Shown here piece by piece: positions 1 to 64,000 of a DNA stretch of 64,000 nucleotides. Below the pieces are notes generated by a model. The model was not told where the DNA came from. It worked only from the letters and a program-made list of their open reading frames with translations, and did no database searches. Position 1 is the first letter of the stretch; the number at the start of each line of letters is the position of its first letter. Made by a program: the position numbers and the translations under genes. Location: positions 78,740,001 through 78,804,000 of the forward strand of contig NC_135805.1 in assembly GCF_964213995.1 (NCBI RefSeq), given 5' to 3'. The DNA comes from Mustelus asterias (Eukaryota).

Positions 1-329
1 GTGGGGAAGGTATCCCCAAAGATGTTGATTGTGTTAACTGATCAAGGGGGTGAGGAGCATCAAATGCTGATGGACTTCATTCTGCAAGGGGGAATGCTCA
101 AGGGGAGGGGGTGAGAGGCCTGAGATGTCTGGGGCAAGGTGAGTGGGGGAGATGCCTAAAAAGGGGCAGGAAAAACTCCTGTATTTCTGCCTTTTGGGCA
201 CTTCGTTTTTTGGGAGGAAAATTACGTCCTATATCCTTAACCAGTGAGATATAAGGATTGGGAAAGAAACAGAGGAAACACCAAGAAGGAAAGAGAACAC
301 TATCCCAAAGATCTCTTCGATGTAATTTC

Positions 330-820
330 TGGTGGAATGGAGCAGCTGCCTGGAGAATGAACAGAAGGAAGTAGCATCCTGGAGGACCTTATGCTCACCA
401 AAAATATATGTCTATTCACAAGAGCGTCAGTAAAATCAGGGATTAGTGATCATACAGTTATCATTTCTGACCTGCATCTCTTGGGTAAATATAAGAAAAA
501 AAGCCAAGGACATAAGCTTCATTAGGAAAAAGAACAACGAGATAATAATCAGAAAATATATTCAGAATTTTAGTAATTATTACTTTATTAATTCAATTTC
601 ATTGTCAGTGCAAGAAAAATGGGGGAATCTTCACCGAAGCCATGGATAAATATTTCCTGCTGGAAAAGTCTACCGTGGTTCTATGGAGATCACCATAGAT
701 TATGCAGAAGGAAAATAGCATCTGGAAAACAAGGCTAAGAAATCTAGGGACAAGGAGAACTCGAAGAAATTCAAAACCTACCAGAGGAAAGTAAAAAGAG
801 CTCTCAACAAAGCAAGGAAA
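330..820 (+). mobile_element. Degenerate LINE (CR1/L2-like) ORF2 endonuclease fragment
   Basis: Broken frames retain APE-like words (IL-DL-LT near 376-399, G-I-SDH near 439-453); many stops and frameshifts. Confidence 0.35.
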
Positions 821-826
821 GATTAT

Positions 827-1930
827 GGGGGGATTCTTACCAAAAAATGGCACAGTGTAGTTTCCGGCCATAAACTTATGTGTTTCTCTCTAGATAAACA
901 GGCTGGTTTTTCTCTCCAGATCTTATCACACTCTGCCCAAAAAAATCAAGGGAGCATATTTCACACTGCCATGCAGGGGGCTGGGGCTTAAACGCGCTGG
1001 CAAAACCTGTCAGCACTGAGATCGGTGTGTCTTGTTCAAAGGGCGCTCCATTCAAAGCATGAATAAACCTCTCCCCCCCCCCCCCCCCCCCCCCCCCCCC
1101 CGCCCACCGCAACCCCAGCCAACCACAGAGGTCTCAGGATCTCCCCACCCTTGATTGGAGTTGGCACTGCTCTCCCCCCTGCTCTCCCCCCCTCCCCCCC
1201 CCCCCCCCCCCTCCCTCCCCCCCCCCCCCCCCCTCGCTGATTATCGGCCCCGGAGAGCATGATTCGCACAGGCGAGTTTCTGAGTTCCAATCTTACCAGC
1301 CCCTCGCCGGTGGAGTGGTGTGAAACACACCCCGGGACCACAGAGAGCTAATTTGAATACATTAGCATGTCATCACCAAGCATTCTCTCTGGGACTCTGG
1401 GATATCTGACCAGATATTCAGCAGGTGGCAGCGCCATTTGCAACAGCTCTACATAAGCATGAATTTGGCGCCTTTACCTTTGAGGGGGATTTTGAAGGTG
1501 AGCGCTAAGGCAGCCAGCACCCACTGTGGTGTGTGCTGCTCAGGGGGCACCAGAGAGGACTCAGGAGACACACAAATGTTCAACTCAGGCTGGGGATGGG
1601 GGTTCCAGAATCAACATTTCGGGGAGGGATCAAGAGGGGTCACTTGCAGGCTCACCTTCCCTTCATGTTGGGGTGCCCCTTGATTTAAAGAGGTTGTGAA
1701 GGTTGGTGTGCAGACAGCACTTCCTGTGTGCTTCTTCCTGGGTTCCTGTCCATATCTCAGCTTCCTTAATGGGGGCTGGCAAGAGGGTGAGAGGGACATA
1801 GCACTGCCATTCTCACACTCCACAGGGATGAGGTGCTGGGTGAGCATGGTGGTTCTCCCAAACTTGGTGGCATGAACAGACAGTGTGGAGGCTCTGTGGC
1901 TGAACAAAGTGAAATTTATTGTCAAACATT
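827..1930. mobile_element. Harbinger-like non-autonomous element remnant with poly-C tracts
   Basis: Starts GGGGGGATTCTT, resembling the GGGC-N2-ATT(T/C)T termini of other MITEs here; internal C-runs; right boundary uncertain. Confidence 0.35.
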
Positions 1931-2011
1931 CAAAACAACAAAGGAATAGCCACTATATATCTTCTCCAATTGAGGCAGTTGGGCTCTAGGGATAAATGAT
2001 ATAGATTGCAT

Positions 2012-2340
2012 GGAGGTAGTGGCATAGTGGTATTGTCTAGTAAATCCAGGGACCCAGGATAATGCTTTGGGGAGCCGAGTTCATATGGTGAAATTCTAAA
2101 AGCTTAATGATGACCATGAAACCACTGTCGATTGTTGTTAAAAGAAACATCTGGTTCACTAATGTCCTTTAGAGAAGTAAATCTGCCCACATGTGACTCC
2201 AGGCCCACAGCAAAGTGGTTGACTCTTAAATGCCCTTTGAATTGGCCTAGCAAACCACTCAGTTCAAGGTCATTTAGGGATTGGCAATAAATGCTGACGC
2301 AGCTGGCAACACCCACATCCCCTGAACGAATTTTTAAAAA
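2012..2340 (+). mobile_element. tRNA-derived SINE with L2-type tail
   Basis: A-box-like GTGGCATAGTGG; body TTCACTAATGTCCTTTAG...ATGTGACTCCAG...GGCAATAAATGCTG shared with copies at ~28862, ~53110 and ~54182. Confidence 0.7.
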
Positions 2341-2892
2341 CCACATCATTTGATTGGTACTCACTGTACATGTGCAATGCACCTTAGCCCTACTCTGCCA
2401 ATCATTTCTGGAATTCAGCACTAATCATAACTGAAACCTGAAATGCATGGGAGGGAAATTAAACTGGGAGGTGGTTCCAAAGGCAGACTGCAGAAAGGCT
2501 ATGGAGACATTTCAAGATGGTGATTATGATGTTAAATGTAATACAGGAGCCAGTGTTGACCCATAAGGAAAATAGTGATGGTCAACTGGAGTTTATTGCA
2601 GTCTGCAGTTTGATATATTTTGGAAAAGTTGAGGTCTATGGACTGTGGGCCACCACACATTGATCCTTCTACTGATTTATACAATAGGGTAGCATAGGGC
2701 TATAACAATAAAATTTTGTAACATGAGCTCCATCTGTGTCCTTTTCATGAGTTCTTCTTCAATTACTTCAGAGCAAAGAGTGCTACAGATGAACCATGGC
2801 TGGTCGAAAGGAGATCAAAGACTTTCCAACACAATGCTGTAAGGTATTTATAGATTGTATTTATTTCATTTTGTGCGATTCCATGTTTTCAT

Positions 2893-3930
2893 TTACTCTG
2901 AAAAAAGATTAATTGTGGAAGAATCAGTGTTCAATATCTGACAAGAAATTATAAGCTTTAGCGTTTTACAAAACCAGGGATACAAGAAAGCATAAAGCAA
3001 AGGGTTTAAAGTACAATTAAAGAAGCCAAACCATGCAAATACACTATCCAAAGATGATGGGATTAGAAAGTTAAAATATGGATTAAGAATGCTATTTACA
3101 TAGAAAGGCAGCCAGGAGAATGTAAAAATTCCTATTAATATGTCTTGGTTTCTAATAACTATTTGATCCTTTTTGTGCAAGATTTTAACATTGTTTTCTT
3201 CTGTATGTTCACTATTATTTGGCAAATTTCCAATTTTTCTAACCTGTTTGCATCTTGCCACAAAACATATTTTGACATATATACCTAAAATGATAAAAAT
3301 TGGAATAAAAAATACAATCACTGCTTCCACATGCCCCTCAAACTTGTGATATGCAACACAGCTGCCCTCACAGGATGTAATAGCCGTATAATCATCGACT
3401 GATCTTTTACTAAAGTCTAGTAAAAACACACTAAGTCCGTAAAAGACGGCAAACAGCCAGATTAATAACACAGTCACAATCGTTACAGGCAGAGTGATCG
3501 CTATAGGGTGGAGCAAAGGGTCACACATAGCATAGTAACGATCAATGGCAATAAAACATAAAGTATAAATTGAAACTATGGTTAACACAATATCCACAAT
3601 TGAGTGAACTTTACAAAATACTTCTCCAAAATACCAGCATGTTTCTACAGACCTGACCATACTATAAGGCAACACAATCAACCCCACCAGAAAGTCCACA
3701 ACAGCCAAAGATAAGAGAAGACAGTTGGTGGGTGTCTGTAGTTGCTTGAAATGTAGAACAGAGATGATCACCACAAGATTTCCAAATATAGTAATTAGTA
3801 TTGAAATGGTAATAAAAATATACAGTGTGGCATTGACTGCCGTTGACCTGGTGACTCTAGGACAGGATGTGTTGATAAATTCAAAGCAATATTGCACATC
3901 TTCTGAATTCTCAAGATCTGTTAAACTCAT
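2893..3930 (-). CDS. Trace amine-associated receptor, divergent (TAAR2-4-like lineage), 345 aa
   Basis: Intact intronless 7TM ORF: N-terminal YCFE..N.SC, GN in TM1, SLAVVD, PYSMVRSVETCWYFG, D3.32, DRY, and a near-TAAR signature NCTLNPLLYAFLYPWF. Confidence 0.93.
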   Translation of the reverse strand: MSLTDLENSEDVQYCFEFINTSCPRVTRSTAVNATLYIFITISILITIFGNLVVIISVLHFKQLQTPTNCLLLSLAVVDFLVGLIVLPYSMVRSVETCWYFGEVFCKVHSIVDIVLTIVSIYTLCFIAIDRYYAMCDPLLHPIAITLPVTIVTVLLIWLFAVFYGLSVFLLDFSKRSVDDYTAITSCEGSCVAYHKFEGHVEAVIVFFIPIFIILGIYVKICFVARCKQVRKIGNLPNNSEHTEENNVKILHKKDQIVIRNQDILIGIFTFSWLPFYVNSILNPYFNFLIPSSLDSVFAWFGFFNCTLNPLLYAFLYPWFCKTLKLIISCQILNTDSSTINLFSE

Positions 3931-4519
3931 TCTTTTTCACATTGATAATCCAAAGTCTTGAATCACGGCGAGACGACAAAGTAGATTTTCCAGAATTATT
4001 GATTGGAGTGGTCTTTACCAAGAACTGTGATTTTCTTCATTTCCAGTTAATCTCTGATTTCTGTAGAAACAACCTATAATTAGTGGCATATTTGAAGCAA
4101 TTGAAGTGCACTTTCAAAATGTATGAGAAGGCTTTTTAGTGCATTTGAGAGTAAAACTGCACAACATCAGCAAAACCGACCTAGAATACAGAATTGCTGG
4201 ATTTAATTCCTTGCATCCTGCTCCACAACATACAGGCAGGGGATACTTCTATTCCCCAAATAAATTGGAAACCACATTTGAACAATATCAGGGGAAATTT
4301 GAGGGCAATTTTGAGTTAGCCTATGAAATCTATAAAGTTGATCCTAATCAGGCCCATTGCCCTGGCAGGCAAGGTTTCAATTGGCATAGGGACGGTGAAA
4401 TAGTAGTCTGTCCTTCATATCTGTTCCAGTATTCAATTAGATCATGACTAGTCTGTACCTGAAATCTATTTCCAGGCATATGTTCCATATCCCTTGGTGC
4501 AATTACCTAAAAATCAATC

Positions 4520-5790
4520 AACAGCAACAACAACTACTTGCTTTTAAATAGCACATTTATCATAGCAAAGCATCCCAAGAAATTTCACAGGAACATCATC
4601 AGACAAATTGACCAAAGGAAGAGACATTAGGAAGAGTGACCAAAGTATGGTCAACGAAGTAGCTGATAAAGAATGTCTTAAAAGAGGAGAGTGTGTGTGA
4701 GAGAGAGAGAGAGGTGAAGAGATTTAGGGAGGGAATTCATTTGAAGTAACTGCTCCCAAAGGTGCAGCAATTATAATCAGGGGTGCACAAGAGATTGGAA
4801 TTAGAGGAGTGCAGAGGTCTCAGAGATTTTATTTGGAGGAAGTTACAGAGGAGGGTTGAGACAATGGATGGATTTGAAAACATGGATGAGAGTTTTAAAA
4901 TTGAGGTTTTGTCTGACTACGAGCCAGTGTAGTTCATCACAAGGGTGATGGGTGCTTGATGCAAGTTAGGCTGTGAGTAGCAGAATTTTGATGAACTCAT
5001 GTTATGAAATGGACAGCCTGACAGGAGAGCATTGAGTTAATTATGAAGTTTCGGCAGAAGTGAGAGGCAGAAATGGGCAATCTTATGGAGGTGCAAGTGA
5101 ACAAACTTGATGGTGGAGCAGCTTTGGGGTTTAAAGTCCACTTCAGGGTCAAATAGGATGCCAAGGTTGTGAATGGTCTGGTTTAGGCTTGGGCAATGGC
5201 TGGGAATGGGGTATGATGGGACTGATGATGATGGTTTGGGTTTTACCAAGGTTACCTGATGGAAATTTGTGCTTTTCTGGTACTGGATATCAGACAAGCA
5301 ACATGACAAATCAGAGAAGTGATGGCGTTAAGCGAGGTCATGGAGAGGCAAAGCAAGGTGTCCTCAATGTACCTATGGAACCTAATGTATTTTCAGATGG
5401 TGTCACCAAGGAGCAGCATGTAGATGAGAAATGGAATGGAACAGAAGATTAATCCTTGAAGGACACCAAGGGCAGGATTTTCCAGCACTGTGTACCCCAA
5501 GACCGGAAATTACCTTCCAAGCTCAATGGACCTTTAAATGGTCTGCTGAATTTTCTGTCTCACCTGCTACAATTCCTGTGGCGTGCGGGATGGGGAATTC
5601 TCAGCTGAAAGTCTAGGAGAAGAAGAGAAGCTATTGCAAATGACACTCAGGCCATAACTGGATAGAAAGGAATGGAACCAGGTGATGGCAGTCCCACCCA
5701 ACTGGACGATGGAGGAGAGACATTGGAGACCAAACATATTAAAGGCTGCAGACAGTTAGAGAAGATGAGGAGGGACAGTTTAGCACAGTG
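4520..5790 (-). mobile_element. Degenerate L2-clade LINE 3' region
   Basis: Minus-strand translation NLGILFDPEVDF...HLHKIA resembles the L2 RT C-terminal region; (AAC)n tail-like end near 4520. Confidence 0.6.
5470..5606. mobile_element. Short (~135 bp) Harbinger-type MITE nested in L2
   Basis: Left end GGGCAGGATTTTCC, degenerate right end GGGAATTCTCAGC; similar size and ends to the MITE at 52659-52793. Confidence 0.45.
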
Positions 5791-5959
5791 ATAGATAGGG
5801 GTGGAAAGGGCAAATAAATCCGTGAAGGAATTTACACAGTTTAAGGCCGAGATGTCTGAAGATGCAGCTACTGATGGTGGGGAAAAAGATATTGGAAAAG
5901 TTCAAGTGGCAAGAACTGAAGGAAAGCATTGTTTGGAGGAAATGGAAATGGAGGAAGGG

Positions 5960-6370
5960 AGAAGCCAGCAAGTGATTTGATGCCAATTTTAAAACTTCAT
6001 GTTGATCCAGCATTTACAGCCTTTGGGGAATTGAATTCCAGATTTCTACTATCTTTTGTGTTGACAAGTTCTTCCTGATTCCAGACCAACATAGCCTAGC
6101 TCTAATTTGAAGATTATGCCCTATTGCTTTGGATTTACCCACCGGAGGAAATAATTACTTTGTATCTGCCCTATTGAACCCAATAATTACGATAAAACCA
6201 TTGATTAGATCATCCCCTCAATCTTTCAAGTGAAAGGCATAAAAGTCAAGCCAATCTTTTCTTCAATTTAATCTTTTAAGCCCTGGTTATCATTCTGATA
6301 AACATGCGCTCTCCCTCTTCCAAGGCCAATATATCTTTGCTGAGGCACAAAACTGAATCCAAACTCCTGA
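5960..6370 (-). mobile_element. Old CR1 3' fragment
   Basis: Reverse-strand similarity to the RGH.L...R..FF.QRVV..WN.LP region of the CR1 copies elsewhere in the window. Confidence 0.55.
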
Positions 6371-6849
6371 AGGGTTTTGACCACTATTTTCTACAACTGA
6401 AGAATCACATCCTCACTTTTGATTTCCAAACTCTTGTTATAGGCATGTTTGTTTCCCTTTTGGGCCTTAATGATCTAATGCCTCAGCAAAAAAAGATAAT
6501 CACAGAATGAAATGAGGATATTTTGTAGATATTTTTTACCCTTGGTATCCCCGTTGGGAGCAGCAGGCTGTTGTTGCAAGATATGGTTGCTCAATGGAAT
6601 GGGTGCCTCTCTTGTGTGATTTCAGGTGTAAATAACCTCTTCAGAATTTGTCAAATGCCTAATGGCGGGCAAAAGCAGGAGACAGAAGTCCTGCCCAGTT
6701 CAATTTATTCCTTTTATTCTGTGCACAGGGATTGTCAGCATTTGTCGCTTTCCTCTCCAGACAATATAAGGCTGAATTTTATAGGGATGGCAGTTGTCCC
6801 ACTATAGAGGATGCAAGCAGGAGGTGTTTCTATTTCTGGGGGATGGTTG

Positions 6850-8342
6850 TGTTATGTAATTATGTTGATTTCTGAGAAGCAGCACTGAGCACCGTATAAT
6901 GAAATAGGCATGATGGCATGACATCACCGGAAGTGACATTCCTGATCACTAATGTAAGTAACTGTACAGAGTAAAGAATCAGTCTACACCTCATTCATAA
7001 AGCTCCTTTCGTTTGTCAGCTCTGTGCCTTCTATCATCAATCCTACAGACATAACACAGAAACTGGTGACGACGACATCGAACAGCACTTGCTAGCCACC
7101 GGGGAGGAGGAAAATCATTGGAGAAGTCAGGGAAAAGAACTTTGAAGAAAGGATCTCCATATGCTTTGCACAGAATGAGCCTGGGCGGACATGAGTAACA
7201 ATTGCTCTGCAGGGTGATTAAAGAGCAATTGCAGAGCTGAGGGTGTTTAAGAAAACAGACTGAAGCTTGGGTTGTGCGTTGTTTTCAAAGGGAAAAGCAA
7301 AGTAGCTGCTGAAAACATATTGCAAAGTGTGCATATGCAGGAACCTCCAGCGATGGAAAAAGAGGCCACATTGAGCATGCATGCTGGAAGAAAAAGCAAG
7401 CGAAGAGCAAAAATAGTAAGATGCAAGAGAAGAGTAAAGAAGCAATGGAAACAGAACAAAAGCAAAAGTGCTCACACTATGAAAAAGGGTCAAGAAGATG
7501 AGAGGTTACGCAGTCTGATGACAAATTGACGCTGAATGTGCTAGCCATTGCTGGATCTATGAACAGATACTGGGTCACTTTGCTGTTGGATGGACAGCAT
7601 CCATGGAAGTTGACACTGGGTTAGCAATCTTGCTGGTGCCAGAAACTATCTATAAGGAAAAACTCAGGAAACCTTCAGGAATATTGTTGTAGACATACAC
7701 TGGTGAAGTGGTTCCAATGAAGGGCCACATTGAGAAAGCTGTGCAGCTGAATGGACTGACAGCATATTTGTCTTTACATATAGCAAAGGACAATTATCCA
7801 GCATTGATGGATCGAACATGGTTAGAAAAGATTTGACTAAATTGGGCCAAAGTTAACCTGACGATTAATGCAGAATCAGGCCTTATATAAATTCTCAAGA
7901 AACATGTTTTATGGAGAAATGTGAAGAATGAAAGGAATTACCATTAAATTGAAGATTAAAGAACGGAGCCAAGTGAAATGTTTGAAGACCGGATTGGTAC
8001 TTAATGCTATCAGGCTGAAAGTAAAGGCTGACTTGGAATGAATGGTGAAGATGGGAATCTTGGAACCTGTCAACACTTGGTTACACCAATCATCTCAGTT
8101 ATTAAAAATGATGGATCCACATGGATTTGTGGAGATTTCAAAGTCGCTCTAAATCCAGTATTGTGTGTGTGGAACAATACCCTCTGCTCCATATCATTGA
8201 CCTGTTAGCAGGATTGGCAGGAGGCCAATTTTTTTAAGCAAGATTGACCTCAGCCAAGCTTACCTACAAAAGAATGTAGACCAGAAGTCTCAAAAACTTC
8301 TAATGATTGTGACACATAAAGGTTTGTTTCAGGACAGAAGAT
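6850..8342 (+). mobile_element. Degenerate Gypsy (Mag/K02A2.6-like) LTR retrotransposon, 5' half
   Basis: LTR 6850-7056 bounded by TGTTATG...CATAACA; PBS-like TGGTGACGAC at 7064; zinc-knuckle remnant (KRGHI); protease MEVDTG at ~7603; RT words TPII..KNDGS.WICGDFK, KIDLSQAYLQ, THKGLFQ; frameshifted. Confidence 0.8.
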
Positions 8343-8504
8343 TTAAACTTTAACCCCCCCAGAGCATTAGGCTGTGGCTCTAGTTCACTTCACCATCGAT
8401 TCCACCCCCACCACCCCCCATTAATCACCCAAAAGCACGTATCAATATGGCCATAAACAAAGTAAACCAAACACTAAGTAAGGATTCATTTTTAGCATTA
8501 GGAT

Positions 8505-8920
8505 CGATACTGTTTCAAATCTTAGTTAGACTACAGAGATTGCTACATACAGTTCCAGTCATCATATTACAAAAAGGATATGGAGGCACTGGAGGGAGTG
8601 TTGAGCATTTTTAGAAGGATGGGACTAGAAATACAACCTACACCAATATAGGATAGTTACTAAGAAATCACATTGGGAATTCTGAAGAAACCTCTTTACC
8701 AAAGAGTTGAGGGAATGTAGAACTTGCTTTGACGTGAAGTAGTTGAGATAAATGTAATAGATGTATTTGTAGGGAAGCTAGATAAGCATATAAGGGAAAA
8801 GAGAATAGAGGGTTAGGCGGTTAGATGAGGAAGAATAGGTGAAGGATCGTGTGGGGCATAAGTGCTGGCAGAGATTAGTTGGGCTCAGTGACCTCATTCT
8901 CTCCTGTATATTCTGTGTAA
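8505..8920 (+). mobile_element. Old CR1 3' fragment
   Basis: Degenerate LVRLQ...QFQS..Y.KD..ALE and FTKRV..M.N words followed by a CR1-type 3' UTR. Confidence 0.6.
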
Positions 8921-10914
8921 TTCAATAGAATCTACAATCAGTAACTGCTTGACACTGAAAAAAGTATTCCAATTGTTCAGCTGATTAAATAGTAATGATG
9001 GAACCAGGAAATTAGAAACACTGCATAATTTTAAACTGTACCATCTGCAATCAACTGACAGTCAAATGCATCATGTTTATTCCCAGGTTTTATGGAGGGA
9101 TTGAGGTTTGCAAGTTCATGTAATATGAAGTAATTGAAAGGAATGCTAGACTAATCAATGGATCAATTTATTCATGCTGTTGTAAAATATGCAATTTTTG
9201 ACTTTTTAAATTGACTTAAAACCTTATTTTGCATGTTCAAATTTTCATTACCCAGAAAAATGCCAGATTTGTAAATAAAATATAACCACCTAGTGGTCTA
9301 GCTGATAATCATTGCTGTTTATTTAAAGCTGGACTTCTGACTGGAGTCCAGTAGATAGGTGGCGTTGGCATGCATGAAGTTCAAGATTTGCATGGCAGAT
9401 TTCAATGCAATACATTGCAAAGGTTTGAATTTTAATATATGATAAGAAAAAGATGCTTATCAATTTAAATGATTTGCTCTTTATCGTAGAATCATAGAAT
9501 CCCTTGATTCTAACTTTGGACCACGTTTACTGACTGTGAGCACCCAGGAGCAACCCTTCTGCAGACAGAAACTTCGTGAAGTACAAGCAAATCAACTATC
9601 CACGTCTTTAGCTCACCACAATTCTGGAAGCACTGGTTCCTCGAGGGAATGCTGCAAGAGCACCAAATTCAGCCTGAACCTAAACAAATGGTTAACCTCT
9701 ATAGACTATATACCCCTTTTATTTCCCTGGAATCTACTTCAATTAATCTATCCTTCCTCACTCTGTATTCTATTTGCAGGGCATATTTTATTTATTTTTT
9801 CCTTACACTGCATTAAGTACAATAAAGTGAACCTCTTTCTTTGTTAAAACTCAAGTAAACCTGCCTTATTGTGTCTTTCATGATCACACCACATAAAAAG
9901 TTAAACACTCACTGAACTGGCAAGTATATGCTATTCAAAAAACCCTGCTGCAGTCAAACAAGGGATGGAAAGAGGGAAGCCTTATAACCCCTCCTTACAA
10001 GAGCAACATTCCCCTGACATTTTAATATGTTATTATGGATAGTACGTAGACATATCTGATGAAAAATGCAGCTTTCAATTTAAAGAACCTACATTTATAG
10101 CTATACAGATGCAGCATTTGGCAGCATTTAAAGAGTATCCCCTAAGCTAATTCACTATTAATCCTCTTATAGATAAATGTTCAGATTTTCTTTACATATT
10201 GGTTAGATACTTCCCTATACGTTTTGACAAGACTGTGGGCCAAAGTGACCTCTAAAACAAAAATAGAAAGGATAATCATAAACTTTATTTCAACATTTTC
10301 ACAATGTGCAATTATGTACAGTTACACACCCAATATTTCCAAAGCAAGAAAGGTAGAAGAGAAGGATTTGAAATATTTTAACATGTATTTGAACTTACTG
10401 TACAATTTCAGTACATAAATATTTAAAAATGATAATCTATTAACTGCCTTAATTTTCTATCAATGCTAATTATAAAAAACATCAATACCTTTCTTGATGT
10501 TATCATCATCTTTGAAGGATATTCCCAGGATCTGAACTGCATAGCCAGATACAGATAACGCCAGTCCAATTTCAATGTTCACACGGGTCTTTTATTGTCA
10601 TTTCTCTGGATATGTATATGTTCCAATTCAAGTATTCCACTACAGGTAGAAGTACTTTAGGGAGATTAAAGGATTTGTCTTATTTCCCCGTCTTAATGAC
10701 ACATAATAGCACAGCCAATAAGATTGTTTATGCTCCATAAGTGACCCAAATAACCTTCACAGTGTTTTGAAGGATGTTCTGTGACTGATTCAACATTTAA
10801 ATAATTATATCGTAGAAGAGGAGCTACAAAAAAATCAGAAGACATTAATTAATCTTCACTTAAAATTATGGAGGGTTCTTATATTATTGGTTTGCTAAGC
10901 ATCTTATTAAGGGA

Positions 10915-11175
10915 CAGCCTTGCCTCAGTGAGAGTATTCATACCTCTGAGTTAGAAACACACATTGTCATTCAAGAGATTTGAGTGTATAATCTAGGCTG
11001 ATGCTTCAGTGCAGTGTTGTGCCATTAAGAGATTTCCACCTTTTAGATAAACCAAGGCCCCATCTATGCTCATGGCACTATTCAAAGAAGAACAGGGGCA
11101 CTGGCCAACATTTGTCCTTCAACTAATACCATGAAACCAGATTACCTGGTCAAGTAGCACATTACCATTTTGCAG
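10915..11175 (+). mobile_element. Deu-domain SINE (SacSINE1/AmnSINE1-like) remnant
   Basis: CATGGCACTATTCAAAGAAGAACAGGGG...CTGGCCAACATTT resembles the recalled Deu-domain core. Confidence 0.55.
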
Positions 11176-12570
11176 GTATATTATGATTGCAAGGATGACT
11201 AGCTTTAGGGCACAATTTACTGCACACAATCTGCATCTGGGCTACAGACATTGCCACATTGGTTACTTTCCCAGGCACCTGGGTGAAGCCAGTGTAAATG
11301 AGGACACTAATTCCTGTCTCAGGAACTCTATATGTAATTCAGCAGTGCAGAGCAGGACAGCTGCCAGGCAGCCACCAAAAACGTTACCTCTGTAGTCTAT
11401 GTGTGTCAGGAGTTCTCCTCTCAGCTCCACAGCACTATTCAGTGTTCAGCTCCCACTCCTGTTTTCCTCATCTTCCCCAAGACCTACCTGAGGGTCACAA
11501 TTAGTGAGGCCATTAGGCCAAAATGAATCCCAGCAATTGTGCAAGCTACTTCTGGATATATCTGTATACATAATAGGACCAGCTCGCCACTATCATTACA
11601 ATGAGACTCGAGGATTGATTCCGATGATACCCAGGCCTACCTATTTCCACTGGACGCTGAAAACATTCTTCAAAAATGCTCACCACGTCAGCCACAGAAA
11701 TATTTACACATAAGGTGAATTTGTTAACCTAGTGATTTAAAATCACTCAAAACCAGCATTTGTATTCCTTTTGAAATCTTTTATGCAAGTGTGATTTCCT
11801 CTTAAATGCTTGTTGTTAGCAGTTTTCACGGTTAATTATAGGTGAATTCTATAGTTCATAACAGTACATGATTGCATTTTTCAGTTTTTAAATAAACAAA
11901 TTATGCAAACAAGAGTGATTTGCCCTACTTGATCTATCTTTCTTCCATGATTCTAAGTGCATTAAATCTTTGTCTGTGGCTCTCAATTCAACATCATGCC
12001 ATTCGCTGTAAAAAAACGTTCTTATTATCACCGTGCTCCCAATACATGTTCACTGTCTCTGACCAGGTATCAGACAATGTGTGATTGTGGTACAAGTTCA
12101 CTTAACAACAGGATTTCAATCATTGAGCATTTGTTGTGCTTCTATAACTTCTGTGACACTTCAGGTTTTCTGATATTCATCTCATTTGTTCTGTTTTTTT
12201 TAAACTGCAGTTCCACAATCAAAGTTCCAGCTGCCCAGAAGGAAAAAACAGTTTGGACCCGTATCCTTATTCCCCAGTTTTTACTGGTGTTCCATTTTAT
12301 GGTGTACAAGACCAATTTGGCCCAATTTTCTTATTTCCGTGTTTTTACTGTTTTTTTCCCTTTTGGGTATAGATTTCAGCAAGCAGAGAGAGTGCAATGA
12401 AAATTCATCGGGCTTGTCCCCGGGATGGTGGGACTGTTCTATGAAGAGAGACTGGGGAAACTGGGCCTGAATTCTCTCAAGTTCTGAAGAATGAGAGGTG
12501 ATCTAATTAAAAGTTATGAAATATTTAAAGCAATTGGCAGAGTAGATATTTCCCCTGTTTTAGGAGTCTA

Positions 12571-13136
12571 GATGTGGAGATGCCGGTGTTGGACTGGGGT
12601 AAGCACAGTAAGAAGTCTCACAACACTGCTCGACAATCACCAGGCAGGAGTGCTCCCTTCCAGTCGGGGAACAGTTCAGCAGTCACGGGCATTCAGCCTC
12701 TGATCTTTGGGTAAGTGTTCTCCAAGGCGGCCTTCACGACACACGACAATGCAGAATCGCTGAGCAGAAACTGATAGCCAAGTTCCGCACACATGAGGAC
12801 GGCCTCAACCGGGATCTTGGGTTCATGTCACACTATCTGTAACCCCTACGACTTGCTTGGACTTGCAAAATCTCACTAACTGTCCTGGCTGGAGACAATA
12901 TACACTTCTTAAACTTGTGCTTGGCCCTCTCTCCGCTCACATTGTCTGTACCTTTAAGACTTGATTACCTGTAAAGACTCACATTCCAACCATTATCTTG
13001 TAAATTGAATTTGTGTCTATATATGCCCTGTTTGTGAACACAACTCCCACTCACCTGATGAAGGGGCAGCGCTCCGAAAGCTTGTGCTGCCAAATAAACC
13101 TGTTGGACTTCAACCTGGTGCTGTGAGACTTCTTAC
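12571..13136 (+). mobile_element. 5'-truncated Penelope-like element with inverted 5' tail copy
   Basis: GIY-YIG C-terminus LPVGEQFSSHGH...LQGGLHDTRQCRIAEQKLIAKFRTHEDGLNRDLGFMSHYL*; hammerhead in the 3' pLTR; 12571-12626 is the reverse complement of the family 3' end; flanking repeat TTAGGAGTCTAGA. Confidence 0.85.
13052..13086 (+). ncRNA. Minimal type I hammerhead ribozyme (PLE-associated)
   Basis: CAC-CUGAUGA-A-GGGGC/AGC/GCUCC-GAAA-GC-UU-GUG. Confidence 0.75.
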
Positions 13137-14139
13137 TTAGGAGTCTAGAAACAGAGGACAATTTCAAAATAAGGGGGAAGCCACTTAGAAATGAGATGAG
13201 GAGAATTTCTTTGACTCAGAGGGTTGTGAATCTTTAAAATTTTCTAAGCGAGAGGGCCGTGGATGCTCAGCCATTGAATTTGTTTGACGTAGAGATTGAC
13301 AAATATCAATGACAAAGGGATATGAGGACACTGTCAGAAAAAAATATTTGAAGTTGATGATCGGCCATGATCATATTGAAAAACATTGTAAAGGTTATTG
13401 TCCAAAATCACACTCAGTGGGGAATATTGAAATGCTGCAAATGAACCCGAAGCCTTGTAAGGACTCTGCCAGCTGACACCCAGAGATGGACATACATTTG
13501 GGCAGTACTGACTCTGCCTATTCTTTCTTGACTGACTGTTCCCATCATACCCAGGACATCAGGCCCTTCCCACTTCACTCCTCCAGTCACCACAGTACTT
13601 CTTTTGATCTCCCCTGGATCCTTCTTCCACTCCTCCATGTCCCCAACCTCTCCCCATAATGTCTCTACACTCTCCTCCCATACCACACACTCACCCTTGC
13701 CAGTCCTGAGCACACTCCCGTTTCCCCGTTGCCCTCACTAATGCGGCAGAGCTGAACAAAAAGCACTGATCTCAGACACAACTCTACAAAGACGATTGGT
13801 GCATGGCATCTTTAAATGATCGTGAACTGGGTGGCAGAAGAGTCCTGCGTGCTGCTGACTTTATCTTGAAGGTAGGGCCAGTAAGTATTCATGGCATGCA
13901 AATGTATTACAAATATGAACCTGCCATAGGCCGGTTGAGGCTGAAGGCACCACAGATACTCCACAGACTTTATCTCTGCATCTCAGCCCACCATCAGGAA
14001 ATTAAAATTCGGCCATCCATCTAATTAATTCATTCTCCATGTCAAATTTCCTGCTCTTATGGTCTCAGTAAAATCCTTTGTAATTATGCGCATTTTTGTT
14101 TTTGAAAGGCAGCCATTGGTGATAATTCAGCTTTTCCCA

Positions 14140-14402
14140 TTTATGCTCCTTTACCCTCACCTTTTATTTCATTATTTGATCCATTGCAACTTCCTGTTAC
14201 ATTGCACCATCATCCCTTTTTTCATTTCCTCTCTCCTGCTTCCCAGCCTATCACAGACCTTCCCTTTTGTTCTATCCTCCCAAACCCCTCTCCCACTTGC
14301 TTAAAGCCTGTTACATCTCTAACTGCTTCCAGCTTGTTATGTTTCTAACTGCTTCCAGCTTGTTACATCTGTAGCTGCTTCCAGTTCTGATGAAAGGTCA
14401 TG
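14140..14402 (+). mobile_element. PLE 3' fragment (second family) with 3 x 26-bp tandem repeat and truncated hammerhead
   Basis: Pyrimidine-rich body; repeat unit TGTTACATCTCTAACTGCTTCCAGCT at 14309-14386; then CTGATGAAAGGTCA. Confidence 0.5.
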
Positions 14403-14419
14403 AGTATCTAATGGCAGTA

Positions 14420-15829
14420 GGCTGGAATTCTGCCCTCACTTGGGAGCAAGTCCTGCCTTTGAGAGCTGCCAACTAATCAGCTTGGCCAACAGCTGACCCA
14501 TCCCTGCAGCATAGGCACTATAGTGGTCATTAGGTGATCTGCACAAAGGATGGAATTCTTCCAAGGTCCAGCTAATGGGTTCAATGGCAATCGTGGAGAG
14601 GGAGAGGTGGCGAAGGGGGTGGGTGTAGAATTTGACAGGACTCCAAGACTTTGTATTATGTTGGTTTGAGTTTCCTGTGGGATCTTACGTCATGTAGGAT
14701 TGGGAAACCTGCTGGAGATGGAATATAACTGATTTGCATCCTGCTCATTGGATACAGGTGAAGGCCCAACTAGAATCTTCCACTCATACCTGACACTCTG
14801 CAATGTCAGTGCCGGTCCAGAACACATCGGGAACAACGTGGCATGCGAACGTCAGGACTGATCTGAATAATATGTGGTCTGCTCCAGAGTTCAGGATGGA
14901 GCCACCAGCAACTCTGGTCCCAGGAACACCACAGCAGTGGGTGGGGGGGAGCATCTACAGGTGAACCTTCCAGATTCAGTGTCATTGAGGAGATCCATCT
15001 TCCAGCCTTAGAATGTTCCTGGAGATCCATCTTATTTTACAGGAGGTCCACCTTCTTTCTTCAACCGTGATGTTGGGCACCTTTTCAATATGGCGCCCAG
15101 ATATGGAGGTGGGATATGTGCCATCATGCCTGCCCAACCATAGAATATGGTGCCAAACCCCGGGTGCATAATTAATGAGGTGAGAGTTGGAAGATATGGT
15201 GTGGTTCCCCATGGGCCTCCACTTCAGGAAACAGTCCTTGTTCCCGCCCCCGCCATAAGACATAGTCCAGATGGGAGAATTCCGCCCTAATTCCCGGTAA
15301 CTGGAGACCCAGTGAAGTGTCACAAGTCCCAGAGCTGGGAGGGTAGGGAAGACATGGGAGTCAGGAGGAAACGATTGGGGTGTCAAGGTAAAGGCCGGTG
15401 GGGGAGGTCACCGGGCTTTAAGTGGAGGGTGCCCTCAGTCAGAACTGGGCTTCTAATGGGTGTCTTCCCCCACCCTCCTGTCCGAGATCTAAATATCTTT
15501 ATCTTTGGCTTACCTGCATGGAGCTTCAAACCATCCACCAACTAAAAATTGAGATTGGGTGAGAAACAGCCCTGAGTGAACATTAATTGGCCACTTAAGG
15601 GCCTCAACAGGGGCAAGGGCAGGCTTCCCTTTCAGGCTTTGCCCACCCCAGTATAAAATCGCTGCGATGTCGGGGCTGACAGGAACCTGGAGGGAATCCA
15701 GTCCCTGCAATTTTACCTCCCCCCACCCCCACACACCTCCTCACCCCCCCCCCCCCCCCCCCCCACCCCCCACCCCCCCACACACACCTGCCTAAAATCC
15801 ACTGGAGGGGGAGCATAAAATTCCAGCCC
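14420..15829. mobile_element. Cluster of Harbinger-like MITE remnants
   Basis: Termini-like words GGCTGGAATTCT (14421), GAGAATTCCGCCC (~15287) and TAAAATTCCAGCCC (15829); internal poly-C. Confidence 0.4.
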
Positions 15830-16779
15830 TTCTTTTCATTGCTATTTTCAAAGGCGTCACTTTAAACCTCAATTATTTTAATGTAAGTCTAATTGGGTCC
15901 TGGGCTTGCTTCAGCTTGCCAGGCACGGTGTCAGGGTGAGGTTTTGTTTCTCTGCGAAAACAAAATGATGGTGTTTCTCGCTATTATGAAGCAAATGCTG
16001 AGAGCATTCAGGCAGACTACATTTTAGTCAAACTTTCAATCGTATGTCAAGGAAGGTAATGGACACGGATGGCAAGTTTTAGGACAGTTTATTGCATGCT
16101 GGAATTTGAGCAGCTTAGCTGTAGGCCTCCAGGGTGCTTTCAGCTTTTAGGTTTCTCTATGGGAGGCAGCCCTTGGGTTTTTGGTTATTATTAGAGAAAA
16201 ATGGCCCTTGGCAGGAAGTGGTGGAACATATCCTGAAAATAACATGAGAAAAACATTTGGTCAATGGCAATAGGCATGCCAGGGTGAAGTGGTTTTGTCA
16301 GGGGGACAGTGTTCTGCCGTTTGGCCCCACCCCTGGGACCAGGTTTGTGATCATAGAACCATAGAGCAGAGAAAGTTGTGAAGTTCACCTAGCCAAAGAA
16401 CTAACAGAACAGCAGTGACTAAAACAGCTCAAATTAGTGAAGGGAAATTGGGATGTTTATATGTCTGAACCCTGCAAAACCTATTATTAAACATGATGTC
16501 ATTATAGCTTTTGGGTTAATGATCTCTGTGAAACTGTACTGGTTTCCCGAGGTGGCACGACAGCAGGTTTTGCAAGAGGACAGGACAATATCATTGTTTA
16601 TGGTGAAAGAAGAGTTTTAAAGTTAATGTCAAGTTCCGTAGTTAAGGTACGTGGTGAGTTGTGGAGATCCTGTAATGATTTTAGAAAATTAAATGACACA
16701 TCCAAGTTTGATACTTACCTTCATAGAATCATAGAAACACTACAGTGCAGAAAGAGGCCATTTGGCCCATCTAGTCTGC

Positions 16780-18105
16780 ATTGCACTTAATGTGAACAAG
16801 CAATTGATATCTGGAAAATTATTTGTTCCTCTGGGCCTTATAGAACTGTATTGAAGGAAACTGTTGACAAATTCCGCCATAGAAGGAATGGTCTTTATAA
16901 TCCCTGGAGATCTATACCTATGTCGAGTTTTGTCTTTGGGCTGCACAAGGTTCCTCCCACCTTTCAGTGGTAAATGGATTGTAAATGGATTGTACTTTGA
17001 AGCCTCATGTTCAGGTCATTGCTGCATACCTAGTTAACTGTGTAACTTACAGTGACAACCCACAGTCCCATCAGCAAAACTTATAGACAAAGAAAAGCAG
17101 GTTTCACTGCCATCCTAGGGAAGTGCCATCTGAGTTTGTCAGAGGTGTATTACCTGGGGAATGTAGCTGTGCAGAGAGGTTAAACCCAACTCGACAAAGC
17201 CAAGGCAATGAGGAAATTGGGTCAGGTCCATTAAAAAGAAACAAATAAGAACTTCCCTGGATCTTTTTAAATTTCATTGCTGATTTATTCCAGAATTTGC
17301 CATCAGGGCAGTCCTTCTGCAGATCAAATCAAAATCAGAGCAAAATATGGTCTGATAGTCCCTTCAATTCTGGACTACTAAGATACCTTTTGCTCAGCTT
17401 TCAGAGCTGTCGAGCTTTATACAGTAATTTCCCAGGTTATCACAATATTATACCAGGCATCCCATAACATACCTGCTACTTTGAAAACACCATTATGTTA
17501 CTGTCCAGAAGGAGTGTTTAGTGATCAAATGGGCATTGGAGACACTAAACCTTCCAGGCAATTGGATGTGGGCAAATAAGGAAATGAGTTCTCAGGTCAA
17601 ATGTTGGTTTTTGTTCCTTGTAGTGCAAGCATTTACATCTGAGTGTAGAGCCAGACTGGTGCAGAGAATGTGGATGTCCTGTCTCATATTGTGCTTTACC
17701 ACAGAAACTGTTTGAGTCCCTGGCTTTTCATGAGTGAGAGGAAAATGTAACAGTAAAAGGGATGATATGTGAGCCATATCATATGTGAGTCTGCATCTAT
17801 GATAGGGGTATAACTTTAAGAAGTTATATAATTGGTCAGATGGACTAAGACAAGGTGGTACAGCTTTAAGAAACCATTGATGGTAATTGCCTTTAATCAA
17901 TAACAATTTGAACAGAGAAGTTTGGAGAGGACAGAGCCGAGAGTGAAGGCCTAAATTGGTGTTACTGTTTTATTTGTAACTGCACTTAAATGCATAACTG
18001 CTGTGGGTGAATAAACCTTACTTGTTTTAAGTTCTAATCTACATGTCTCCTTGATCACTGGGTTTGGGTCTATGGTCAGTTTCTAAATAACATAAAATCT
18101 TAACA
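16780..18105 (+). mobile_element. Very degenerate Gypsy pol remnant with probable 3' LTR
   Basis: RNase H-like KECLVIKWALETL at ~17508-17547; purine tract GAGTGAGAGGAAAA then TGTAACA (17746)...AATAAA...TTAACA (18105). Confidence 0.5.
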
Positions 18106-18577
18106 ATTAAATGATCAAAAGTCTGGAGAAATGAAGCTTATATTCACTTGTCATTAACTTCAATTTTGACAATGTGTTTTCCTCATATTTTCACTTTAAT
18201 ATTGACTGCATTTGTAAATGCAGGGGGAGTTATAAAAAGGGGCACAGTGTAATTATCTATATGTGTAATAAACCATCAGGTCAGTCTAGAGAAATAACAG
18301 TTTCTTTCACTAACTATAAGGAATGGATCCAAAGTTTCACGCTGAGCAACAGAAAGATAGTTTATGTAGACAAAGAAGGATGTAAGAAGATTATCAAACA
18401 GTCAAATAATTATTTATAAATCTCCAAACATCAGAAATGTTCCCACCAGTGCAAAGACTTAACATTAACAGTGTGATTAGATTGAATAGCAGATTGTACA
18501 AAGCATATTTCCCTGTCTTCCAAATCAAGTGTTCTGGGTCAAATTCATTGGTTTTTGGTACAAGGTACTGATAGTAA

Positions 18578-19618
18578 CTATTCCGAAAATAAATTAATTG
18601 TTGAAGAATCGGAGTTCAATATTTTCCAGGTCAGGATAAGTTTTAGTGATTTACGAAACCAGGGGTAAAAGAAAGCATAAAGCATTGGGTTGAAAGCAGA
18701 ATTAAAATACCCAAACCATACAAATGTGTCAAAGATAATTGGTAAAGTGGAAAAATTTATAATTGGATCGATAACAGTAGTGATAAAGAAAGGAATCCAA
18801 CAAGTCAAAAAGATACCCATGACTATCCCTAATGTTTTTGCAGCCTTGTTTTCTTTACTTCTTGAGATTCTGCTTTTATTTTCTTCTGTAGAACTAGTTT
18901 CCTTGTTTGTATTCCCAATTACTCTAGCATGTTTACTTGCCACAAAAAATATTTTGATATAAATACTCAGCATTATAGCACCTGGAATAAAAAATGAAAT
19001 TGTTGGAGCCAATACTCCCCACAGTTTATTAAAGAGAAGAACACAACTACCTACACAAGAACTGGAAGCAATTAAATCCTCAATGCCCACCAGATTAATC
19101 TCAGAGAAGACTACACCAAATGCAAATAGGGCAGGAATCACCCAGCTAACTGTGACAAAAATGGTAATTACAGGAGGAGTGATTTTTGTCAGGTAGAGTA
19201 AAGGGTCACACACAGCACAACAGCGGTCAATTGCAATAAAGCACAAATGAAAAATAGATGTCGTACTCATCATCATATCTAAGCTTGAGTGAATTTTGCA
19301 AAATGTACTCCCAAAATACCAGCATGTTTCAATGGATCTCACCATGCTGTACGGCATGACAAGGAAGCCCACGAGAAAATCTGCAATAGCCAAGGAAAGT
19401 ACAAGGTAGTTTGTTGGTGTCTGGAGCTGCCTGAAGTATGAGATTGAAATGATCACTATTGAGTTTCCAAAGACTGTGACAAGTATTGACATCATCAAAA
19501 AAACGTACAGCGTCGCCTGAGTTCCCGTTGACCTGACAGCTTTGGGGCAGGATTCGTTAACATATTCAAAGCAGTATTGCAGGTTTTCCAGAATCGCACC
19601 AGAAGTTGAATTTGTCAT
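18578..19618 (-). CDS. Trace amine-associated receptor, TAAR2/3/4-like, 346 aa
   Basis: Intact intronless 7TM ORF; D3.32, KENKAAKTLG, CWIP, and a perfect TAAR signature NSAFNPMLYAFFYPWF; DRY is DRC. Confidence 0.95.
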   Translation of the reverse strand: MTNSTSGAILENLQYCFEYVNESCPKAVRSTGTQATLYVFLMMSILVTVFGNSIVIISISYFRQLQTPTNYLVLSLAIADFLVGFLVMPYSMVRSIETCWYFGSTFCKIHSSLDMMMSTTSIFHLCFIAIDRCCAVCDPLLYLTKITPPVITIFVTVSWVIPALFAFGVVFSEINLVGIEDLIASSSCVGSCVLLFNKLWGVLAPTISFFIPGAIMLSIYIKIFFVASKHARVIGNTNKETSSTEENKSRISRSKENKAAKTLGIVMGIFLTCWIPFFITTVIDPIINFSTLPIIFDTFVWFGYFNSAFNPMLYAFFYPWFRKSLKLILTWKILNSDSSTINLFSE

Positions 19619-20506
19619 CGCTTTAGTTTCTGAAAAAATGTATGAAACACTTCTATTAATTTATCTTTGGCAGATTCTTAGTGCTGTTTTCTGGAGGTCC
19701 TAGAGAAAAAAAGTTTTGCTGTTTAGTACAGATGTTTTCAGAAATTGATTCAGTTAGAAAAATATACTTTGACGTTGAAATATTTAAAACTTTAATATTC
19801 GTAATTGCTCTAAATTCTATCGGTATTTTGTACATTATATTGGCCGTTTAAATGATTTCCTATGAGATCAGATGTATGGAACTTTGTGTTATTGGAACTG
19901 CCCAAAATCTATTTTTGAATAAAATTACATGACAGTGCAAGTTTCTTCCTTCTCCAAATACACGCACATGCTAACTTGTGTTGGGTTCTGATATTTTTAA
20001 CTTATGCCTTAAAAACTGGCCATCTTAAAACTAAGCTGAAATGATAAGCATCCAGATGTTATCTGAGTAAAGGACATCACAGCCAACATTCTGTCTGTGG
20101 GCCAATTCTTTACCCCACACTTTCAGTACAGGTCAATAAAATCTTACAAATTACAACACAGGAGTCAGTACTGTCTCTTTCAAAGAACAAACTAGCTAGT
20201 TGCAATCCATGCAATATTTTCTCCTTCGAGTATACATCCAATTCCTTTTTGAATGCTAATACTGAATCTGTACCAATTTATCGGGCAGTGAATTTGAAAT
20301 CCTAACCACAAATCGAGTAAACCTTTTTCCCAATGTTGCTTTTGCTCCTTTGCCAATTGCCTTAAATTTGCATCCTTTGGTTATTGATCCTTCACCCTTT
20401 GGAATCAATTACTCTATCTAAACCTTATCGAATCATTTCTGAGCCTTCTGAGCTAGCAGGATAGCAATCTCAGTTTCTCTAATCTATCCACATAACTATA
20501 ATCTAT

Positions 20507-20590
20507 AAAGGTAAAATACTGTGGATGTTGGAATCTGAAAAATGAACAGAAAATGTTGGAAAATCTCAGCAGGTCTGACAGCATCTGTGG
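20507..20590 (-). mobile_element. PLE terminal fragment (second family)
   Basis: Matches the AAAATGCTGGAAAATCTCAGCAGGTCTGACAGCATCTG unit found at ~30800, ~41070 and ~50260. Confidence 0.55.
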
Positions 20591-20821
20591 ATTTTTGTAC
20601 CTTTCCAAAGCCTTCATGTCTTTCCTAAAGCCTAGTGCCTGGAATTGGACTCAACTTTTTACCTCAATGAATTAAATAATATTTGGAAATAGCAAATGTA
20701 TCTGTTTTTCTACTGCCCAACTTAGGAATACCAATTCATTGTTTAGTTGGTATGAGATAAATCACCATTAGGGCAATATTTTGAAAACAAATTATGCCAA
20801 AAATAATATTATAGCAGAATT

Positions 20822-21124
20822 GTAAGAACATAAGAATTAGGCGCAGGAGTAGGCCCTCTGGCCCCTCGAGCCTGCTCTGCCATTCAATAAGATCATAGCT
20901 GATCTTTTTGTGGACTCATACCCGCCCACTCACCATGCCCTTAATTCCTTTACTCTTCAAAAATCTATCTATCTTTGCTTTAAAAACATTTAACACGGTA
21001 GTCTCAATTGCTTCACTGGGCAGGGAGTTCCACAGATTCACAACCCTTTGGGTGAAGAAGTTCCTCCTCAATTCAGTCCTCAATCTGCTGCCCCTTATTT
21101 TGAGGCTATGGCCCCTAGTTCTAG
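20822..21124 (-). mobile_element. CR1 3' end
   Basis: RTRGHSLKIRG..LRTELRRNFFTQRVVNLWNSLP followed by a (TTCTTATG)-type tail. Confidence 0.85.
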
Positions 21125-21777
21125 TGAATCGTTTATGAAAGTATTGTGGAAGTGAGTTATGCTCAGTGGCTTTGTTTTTCAAAGAAACAACTTGCTCAGA
21201 AAGTGCAAGAGTAATTGCAGGATGGCCTACAAATGAAGATGGGGAGAAATCAGGAATCCATTTGATTGAAAATACACATGAGGGCAATTTTTTACATTTA
21301 CTGTTTGGGTGGTAAATTATCAGAGGGAAGGGATCAGCTATCTGATTTTCATATTTGTTGGGTAGCTTCTGTCCTGAGCGGATAACTAATTTCACAAGCA
21401 AATAAACAGAAGTTTAAAAAAAACTTTTTGGGCTTCTTGTGGTCGTAACCATTCTTCCTGTTCACTTCACCTGACCTGAAACCCATCCCATTTTGGGCAA
21501 CTGATTAAAATAGTAGTCGGGCCCTGACGATATATCTGTTTATTTTAGAAAAAAGTACCTTGCTGGTTTCCAGCCAGTGTGCTTCCCACTGCTTGGAAGA
21601 GCAAATTAAAGCTGAAGACCACAAGAAGTGTGCGGTGCATCATCGGGCAATTAAACTATCAGCTAATATTCTAACTGTCCCACTGCTCAATTTTCACTGA
21701 GCAAAAAGGGGCTCAATTCACCTGCAATCTGTGAAACAAAGCTGCTTAATGATTTGTGCCTGCTTTTTCTTTTTCAA

Positions 21778-22186
21778 CTCCCACAGTTGCGTGGACCTGC
21801 AGAGTTTCACTGGCTGTCTTGTCTGGAGACAATACACATCTTTTCTCCCACAGTTGCGTGGACCTGCAGAGTTTCACTGGCTGTCTTGTCTGGAGACAAT
21901 ACACATCTTTTTAGCCTGTCTTGATGCTCTCTCCACTCACATTGTTTCGTTTCTTAAAGACTTGATTAGTTGTAAGTATTCGCATTCCAACCATTATTCA
22001 TGTAAATTGAGTCTGTGTCTTTATAAGCTCTGTTTGTGAACAGAATTCCCACTCACCTGAAGAAGGGGCTTAGAGCTCCGAAAGCTTGTGTGGCTTTTGC
22101 TACCAAATAAACCTGTTGGACTTTAACCTGGTGTTGTTAAACTTCTTACTGTGTTTACCCCAGTCCAACGCCGGCATCTCCACATC
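21778..22186 (+). mobile_element. Penelope-like element 3' pLTR with 67-bp tandem duplication
   Basis: Homologous to 12840-13136; ends CCCCAGTCCAACGCCGGCATCTCCACATC; flanked by TGCTTTTTCTT at 21761 and 22189. Confidence 0.8.
22054..22090 (+). ncRNA. Minimal type I hammerhead ribozyme
   Basis: CAC-CUGAAGA-A-GGGGC/UUAGA/GCUCC-GAAA-GC-UU-GUG. Confidence 0.7.
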
Positions 22187-22477
22187 CTTGCTTTTTCTTG
22201 TCAAGCGTTTCTCAAAGATTGGAAATGTACAGATCACAGTACATGATAGACATGATAGGCACCTAATTCAGACCACATAGGTTCCTATTGTTACACCAAA
22301 GCTGTCATACAAGTAGATGTTGGTCAGGGCATAATCCTAAATGGAATTGCTCAGCCTGGCTAGCACTGTTATACTCAAAAGGCTACCTAAGGCACACTAC
22401 AAACCTATAATGGTGTAAGTACATACTTGTACATGCTAGTACTGAGGAAACTCAGACACTTGATGACAATGCATGGT

Positions 22478-22944
22478 GCGTTCTCCAAGGCGGCCTTCAC
22501 GACACACGACAGCGCAGAGTCGCTGAGCAGAAACTGATAGCCAAGTTCCGCACACATGAGGACGGCCTAAACCGGGATGTTGGATTTATGTCACATTATC
22601 AGTAACCCCCACAGCTCGCCCCTGGTCTTGCATAATCTCACCAGCTGTTCTGTCTGGAGACAATACACATCTCTTTAACCTGTGTTTAATGTTCCCTCCA
22701 ACCACATTATCTGTACCTTTTAAGACCTGGCTGGCTGTAGAGATTTGCATTCTAATTAGTATTCTGTAACTTGATTTCTGTGTCTGTGCACTGTTGGAGA
22801 ACAGAGACCACTCCATCTGACGAAGGAGCATCAAGCTCCGAAAGCTTATGGTGTTTGCTACCAAATAAACCTGTTGGACTTTAACCTGGTGTTGTGAGAC
22901 TTCTTACTGTGCTTACCCCAGTCCAACGCCGGCATCTCCACATC
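22478..22944 (+). mobile_element. Penelope-like element 3' fragment
   Basis: VLQGGLHDTRQRRVAEQKLIAKFRTHEDGLNRDVGFMSHYQ* followed by a pLTR with hammerhead and the same 3' terminus as 22186. Confidence 0.85.
22813..22851 (+). ncRNA. Minimal type I hammerhead ribozyme
   Basis: CCAU-CUGACGA-A-GGAGC/AUCAA/GCUCC-GAAA-GC-UU-AUGG; stems I and II fully Watson-Crick paired. Confidence 0.8.
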
Positions 22945-23006
22945 TTGACTTAGCTACACAGACTTTGAACACACTGTTCCCAAAATCAAAAATATATACT
23001 TGACAT

Positions 23007-23310
23007 TCATAAGTTCATAAGATATCGGAGCATAATTAGGCCATTCGGCCCATTGGGTCTGCTCCGCCATTCGATCATGGCTGATATGATCCTCATCCCC
23101 ATTTTCCTGCCTTCTCCCCATAACCCTTCAACCCATTACCAATTAGAAATCTATCTAACTCCTCAAATTTACTTACTGTCCCAGCATCCACCGCACTTTG
23201 GGGTAGCTAATTCCACAGATTCACCAACCCTTTGGGAGAAGTAGTTTCTCCTCAACTGTGTTTTAAGTTTGCCACCTCTTATCCTAAGACTATGACCTCT
23301 CACCCTAGAC
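23007..23310 (-). mobile_element. CR1 3' end
   Basis: Reverse CR1 3' UTR with (CTTATGAA)-type tail and the RGH.L...RNYFSQR.VNL region. Confidence 0.75.
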
Positions 23311-24446
23311 TCTGACCTCTTGTTCCATTATATTTAAAAAATGCTGTGCCTTAAGAACTCAAGACACAACTCTTCTTTCACTAGGGGAATTTCACAGTAA
23401 CTTCATTGCAGTGTTAATGTAAGCCTTACTTGTGATTAATAAATAAACTTTAACTTTAACTAGAAATTACTGCAATAAATCTGCATTACATTTTTACCAC
23501 AAGCCAAAGTCTTCCCTGAAGAAGCTCCTCTCTGGACAGCAATAGTTTCCCTTGTTGCTTGTTGTCAGCATTCCTCCCAGATTTGTGGTTGCCTATGATA
23601 CTGTGCTGATTTGCAAATAGCAACAGATAAAACACAACTTAATTCTCCTCATTAAAACAATAATCTGCAAACAATTGAGTTAAAGAGTTCTTGCAGTCTG
23701 AAGCTCTCACAGTCAATTTTAAAGGTATTAGTGCTGGGAGGTGTATTGCATATTTACATATGAAAGCTGTGGCCAATGAAGCATTTTGCTGTAAATTACT
23801 CCCATATTTATCCTGCTAATGAGTCCTTAATATTCAAGAGATTTTTTCTGCCTGCTTTTGTTACGGATACCAATACTAATTATAGTAGTTACACGTGAAC
23901 TGTTGTGCCATTTCCCTTGACTTCTAAACTTGGTTACATCAATCAAGAGTAGAATGAATTAGAATATTTGACTCATAATTCATCATTTTTACAATTATGC
24001 AGTGCGTGAATTCTGGCTATGCATTAATCTCTAGGAGCCTATAATTCTGGAGTTTGATCATTTGATTTTTACCACATATATTTTGAAAGAAAACAATGCT
24101 ACGTTGATCATTTAAGGCACAATATTGTATGCGCGTAATGTGTATTAGAAGGAAGTACTTGCACTGAAACATTAACAGGATCCGTAAGTCAGTGTGGAAG
24201 TGATATTGTCACCATGTTCATGCTCACTGTGCCGTCTTTCTAAGTATTGATTTTATAAATGTAACTATGCCTTTTATTGTGAAGGAGATTTTTTATGATC
24301 TATATTACAGACGTTTCTATTTCCCAACATAACTCATAAATAGCATAATAAATATTTATAATTATGTTTATAAGTTTATGTTTATAAGTCTATGTGCATA
24401 GACAAATGGATAAATCTGCCTACTGGCAATGCATTGGAATAATTTG

Positions 24447-24566
24447 CCTGATGAAGGGGTGACGCTCCGAAAGCTTGTGCTACCAAATAAACCTGTTGGA
24501 CTTTAACCTGGTGTTGTGAGACTTCTTACTGCACCTATCCCAGTCCAACGCTGGCATTTCCACGTC
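24447..24566 (+). mobile_element. PLE extreme 3' end starting at the hammerhead core
   Basis: CTGATGAAGGGGTGACGCTCCGAAAGCTTGTG...AATAAACCTGTTGGACTTTAACCTGG...CCACGTC. Confidence 0.75.
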
Positions 24567-25679
24567 CTGTCATGTGTAGGTTAGGGGGATTGGTGGGGTA
24601 AGTGCATGGGGTTAAGGGAATGTGGCCTGGGTAAGATGCTCTTCTGAGAGTTGGTGCAAACTCCATGGGCCAAATGGCCTCCTTCTGCACTGTAAGGATT
24701 CTATGAATATTATTATATAGTTATTCGTAATTTGGTCTGTTTTCCAGGAAATGTTGCATTTAAGTTGAATGCATGTAGGATACTCCCAGTGGGGATCCTT
24801 TCCCAACAGCAAGCTCTGTTTAAAATTCTGGGTTATATTCCAACTAATTAAAATGACTGATTGACTCTGTCTGATTTTCTGACATTTAAATGGAATGGCT
24901 GGGAGGGTGTCTGATGCACACTGTTGGCGAGCAAGTGCTCTCTGCCAGAAATACATATTGAAATGTAATTCAATAATACAGCGTTTAAATTTCTCCGTTT
25001 GAAGATTACTAGTGGTGTGAAAACATTTAACATGCTTGGGAGCATTTTATCTGTAGAAAACTTAAACAGAGGTTCTAATTTTAAAAATCCATTCCAAAGA
25101 CAAAGGCGCAGATATTTGTTCCCAGGTCGGGTACGGAGAGATCAGAGAATTCCTGGGAGGTGGGCAAGCTGGATTGGAATTTGGACCTCCACCACCATGA
25201 GTGAGGAGACTGCTGGATGCGGAGGTGGGGCTGGGGGGAAGGTCTGCCATTGCGCTCCTGCACTGAGTTGAATTACATTTTTAAAAAACAGCTCTCCAGC
25301 TCCCATCGCCCCTCAGTCCCCACACACTTCCCATGCCACACCCATGCCAACCTCTGCCACCTCATGCCCCCAGCCACACTCCATGGCCCTTCATACCTCT
25401 TCTGCCAATGCATGCCCCTCTATCCACCTCCCAGGGCCTTCCTTAACCCCAATGCCCCAACATCCCCATAGCCCTTTATAGCCCTATGCCAACACAGTGC
25501 CAACTCATGCCAATCTATGCCCCATTTGACCTTACTTTGCTCATGTCAACTCACCTACTGTCCTTTGACAGTTTCTTGACAGTGTTAAAATTCCTTGGCT
25601 GCTTTGACTACTTTGACAGTTCTTTGACAGCTTGACAGTTCCAGTGAGTTTATGCACTTTGTACGCACAGTCATGTTTA

Positions 25680-26010
25680 GGGCGGCACGGTAGCACAGTG
25701 GTTAGTACTGCTGCCTCACAGCGCCAGGGATCCGGGTTCAATTCCAGCCTCAAGTCACTGTCTGTGTGGAGTTTGCACATTCTCCCCATGTCTGCGTGGG
25801 TTTCCTCCGGGTGCTCCAGTTTCCTCCTACAGTCCAAAGACGTGCAGGTTAGGTGGATTGGCCATGCTAAATTGACCCTGGTATCAGGGGGATTAGCAGG
25901 GGAAATATGTGGGGTTATGGGGATAGGGCCTTGGTGGGATTGTGGTCGGTGCAGACTTGATGGGCTGATTGGCCTCCTTCTGCACTGTAGGGATTCTATG
26001 ATTTCTATGA
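25680..26010 (+). mobile_element. HE1-like tRNA-derived SINE (CR1 tail)
   Basis: A box GTAGCACAGTGG, B box GGTTCAATTCC, core TGTGTGGAGTTTGCACATTCTCC...GGTTTCCTCCGGGTGCTCC, tail GATTCTATGATTTCTATGA. Confidence 0.85.
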
Positions 26011-28169
26011 TGTTTACTCTTAACAATCCCAAAGGGTGTTCTAACCCCTCCCAAAATGTATCTTACAGCTCCCAAAAGTGCCTTGGGGCCATATCCAAAA
26101 GGGTACCTTACCTCTCCAAAGGGATACCCTGTCTCTCCAACTGAATTCACCAAGTTCAGACCTCCTTTCACCTGGACTAATCTGCACACTCTGGGTTTCA
26201 CATTCCTAGCCTAACAAAATCTCACTTCACTGGGGACTATTGGTGATTTAAATGGCCAGCTGCCTCAGTCAACCATGCATGCATGAACTCTGGCTCAACT
26301 CCACCCTATCCTACATGAAAATAGAACATGCTGTGTTCCAGGACTTAGGATTTCTAGCCATTTCCAGGATTTTCACCACCATCATGATGATTTAGCTAGT
26401 TTAAAGTGGCAATAAAACTGCATGAAAGTTATAAAAAACACTTTGTGTGCAATGTCATCCATTGACCCTTTCTGGATTAATGGGGTAGGAGGGTTGGTGA
26501 GGGAGGGTGTTAGCTAAAGAGTTTGAATTTCTGCAAATGTCCTCCCTATAGCCTGCTGCATCTTCAACCAGGACATCTGTCGGAACCCTGAATAAACTAA
26601 TAGACAACCTTTCTCTGAAACTTCCGTTAAAGTGCAACAGACAATTGGAAGGAACCCAACAGGAAATCAAAGCAAACTGCTGAATATCTCCATTAAAGTG
26701 GCAGATGGAGGAATTCCAGCATACAAACATATTAAGTGTTAATACAGTAACCTTCATGAATCATAATTTCAAGGCTATACCTTCATTTCCATGTAATCAA
26801 CTTTTGCTCAGTACTCAATAAACCTGTAATGAACATGTTAAAATTGTTACCATTTACTATGAGTATCCTCATCATTAAACTGTGGAGTGTTTTTCCATTT
26901 ACATCAATAGAAGTTCTTGCTATAGGTTAAAAGAATCCACAAACGTTTTTTACTAAAAAATGATAAATATGAATAATTACAAAATATTGCTTATATTTTG
27001 GATGTATTATACATTACTAGTTGAACTTCCCTCTAGTGGTTCACAATGTCCCTGCATTCCTCATTGATAATTCTGCCATATAAAAATTAACTAGAATCTA
27101 CTTTTATCTATTTGATACATGCAAACATGCTTAAAGACAAAGTTCTGACAGCAAAATGTGACATATAATGCAATTAATCTGAAAACAGCACTCATATTTT
27201 CTAGATTTCCTAAGAAAAATGTGACGGATGTGAGCTTTTTATAATGCTGCAATTGAACAGTTCAGTGTTACATTACTTTATATCAATGTTATTTTTGATT
27301 CTTAAAGCAACTGAATTCAGAAGTAACTTTGATCAATAAACTTATTAAACTATGTTCCTATTGTTTATCCTGTTGAAGGGAAAGTAATCATGGGGCAACA
27401 TCATTAGATTACAGAGCTCAATTCTAAGGGAGTGACAATCTGACCTGGTTAAAAAAAATGAATTTAAGTCTTTTTAAACACCGTTGTGCCAGTAATTGGT
27501 CATTGTGCCTGGATGAATGCAAGACATCTCTACAAAGCAGCATTTTATGCCTGCAATAAGCTTCGACAGCTGAACCAAGCAGAAGTCCAATGTTGCCAAA
27601 CATCTTAACTTACTTAATCACCATAATGAAGAAAGAACTCACATTCAAATGGTGTATTTCACAATGTCAGGACACCAAAGCATTTTATTTCTAATTTGGT
27701 AATTTTAAAGTGAGGTCACTGTTGTTACATTGCAATTCCACAACATAATTAGATCACGGCTGATTTTATCTTACCCCACTTACCATTGGTTCCATGCTAC
27801 TGAACAAAAATATGCCATACTCAATCTTGAAAATTTCATTTGAGCCAACATCAACACTCTTTTGTGAGGACATATTTCTAGATTTCCACCGTGCTTTGCA
27901 CAAAAGTGCTTCCTGATTCTACTCTTAAATAACTGAGCTCTAATTGTAAGATTAGTCCCATTTATTCTGAATTCCTTGGCCCACTCACCAAGAACCACCT
28001 CTCCATCAGCCTAAACACTGAGCTTTCCCCACCACACCCCCCCTGATGGCAGAGACCTCAAGGATACCTCACATGATGTTGATTTGCACAATGAAAGGTT
28101 CTGACACCTGCCTTAGGTGGACACTCTGTCCTTGGGGCTGGTGGGGTGCACGGTGGCAGAGGGTGAACG

Positions 28170-28810
28170 AGGATGAATGGGAAGATTGCAGCAGCCACTG
28201 TGATGGCAGAAACTGGGTAGTAAGTCATTCTCCACCAGTTTTGGGGCTCTATGCCTTGACTAGTTGGGAGGCCTGTCAACAAGATCCAAACTGCACAGAA
28301 GAGAAACTCCGCCACCAGAAGCCAAACTAGTTTAAAGAGGAGCCAGTGATTTGCAGAACAAAGAATCAAGAAGACTGAGAAAATTCAATTCCTTGCTGAC
28401 CTACATGAGACACGAGCCCTTGTTGAAGGCAATCAAAGAGATCTATGGACAATCAAAACATGGACCAACACTGATAAGGTCCAAAGATGGGAAGGTACTC
28501 TCAAAGGCATGGGCAGTATGAACATCCTCTACATAGAGCATTTTGTAGAGCTACTCATTCAGGACTTCATGGTGGATATATACCTGCTGGAAAACCTCCC
28601 ACAAGTGAGCTAGCTAGACAATGATCCAACACCTGATGAAGCAATAACTGCTGTCAAGCAGATGAAAAACTGCAAAGATTCTGCTCTTGACAAGCTGACA
28701 GTAGGAATACTGAAATATGAAGGAGACATGCTGGACTCTCAGATGCATGCCTCATTTGTGAAGCTTGAACAGAATGAAGAAATTACAAGTGACCTGAGAG
28801 AAGCTGCTTT
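28170..28810 (+). mobile_element. Degenerate RTE-clade LINE ORF fragment
   Basis: AIKEIYG...RSKDG...EHF.ELL...PTPDEA..AVKQMKN.K....D.L...ILKY.G resembles the RTE linker before RT. Confidence 0.55.
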
Positions 28811-28861
28811 TTATGCAGAGTTGTACATGAGTTCGCATAGGCAAGTCTCAATTTGTAAAGG

Positions 28862-29075
28862 GAGGGGGATGGCCTAACGGGCATAGTGGTATTATCATTG
28901 GACTTGCAGTAATCCAGGGACCCAGGCTAATGATATGGGGGCATAGGTTTAAATTCCACTATGGCAGCTGGTGGAAGTTAAATTCAATGAATAAATATGG
29001 AATTATAATAGTGACTCTCAGTAATAGTGACATGATTATTATAAGTGCCCAACTGATTCATCACTGTCCTTTAAA
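28862..29075 (+). mobile_element. tRNA-derived SINE 5' part (2012 family)
   Basis: GGCATAGTGGTATT...AATCCAGGGACCCAGGCTAATG matches 2012-2170. Confidence 0.55.
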
Positions 29076-30151
29076 ACCTTTCCTTTACATGTTTATTGGA
29101 GTCAAAGATTGGGGCATAAACATTGATGATAGTGGTATGCTAGTTACAGTTGAGCTGTAGGTCAAGTGTCAAGATTTACACAATTGGAGAGTTCTGGCAG
29201 TGCATCCAAGTTCTTATTGCAGATGAAAAAACCTACTCTCTGCATGTATCACTTCAGTGAAAGACAGATTAGGGTCACTGAAAATTCATCTAGACATTTT
29301 ACTTAGAAAAAGTAACTTTTAGATATCTAATGACACTCACTGTGAACAGAGAATGCATTCATCAACCATATTTAGGATTAAATTAAAATTATTTATATTG
29401 CACTCCACCCTCTTTTAGCGTGATTGTTTTTCAACTATTTCATAAAAAATGCATTAAATTTGTTTGCAGCCTTGTGGTGCAATGATTGATTATTCTCACT
29501 GTGACCTATGTCATGATCTGGTGACAGTAGCAGGAGCATGCTAATATTTATGTTAGTCTTATTTGCAGGCTCCCTATTAAAATGCTATAACTCTTAAATT
29601 TAAAAATGTCAAAAATATATATTAGCAGACTAAGCCAAACACATTTACAATATCTCTGATGAAGATAATGAGCAGAAACTCCTCACATTGGTTCAAAGGC
29701 AACCTTCAGTTTGCAGAACTCTTTGAAACCTTGAGGGTTTTGAATCCCAACAGAGCTGTTTACTGATATAACACATTTTGCCATTATTCTGACGACCCAT
29801 TTGTTTATAACTAGGATGCCCATGAGAATTTGAATACAAATCTAAATGAGAAACGAGGGCCAAGTGTTGATAAGAGCTCTATGTTTGCATAGCACTTTGC
29901 TATAAATATCACAATACATTCATTGGGCGATGGTGTTTACATAGTTATTTTGGAGCCCTGCTCAGAGTGGATTGTTCAAGTAATAAGTAATTTACAACCT
30001 ATTAGCGTCAGGCGGCAAGTGAAGCATGTTATTTAATGTTTTGTTTACCTGTACAGTTTATGTTGAAGTGATCTGTGAAGTGGTGTGAAGTTTCCACAAA
30101 CACAAGCAGGTACCCAACGTTTCTTTTCCATCGATAGAATATTAGGACACT

Positions 30152-30182
30152 ATTGCTTCTCGGCCTTTTGGCTGAGATCAAG
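30152..30182 (+). pseudogene. U2 snRNA 5' fragment (nt 1-31) heading an unrelated sequence
   Basis: ATTGCTTCTCGGCCTTTTGGCTGAGATCAAG versus U2 ATCGCTTCTCGGCCTTTTGGCTAAGATCAAG: 29/31 identical, starting at U2 +1. Confidence 0.85.
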
Positions 30183-30261
30183 CATTGGGTCAAGCCCAAG
30201 ATGGGGTGCAATGCCTTATCTTGTCAGCATGGATCTTGTTTGTCTTTCTTGAGGAGACCAT

Positions 30262-31055
30262 GGGCCAGATTTTACCATCGCGTTGCGCCCATTTTTGGGC
30301 GTGAAAACTTGGTAAAGTCGGGTGTGAGGCGAGTAGCGTGATCCTCGCCCGCCTCTGTGCCGGTTCCCCCTTTACCAAGGCCTGAAAATGGACGCGATCG
30401 GGACCGTGCCCAAAACAGGCACAACGGCCAGTTAAATGCATTTGCATGCATTTAAATTGACTTAATGGGCTGCATGCCCAACTTTACCAGCACTTCCCCC
30501 TTTACCACCACGTTCGCCCATCCGGAATTGGCATGAAACAGACATGTTCCATATAAATCCCATTCGGGCGCTCCATCAGTGAGGGTTAGTGAGGAAGTAA
30601 GTGCTGAGCGTCCGACGGCTCTCTGCTTGAGATCGGTGGGGGGTGGGGGGGGGGGGGGCGGGGGGGAAGGTGGGTCCGATGGCTCTCTGCCTGTGATCAG
30701 TGGGGGGGAGGGGGGTTCTGCTGCCACTCTGCCTGTGATCAGTTGGGGGGAAGGGGGATCTGTGCTACTCTGTAATAAAAGCAAATTACTGCGGATGCTG
30801 GAATCTGAAACCAAAAGAGAAAATGCTGGAAAGTCTCAGCAGGTCTGACAGCATCTGCAAGGAGGGAGAAGAGCTGATGTTTCGAGTCCAGATGACCCTT
30901 TGTCAAAGCAGACAGCTTTGACAAAGGATCATCTGGACTCGAAATGTCAGCTCTTCTCCCTCCTTGCAGATGCTACCAGATCTGCTGAGATTTTCCAGCA
31001 TTTTCTCTTTTGGTTTCCATTGCTATTCTGCCTGAGATTGATGGGGGGAAGGGGG
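30262..31055. mobile_element. Harbinger-type MITE, one end only (same family as 46461-47504, opposite orientation)
   Basis: GGGCCAGATTTTACCATCGCG...GGGCGTGAAAACTTGGTAAAG aligns to the reverse complement of the 47504 end; interrupted by a PLE fold-back and truncated by Gypsy. Confidence 0.75.
30807..31017. repeat. Long inverted repeat of a PLE terminus (103-bp arms, 5-nt loop)
   Basis: 30807-30909 and 30915-31017 are reverse complements with 7 mismatches by my count; each arm has a decayed hammerhead core (TTGACAA-AGG(G/A)TC...GACTC-GAAA). Confidence 0.85.
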
Positions 31056-31373
31056 TGATGCACATCAATTGGACACGAGGCTCGCAGCTTCAGTAAAAGA
31101 AGGCTTTTATTAACTAACAATGAAGCTATCAGAACTTTAACACACTATCCCAGACTGAAGGGGTCCCGTCCCCGAGCAGGGACTCTTATACCTCTCCCAG
31201 GAGGCGGAGCCCGACTGGAATGTGCCACAACAGTAACAAACACAGGTGTAACAATCCCACCCTAACCCAACAGCAACATTAGTACAATCCCACAGTAACC
31301 TATATACATTCCTGTAGTACTGGCCAGCCCTGGCTCAGTACTATCCAGTGGGAACCAACGATGGTTCACCACA
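31056..31373 (-). repeat. 3' LTR of Gypsy element
   Basis: TG...CA ends; minus-strand TATA-like TATAAG and AATAAA; preceded on the minus strand by polypurine tract AAAGGAGGGGTGAA (31374-31387). Confidence 0.8.
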
Positions 31374-34300
31374 TTCACCCCTCCTTTGAGAACAAAGGCC
31401 GGCGGGGTACGAAAACAGAATAAAATGTCAGCAGATTATAAGTTCAGACGGTCTGGAGGACCGCACCGTCGTTGTGACCTCCTCAATACTGGCGGTGACA
31501 CCGGAGTAGGCACTTGCGATGGCGTTCTCCCCAAAATGGCGTCCAGCTGTTCTTCCACGGACTCACAGGCCGGTTGACCCTGATGAGACGGTAGTGCAGG
31601 GGATCCTGACACGTCCTGCAGTGGCGACCATCTTCGGGGCTCAGGCAAGCTGTGCATTGGAGTAAAACTGTTAAGCAATGGTCCCGATGCTGCCTGCGCT
31701 ATGTCCGGGGAAGAAATAAGGGATAATGGATTCGTCACTGGGGGTATGGGAGCGACAGGAGTTGCTACGTCCCCTGCAGGTGCCGGTCTCGGATCGAGAC
31801 CGTGTCCTCTCGCCCGTCAGGATATGCCACATAGGCATACTGAGGGTTGCCGTGGAGGAGGTGGACCTGTTCGACCAAGGGGTCGGACTTGCGGGCCCTT
31901 ACATGTCGCCGCAGGAGGACGGGTCCTGGGTACGTCAACCAGGCTGGTAAAGATATCCCCGAGGAAGACTTCCGAGGGAATGAGAACATCCTCTCGTGGG
32001 GAGTAGCATTGGTTGCCGTACACAGGAGGGAGCGAATAGAGTGAAGCGCATCAGGGAGGACCTCCTGCCAACGGGAGACTGGAAGACCTTTGGATTTTAG
32101 CGCCAATAGGACAGCCTTCCAGACTGTAGCATTCTCTCGTTCCACCTGTCCATTACCCCTAGGGTTGTAACTCGTGGTCCTACTAGAGGCAATCCCGTAT
32201 GAGAGCAGGAATTGCCTCAAGGCATCGCTCATGAACGACGAGCCCCTGTCGCTATGGATATAGCTGGGGTACCCGAACAGGGTAAAAAGATCACGGAATG
32301 CCTTGATCACCGTGGCAGCTGATGTGTCCGAGCAGGGGACAACAAACGGGAGCTGGGAGTACTCATCGATTATGTTCAGAAAGTACACATTCCGATCTGT
32401 TGAGGGAAGGGGCCCTTAAAATCAACACTCAGCCTCTTGAAGGGGCGAGTGGCCTTGACCAAATGTGCCCGATCAGGTCGGTAAAAGTGCGGTTTGCATT
32501 CCGCGCAAATCCGACAGCTCCTTGTTACCGACCTGACGTCCTCCACCGAGTAAGGCAGGTTGCGGGCTTTGACAAAGTGGTAGAGCCCAGTGACCCCAGG
32601 ATGGCACAGATCATTATGGAGGGCGTTCAAGCGATCCTCCTGAATACTAGCGCATGTTCCGTGCGAGAGGGCATCCGAGGGCTCATTGAGTTTCCCTGGA
32701 CGATACATGATATCGTAGTTATAGGTGGAGAGTTCAATTCTCCACCGCAAGATCTTGTCATTCTCGATCTTGCCCCTCTGCGTGTTGTTGAACATGAACG
32801 CCACGGACCGCTGGTCCGTGATCAGGGTGAACCGCTTTCCCGCCAGGTAATGGCGCCAGTGTCTGACGGCCTCCACAATGGCCTGGGCCTCCTTCTCCAC
32901 CGCTGAATGCCGAATTTCGGGGCCTTGGAGGGTGCGGGAAAAAAACGCGACGGGCCTGCCCGCCTGGTTAAGTGTGGCGGCCAGAGCGAAATCAGATGCA
33001 TCGCTTTCCACCTGAAAAGGGATGGATTCGTCTACCGTGTGCATCGTGGCTTTCGCGATGTCGTCTTTCAATTTCTTGAAGGCCAATTGGGCCTCTGGCG
33101 TGAATGGAAAAGTCGTGGACTTAATAAGCGGACGGGCTTTGTCTGCGTAGTTGGGGACCCACTGCGCATAATAGGAGAAGAAGCCTAGGCATCTTCTCAG
33201 TGCTTTTGCGCTAGCGGGCAAGGGTAGTTCAGCAAGGGGGCGCATACGGTCTGGATCAGGGCCAATGACCCCGTTTTCCACCACGTATCCCAGGATGGCT
33301 AACCGGCGCGTACGGAATACACACTTCTCCCTGTTGTAGGTCAAGTTCAGGCGAGATGCAGTGCGTCAGAAGTTATGGAGGTTTGTGTCATGGTCCTGCT
33401 GATCATGGCCGCAGATGGTGACGTTATCCAGGTACGGGAAGGTAGCCCGCAGCCTGTTCTGGTCCACCATTCGGTCCATAGCACGCTGGAAGACCGAGAC
33501 CCCATTGGTGACACCAAATGGAACCCTAAGAAAATGATACAAACGACCATCCGCCTCAAAGGCCGTGTACTGTCGGTCCTCTGGGCGAATGGGTCGGTAA
33601 AAGTGCGGTTTGCATTCCGCGCAAATCCGACAGCTCCTTGTTACCGACCTGACGTCCTCCACCGAGTAAGGCAGGTTGCGGGCTTTGACAAAGTGGTAGA
33701 GCCGAGTGACCCCAGGATGGCACAGATCATTATGGAGGGCGTTCAAGCGATCCTCCTGAATACTAGCGCATGTTCCGTGCGAGAGGGCATCCGAGGGCTC
33801 ATTGAGTTTCCCTGGACGATACATGATATCGTAGTTATAGGTCTATGGTGGAGAACACCCGGTACTGCGCAATCTGATTGACCATATCAGATATGCGCGG
33901 GAGAGGATACGCATCCAGCTGCGTATATCGGTTAATGGTCTGACTGTAATCAATGACCATCCGGGGTTTGTTCCCGCTCTTGACCACCACAACCTGTGCT
34001 CTCCATGGACTAACACTGGGCTGTATGATCCCTTCTTTGAGGAGTCGCTGAACCTCAGATCTGATGAAGATCCGATCCTCAGTGCTGTAACGCCTACTTT
34101 TAGTAGCGATGGGCTTGCAGCCTGGTACCAGATTCTGAAATAAAGAGGGTGTGGTGATCTTTAACGTAGAAAGATTGCAGGCGGGGCGTGTTGGGCAATT
34201 TGGAGACTGCAGCTGTTCTCCCACTGCCAGCGAAGGGAGTGGCCCACCGTACTGTAGGATCACACTCCTCAAGTGGACCATGAAGTTTAGTCCAAGAAGA

Positions 34301-34857
34301 ATTGGTGCGCAAAGATACGGCAACACAAGGAGCTTGAAACGCTCGTAAATTGTGCCTTGTACTTTCAAGGTTACCACACAACTCCCTAGCACGGCGACAG
34401 ACCGGGACCTTGATGCCATAGACATTGTCTGTTTGGCAGGTTGAATCTGGAGTCCACACCTCTTCACAGTGCCAGGGTGGATAAAGCTCTCAGTGCTCCC
34501 GCTGTCAAACAGACAATAAAGCACATGATTGTTTACCTGGATATCCATCATTGAACGATCAAGCCTGTGAGGCTTAGCCTGGTCCAGGATGATCGACGCC
34601 ACCGTTGGTCCATGAACGCCACTGCAGGCAGCTGAAGTCGATGCTGAGGACCCCTGCTGGTCGCTCGTGGTCATCGTCGACCAACATGGCCGCCCCCATG
34701 AATCGCACATGGGTGAGGGCGCCAAACTCAGTGACCCCTGGTGGTCATACTCCTCCGACTCCGTCGACCGCAATGGCATCGTCCTGGACTCGCACGTGGA
34801 CGAACCCCGCGAGGACTTCGACGACTATGGTGATTATCCCAGCTCCGAAGAGTGACA
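31056..34857 (-). mobile_element. Young, 5'-truncated Gypsy/Ty3 LTR retrotransposon (PR-RT-RH-IN), inactivated
   Basis: Protease LFDSGS, RT SPW...IDY...YLDN, RNase H SDASD...EKEA, zinc finger H-H-C-C, integrase IIDEYS...HSDRG...GQVER, C-terminal LRRS.R..PPDRL; CpG-rich; an in-frame TGA, frameshifts and an internal duplication; no gag or 5' LTR. Confidence 0.93.
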
Positions 34858-35216
34858 CCTCAGAATAAAAGTAAGCAGCTTTCATTGGCTGGCAGAACAA
34901 CCCAAGGCCGTTACTCAGCATTCCATCAGCACAAGGCTGATGCCCAAATCCCAAAGATAAACCAAAATACCGTGGATGCTGGAGGTCTGAAATCAAAACA
35001 GAATATGCTGGGAAATTTGGCAGACCTGGCAGCATGAAGAGTCATAATGGACTTGAAACACGGAATATTGAGCCCATGCTTGCCGTCCGCGAGATTGCCA
35101 GTGGGGACTCAAGATGTGGACAGCTGAGTTTCTGGATTAATAGTCTAATGATAATATCACTAGGCCATCGCCTCCCCAAGGAGGGGAAGGGGGGTTGTGC
35201 TGGAATCAACACAGCC

Positions 35217-35880
35217 AGGCAAATGGGATGTTGGCCTATATCGCCAGGGGGATAGAATATAAAAGCAGAGATGTCTTGCTGCATCTGTACAGGGCATTGG
35301 TGAGGCCGCAGCTGGAATACTGTGTGCAGTTTTGGTCCCCTTATTTGCGGAAGGATATATTGGCCTTGGAGGGAGTGCAGAGAAGGTTCACCAGGTTGAT
35401 ACCAGAGATGAGGGGTGTTGATTATGAGGAGAGACTGAGCAGATTGGGTTTGTATTTGTTGGAATTTAGAAGGCTGAGGGGGGATCTTATAGAGACCTAT
35501 AAGATAATGAAGGGGCTGGATGGGATAGAGATGGAGAGATTCTTTCCACTTAGAAAGGAAACTAGAACTAGAGGGCACAGCCTCAAAATAAAGGGGGGTC
35601 AGTTTAGGACAGAGTTGAGGAGGAACTTCTTCTCTCAGAGGGTGGTGAATCTCTGGAATTCTCTGCCCACTGAAGTGGTGGAGGCTCCCTCGTTGAATAT
35701 GTTTAAATCACGGATAGATGGATTCCTGATCGGTAAGGGAATTAGGGGTTATAGGGATCAGGCGGGTAAGTGGAACTGATCCACTTCAGATCAGCCATGA
35801 TCTTATTGAATGGCGGGGCAGGCTCGAGGGGCTAGATGGCCTACTCCTGCTCCTATTTCTTATGTTCTTATGTTCTTATG
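35217..35880 (+). mobile_element. CR1 3' fragment with open ORF2 C-terminus
   Basis: ANGMLAYIARGIEYKS...LVRPQLEYCVQFWSP...RNFFSQRVVNLWNSLP*; tail (TTCTTATG)n. Confidence 0.9.
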
Positions 35881-35889
35881 TTAACTCTG

Positions 35890-37670
35890 TTTCTCATAGC
35901 AGGCATGCCCAGGTGCAGGGTGTCATCGACAGCACCCATGTGGTTCTGTGCTCCCCATGGCAGCATGAGCACCGTTTGTGAACCGCAAAGGATAACACTC
36001 CCTCAATGTCCAGATTGTCTGTGACCACACCATGCGCATCATACAGGTTTGTGCCCATTTCCTGGGGACTGTCTATGATAGTTGCACCTTGGGACACCTT
36101 CAGATCCTAGTGGTTTTTGAGGGAGAGGTGTAGCTGCATGGATGGCTCCTTGGGGACAAAGGGTACCGCCTCAGGAGGTGGCTGGTTATGCCAGTGGACA
36201 GACCACATACACCCGCTGAGGCTCACTGCAGTGATGCTCAGGCAACAAAGCAGCTTGGGCCTGTGATCTCCAGAGGGCGAGAGGATGGCCCAGGCTGGTT
36301 GACTGAGTGACCTGCCAGGGAAGCAAGATGGCAGTACTGCGTCACAGGGGCAGACTGATGTGAGAAAGTTAACTCAATTGAGGTTTGCAACATGGCTGCA
36401 TGTGTTAAGGGTTCTCACTTTTGTCTCTTGCCGCCACCTCACCCCCTGCACTGGTGTGGCCCTGCTTCTCACTGGCCAGCTCAAGGACTCTCTCCTCTAA
36501 GGGCAATAGGTGTTTCAGCTCAGGTATGACTTTAGCTAGCTGTGCCCGCCCACACCACTTGTGCCTGAGTTTGTCCTGCACTGAGACAGATGGGGAGAGT
36601 GTAAGTGGGATTCCTGCCAGATCATATGGTGATGAAGTCTGGAATGCCATGGGAGGTGAGTGGGAGTGGGAATGTGAGGAGCAGAATAGCTACCGCAGGG
36701 ACCATGGAGGAGTGGTGGGGATGGGGCGGAGATGGGGCGGGGGGTGGGGGGGAGCAGGGTGCGAGTTGTGGAAAGAGGACGGCATGACAATGGTGGTGGC
36801 TGGGGAAGAGATCACTATGGAGGTGTGGTGGATGTATTAAGGAGTGCAACGGGAGACCTTAGGGTGGCACGGTGACACAGTGGCACAGTGGTTAACACTG
36901 CTGCTCCACAGCGCCAGGAACCCAGGTTCAATTCCCGGCTTGGGTCACTGTGTGGAGTTTGCACGTTCTCCTCGTGTCTGCATGGGTTTCCTCCGAGTGC
37001 TCCAGTTTCCTCTCACAGTCCAAAGATGTGCGGTTAGGTGGATTGGCCATGCTAAATTGCCCATTAGTGTTGGGGGGGCTAGCTAGGGTAAATGCATGGG
37101 GGTATGGGGATAGGATGGGTGTGATTGTCATTGGTGCAGACGTGATGGGCCGAATGGCCTCCTTCTGCACTGTAGGATACTATGATTCTATGACCTGAAA
37201 AGGCAGACTTACCCTGGTTGTAAAAAGAAGATTATTCATCTTCTTTCAGCACTGTAGCCCTATCCTCTCATGGACTCACTCAATATCATGGCCACTGCCT
37301 CCCAGGCTGGGTGATGATCTTGCTTGCTGGACGTCTGCCTGGTCACGGGTAGAGAATGTCATGCCTCTGCTCCACACCATCCAGGAGTTTGTTGAGGACT
37401 CCCTCCATGAAATGTGGCATTGTCTTCCTGGCAGCCAATCCCCCCTAATGGACTCGGGACAAGTGCTGGGGAGGCATTTAAGCGGAGCGCTCCACTGATT
37501 GCAGAGATTACATTTTCCCAGGGTGAGTGAATCAGAGTCAAGCCGCCATGTGCAAGCTGTGAATCTTGTGGAAAAGTGTTGAGGCTGAATATATGGCGAG
37601 TATTCCCATCAGAGCCGACGCGACCCTCCCTGATTTACTTACAGGAAAAAAGTATTGTGAAATTCTGCCC
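35890..37670. mobile_element. Decayed PIF/Harbinger transposon: DDE transposase (+) and spliced Myb/SANT-like gene (-)
   Basis: Plus strand 35897-36240: [33 protein letters not shown]. Minus strand 37213-37310: AWEAVA...QC*KKMNNL then GTAAGT; exon 36419-36575: DKL.H...LPLEERVLELA. Terminus AAATTCTGCCC at 37670. Confidence 0.8.
36862..37193 (+). mobile_element. HE1-like SINE inserted in the intron of the Harbinger Myb-like gene
   Basis: Full-length similarity to 25680-26010. Confidence 0.85.
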
Positions 37671-38449
37671 ACAACATTCTTGTGCAAAACCATCTTTGAT
37701 CCAATATTTCAACATACTCAATGATAGATTGCATCAAAATTCAACTTCCTGTCTTTATAATTTAGTAACGTCTGCTGTGTAAACACAAGAAAGTAAAACC
37801 AAAGTTGCTTAAATATATTATTTTTCAATTATCATATTTGAAAATTGAGTTAAAATATCGTGATGTATAATTAAATTGTTGTTGCTGGTTAAGTAAGTAA
37901 ACCACTTCTGCCCTCCAGTGGCTTCATTCAGCATTCAGGCTCAAAGTTCACAAGAGAACTCATGCAATGAGGAAGGTCAACTTTATTGATGATTCAATCT
38001 ACAAATAATAAAATCATGAGTTAGATATAAGACATTAATTTAGGAGTGAATTACACCTGGATCTCATGTCTGTGTGATGTTCTATGATTATATCACAGGT
38101 GAGGTAAATGAAGCATAAACCAAAATAAATTTACTCTCAAACTTATCTACAAACTTAAAGGCAATTAGACTTTGTTATTGTACCATGAAGAAATCATAGT
38201 ATTCTGCTTTCATAAGGGATTATTCAATAAAGGTAATAACCAAACAGAGGACTATAATGGTTTTCAAATTGCGGTGTTTACTTAAGTCACTTATTTTATT
38301 AATAATATCGGACAAACGTTAATTCCCCTTGGTGCAAAAGTAAGGAAAAAGAGACAACAGCTGCTGGTCTGTATCTCCTTCCCTTTTATTGCTCCAGGAT
38401 TTCCAAGGCTTTTGAGGTGGGAAGGGGTAGTTAGGTCTCTGAAGACGGT

Positions 38450-38818
38450 GTAGCAGTTTATGAGGTAGAAGGGGGTATTCCTACTATAATGACTTCAATC
38501 AGGCCATTGAGGTTGGCCTATTGGAATATGAACTCCCCGATTAAGGAGTTCCCCTCCTTTTAGTGAGCTGCCCCTTTTGAGTTGTCCCTAAGTTAATCTG
38601 ATTTTGTTAATTTAGTTGGGGAAAAAAATAGTTCCCCGATTAAGGAGTCAATTGATGGGCCAATCAGGGAGTCTTTTCCTTGTATTTAACTGGGAGTGTC
38701 AGTTCCTCTGGTACTCCTAAGGGTAGACTGCTGACTGATAGTATTCTGTGTACTGCTGTTGGAATTGTAAATAGAGGGATTTTGGTGACGGGACCTCTGC
38801 CTCTGCAGTTTTATTACA
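38450..38818 (+). repeat. Possible solo LTR
   Basis: TGTA...TACA ends, CCAAT box and TATA/polyA-like words, internal repeat TCCCCGATTAAGGAGT; no target-site duplication seen. Confidence 0.35.
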
Positions 38819-39054
38819 CCTACCTCATTTTCCTGTTATTGAATGCCCCAGTGAAAAAAACACTGTGTTTGACTTTGGCCTCTGCTGATTAGAGGGTCTC
38901 TATAGGTATTGGACAGGCGGAAGGTAAAATGACTGTTTAATTATTCCACTCCTTACACAATGCTCACAGCCAACCTGGCCTTCTGACCATAAATTTGATT
39001 CACCTAAGAGATCTGCAGCTGTACTCAAGTTTTCATTACCTCTTCCTGGTACTA

Positions 39055-39255
39055 GTTTCTGTGTGAGTTTCCTCCGGTTGCTCCTGTTTCCTCCCACAAT
39101 CCGAAAAATGTGCTGGTTAGGTGGATTGGCCATGTTAAATTTTCCCTCAGTGTACCCAACCAGGCGCTGGAGTGTGGCGACTAAGGGATTTTCACAGTAA
39201 CTTCGTTGCAGTGTTAATGTAAGCCTACTTGTGACTAATAAATAAACTTTATACC
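39055..39255 (+). mobile_element. SINE 3' part with alternative tail
   Basis: Matches 43755-43955; tail TCACAGTAACTTC..TGCAGTGTTAATGTAAGCCTACTTGTGAC..AATAAATAAACTTT. Confidence 0.7.
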
Positions 39256-39599
39256 TTAGTTGTATTGATAACTGCATTTCGAAGAGGAATGAACTTGCAT
39301 TTCAAATGTCCTAAGTGCTTTACAGCTATTTTTGTAGCTTAGTCCCTGTTGCAAAGTAGGAAGATAAACAACTCACAAAATAATGAAATGGATTAAATGA
39401 ATTGAAAAACCTATTACTTGTATCTATGTGGTAAATGTTCTATCTATTGAATATGAGAAACTGAAAATCTACCCTTATTTTCCTATATTACAGGAATGAA
39501 TGCAGTTTCTAAACTGACATCAGACCAATGAGGGTTTGGTCTAAATGACTTGTTCACTAACAAGAACAAAACACAGCAACATTCATCAAACACTATTCA

Positions 39600-40295
39600 A
39601 AAGAACACCAGTTCAGCCCCAATTGTAGTAGTGACCACCACACTTAAGAAAGGACATGAGGGCTTTTGACTGGCTGCAAAAGAGATATGCTGGAGATGTT
39701 TATAATGAAGGTTGAGATAGAGCAAATGAAACAAACTTATTTCCAGTGACCGAAGGATCGATAGATAGAGAGTACAGATTTAAATGGATTGGCAAAAGCA
39801 CCATAGAGCCATAGAGCAATACAGCACAGAAACAAGCCCTCGGTCCAACCAGTTCATGTCGATTTTGGTGCCCTCCCAGCTAGTGCCAATTGCCCACGTG
39901 TGGCCCATATGCCTCTAATCCTTTCCCATCCATGTACTTATCCAAATGCTTTTTAAATGTTGCTATTCAACCTGCCTCAACCACTTTCTCTGGCAGCTCT
40001 TTCCAGTGGCAGCATGAGGAAAACCTTTGTTACACAATGAGAGGTTAGGATTTGGAATGTGCTGCCCAAAATGGGTGATGCATACTGATCCAATAGTGGG
40101 TTTTCAAAAAGAAACTGGAAAAATAATTAGAGGAAAAAATACAGGGATTTGAGGATAAATACATAAACGTGTATTCGTAACTTGTTTTTGAAATACCAGA
40201 GGAGGGACAAATGGATTGCTCTTTGACAAGGCTTGCACAGAATTGATGGGCTGAATGGTCTTGCCTGTGTTGTACTATTGTATGATTTCTATGAA
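39600..40295 (+). mobile_element. Old CR1 3' fragment with an inverted CR1 3' end nested at ~39802-40005
   Basis: CR1 words on + are interrupted by the reverse-strand tail CATAGAGCCATAGAGCAATACAGCACAGAAAC. Confidence 0.55.
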
Positions 40296-41065
40296 TTGAG
40301 ATTTAATTATTGCAAATGGTCTGATTTAACAGCAAACTCTAGCATTAAGGTATTGATAATTTGCCAAAAGACTGCACATGCTGTACTTATGGTTAATGGT
40401 GCACTGTGAAGATTGGCTGCTTCTTCCATCTGTTTAATGCATATTGTTGTTCAAAAGAATTATTTGAAAGCATTTGTGTATCATCAGTCTCCTTTTTTTT
40501 ATTGCATATCCATTTCTATCATGGTCTGATTTAGAAAGGTGGGAAAAATGCATTAAACCTCGACTACAAAACTAATAAAACATCGATAAACTTTGTTACC
40601 TGTACAATTCGTACCTTAACAATTTATATTAGAACATAGAACAGTACAGCACAGAACAGGCCCTTCGGCCCACAATGTTGTGCCGAGCTTATATTGGACA
40701 GGGAATAGGCAAAATTGGAATTTTATTGAAAATTTGTTGTGTTTATCCATTGAAATGAGGGTTTGAAAGTCCTTGTCCTTTACAAAAACAACAAGGCTCT
40801 GTATATACGTTAGTGCTTTCAATGTAGAAACACATTCCTAGACAATTCACTGGTGGGACACCATCCTAACATTGCAAGTATCAATAGGGCTACTAAGACC
40901 ATTTTTTAAATCTAGGATATGAATATTTAATGAAGCTCCTGCTCAAACATGGTAATGAATATTGTAGATTTACAGCCTGCATCTGCATCTGCTTAGGCAA
41001 TGTTTGCAACAGAGTCTAGACAGAAGCCCAATCTGATTTCTGCAGCTGATTAGTTTAGAGAGCTC

Positions 41066-41196
41066 AAAAACAGAAAATGCTGGAAAAACTCAGCAGGCTG
41101 ACTCGATACATTGGCTCTATTCTCTCACCACAGATGCTGTCAGACCTGCTGGGTTTTTCCAGCATTTTTTTTTTGTTTCAGATTTCAGGATCTGCC
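41066..41196 (+). mobile_element. Mini fold-back PLE derivative
   Basis: AAAATGCTGGAAAAACTCAGCAGG...CCTGCTGGGTTTTTCCAGCATTTT inverted arms around the 3' half of a hammerhead. Confidence 0.6.
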
Positions 41197-41300
41197 ATTA
41201 GTTTAGAGGGCTGTTTTCTTATACAGTTCTAACTTGAAAATTGCATGCAGTCTGATGTGCATGTAGAATATCCTCTAGCTCTAATAAGCACATTTTTAAT

Positions 41301-42845
41301 ACAAAGAACAAAGAACAATACAGCACAGGAACAGGCCCTTCAGCCCTCCAAGCCCGCGCCGCTTCCTGGTCCAAACTAGACCATTCTTTTGTATCCCTCC
41401 ATTCCCACTCCATTCATGTGGCTATCTAGATAAGTCTTAAACGTTCCCAGTGTGTCCGCCTCCACCACCTTGCCCGGCAGCGCATTTCAGGCCCCCACCA
41501 CCCTCTGCGTTAAATACGTCCTTCTGATATCCGTGTTAAACCTCCCCCCCCCGCCCCCCCTCACCTTGAACCTATGACCCCTCGTGAATGTCACCACCGA
41601 CCTGGGAAAAAGCTTCCCACCGTTCACCCTATCTATGCCTTTCATAATTTTATTCACCTCTATTAGGTCACCCCTCATCCTCCGTCTTTCTAGTGAGAAC
41701 AACCCCAGTTTACCCAATCTCTCCTCATAACTAAGCCCTTCCATAACAGGCAACATCCTGGTAAACCTCCTCTGTACTCTCTCTAAAGCCTCCACGTCCT
41801 TCCGGGAGTGTGGTGACCAGAACTGGGCGAAGTATTCCAAATGCGGCCGAACCAACGTTCTATATAACCGCAACATCAGACCCCAACTTTTATACTCTAT
41901 GCCCCGTCCTATGGAGGCAAGCATGCCATATGCCTTCTTCACTACCTTCTCCACCTGTGACGTCACCTTCAAGGATCTGTGGACTTGCACACCCAGGTCC
42001 CTCTGCGTATCTACACCCTTTATGGTTCTGCCATTTATCGTATAGCTCCCCCCTACGTTAGTTCTACCAAAATGCATCACTTCGTATTTATCTGGATTGA
42101 ACTCCATCTGCCATTTCTTTGCCCAAATTTCCAGCCTATCTATATCCATCTGTAGCCTCTGACAATGTTCCTCACTATCTGCAAGTCCAGCCATTTTCGT
42201 GTTGTCCGCAAACTTACTGATCACCCCAGTTACACCTTCTTCCAGATCGTTTATATAAATCACGAACAGCAGAGGTCCCAATACAGAGCCCTGCGGAACA
42301 CCACTAGTCACAGGCATCCAGCCGGAAAAAGACCCTTCCACTACCACCCTCTGTCTTCTGTGACCAAGCCAGTTCTCCACCCATCTAGCCACCTCCCCCT
42401 TTATCTCATGAGATCCAACCTTTTGCACCAACCTACCATGAGGGACTTTATCATACGCCTTACTAAAGTCCATATAGACGACATCCACGGCCCTTCCCTC
42501 GTCAACCATTCTAGTCACTTCTTCAAAAAACTCCACCAGGTTAGTGAGGCATGACCTCCCTCTCACAAAACCATGCTGACTATCGTTAATGAGTTTATTC
42601 CTTTCTAAATGCGCATACATCCTATCTCTAAGAATCCTCTCCAACAACTTCCCTACCACGGACGTCAAGCTCACCGGCCTATAATTTCCCGGGTTACCCT
42701 TCCTACCCTTCTTATACAACGGGACCACATTAGCTATCCTCCAATCCTCTGGGACCTCACCTGTGTCCAGTGACGAGACAAAGATTTGTGTCAGATGCCC
42801 AGCGATTTCATCTCTCCGTCAGAGGCCCAGCGATTTCATCTCTCG
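41301..42845 (-). mobile_element. CR1 LINE, 5'-truncated, long open RT ORF (41487-42728)
   Basis: NYRPVSLTS, QHGF, DFSKAYD, GVPQGSVLGP, FADN (FADD mutated), LEY..QFWSP; tail (TTCTTTG)n. Confidence 0.95.
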
Positions 42846-43651
42846 AAATGTAATGCATCACTTCAATGTCTCAGTTTCTGTAGGTATCCAATAATTATAT
42901 ATCTCATCACAGGCTACACTATGAAAAGCTTTGTTCCCACTGGCACAGTCATGGAATGTTATCAAGACATCTGCAAATAGTTACTTGTGCAATCATCTGA
43001 AAACATCGTTAAATAAAGGAAAAGGATGAAAACAGATGTTCAATACTAGGTTAACGTTATGATCAACCTGAAGTAAAGTTGAGTTTTGCTAATAAGAATA
43101 ATTCATATTCTGTTAATTCCTATTTATTTTCTAGTTTCACAAACTTAATTATATTTATTTTGATTCCTCTAATTTTGTCATTTGTTAATTTAATCAATTT
43201 TGCTTTGAAAAAACTCATCAAACCTTTCCTGGGAATGTTCGCACTGTCATGTTAAGAGTAGGTACGTGCTTGTACCCTGTGGTGCTGAACAAACTTGGCT
43301 ATATTTCAATTAACCTATCAAAGCATATCCACGATCTTACCCTTTTGATATCATTTTAAAATTTTTACCTTTTCTAAAATCTCTCCAATTTTCTTCCTTC
43401 CTTTCCTGACAGCTCTGATGTTTGCTGGCTACAGTTACACTGACATTGGCCTTCTATCAACTTAACCAAGAAGTCTTTCTTAGAGTGAGAGCTTAGCTCT
43501 TGAACATCAAGAAAAATGGTTATTTACCTTTTGAGGAGGCAATACATCTGAGCCCAATCCTGTCTTCAAAGAACATCTTCAGACCACCACAGTCCTTTTG
43601 AATAACGATTAAGAGCAGAAACTCTGGACTCTATCTATCTAACCCAGTTAA

Positions 43652-43955
43652 AGTGGCGCAGTGGTTAGCACTGTTGCCTCACAGCACTAGGGACCTGGGT
43701 TTGATTCCTGGTTCGGGTCACTGTCTGTGCGAAGTCTGCACGTTCTCCCTGTGTCCGTGTGGATTTCCTCTGGGTGCTCCGATTTTCTCCCACAGTTCAA
43801 AAGATGTGCTGGTTAGGTGCATTGGCCATGCTAAATTCTCCCTCAGTGTACCCGAACAGGCGCCGGAGTGTGGTGACTAGGGGATTTTCACAGTAACTTC
43901 ATTGCCGTGTTACTATAAGCCTACTTGTGACACTAGTAAATAAACTTTAACTTTT
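43652..43955 (+). mobile_element. SINE with HE1-like head and core but a different 3' tail
   Basis: Head and core match 25680-25880; after CCCTCAGTGT it switches to the tail also seen at ~39150 and ~23381. Confidence 0.8.
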
Positions 43956-44455
43956 AAAGGAGGGGGGAGGGAAGCTAAGCCCATGGTTGCATACCAGCTG
44001 AGATCACCTAACCCAAATCAAATTAGAGAGCAACCCAGAACCTTTACTGATCTATCGGATTTTTTGTTCACTAGATAATCCATTCAGCTAAATGTTTGCA
44101 AAATAGAGCAATTTCCAAAGACTCCGAAGGAAATCTAGCCAACATAATTGCAAATGAATTCCAATGAAGTGGGCACTTCAGAATGAGTTTGGATGAGGAC
44201 ATGTTTCCCGCTAACTCTTCGTGAGCCCCCACTATACTGAAAATTCAGGTCTATGTCACCATCCCTTCATTGTCATTAGGTCAAAATTCTGGAACTCCCC
44301 TCGGCACCACTGGCTCCTCCCCCCCACCCCTCCCCCCCTCCCCCCCACCCCTCCCCCCCCTCCCCCAACCTAACAGTGTTGTGGATATATCTGCACCACG
44401 TGAGCTACAGCAGTTTAAGAAGGTGGCACACCACTACCTTGTCAAGGGCTATTGG

Positions 44456-44806
44456 GATCATGGAATCCCTACAGTTCAGAAGAAGGCCATTTGGCCCATT
44501 GAGTCTGTACCGGCCCTCCAACAGATCATCTTACCAAGGCCTTATTTCTGTAACTCCACGTATTTACCCTGCTAATCCTCCTAACCTACACATCTTGGGA
44601 CATGAAAGAACAATTTAGCATGGCCAATCAACCAAACCTGCACATCTTTGGACCGTGGGATGAAACTGGAGCATCTGGAGGAAATCCACACAGACACGGG
44701 GAGAGTGTGCAAACACTACACAAATAGTAACCCAAGGTGGGAATTGAACTCGGGTCCCTGGCGCGGTGAGGCAGCTGTGTTAATCAATGTGTCACCATGC
44801 CACCCA
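44456..44806 (-). mobile_element. HE1-like SINE
   Basis: Reverse complement of the 25680 family. Confidence 0.75.
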
Positions 44807-45212
44807 TGACTAAGGATGGACAATAGTTGTAGCCGAGCCCACATCCTGTGAAGGAACAAATAAAATACTGCCAAAGTGAAAATGTCAATATTTAATTGAT
44901 ACGTAATGCATTTATATATCTCATCTTGTTTCATGATTCAGTATTATTTCTTCATGATTGATTTCTCTTTTCTTTTCAGTTTTGGTCTTTATTTTGTTAG
45001 CAATAAATAATGTTGAAAGTAGCATCATGCTTCCTGGTTATTATACCTTATCACCAGATGACTTTCATCCAATTTCCTTTTGCAAGCAATTAATCTTCAT
45101 GTGATAAATCAACAACCAAAAGATAACATCCCAATCAAGAATAATACCATGAAGGTCTATTAATCAGAGAGTTGAGCTTCAACATCTCACCCACTGGTGT
45201 TCAATCAGCAGG

Positions 45213-46341
45213 TTGGTTAAGAAGGTTAAGGCTCATGGGATACAAGGAGAAGTGGCTAGATGGGTGGAGAACTGGCTTGGCCATAGGAGACAGAGGGTAG
45301 TGGTCGAAGGGTCTTTTTCCGGCTGGAGGTCTGTGACCAGTGGTGTTCCGCAGGGCTCTGTACTGGGACCTCTGCTATTTGTGATATATATAAATGATTT
45401 GGAAGAAGGTGTAACTGGTGTAATCAGCAAGTTTGCGGATGACACGAAGATGGCTGGACTTGTGGATAGCGAAGAGCATTGTCGGGCAATACAGCAGGAT
45501 ATAGATAGGCTGGAAAATTGGGCGGAGAGGTGGCAGATGGAGTTTAATCCGGATAAATGCGAAGTGATGCATTTTGGAAGAAATAATGTAGGGAGGAGTT
45601 ATACAATAAATGGCAGAGTCATCAGGAGTATAGAAACACAGAGGGACCGAGGTGTGCAAGTCCACAAATCCTTGAAGGTGGCAACACAGGTGGAGAAGGT
45701 GGTGAAGAAGGCATATGGTATGCTTGCCTTTATAGGATGGGGTATAGAGTATAAAAGCTGGAGTCTGATGATGCAGCTGTATAGAACGCTGGTTAGGCCA
45801 CATTTGGAGTACTGCGTCCAGTTCTGGTCGCCGCACTACCAGAAGGACGTGGAGGTGTTAGAGAGAGTGCAGAGAAGGTTTACCAGGATGTTGCCTGGTA
45901 TGGAGGATCTTAGCTATGAGGAGAGATTGGGTAGACTGGGGTTGTTCTCCTTGGAAAGACGGAGAATGAGGGGAGATCTAATAGAGATGTACAAGATTAT
46001 GAAGGGTATAGATAGGGTGAACAGTGGGAAGCTTTTTCCCAGGTCGGAGGTGACGATCACGAGGGGTCACGGGCTCAAGGTGAGAGGGGCGAAGTATAAC
46101 TCAGATATCAGAGGGACGTTTTTTACACAGAGGGTGGTGGGGGCCTGGAATGCGCTGCCAAGTAGTGTGGTGGAGGCAGGCACGCTGACATCGTTTAAGA
46201 CTTACCTGGATAGTCACATGAGCAGCCTGGGAATGGAGGGATACAAACGATTGGTCTAGTTGGACCAAGGAGTGGCACAGGCTTGGAGGGCCGAAGGGCC
46301 TGTTTCCTGTGCTGTACTGTTCTTTGTTCTTTGTTCTTTGT
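45213..46341 (+). mobile_element. CR1 LINE, 5'-truncated, RT ORF open to its stop (46259)
   Basis: GVPQGSVLGP, KFADDTK, FNPDKC, LVRPHLEYCVQFWSP; tail (TTCTTTG)3. Confidence 0.95.
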
Positions 46342-46460
46342 TTGTTACATTCTGATTGACATCATGATCTGTCTACACTTCATACTTCAGTCAGATGGTA
46401 GCTACAGGTACATCATTGCCCTCACCAAGATGGTGTTCAATCATTTTGGGCACAAACATT

Positions 46461-47504
46461 TGGGACAATTTTACCATTTTGATTCTAAGTGCTGAATCTG
46501 GGCGCAATTCAGATCCGACTTGTAAACCTGTTCTCAGGCGCCCCCATACGCACTTAGCCTGAAAAAAAAACGCGAGTCTAAATCGTGCTGTGGGCGGGGC
46601 TTATTGCGCCCGAAACGCTGCTGCTCCGTTCGGACCCATCAACTGCGCATGCGCAGTAAAAAAAATTTTTTAAATGCTCCCCTGTCATATTGCTCGCGGG
46701 CCGCAAAAAGTGGATAAAGCGGCCCAGGAGTGATGGCCCCCACAGACATCACCCCATCCCCACAACATAACTGTCCCCCTTATCCACCCACCCCCTCGCT
46801 ACCCAGACCGATCACGACCCCCTGCCCCTCTTCCCCCCACCGATTGCCCACAGAGTGGCAGTGGACCCCCTCCACTCCTGCCCCTTCGCCCCCCCCCCCC
46901 CCCCACAAGAGAATGATCTGGTCTCCCCCCCACCAGAGAATAATCGGGCCTCCCTCCACCTCCCCCCGCCCCAGCACCAGAGAACGATCAGGCCTCCCTC
47001 CTCCTCGCTCCCCCCCACCAGAGATACATCTGGCCCTCCTTCCCCCCCCCCCCCCCCCCACCAGAGAACAGTCAGACCTCTCTCCTCCCCTCCCCACCAG
47101 AGGATGATCTGGCCTGCCTCCCCCCCCCCACCACCACCACTGATCTGAGTTAGAGAATCGTTGGAAGCTCTGAACTTACCTGTTCAGAAGCTGGAGCACC
47201 CGAAACAGACCTTTGCCAAGCATGTCTGTTTCGTGCCAACTCTGGACGGGCGAACACGATGGTAAAGGGGGAAGTGCCGGTAAGTTTGGGTGTCCAGCTC
47301 ATTAAGTCAATTTAAATGCTTGCAAATGCATTTAAATTGACGTCGCGTCTGTTTTGGGCCCGGTGCTGATCACGGCCATTTTCAAGCCTTGATAAAGTGG
47401 GAATCTGGCGGATGCGGGCGCGGATTGCGCTATTCGCCTCACGCCCAACTTTACCAAGTTTTCACGCCCGAAAATGGGAGTAATGCAATGGTAAAATCGC
47501 CCCC
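46461..47504. mobile_element. Complete Harbinger-type MITE (1044 bp)
   Basis: TIRs TGGGACAATTTTACCATT / AATGGTAAAATCGCCCCC; 3-bp TSD ATT (46458-46460 and 47505-47507); CpG-rich; internal poly-C minisatellite CCCCCCACCAGAGAA. Confidence 0.85.
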
Positions 47505-47948
47505 ATTCAATGCCATTTGGTACCCGAAGTGCCCAAAGAGCGGATGGGATTGAACCTGTTTACACACCAAGTATGCTTAAAATAGTAAAATGTCAGAACT
47601 CATTGGCGATATCCTGGGTCCCACCAAAGGCCCAGGATTCAGGAATTCTGACTTTTAGTATCTCAGTCCTGGTCTCACCCTTCCTATGTTGATGGGTGCT
47701 GAATTTGAGAACCTGTACATGAAAGAATATTACCTTGTTTTGTGAGATACATTGCCTGATTCTGAAATACAATTATTTAAATTATAAATATTGCAGTGAC
47801 TGTAATCTGTACCATGTGTATAATGCTATGGCAGTTATAACTGGATGATAAACAGAATAAAAAGTTATTCTTTAGGAGGCTGCTGTCGATTGTTTCTTAA
47901 ATATCCCGCAATCAATTTTTCAGATTATGGTTTTGTGAAGCCGGAGGA

Positions 47949-48435
47949 GTGCAGCTCCACCAACATTCAAGAAGATCAGCACCATCCAGGACAAAGCACT
48001 TTGCTTGATTGTACCCCATCCACTACCTTAAACTTTCACTCTCTCCAGAACTGACGCATTGTAAGGCAGTGTGCACCATCTACAAGATGAACTGCAGTAA
48101 CTCACCAAGTTTCCATCAATAGCACCTTTGAAACACACCACCTCCAACAGGTAAAAGGACAAGGGCAGCAGAACCATGTGAACACCTGCAAGTTCTCCTC
48201 CAGTCCACATATCATCCTGACTTGGAAATATATATAGCTGTTTCTTCACTGTCGCTGGGTCAAAATCTTGGAACTTCCCTCCTAACAGCACTTTGGATGT
48301 TCCTTCCACACATGGACTATTGTGCTTTTCAACAAGGCAACTCACCACCACTTCCTCAAGGAAAATTAGGAATGGGCGATAAATGCTGGCCTAGCCCACC
48401 GATGTCCACATCACAAGAAAGAATAATTTTTTTTA
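47949..48435 (+). mobile_element. L2-like LINE 3' end
   Basis: GCAGCTCCA.CAACA.TCAAGAAG...GGGTCAAAATC.TGGAACT.CCT...GGGC.ATAAATGCTGGCC tail; reverse copies at ~53440-54070 and ~60165-61080. Confidence 0.6.
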
Positions 48436-48488
48436 AAGTCTGAAGTTGCAGTGGAATGTCTGTTCACCGTCTGCAATTAGCTGGTGAC

Positions 48489-48817
48489 ATAGAAATCATA
48501 GAAACCCTACAGTGCAGAAAGAGGCCATTCGGCCCATCGAGTCTGCACCGAACACAATCCCTCCCAGGCCCTATCCCCACATATTTACCCGCTAATCTAC
48601 ACATCCCGGGACACTAAGGGGCAATTTAGCATGGCCAATTAACCTAACCCGCACATCTTTGGACTGTGGGAGGAAACCGGAGCACCCGGAGGAAACCCAC
48701 GCAGACACAGGGAGAATGTGCAAACTCCACACAGACAGTGACCCGAGCCGGGAATCGAACCCAGGTCCCTGGAGCTGTGAAGCAGCAGTGCTAACCACTG
48801 TGCTACCGTGCCACCCC
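48489..48817 (-). mobile_element. HE1-like SINE (young, CpG retained) just 3' of TAAR1
   Basis: Reverse complement has A box, B box GGTTCGATTCC, core and tail GGTTTCTATGATTTCTATG. Confidence 0.9.
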
Positions 48818-48999
48818 AAGTGAGACTTAGGCCTTTGGATAGTTTGAGTATGAGTGGGTCTCAAAATCAACCCTTCTAAATTCATATTCACAACAATTAC
48901 TCATGCATTAAAACACTCCCAGTGCAAATTAGTCAAATTGAAAAATAGCTTGTTGACTATCCATTTTTGCACACTGTTTACTATTTATGTGTAGTTTAT

Positions 49000-50028
49000 T
49001 CACAGATCAAGTTCATTCTGGACGGAACAGGTTTTGCAGCTACAAATGATTGTTACAGCTTTTCTAAACCAGGAAAAGAAGTAGCCGTAGATTATGGGAT
49101 TGAAGGTAGAATTCAAGTAGCCAAACCATACAAGAGTGTCGATCAAGACAGGAGAGGTTGTATAATTGACAAAACCATCCATTGTGTTGCAAATGAAAAA
49201 TGGAGACCAACACATCAGGAAGACACCCATCACCAGTCCGAGAGTTTTGGCAGCTTTTCTTTCGTGGTTTCGTGAAAATCTAATTTCGCTTCCTTGGCTG
49301 CTTGAAATTTGAACTGTTATTTGGTTTATGCTTCTGACCTGTTTCATAGCCGCAAAATAAATCTTACAATAAATACACAGCATGGTGACTCCCGGAATGT
49401 AAAAGGAAATGATTGAGGAAACCACCCCTGATATATCACTAAATATAAGTACGCAGCTTCCATAGCAAGCAACATGATTGGAGTAAAATTCTTCAATTCC
49501 TTTTAGGTTTAATTCGAAAAAGATTAAGGGAAAAGCAAAAACAGCTGAAATGACCCAACTAACAATGATCATCCTCTTCACTGACGAGAAAGTCATTCTT
49601 ATTTTGTATCTCAGTGGGTCACACACTGCGTAGTAACGGTCAACAGAGATGAAACACAGATGTAATATTGAAACCGTGCTGAGCATAATATCACAGCTGG
49701 AATGAATCTTGCAAAACAAATGCCCCAAGTACCAACACGTTTCAACAGACCTCACCATACTGTAAGGCATAACTAGACAGCCCAACAGAAAATCAGCAGT
49801 AGCCAAGGAAAGAATCAGATAGTTGGTGGGCGAATGAAGGTGTTTGAAATGCAAAATTGAAATGATGAGTAACATGTTACCAATGAGAGTGCAGAGAATT
49901 ATTAGCACCAGAAATATATACATTGTAAATCGAAAGCCATTTGATCGGTTTGCTTTAAGGCAAGATCCATTTACAAAGTCATAGCAGCATTGAGCAACTT
50001 CTGTTGTCTCAGAGAGATTTGTGTCCAT
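49000..50028 (-). CDS. TAAR1: Trace amine-associated receptor 1, 342 aa (ATG at 50028; the ORF track starts at an upstream TTG)
   Basis: Kozak ACAATGG; TAAR1-typical segments DIMLS, DRYYAVCDPLRYK, ELNLKGIEEFY..HV.C.GSC, FS.ISGV....SFYIPG, ERKAAKTLG; signature NSTFNPIIYGYFFSWF. Confidence 0.93.
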   Translation of the reverse strand: MDTNLSETTEVAQCCYDFVNGSCLKANRSNGFRFTMYIFLVLIILCTLIGNMLLIISILHFKHLHSPTNYLILSLATADFLLGCLVMPYSMVRSVETCWYLGHLFCKIHSSCDIMLSTVSILHLCFISVDRYYAVCDPLRYKIRMTFSSVKRMIIVSWVISAVFAFPLIFFELNLKGIEEFYSNHVACYGSCVLIFSDISGVVSSIISFYIPGVTMLCIYCKIYFAAMKQVRSINQITVQISSSQGSEIRFSRNHERKAAKTLGLVMGVFLMCWSPFFICNTMDGFVNYTTSPVLIDTLVWFGYLNSTFNPIIYGYFFSWFRKAVTIICSCKTCSVQNELDL

Positions 50029-50218
50029 TGTCCTTCCTGTCGGAATTCGACTTCTCAATCTAGTCCAAAGCCAGTATTGGATTCCGTACTTTGTTGCTTC
50101 TCGTCTTCATTCTATCAAGATACGCTGGAAGAGGTGCAAAACAGAAGTAAATAATGTTTCCTTTTTCAATTCCAGTTTTTAGTCTAACAAGCTAAAATAT
50201 TCAAAATGTCATAAATAC

Positions 50219-50365
50219 TAAAGCAAAATACAGCGGAAGTCGGAATCTGAAACAAAAACAGAAAATGCTGGAAAATCTCAACAGGTCTGACAACATCTGT
50301 GGAGAGAGAATAGGGCCAACGTTTTGAGTCAGTCCTGCTGAGATTTTCCAGCATTTTCTGTTTGT
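50219..50365 (-). mobile_element. Mini fold-back PLE derivative upstream of TAAR1
   Basis: Near reverse complement of 41066-41196, including the junction. Confidence 0.6.
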
Positions 50366-50630
50366 ATTCAAAATGTCATATGTTTATATAAATTTAGCAA
50401 AATTCTATGATTATGAAATAGAGTTGACATACCAGAAATATTAGTCCTTTTAGAATAATCTGTCACATTTTCCAAATTCTATTTGATTTCATTTCAAACA
50501 TCAAAACAACCTTGTGCCATTATGGTTAATGTAGGTCCAATCTACTAGAATTATCGCAAATGTTTACACTGTAACTAGATCACTATCAGGTTTGGTCCAG
50601 AAGATCTTTGTACAAAAGCTGTATATGTGT

Positions 50631-52000
50631 CAGTGTTTCCCAACCGCTGTGCCGTGGCAAAGTTTCTAAGTGTGCCATGGCTTGCTGCGTACCACAGGAG
50701 ACTGAGAAAAATCAAGAAAACAACTGGGACTGGGATCTGTGAGCACGGCGCTGAGGAAAGCAGGGGGAGGGGGATCTGGCAGACCCAGTGTGGGAACATA
50801 GTGATGAGGAGAGTGGGGGAAGAAAGGAGGTAGCAGGAGTGTGGCGGACCCAGAGCTCTGACTGCTGCTGTGAGCCTAGAATAAATGTCTTCTTTAGTGA
50901 TAGCTTGACAGTCACCAAGTCTCCTAGGGGAAAGAAGACCTGCCCGATGCTGCTGAAGCATTCGCTTTCCAGAAATTTCTCCTTCATTTTCTTGGCACAT
51001 TCCTGGGGGGGGGGGGGGGGGGGCTTGCCTCCCATGGGAGAAAGTTTTCCCTTGTTTTTGCAAAAGTGCATTCCCATTTTCCTCATCACCCACCATGCCC
51101 TTCCAAATTAGCATTCACCCATTTGCAAGCATACCACAACTTAGTTTCAATTTTATTTTTCATTCTTAAATAATGTGTTGCAGGCATTGGCAAGAATGCT
51201 CAACAGAGTTACTGATGGGCCTGCCCATTATGAGTGTGCAGATGGATTGGGATCAGCCTGTGCGGGCTGGGTTGTTACCGGGTGACATATCTGCACAGTG
51301 AATAATGGCAACAGACATAGTCCCTTCAGCATTGCCGCCTCATTTCAGCACTAAAACACAAGGCTGACAATGTGATGGAGTGATCCCATGTTTATCCTCC
51401 ATCCTTTTTCCCACTGCAAAGCACATGAAGAAAACAACGCTCTTTCACATCATCCCTGTCGAATTCCTCATCACTGTAACATGCTTTGCGATATCAGTGC
51501 AACTTTATTTGACTCAGTCATGTTGACGATCTACGGCTCCAGAGTTGCTGTGCAACTGCAAGCACATCCATTCAGGAATACTTTGTCCTCCTGAGAATGG
51601 ATGGCAGGTTATAGGCATGTGTGACACACGGTTAAGAATAACTAAATCATTTTCCATCCGGGAGTAGGGTAAGAAATGGGATAAGATGAACAGCAAAATT
51701 TGTAAACATCAAAATCCCGGGGATCCGGCAAATTAGAAGTCAAATTATTGCTTTCAACTTCGAGCAAAGCTTCAAACATAGGCAGAATTCCCAAAACTGC
51801 AATCCAGTGAATTTGCTTTGAAGTTTGCCCTCTAGTAAGACCGTAACCATAGAAAATGTCAGTCAGTGTGACATTTATCAGCAACCGATTTGGCTGAAAA
51901 AAGTGGGTGTGCCGTGGAATTGTTTGTCTCATTGGAGTGTGCCATGTTACTGAAAGATTTGCAAACCACTGATATGAGTAATGCTGAAAAGAGAGAAATG
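50631..52000. mobile_element. Possible hAT (Charlie-like) DNA transposon remnant
   Basis: Begins CAGTGTTTCCCAACC, a typical hAT/Charlie terminus; only faint transposase-like words; other end not found. Confidence 0.35.
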
Positions 52001-52658
52001 TTGCTGAAGCTTATCACCTTGCACTCATCAGGACAAATGCAAGAATGCCAAATTTCCAACTACCACAGCAGTTCATGCCACAAAACGAAAGGGTGCTGAT
52101 TTGTTGGCAGGTCAACTCTGATTGGCTGAGGCATTGCCATGGAGAAAGCAATGGGGCACTATAGACTCCCCAAACTCCTTTGAAAAAGGCACAAGGCTTG
52201 AACATATTCTTTCTGCTTGCACAGAACTGGCCGCTGCACATGCCACTTCCAGCAAATGCAAACGGACAATGTTATGACTGATTATCTTAAATTGGTTGTT
52301 AGTGCAGCTATTGGCACACTCAAGATTGTTCAGCAAGTGCTACCGAATTGTGGAATCACATCCAACAGTAAATGTTTTATTTGGAGTTTTGCGAGTGCAG
52401 TCGTTGAGCACAGCCTTTACTCTGCCTATTACGAATAACTAAAGGAATATTCTGTTTGATATGATCAGCCAGTTGCTGGGACGTACAACCTATTTACCTG
52501 GTATCTCACTGGCCCTGAAATTTATATATGACATTGGTCAATTATGTGGTAGAACGTAATTTTGAAATTTGGCATTCTTGTATTTGCCCTGGTGAATTCA
52601 AGGCAAAAAGTGTGTGCAAAATGTCTTGCTGTTCAAAAACAGTATAAATAAATGTAAT

Positions 52659-52793
52659 GGCTGGAATTTTCCAGCCATTCCCTCCCCCTGCTGCTGCAAG
52701 CAAAGAAGGAGAATTTGGCGCTCAGCCAAATCTCTGTTCACTGCAGCAGGTCCAGAAAATCACACCAGTGTGAACAGCTGGAAAATTCCATCT
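52659..52793. mobile_element. 135-bp Harbinger-type MITE
   Basis: TIR GGCTGGAATTTTCCAGC / GCTGGAAAATTCCATCT; 3-bp TSD AAT; related piece at ~61260-61370. Confidence 0.75.
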
Positions 52794-53109
52794 AATATGT
52801 TGGTTTTTGGGAATTGACCATTTCATACAACAAATATATATTTGTAACCAAATATTAACCATATTAAAGAAGCTTTTTTTCCAATTTACAGCAATCAACT
52901 TGGCAACTCAAAAAATACACATCTGATGTTCAGCCACCATGTTCCACAGCATTTCAGTTAAAAAGAGTTTTTAAAGCAGTCAGAGATCCAGCAAAATTTC
53001 TTCACTCGGAGGATTTTGAATCTTGGAATTCTCTGAGGGCTGTTGATGTTCAATCATTGGGTGTATTCAAGACAGAGACTGATAGATTTTTGAGCACTAA
53101 TAGAACCAA

Positions 53110-53438
53110 GGGAGGCAGTGGTATTGTCTCTAGACTAGAAATTCAGGGTAACGTTCTGTGGACCCAGGTTCGAATCCCACCACGGCAGATGTTGAACTCA
53201 CTAAGTATCTGGAATTAAAAGTCTAAAGATAACCTTGAAACCATTGTCAATTGTCATAAAAAACCCATCTGGTTCACTGATATCCTTTAGGGAAGGAAAT
53301 CTGCCATCCTTACTTGGTCTGGCCTATATGTGACTCCAGATCCACAGCAAAGTGGTAGACTCTTAAATGCTCTCAGGAATGGGCAATAAATGCTGGCCCA
53401 GCCAGTGATGCCCACAACCCATGAACAAATTAAAAAAA
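53110..53438 (+). mobile_element. tRNA-derived SINE (2012 family)
   Basis: B box GGTTCGAATCCC; body and tail shared with 2012-2340. Confidence 0.75.
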
Positions 53439-53439
53439 G

Positions 53440-54070
53440 ATGGTGCACACTGCTGCACTGTTGATGGAGGAAGTGAATGTTTAAAGTGATGGATAGGGTG
53501 CCAACCAATTGGGCTACATTGCCCTGGATGGTGCTGAGCCTCCTGAGTGTTGGTGGAGCCTAACTAAATGTATAAATTATTCCATCACAATCCTGACTTG
53601 TGCTTTGTAGAATGTACGCTTGGGGAGTCAGGTCAGTTACTCACTGCAGAACTCTTAGCCTCTAAAGCTGATCACGTATCACAGTATTTATATGGCTGAT
53701 TTAAATAAGTTTCTAGTCAATGGCATCCCCTAGGATGTTCATGGTGGGGATTTCAGTCTTGGGAATGTAGTTGAATGTCAAGAGGGGATGGTTAGATTCT
53801 CTCTTATTGGAGATGGTCATTGCCTGACATGAAAGTTACTTGCTATTTATCCACCCAAGTCCAAACATTGTGTAAGTCTTGTTGTGTGCACGTGCGGATT
53901 GCTTCAATATCTGAGAGATTATGAATGGGGTTGAAAGCTGTGCAACCATGAGAGAACACCTCCACATTTGACCTTATGATGGAGGGAAGGCCAATGATGA
54001 AACAGCTAAAGATGACTGAGCCTAGGGCACTACCTTAAGGAACTATTGTGGCAATCTCCTTGGGCTGAGA
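53440..54070 (-). mobile_element. L2-like LINE fragment
   Basis: Homologous to 60500-61080 and to the reverse of 47949-48080. Confidence 0.55.
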
Positions 54071-54181
54071 AACAACTACTATACTTAAGTTCTGCTGTCC
54101 TTAAATTGCCTGTCGGTTGCTAAAATGATGACTCTGTAATTAATTTAATTTGCTCTGAAGAAAATGGTCACTTTATGCTAG

Positions 54182-54627
54182 AGGGAAGGCAGTGGTGTAA
54201 TGGTGACATTGTTGAATTAGTAATGAAGAGGCCCAAGCTAAAGCTCTGAGTACATGGGCTCCAATCCCACCACCACAGCAGCAGGAGGAATTTAAGTTCA
54301 ATTAATAAATCTGAAATATAAAACTCCTTTCAGTAATGGTGACTCTGCCAATTGGCGTGAAAACTCTTTTGGTTCACTAATGTCCTTTGGGGAAGGGAAA
54401 AATGAGTAGCATCCCTGAACCAGAAGTTCCGGGTTCAAGTCCCATCCTGGTGCTCAATGCCATCCTAACTTGTTCTAGCATATATGTGACTCCAGATCCA
54501 TAGCAATGTGGTTGACTCCTAACTGCCCTCTGAAATGGTCAAGTAAGGTACTCAGTTCCCAGACAATTAGGGATGGGAAACAAATGCTGACCTTGCCAGT
54601 GACACCCAGATCTCATGGAAGAAAAAA
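54182..54627 (+). mobile_element. tRNA-derived SINE (2012 family) with a nested head of another SINE (~54403-54460)
   Basis: Insert CCAGAAGTTCCGGGTTCAAGTCCCATCCTGGTGCTCAATG matches 55865-55904. Confidence 0.65.
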
Positions 54628-55360
54628 CATAGATTTAATTATTCAAGAAGCAAAATTGTGTTTTGCCATCCTACTGTATTTTATAATCCTATATGAAGTA
54701 TAGATATCAAATTACACATAGAGATAATACATGTAAATTAACTTACCTTTACTTTCTAAATATATTTATGGAAATCTCTTGTCTGAAGTGTATATCCACA
54801 ATGGATTAATTCTCATTTACCTCAATATCTGATCACAATAATCTATGGGACATATTTGATATGTCAGTATTTATCACTAATAATAAATTGTATATTGTTT
54901 AACCTTTTAAAACCTGGATGCTTTTCCCTATATTATTTTTCTATATTGAGATTTAGTTCATACAATAATAGTTAATGTGTTGCAATATTTAAGTTGTAAC
55001 AGAAATTACAACTATTGATTTTTTTAGCCAGCAAACATTTAAGGACATCCACTTCTCAAATTGAACAGTCACTTTCATTTTCAATGGTATTTGAACATTG
55101 TGCACTTAAGTCCCATCTTCATTGTTGTTATTTATTTATCCACATCTTTTCTGTTGAAATGCTGCATAGATAACAATTTGTTTTGAGGCGGCACATCTTC
55201 AGTTCAAAAGACTAATGTTAACCAAACATTTACCTAAAGCATTTAATTATATTGTTTCTATTCAGGATCTTAATCAAACCTGATACTGAGCTACTCATGT
55301 TGTATAGAATTTACTAATACTAGCATGGGTATATATATCACCTGTTATGTCACCCATTAA

Positions 55361-55722
55361 GGGCAGCATGGTGGCACAGTAATTAGCGCTGCTTCCTCAT
55401 AGCGCCAGAGACCCAGGTTCAATTCCGGCCTTGGGTGGCTGTATGTGTGGAGTTTGCATGTTCTCTTTGTGTCTGTGTGAGTTTTTTCCGGGTTCTCCGG
55501 TTTCCTCCCACAGTCCAAACATGTGCAGGTTAGGTGGATTGGCCCTGCTAAATTGCCCCTTAGTGTCCCAAGCTGTGTACGTTAGGTGGATTAGCGGGGT
55601 AAATATGTGGGGTTATGGGGATACAGTGGGGGAGCGGGCCTGGGAAAGATACTCTGTCAGAGAACTAGTGCAGACTCAATGGGCCGAATGGCCTCTTCTG
55701 CACTGTAAGGATTCTATGATTC
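55361..55722 (+). mobile_element. HE1-like SINE
   Basis: A and B boxes, core, tail GGATTCTATGATTC. Confidence 0.85.
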
Positions 55723-55829
55723 GATGTCACAATGTTGTTTTGAAATCTGAAGTAAAATCATAGCACCTTATGAAAAGGTTTTGAGAAAGGTACCTCACAT
55801 TATAAAAATCAGAACGAGTATTTTTAATA

Positions 55830-56163
55830 TGTGGTCTTGTGGCGCAGTGAGCAGAATCCCGGAGCCAGAAGTTTGGGGTTTGAGACCCATCCTGGTACTC
55901 AATGGCTAGGGAAGGTACACTCATAATGCAGCCAAACAGGTTCAGTGTGTCAGCCTGCAAATCCTTCCAAACACATCAATGGCTGGTGGTGGTAAGAGCG
56001 GGAGAGACTCCTGGTCAGCCACACTTGATGTGGAGTGGTGCCCCTCAAGCTATGAGCCCCTGGCAACAGACTAGTGACATATTCTGGGAATTACTAGCTA
56101 TGGAAACATACAAAGGTCTGTCTTAGTGCATCACTAAGTGCGGGAACAGAAATGGAATGGAAC
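55830..56163 (+). mobile_element. Distinct tRNA-derived SINE
   Basis: GTGGCGCAGTG A box, degenerate B box, unrelated body, tail (AATGG)n. Confidence 0.5.
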
Positions 56164-57373
56164 TTTTGACATCTTAATTTTTCTTAATAACTCACTTAAT
56201 AACTTGATTGTTTAGTTTGCATAAATTAATGACATTTCTTAATTTATTGTTGCATCATATGAGCAGTTTTTTGTCACTTTTTAAATAGTTTAACGGCAGT
56301 CGAAATGTTAAATAGCAAGGTGTGGTAATAAGAATTAGATCTAATCTATAGAATGTTTTAGAGCTGTCAAAAATATAACACAGCAAAATGTCAGGAGGTA
56401 ATCATTTCATTTTCTCACTGCTCATGAATCCACACCGGAAGAAGTATTGCACTTCTTTATAACTGGAATCTGAGACTTCATTTCAAAAGTGATATTAAGT
56501 TTTTCAACTCCTCTCTTCTCCTCTCTTCTCTGTTCCTGAAGATTCATTTTGGGTGCATAATTCTATTGGATGCCCTCTAATACCTCATTCTAAGTGACTA
56601 GCAATCATTTATGGTCCCAGGTAGTGTGCATCAGCAGGTTATTTAACTTTGATGTAAAGGAATAAGCCTGGTAATGATTGTTCTTTCATTTATCAGACAG
56701 CAAAGGTAATTTGTAATGCTCCCACTAAAGGCCATTTATTCATGAACTGAATTATTCATTTCAGAACAGAGCACTCGAAGGGTAGGATTAAGTAATGGTA
56801 AATTATGTACAAAATACTTCATAGAGCTTAAAATGTAACCACACAGATGATCATATGATATATATATATAGTTCAGCTGTTTAAATGGATGAGCAGAAAA
56901 ACAGCACAAAGCTGAAATGTATTTTTAATGTTTTTGATGAGTTACAGAAACAATGCAAAATGAAGAGAGACTGCCCACAAAACATGACAAAGACAGTGAT
57001 GAAATGAGTATTCAGTTGACTCTCCTGTTCTGTACGTCGAGCTGAACTCCAACAATGGTGAAGAAAATGGTCAATGCCAAAGCAATGATTAAAAGTTTGT
57101 TGCACGCTGCAGCAAAGCAAGCTATGGTGAGTAGATTTTGATGATCAGGGACTAGCTGAAATTGATAGCCTTGTAGAGTAATGGCTCAGTAAGAGTAAGG
57201 TCATGTCGAAGTCCAAAGTTGAGATCCTGGACCTGCTTACGGGAAGACCTGGATGGAGTAACTTCAATGAGCAGCGAGAGCTGAGGGAACTGGCAGAGAG
57301 TCAATTCCAAGGGGAAATTTTGTGATGTTTCTGAGTGACCTGTTCAATGACTGACTGACTAAAATGACCTTTT

Positions 57374-57967
57374 TTGCTGCAATTGTATAGGGCGTTGATG
57401 AGGCCACACATGGAGTGTTGTGTGCAGTTTTGGTGTCCTTTTCTGAGGAAGGCTGTCCTTGCTATAGAGGGAGTACAATGAAGGTTTACCAGGCTGATTC
57501 CTGGTGTGACAGATCTGTCAAATGAGGAGAGACTAAGTCAATTAGGATTATATTCACTGGAGTTTAGAAGAGTGAGGGGGATCTCATAGAAACTTATAAA
57601 ATTCTAACAGGGTTAGTCAGGGTAGATTCAGAAAGAATGTTCCCAATGGTGGGTGAGTCCAGAACTAGGAGTCATAGTTTGAGGATAAGGGGTAAAGCTT
57701 TTAGAACTGAGGTGAGGAGAAATTTCTTCACCCAGAGGGTGGTGAATGTGTGGAATTCACTACCACAGAATGTAATTGAGGCCAAAACATTGCCTGATTT
57801 TAAGAAGAAATTAGATATAGTTCTAGGGGTTAAAGGGATCAAGGGTTATGGGGGAAGGGGGGGATCAGGATATTGAATTTGATGATCAACCATGATCAAA
57901 ATGAATGGCAGAGCAGGTTCAGAGGGCCAAATAGCCTACTCCTGCTTCCAGTTTCTATGTTTCTATG
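57374..57967 (+). mobile_element. CR1 3' fragment
   Basis: LLQLYRAL.RPH.E...RNFFTQRVVNVWNSLP; tail TTTCTATGTTTCTATG. Confidence 0.9.
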
Positions 57968-60164
57968 ACATGGCTACTTGAAATGTCAGGGAGTCACGGC
58001 CTTCACATATTGCCCGGAATATGTCTCTTAAAATCTGTATGCAACCTGGATCCGGTATCTGAGGCATGACTTCAATTTGGACATTTTTGCCAAATCTGGG
58101 TGCTCCATTCTTACTCGGCTTAGCAGAGGATGCAGTAGTTTTTGCATTGGGGGCAGGTGAGGAGGTGGGGGTTGCTTGGGTGGGTGGAATATTGGAATGA
58201 GAGGTGGATAAATTCAGAGCTATCAGTTCTGAATAGTGGGACCTGGGAGAGTTCATACATACACACCACATACACATACATATTTATACCCATATTGCAC
58301 ACACCACAGATAGATACATCACACATGCATAAAGACTTACACACACATACGCGCACGTAATCCCACACCTGTTTCAGTTTTAACCAACTACTAGAAGTAG
58401 CCCACATGGAACATCTCCTTGGAATGAAATTGCAATCTGTGAATTGAAGAGCAGTGACATTGGCAATGTTAAAAGCTGTACTGAAATCTGAAAAAGGACG
58501 GGACAAACCAAAAGTGTTTTTACAAAATTAAATTAAGAAATGTCAGTTTGAGGTTTGAAATGTAAATCTTCTGCTCATAAAGAATTATGGTTCTGATGTT
58601 TAAAGCACTGGCGAAGAGGAAGAAAAGTAAACCAAGAGCCTTGAAATGTGCTGTTTACGAAAGGATTCTAAGGATAAGCTGACAAAGAAGTAATGAATGA
58701 GGTTAGAAGAACAAGAGAACTGTTAAATAATTTCAAAAGAAGACATAAGGAATTCTTTGGACACTAATCTGTGCAGAGGGTTGGAATGCCTTGTCACCCA
58801 GAAAGATTAATGGAAGAAGAACAAGAGACTAACCTAGACAACATTACAGACTGGGTTGATGAGAAACTCCCACAACAAAATCATTCACTATTGCTATGAT
58901 CCGAAAATTTGGATACACATAATCGTCGACACAACTCGGCAATATGGCACTTCGAAGATGATAATGTCAATGCATGAATAAACTTATTCCAACGAGGTGC
59001 TAATACTTTTGCTAAAATAGGAAAGTGATTGTATACAAATGCATTAACCTATTCATTACAAATTGTGCACATTATAGTTTTGATTTACAAGTAATTAATA
59101 ACCAAAAATGGACATATAACTGAGATTCACAATTACTGTTCATAAGAAACAAATACTTTCTGCTTGATTTTCTTTAGCAGCAACGATGTTTATAGTACAG
59201 GTGATGTGTACATCCATCAGAAAAAGGAAGGTTATGAGATATCCAAAAATTAATCTAATATTTTCTCAGTTTACTTCATGTATATTTTCAAGAAAATGTA
59301 AGTAAGCATGCCATAAAGATTAGTAAACTTCATGGATCTGAAACAAAATTGAATACTTACCATACATACATCTGACCCCTGTCATGATCAGTCTCTACCT
59401 CCTTAAAATCATTAATTGTTTATCTACCTCCAAACCAACCTGTTCTGTAATTCAGATTTTGGTCACAGTAGTTGTAAGTTGCAAATCAATAGCTAAGGTT
59501 ATTCACTCAAGGGACAAACAACAGGCTCAAAACCCAGGACTGCACAATCTTCAGAGAACATTCTCTTCTATTTATGAATAACATGGTGTTAACCCTTCGC
59601 AAATATTTATATACAGCAAGTAGTTAGTCATTATTCCCTATATTACAAACTGCTCTGTACAAATGGCCCTTTGACAATGCCCTTTACATTCAAAATGTCA
59701 ATTAAACATAAGGCCAATGGCAAACAATATCAATGAATGGGTTGTTAAGGAAACGAAGGTTGTGACAATAATTGCCTTGCCCAGAAGTAAATGCCAATAT
59801 TAACTTCTTTTTAACATACGTGTTGATACAAAAATAGATTTCACAATCCTAGGACGTAATTTATTTTACTAGCTTATATTTTATTAAATTTTGTGTTTTA
59901 CAATAAAAACAAACAATGTATAATGCCATTAATATGAACATGTTGTATAAATGACAATTTTATAGTGCAGATGAAGGCCAATAAAATATGCCACTTTTCT
60001 TCCACCTACTTATGCAATAAGGTTCATAAGTCTATTATTAACCCCTCTCAACCAGAAGAGTTAAATATTTGTCCAGCTCTGAGGCGTAAACCATGAGATC
60101 ATATGGATGTTTCCATACTTTGAATATTTTAAACAATGGGGGCGAAGGTTTTCCCATTTCAAAA

Positions 60165-61080
60165 GACTTATTTTATTTGTTCATGGGATGTGGGTGTCGC
60201 TGGCTAAGCCAGCATTTATTGCCTATTCCTAACTTGAGAAGTTGCCTTCTCGAACTGCTGCAGTCTATGTGTTGCAGAAACACTCAGAGTGCTGCTAGGG
60301 ACGGAGTTCCAGGATTTTGACCCAGGGTTAGTGAAGGAAGAGTGGTATTTTAAAGTCAAAATGATGAGTGTTTTGGAGGGGAACTTGAAAGTGGTGGTGT
60401 TCCCATGCATCTGCTGCTCTTGTCCATCTTGGTGGTAGAGCCTGCAGGTTTGGAAGGTGCTGTCGAATGGGCTCTTGGTGAGTTGCTGCAGTGTATCCTG
60501 TAGATGGTACACAGTGTACGTCGGTCATGGATTTAGTGAAAGTTTAAGGTGACGAAGGGGTGCCTATAAAGCGAGCTTCTTTGTCCTGGATGACTTCAAG
60601 CTTCTTGCATGTTGTTGGAGCTGCACTCATCCAGCAAGAGGTGAGAGTTCCACCACTGCTGACTTGTGCCTTTTAGATTGTAGACAGGCTTTGGGGAGTC
60701 AGGAACTGTGATTCTCACCACAGAATTCCTTGCCTCTGACCTGCTCTCATAGTCACAGTATTTATCTGGCTAATTCATTCAGTTTCTGGTCAATAGTAAC
60801 ACCTAGGATGTTGATAGTGATGGTGATATCATTGAATGTCAAGGGGCAATGGTTAGATTCTCTCTTGCTGGAAATTGTCATTGCCTGGAACTTGTGTGGC
60901 ACCATTGTTAGTTACCAGTTATCAGTCCAAGCCTGGAACATTGTTCAGATCTTGCTGCATTTGGACATGAACTGCTTCAGTATCTGAGAAGTCGTGAATG
61001 TTGCTGATGATTTGTTTGTACAATCATCAGCGAACATCCCTAATTCTGACCTTATAATGGAAGGAAGTTTAAGCAGTTGA
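60165..61080 (-). mobile_element. L2-like LINE 3' fragment
   Basis: LPSIIRSELGMFADDCT RT motif on the minus strand; same 3' tail as 47949-48435. Confidence 0.7.
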
Positions 61081-61089
61081 AGAATTGAA

Positions 61090-61505
61090 CAGAATAGGAA
61101 GCAAGGGGTCACAGTCTCAGGATATAGGATAGACATGAGGGGAAAGTTCTTCACTTAGAGGGTAGTGAACCTGTGGAATACTCTACCACAGTAGATAATG
61201 GAGGCCAAGTCACTGAATGTATTTAGGAAGGAAATAAATAGATTTCTAAACTCTAAGCCTGGAATGGTACCACCATTCACATCGATGGGATTTTCCCATC
61301 CCACTGTAGTGAACAGAGATTTGGCTGGGTGCCAAATTCTCCTCGCTGCGGCGTGAGCGTGGCACGCCCTAAAGCTGTCAAGGAGAATGGGGAGAGCACG
61401 GGAGAATGCTGTTGAGATAGAGGATCAGCCATGATCATATCGAATGGCAGGGCGGGCTTGAGAGGCTGAATGTCCTTCTCCTGCTCCTATTTTTTTTCCA
61501 TGTCT
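61090..61505 (+). mobile_element. CR1 3' end with nested MITE piece
   Basis: RGHSLRI...FFT.RVVNLWN.LP; 3' UTR GATCAGCCATGATCATATCGAATGG. Confidence 0.7.
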
Positions 61506-61655
61506 ATAATTCCAAACAGTGGAGAGTTTTGACCCTGATTCCTATTGACTTCAGTTTTGCTAGGACTCCTTAATGCCACATGTGGTCAAATGCTGCCTTG
61601 ATGTCAGGACTGTACTGAGTTTTGGAGCTGAGGGATTGTGGCAGAACTCAAACTG

Positions 61656-63975
61656 AGGCCACGATTCTCCCATTGCGGCCCGCCACTTTTCTGGTGGGTC
61701 CGGCCGGGAATTGTGCGTCTGCGGCCTTCAACAGGGATTTGTGCGTGCGCTGGGAACGCATGCGCATCTCCCAGAGTCGGCGGCCAGTCGCCGGCCAGAC
61801 CACACTGGAAACCGGCGGGAAGGCAGGTAAGTAATTTAAATCTGTTTTAAATCTATTTTAAATATGTATTTTTGTTAATTATCAGGACCTTTCAGGTCCC
61901 ATTGAATCTCCCACCCCGCCAGGAGTACTTCATTCCGACCGGGTTCAGACTAGCTCCCCATGTTCGGGGAACTAGCGGGAGACCCCATGGGAATGAAGGA
62001 GGGCAATCGGGGCTCCCTAGGGGGTCAGGCAGCAGGGGCGTAGTGTCCCCTGGGCATGGACACTCTGGCAGTGCCAGCCTGTGCCCCCTGGCACTGCCTA
62101 AGGGGAAAAGTGCCCATGCCCGGGGGCACCTTGGCACTGCCCACCAGGCATCAGGCAGTGCCAAGGGGTGGGGCCTATTGTGGGCGGGGCTGAGGTGCGA
62201 TTGGTGGGGGTCCCGCTGCCACTCTGCATTAGGATCGGTGTGGGATGGAGAGAGGGCAGCGATTAGGGCATGCTGGCTTTGTGGGGTGGGGGGGGGGGGT
62301 GTTGGGGTGTGGTCTGCTGGGGGGGGTGGTTCTTTGAGGAGGTAACAAGGAGGTTAGATAAAGGAGAACCAGTGGATGTGATTTATGTAGATTTCCAGAA
62401 GGCCTTTGACAAGGTGCCGCATAGGAGACTGTTAAATAAGTTAAGCGCCCATGGTGTTAAGGGTAAGATCCTGGCACGGCCAGAGGATTGGCTGACTAGC
62501 AGAAGGCAGAGAGTGGGGACAAAGGGGTCTTTTTCAGGACGGCAGCTGGTGACTAGTGGTGTGCCTCAGGGGTCGGTGCTGGGACCACAACTTTTCACAA
62601 TATACATTAACGATTTGAAGAAGGAACTGAAGGCACTGTTGCTAAGTTTGCAGATGCATCAAAGATATGTAGAGGGACAAGTAGTATTGAGGAAGCAGGG
62701 GGGCAGCAGAAGGACTTGGACAGGTTAGGAGAGTGGACAAAGAAGTGGCAGATGGGATACAATGTGGAAAAGTGTGAGGTTATGCACTTTAGAAGGAGAA
62801 TGGAGGCATAGACTATTTTTTGAATGGGAAAATGCTTAGGAAATCAGAAACACAAAGGGGCTTGGGAGTCATTGTTCAAGATTCTCTTAAGGTTGACATG
62901 CAGGTTCAGTCGGCAGTTAGGAAGGCAAATGTAATGTTCGCATTCATGTCGAGAGGGCTAGAATACAAGAGCAGGGATGTACTTCTGAGGCTATATAAAG
63001 CTCTGGTCAGATCCCATTTGGAGTATTGTGAACAGTTTTGGGTCCCCTACCTAAGAAAGGATGTGCTGGCCTTGGAAAGGGTCCAGAGGAGGTTCACAAG
63101 AATGATCCCTGGAATGAAGAGGAATGGTATGAGAAATGGTTGAGGACTCTGGGTCTGTACTCGTTAGAGTTTAGAAGGATGAGGGGGGATCTTATTGAAA
63201 ATTACAGGATACTGCGAGGCCTGGATAGAGTGGATGTGGAGAGGATATTTCCACTAGTAGGAAAAACTAGAACCAGAGGGCACAATCTCAGGTTAAAGGG
63301 ATGATCCTTTAAAACAGAGATGAGGAGGAATTTCTTCAGCCAGAGAATGGTGAATCTGTGGAACTCTTTGCTGCAGAAGGCTGTGGAGGCCAGGTCATTG
63401 AGTGTCTTTAAGACAGAGAAAGATACGTTCTTGATTAATAAGGGGATCAGGGGTTATGGGGAAAAGGCAGGAGAATGGGGATGAGAAAAATATCAGCCAT
63501 GATTGAATGGCGGAGCAGACTCGATGGGCTGAGTGGCCTAATTCTGCTCCTGTCATATGGTCTTATGGGGGGGACCTGCCTGGGGGGGTCTGACCCTGGG
63601 GGGGGGGGGGGGGGCGGAATGGGGGGATCTGCCGAGGTGAGGGTGGTGGGGGGATCACCACTGCTGGGGGGTGGGGACTGGGCATCGGGGCGCTCCGGGA
63701 CTGGGGGGGTGGGGGGGATCTGGGCTGGCCCAGGAATTGCTGTGGGGGCCGCGATCTGGCCGTGGGGGGGGCGCTGGAGGGGCAGCACCTTGGGGGTCCC
63801 GGGCTGGCCAGCGATCGAGCTGACCAGCAAATGGGGAGATTGACAGATCGGGACAACTACGCATGCGCAGAGTTCCAGAACTGTCAGACTCCGGCGCAAA
63901 TAGGCCCCGCCCCCCTGGATGTTTAATAATATTCACGACTAGGACCTCTTCAGTGCACAGAGTATGGAGATTCAG
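61656..63975. mobile_element. GC-rich Harbinger-like element interrupted by CR1
   Basis: Begins GGCCACGATTCTCCC; G-run-rich halves flank the CR1 at 62330-63566; right end near GGAGATTC is approximate. Confidence 0.5.
62330..63566 (+). mobile_element. CR1 LINE fragment (frameshifted RT)
   Basis: FFEEVT..LDKG..VDVIYVDFQKAFDKVPH, GVPQGSVLGP, LEYC.QFW.PY, CR1 3' UTR. Confidence 0.92.
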
Positions 63976-64000
63976 GTGAGAAGCTGAACTGTCAGGGCAG

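Follow-up and report, generated by a model that had tools for sequence, protein, structure and literature searches.

A TAAR gene near one end of a 64-kb stretch of Mustelus asterias DNA (64,000 nucleotides, referred to here as the window) encodes acidic residues at two pocket positions, which raises the question of what such a receptor binds, where it acts and how it signals. The gene is a single open reading frame on the minus strand (2893..3930) that encodes 345 amino acids and has no internal stop. Residue numbers were counted from the x.50 anchors. This count places the canonical amine anchor, Asp113, at 3.32 (3592..3594, minus strand), Glu202 at the second acidic pocket position, 5.42 (3325..3327, minus), and a third acid, Glu198, one helical turn above it at 5.38 (3337..3339, minus). 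In TM7, the same count gives Phe303 at 7.43 (3022..3024, minus) and Cys306 at 7.46. In HMMER alignments to the PDB sequences, Glu202 falls on the TM5 Asp of zebrafish TAAR13c, 13d and 13e, and the register is free of gaps to P5.50 (P210). The count and the alignments agree with an earlier note on this DNA, which had read D3.32, E5.42, E5.38 and F7.43 in a TAAR at this locus; its reading of Ala and Ser at 5.42 and of Tyr at 7.43 in the two paralogs of the window is also confirmed. The class A motifs DRY, PIF, W6.48, WxP and NPxxY are intact, with Ser in place of Cys6.47. The TAAR TM7 signature NSxxNPxxYxxxYxWF, as stated in PMC8890504, is matched at all positions but Ser7.46, which is Cys in this receptor and in two catsharks and Ser in 17 of the 20 ortholog rows described below. 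The whole window is contained in one contig of a public run from the same organism (X2) with 0 differences; this match is not independent, because X2 may be the source of the window.

The gene is an intact copy, in Mustelus asterias, of the known taar2/TAARS2 of cartilaginous fishes. TAARS2 (Guo et al. 2022, PMC8890504), catshark taar2 (Sharma et al. 2019, PMC6368271) and elephant shark TAAR S2a (PMC4786312) are the same gene under three names. By-eye comparison with the supplements of two of these papers matched record P0227 to Sc-Taar2 (PMC6368271) and record P0003 to bamboo-shark TAARS2 (PMC8890504). In a protein search with the product, the closest relatives at the top of the list were all from cartilaginous fishes, and a cluster look-up gave more; identity is 89-90% to Scyliorhinus taar2, 82% to bamboo shark and 62% to chimaera. 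Two trees, both quick searches supported by SH-aLRT only, give the same placement. In a 79-row tree, the gene belongs to a 14-row TAARS2 clade (SH-aLRT 100) that spans chimaera, sawshark, sevengill, rays, skate, horn, carpet and mackerel sharks and catsharks, where it adjoins Scyliorhinus (92-93 over both trees). This clade lies within a 74-row TAAR clade (SH-aLRT 99), grouped away from TARLs and other aminergic receptors. A 60-row tree, from which column 5.42, 16 rows and three long outgroups were dropped, agrees and recovers a TAARS2 clade of 10 rows (SH-aLRT 100). The trees and the orthologs from sharks, rays and chimaeras bear out the earlier assignment to a cartilaginous-fish TAAR. TAARS2 is not a member of the TAAR13 clade and stands apart from it in both free trees.

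To determine which features of the pocket are conserved, residues were counted over 20 ortholog rows of 300-400 amino acids, which comprise the Mustelus asterias gene, 16 named species, a second chimaera record and two skate-like records. Models P0010, P0013, P0016, P0019 and P0236, all five of them shorter, were excluded. Position 5.42 is acidic in all 20 rows, chimaera included, with Asp in 17 and Glu in three. Asp5.42 occurs in chimaera, rays, skates and most sharks; Glu5.42 is common only to the Mustelus asterias gene, basking shark and white shark, and is what sets this gene apart from other TAARS2 sequences, with which it shares the acids at 3.32 and 5.42, F7.43 and the same TM6 changes. 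Position 3.32 is likewise acidic in 20 of 20 rows (13 Asp, 7 Glu), the Glu being found in carpet sharks and skates. Glu is present at 5.38 in 18 rows, with Gly in both chimaera rows, and Phe at 7.43 in all 19 rows with an intact TM7; the twentieth row (P0232) has a divergent predicted C-terminus and is outside the 7.43 count. The comparison set consists of 206 other TAAR rows and is biased towards TAAR4 and poor in clade III; in this set, 35 rows have acids at both the 3.32 and 5.42 columns, 7.43 is Tyr in 200 rows and Phe in six, and 5.38 is Trp in 171, with Glu absent from the five commonest states. The two-acid state and F7.43 are not due to chance. Thus, of the features expected to be conserved in orthologs, the acid at 5.42 and F7.43 are kept and Glu itself is not. 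A Glu-specific or species-specific gain at 5.42 is ruled out by the Asp in 17 of 20 rows. Judged from the ortholog residues, E5.42 represents a conservative replacement of an old Asp, and because 5.42 and 3.32 are acidic throughout, it is neither a new gain nor a step towards loss of 3.32. Its history involves either two gains, in Mustelus asterias and in mackerel sharks, or one gain with reversion in catsharks. The two-acid pocket itself is already in print, as Guo et al. (2022, PMC8890504) describe both Asp3.32 and Asp5.42 in TAARS2; the novelty that had been claimed for a two-acid receptor does not hold, and the addition made here is one Asp-to-Glu variant.

Two further residues of the orthologs are variable. 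At 7.35, the Mustelus asterias gene has Asp (residue 295, 3046..3048, minus), a residue seen in 13 of 20 ortholog rows, whereas Phe or Tyr predominates in other TAARs; together with E5.38, this residue may form an acidic entrance to the pocket. Tyr5.58, invariant elsewhere, gives way to Asn in skate records P0233 and P0013 (among the counted rows, in 2 of 20), which suggests a further relaxation or alteration of the activation switches in some skates.

Selection on the gene was assessed against contigs of a close relative. Among 38 listed differences of 41, 29 are synonymous and nine non-synonymous, which corresponds to a pN/pS of 0.09-0.13, or at most 0.17 were all three unlisted differences non-synonymous. 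This range (0.09-0.17) therefore indicates purifying selection, and the orthologs are not evolving neutrally. At codon 5.42, no change is present in three closer relatives among the listed difference rows (40 of 62). The identity of TAARS2 orthologs is also as high as that of the TAARS1a paralog in three of three species pairs.

Our preferred reading, held tentatively and at somewhat less than even confidence, is that the acids at 3.32 and 5.42 of TAARS2 clamp a di- or polycationic amine, that the receptor acts mainly in retina and brain, and that its Gs/olf coupling is weak or different as a consequence of a remodelled TM6. The ligand part draws on zebrafish, in which five two-aspartate TAARs detect di-cations and require both Asp residues (PMC4695389). 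By this analogy, the acids of TAARS2 would likely hold the amine between TM3 and TM5, and exchange of Asp and Glu at 3.32 or 5.42 would tune the distance from one charge to the other. The presence of two acids does not ensure a response to diamines, since TAAR6/8 with Asp5.43 give monoamine responses only (PMC8890504). In those receptors, a TM5 deletion moves the Asp to 5.43 (PMC8890504); the Mustelus asterias receptor has no such deletion. In mouse TAAR7f, Tyr7.43 bonds Asp3.32 and touches the ligand (10.1101/2023.07.07.547762). The Phe at 7.43 of TAARS2 removes this bond, which may be why Glu is tolerated at 3.32. On the pocket residues, a di-cation remains the most plausible ligand for TAARS2, and candidates would be an endogenous di-cation (histamine, agmatine or a polyamine) or a relative outside the amine panel described next.

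Bamboo-shark TAARS2 was cloned (table S2, PMC8890504) and, according to the header of table S3 of that paper, is absent from the receptors deorphaned in a screen of 97 amines at 100 μM. The panel includes cadaverine, putrescine, agmatine, histamine, spermidine and spermine. Responses were recorded through a CRE reporter in HEK293 cells, and the main text nowhere uses the phrase "surface expression" (PMC8890504). Of 248 cloned TAARs, 50 were matched to new ligands (PMC8890504). The silence of TAARS2 weighs little against a di-cation, because most cloned TAARs were silent and because the bamboo-shark ortholog has Glu3.32 (with Asp5.42). It may also be a result of the remodelled G-protein face of TM6.

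Comparison with known systems places the pocket of TAARS2 close to, and yet distinct from, that of zebrafish TAAR13a/c/d/e (PDB 9m3s, 9m2s, 9m0x, 9m0z, 9m2o, 9m40). These receptors share D3.32 and the acid at 5.42 in the same register and are the best sequence and fold matches in the PDB, yet their identity is about 40% and they form a separate branch. Unlike TAARS2, TAAR13 has Trp5.38, Tyr7.43 and a canonical TM6 (Lys6.32, Thr6.36, Leu6.37), and its ligands and Gs-complex structures are established; the two pockets differ at 3.37, 5.38, 6.52, 7.43 and the residue after the ECL2 cysteine. The histamine H2 receptor, a brain-type aminergic receptor for a di-cation, also combines D3.32 and D5.42 (PMC4695389), as does the H2-like locus of this genome (L010). 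Its identity to the Mustelus asterias receptor is about 29%, and H2 has Thr5.46, Tyr7.43 and Leu6.37 where this receptor has Val, Phe and Gln. The teleost clade III receptors, non-classical monoamine receptors with Asp5.42, share the acid at 5.42 but, unlike TAARS2, lack Asp3.32 (PMC4695389).

An AlphaFold2 model of the product, calculated from an 80-row alignment, has seven long helices (mean pLDDT 79, pTM 0.80) and is poorly resolved at ECL2 and at residues 194-196, which adjoin E198 (5.38). The Foldseek matches at ranks 1-5 are zebrafish TAAR13-Gs complexes with bound diamine or histamine, and VIA gave Z scores of 33.8-34.6 and rmsd values of 2.2-2.4 for the zebrafish TAAR13 structures, with the next match at 32.4. 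This closeness of fold mostly follows from the sequence identity of about 40% and does not indicate the ligand. From its register, and in line with the fold match, E202 would be oriented towards the pocket, at a distance from 3.32 that may suit a diamine.

The proposed site of action is taken from catshark. RT-PCR on the olfactory organ detected every catshark taar gene, whereas in situ hybridization showed taar1a only (Syed et al. 2023, PMC10116579). For catshark taar2, RNA data are described as specific to the eye, and in situ hybridization labels layers of the retina, several brain regions and sparse cells of the juvenile olfactory epithelium (PMC11979771); the taar2 probe of that paper is taken to be Sc-Taar2 from the common name and from its citation of Syed et al. 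2023. By extension from catshark, the main site of action of TAARS2 is likely to be retina and brain, and this expression makes a ligand endogenous to these tissues more likely than an odour. An olfactory role of taar2 may exist in addition, as suggested by the RT-PCR signal and the sparse juvenile cells. In run X10, from a close relative and only guessed to be RNA, the gene is covered (window positions 2910-3980) at a depth of about 345 in two contigs, one of which runs 255 bases further on the 5' side; this coverage is no proof of transcription.

The third part of the preferred reading concerns TM6. TAARS2 is set apart at eleven positions from nearly all of the other TAAR rows, and five of these positions are in TM6, four at 6.32-6.40 and one at 6.47. 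The cytoplasmic segment 6.32-6.38 (3142..3162, minus) of the Mustelus asterias receptor has Ile6.32, Asn6.36, Gln6.37 and Asp6.38 where other TAARs usually have Lys, Thr, Leu and Gly/Ser/Ala. Gln6.37 is found in 20 of 20 orthologs, as opposed to Leu6.37 in 205 of the 206 other TAAR rows. Lys6.32 (205 of 206 other rows) and Thr6.36 (195 of 206) are present in none of the 20 orthologs, which have Ile/Met/Thr and Asn/Lys, respectively, and Val6.40 is mostly replaced by Leu or Ile. At 6.47, Ser272 (3115..3117, minus) converts the CWxP motif to SWxP; Ser occupies this position in all 20 orthologs and Cys in 197 of 206 other TAAR rows. Further diagnostic sites include His3.42, which is Asn or Thr, and Tyr7.43, which is Phe. 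The TM6 register is free of gaps from P6.50, and the chimaera sequence retains the canonical residues that flank Asn-Gln. Ile3.46 is kept, as are DRY, Y5.58, PIF, W6.48 and NPxxY, and the patch positions 3.54, 5.65 and 6.33 are mostly hydrophobic. Positions 6.36 and 6.37 belong to a patch that accommodates the C-terminal leucine of G-alpha as well as arrestin and GRK; in other receptors, coupling falls when this patch is made hydrophilic or small (10.64898/2026.02.25.707970). The 3.46-6.37 pair forms an inactive-state contact, and the GnRH receptor signals despite a polar Thr6.37 (PMC5662886). The GnRH receptor, the retained activation motifs and the three hydrophobic patch positions speak against reading too much into the TM6 changes. 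Based on these reports, Gln6.37, Asn6.36 and the loss of Lys6.32 would alter transducer coupling, and Gs/olf coupling of TAARS2 is likely weak or changed through the remodelled G-protein face. No mention of these TM6 changes was found in the accessible portion of the literature searched, which excludes subscription journals.

A broader form of this reading is possible, although we do not consider it probable as a whole. In it, TAARS2 is an atypical retinal and brain amine receptor of sharks, rays and chimaeras whose polycation pocket of two to three acids has been kept for 400 million years, whose TM6 has been rebuilt such that the receptor is uncoupled, biased or tonic, and which is a surviving branch of the first two-acid TAAR, the ancestor of TAAR13, TAAR5-9 and clade III.

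The earlier note had instead proposed an olfactory diamine sensor. In its full form, the gene would encode an olfactory sensor of cadaverine or putrescine that signals through Gs/olf like TAAR13c and acquired its TM5 acid independently in cartilaginous fishes. The two acids in the TAAR13 register, the position of the chondrichthyan acid-bearing clade apart from TAAR13 and clade II in the free trees, which allows two gains, and the sparse taar2 cells of the juvenile catshark olfactory epithelium (PMC11979771) are consistent with this proposal. Against it, the bamboo-shark ortholog gave no listed hit in a CRE-reporter screen with cadaverine and putrescine (PMC8890504), taar2 was unseen by in situ hybridization in the adult catshark olfactory epithelium as reported in PMC10116579, one common origin of the acid is not rejected (AU p 0.389), and the TAAR13 TM6 motif is not retained in TAARS2. 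The di-cation part of the proposal survives as the most plausible reading of the pocket, and we regard the olfactory sensor as unlikely.

A receptor that binds amines without the usual G-protein signalling, as a scavenger, an arrestin-biased receptor or a modulatory partner in retinal or brain neurons, is also rather unlikely. The concentration of diagnostic sites in TM6 (4 of 11 at 6.32-6.40, one at 6.47), the binding of arrestin and GRK to the same patch (10.64898/2026.02.25.707970) and the combination of a silent cAMP screen (PMC8890504) with long conservation would fit such a role; retention of DRY, Y5.58, NPxxY and PIF, which suggests a working activation switch, argues against it. Constitutive activity, in which loss of the hydrophobic 3.46-6.37 contact would open TM6 and produce a tonic signal that amines modulate or suppress, is considered improbable. 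This contact is key to the closed state (PMC5662886), Ile3.46 is kept opposite Gln6.37 in 20 of 20 orthologs, and an agonist screen could miss such a receptor. However, the same residue is needed for G-alpha binding in the open state (10.64898/2026.02.25.707970, PMC5662886), and no report of high basal activity was found in the available text of Guo et al. (2022, PMC8890504).

Little probability is also assigned to a monoamine receptor that uses a working anchor shifted to TM5, with D3.32 weakened by the loss of Tyr7.43. The F7.43 of all intact orthologs and the Glu3.32 of seven of 20 rows would be expected of such a shift. In contrast to clade III, which loses the acid at 3.32 (PMC4695389), TAARS2 has Asp or Glu there in 20 of 20 rows, so the earlier suggestion of an intermediate in a TM3-to-TM5 anchor shift fails. 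In addition, the clade-III-like bichir rows without D3.32 mostly retain Tyr7.43, and F7.43 is therefore no marker of an anchor shift. Finally, a decaying, non-functional gene with odd residues left by neutral drift is very improbable and largely refuted by the ortholog residue counts and pN/pS: TAAR pseudogenes are frequent in cartilaginous fishes (PMC8032801, PMC10116579) and some ortholog models are partial, but the frame is intact, pN/pS is 0.09-0.17 and the odd residues are fixed from chimaera to rays and sharks.

The genome contains four TAAR genes, all within 92 kb of contig C5; a search of the window, of the 30 kb to its left and of the scored genome candidates brought up no additional TAAR gene or remnant. 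A syntaxin-family exon (L012, G000:C5:78714917-78715048) lies 28 kb to the left of the cluster, with the gene at 2893..3930 as its nearest TAAR; from this position, we infer that the exon belongs to STX7 rather than to a paralog. In mammals, TAAR5-9 are found at the STX7 end of the cluster. Tetrapod TAAR clusters lie between VNN and STX7 (PMC4786312). Among the best candidates scored in this genome, both Vanin_C matches are on contig C2 (near 61.0 Mb) and none is on C5; the linkage of VNN and TAAR genes seen in tetrapods may therefore be absent in this genome. Of the two paralogs in the window, the class II, TAAR4-like gene (18578..19618, minus) is intact and has D3.32, A5.42, Y7.43 and a canonical TM6; its DRY motif reads DRC. 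Its best matches are TAAR4-like proteins of coelacanth and sturgeon (61-64%). Among its best 120 matches, cartilaginous fishes contribute a single likely ortholog, chimaera record P0173 (60%), and the taar3 published for chimaera is interrupted by a break; most sharks may therefore have lost this gene. The second paralog (49000..50028, minus) belongs to the TAARS1a group and has D3.32, S5.42, Y7.43 and a canonical TM6. At its end (~48980-49040, minus), the tail is unlike that of its orthologs and the next frame resembles their C-terminus, which suggests a small frameshifting indel after helix 8. Broken retrotransposon-like open reading frames are located between the TAAR genes (31765-34779, 35228-35779, 41487-42620, 45450-46259 and 62270-62728); from their motifs, we take these to be protease, reverse transcriptase, RNase H, integrase-like and LINE-like reverse transcriptase pieces.

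With respect to the origin of the TM5 acid, its distribution over the orthologs indicates that it is older than the split of chimaeras and elasmobranchs, which is dated to about 400 million years (PMC8032801). Two scenarios for Asp5.42, either convergence or a single ancestral gain with later losses, were put forward by Guo et al. (2022, PMC8890504). In the free trees, the bony-fish acid-bearing receptors (TAAR13, clade II and clade-III-like) form a clade separate from the chondrichthyan one. A constraint that unites the two clades lowers the log-likelihood by 2.25 units and is not rejected (p-AU 0.389), which is no proof of a joint clade either, and the five changes at 5.42 on the free tree, where the Asp of clade II was counted in the column to which it aligns, cannot separate one origin from two. 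The recent or independent gain suggested by the earlier note is thus contradicted as to recency by the Asp5.42 of chimaera, rays, skates and most sharks, and as to independence a single origin with the bony-fish receptors is not rejected. A second class II TAAR of horn shark (P0011) belongs to the same clade as TAARS2 (SH-aLRT 99) and shares D3.32 and D5.42. Unlike TAARS2, it keeps the canonical Trp5.38, Tyr7.43 and Leu6.37 and is for this reason the more TAAR13-like diamine candidate. In the carpet-shark copies of the P0011 lineage (whale shark P0058, bamboo shark P0206), Ser3.32 and Asn5.42 are present with F7.43, and both acids are lost. No ortholog of P0011 was found in the Mustelus asterias genome among the scored candidates.

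For the biology of TAARS2, the eye and brain expression favours an endogenous ligand over an odour of death. The TM6 changes provide a testable reason for the orphan status of the receptor, as cAMP reporters may read the wrong pathway. Ligands for TAARS2 and for its horn-shark paralog would help to show whether Asp5.42 had a single origin, older than the divergence of sharks and bony fishes, or several.
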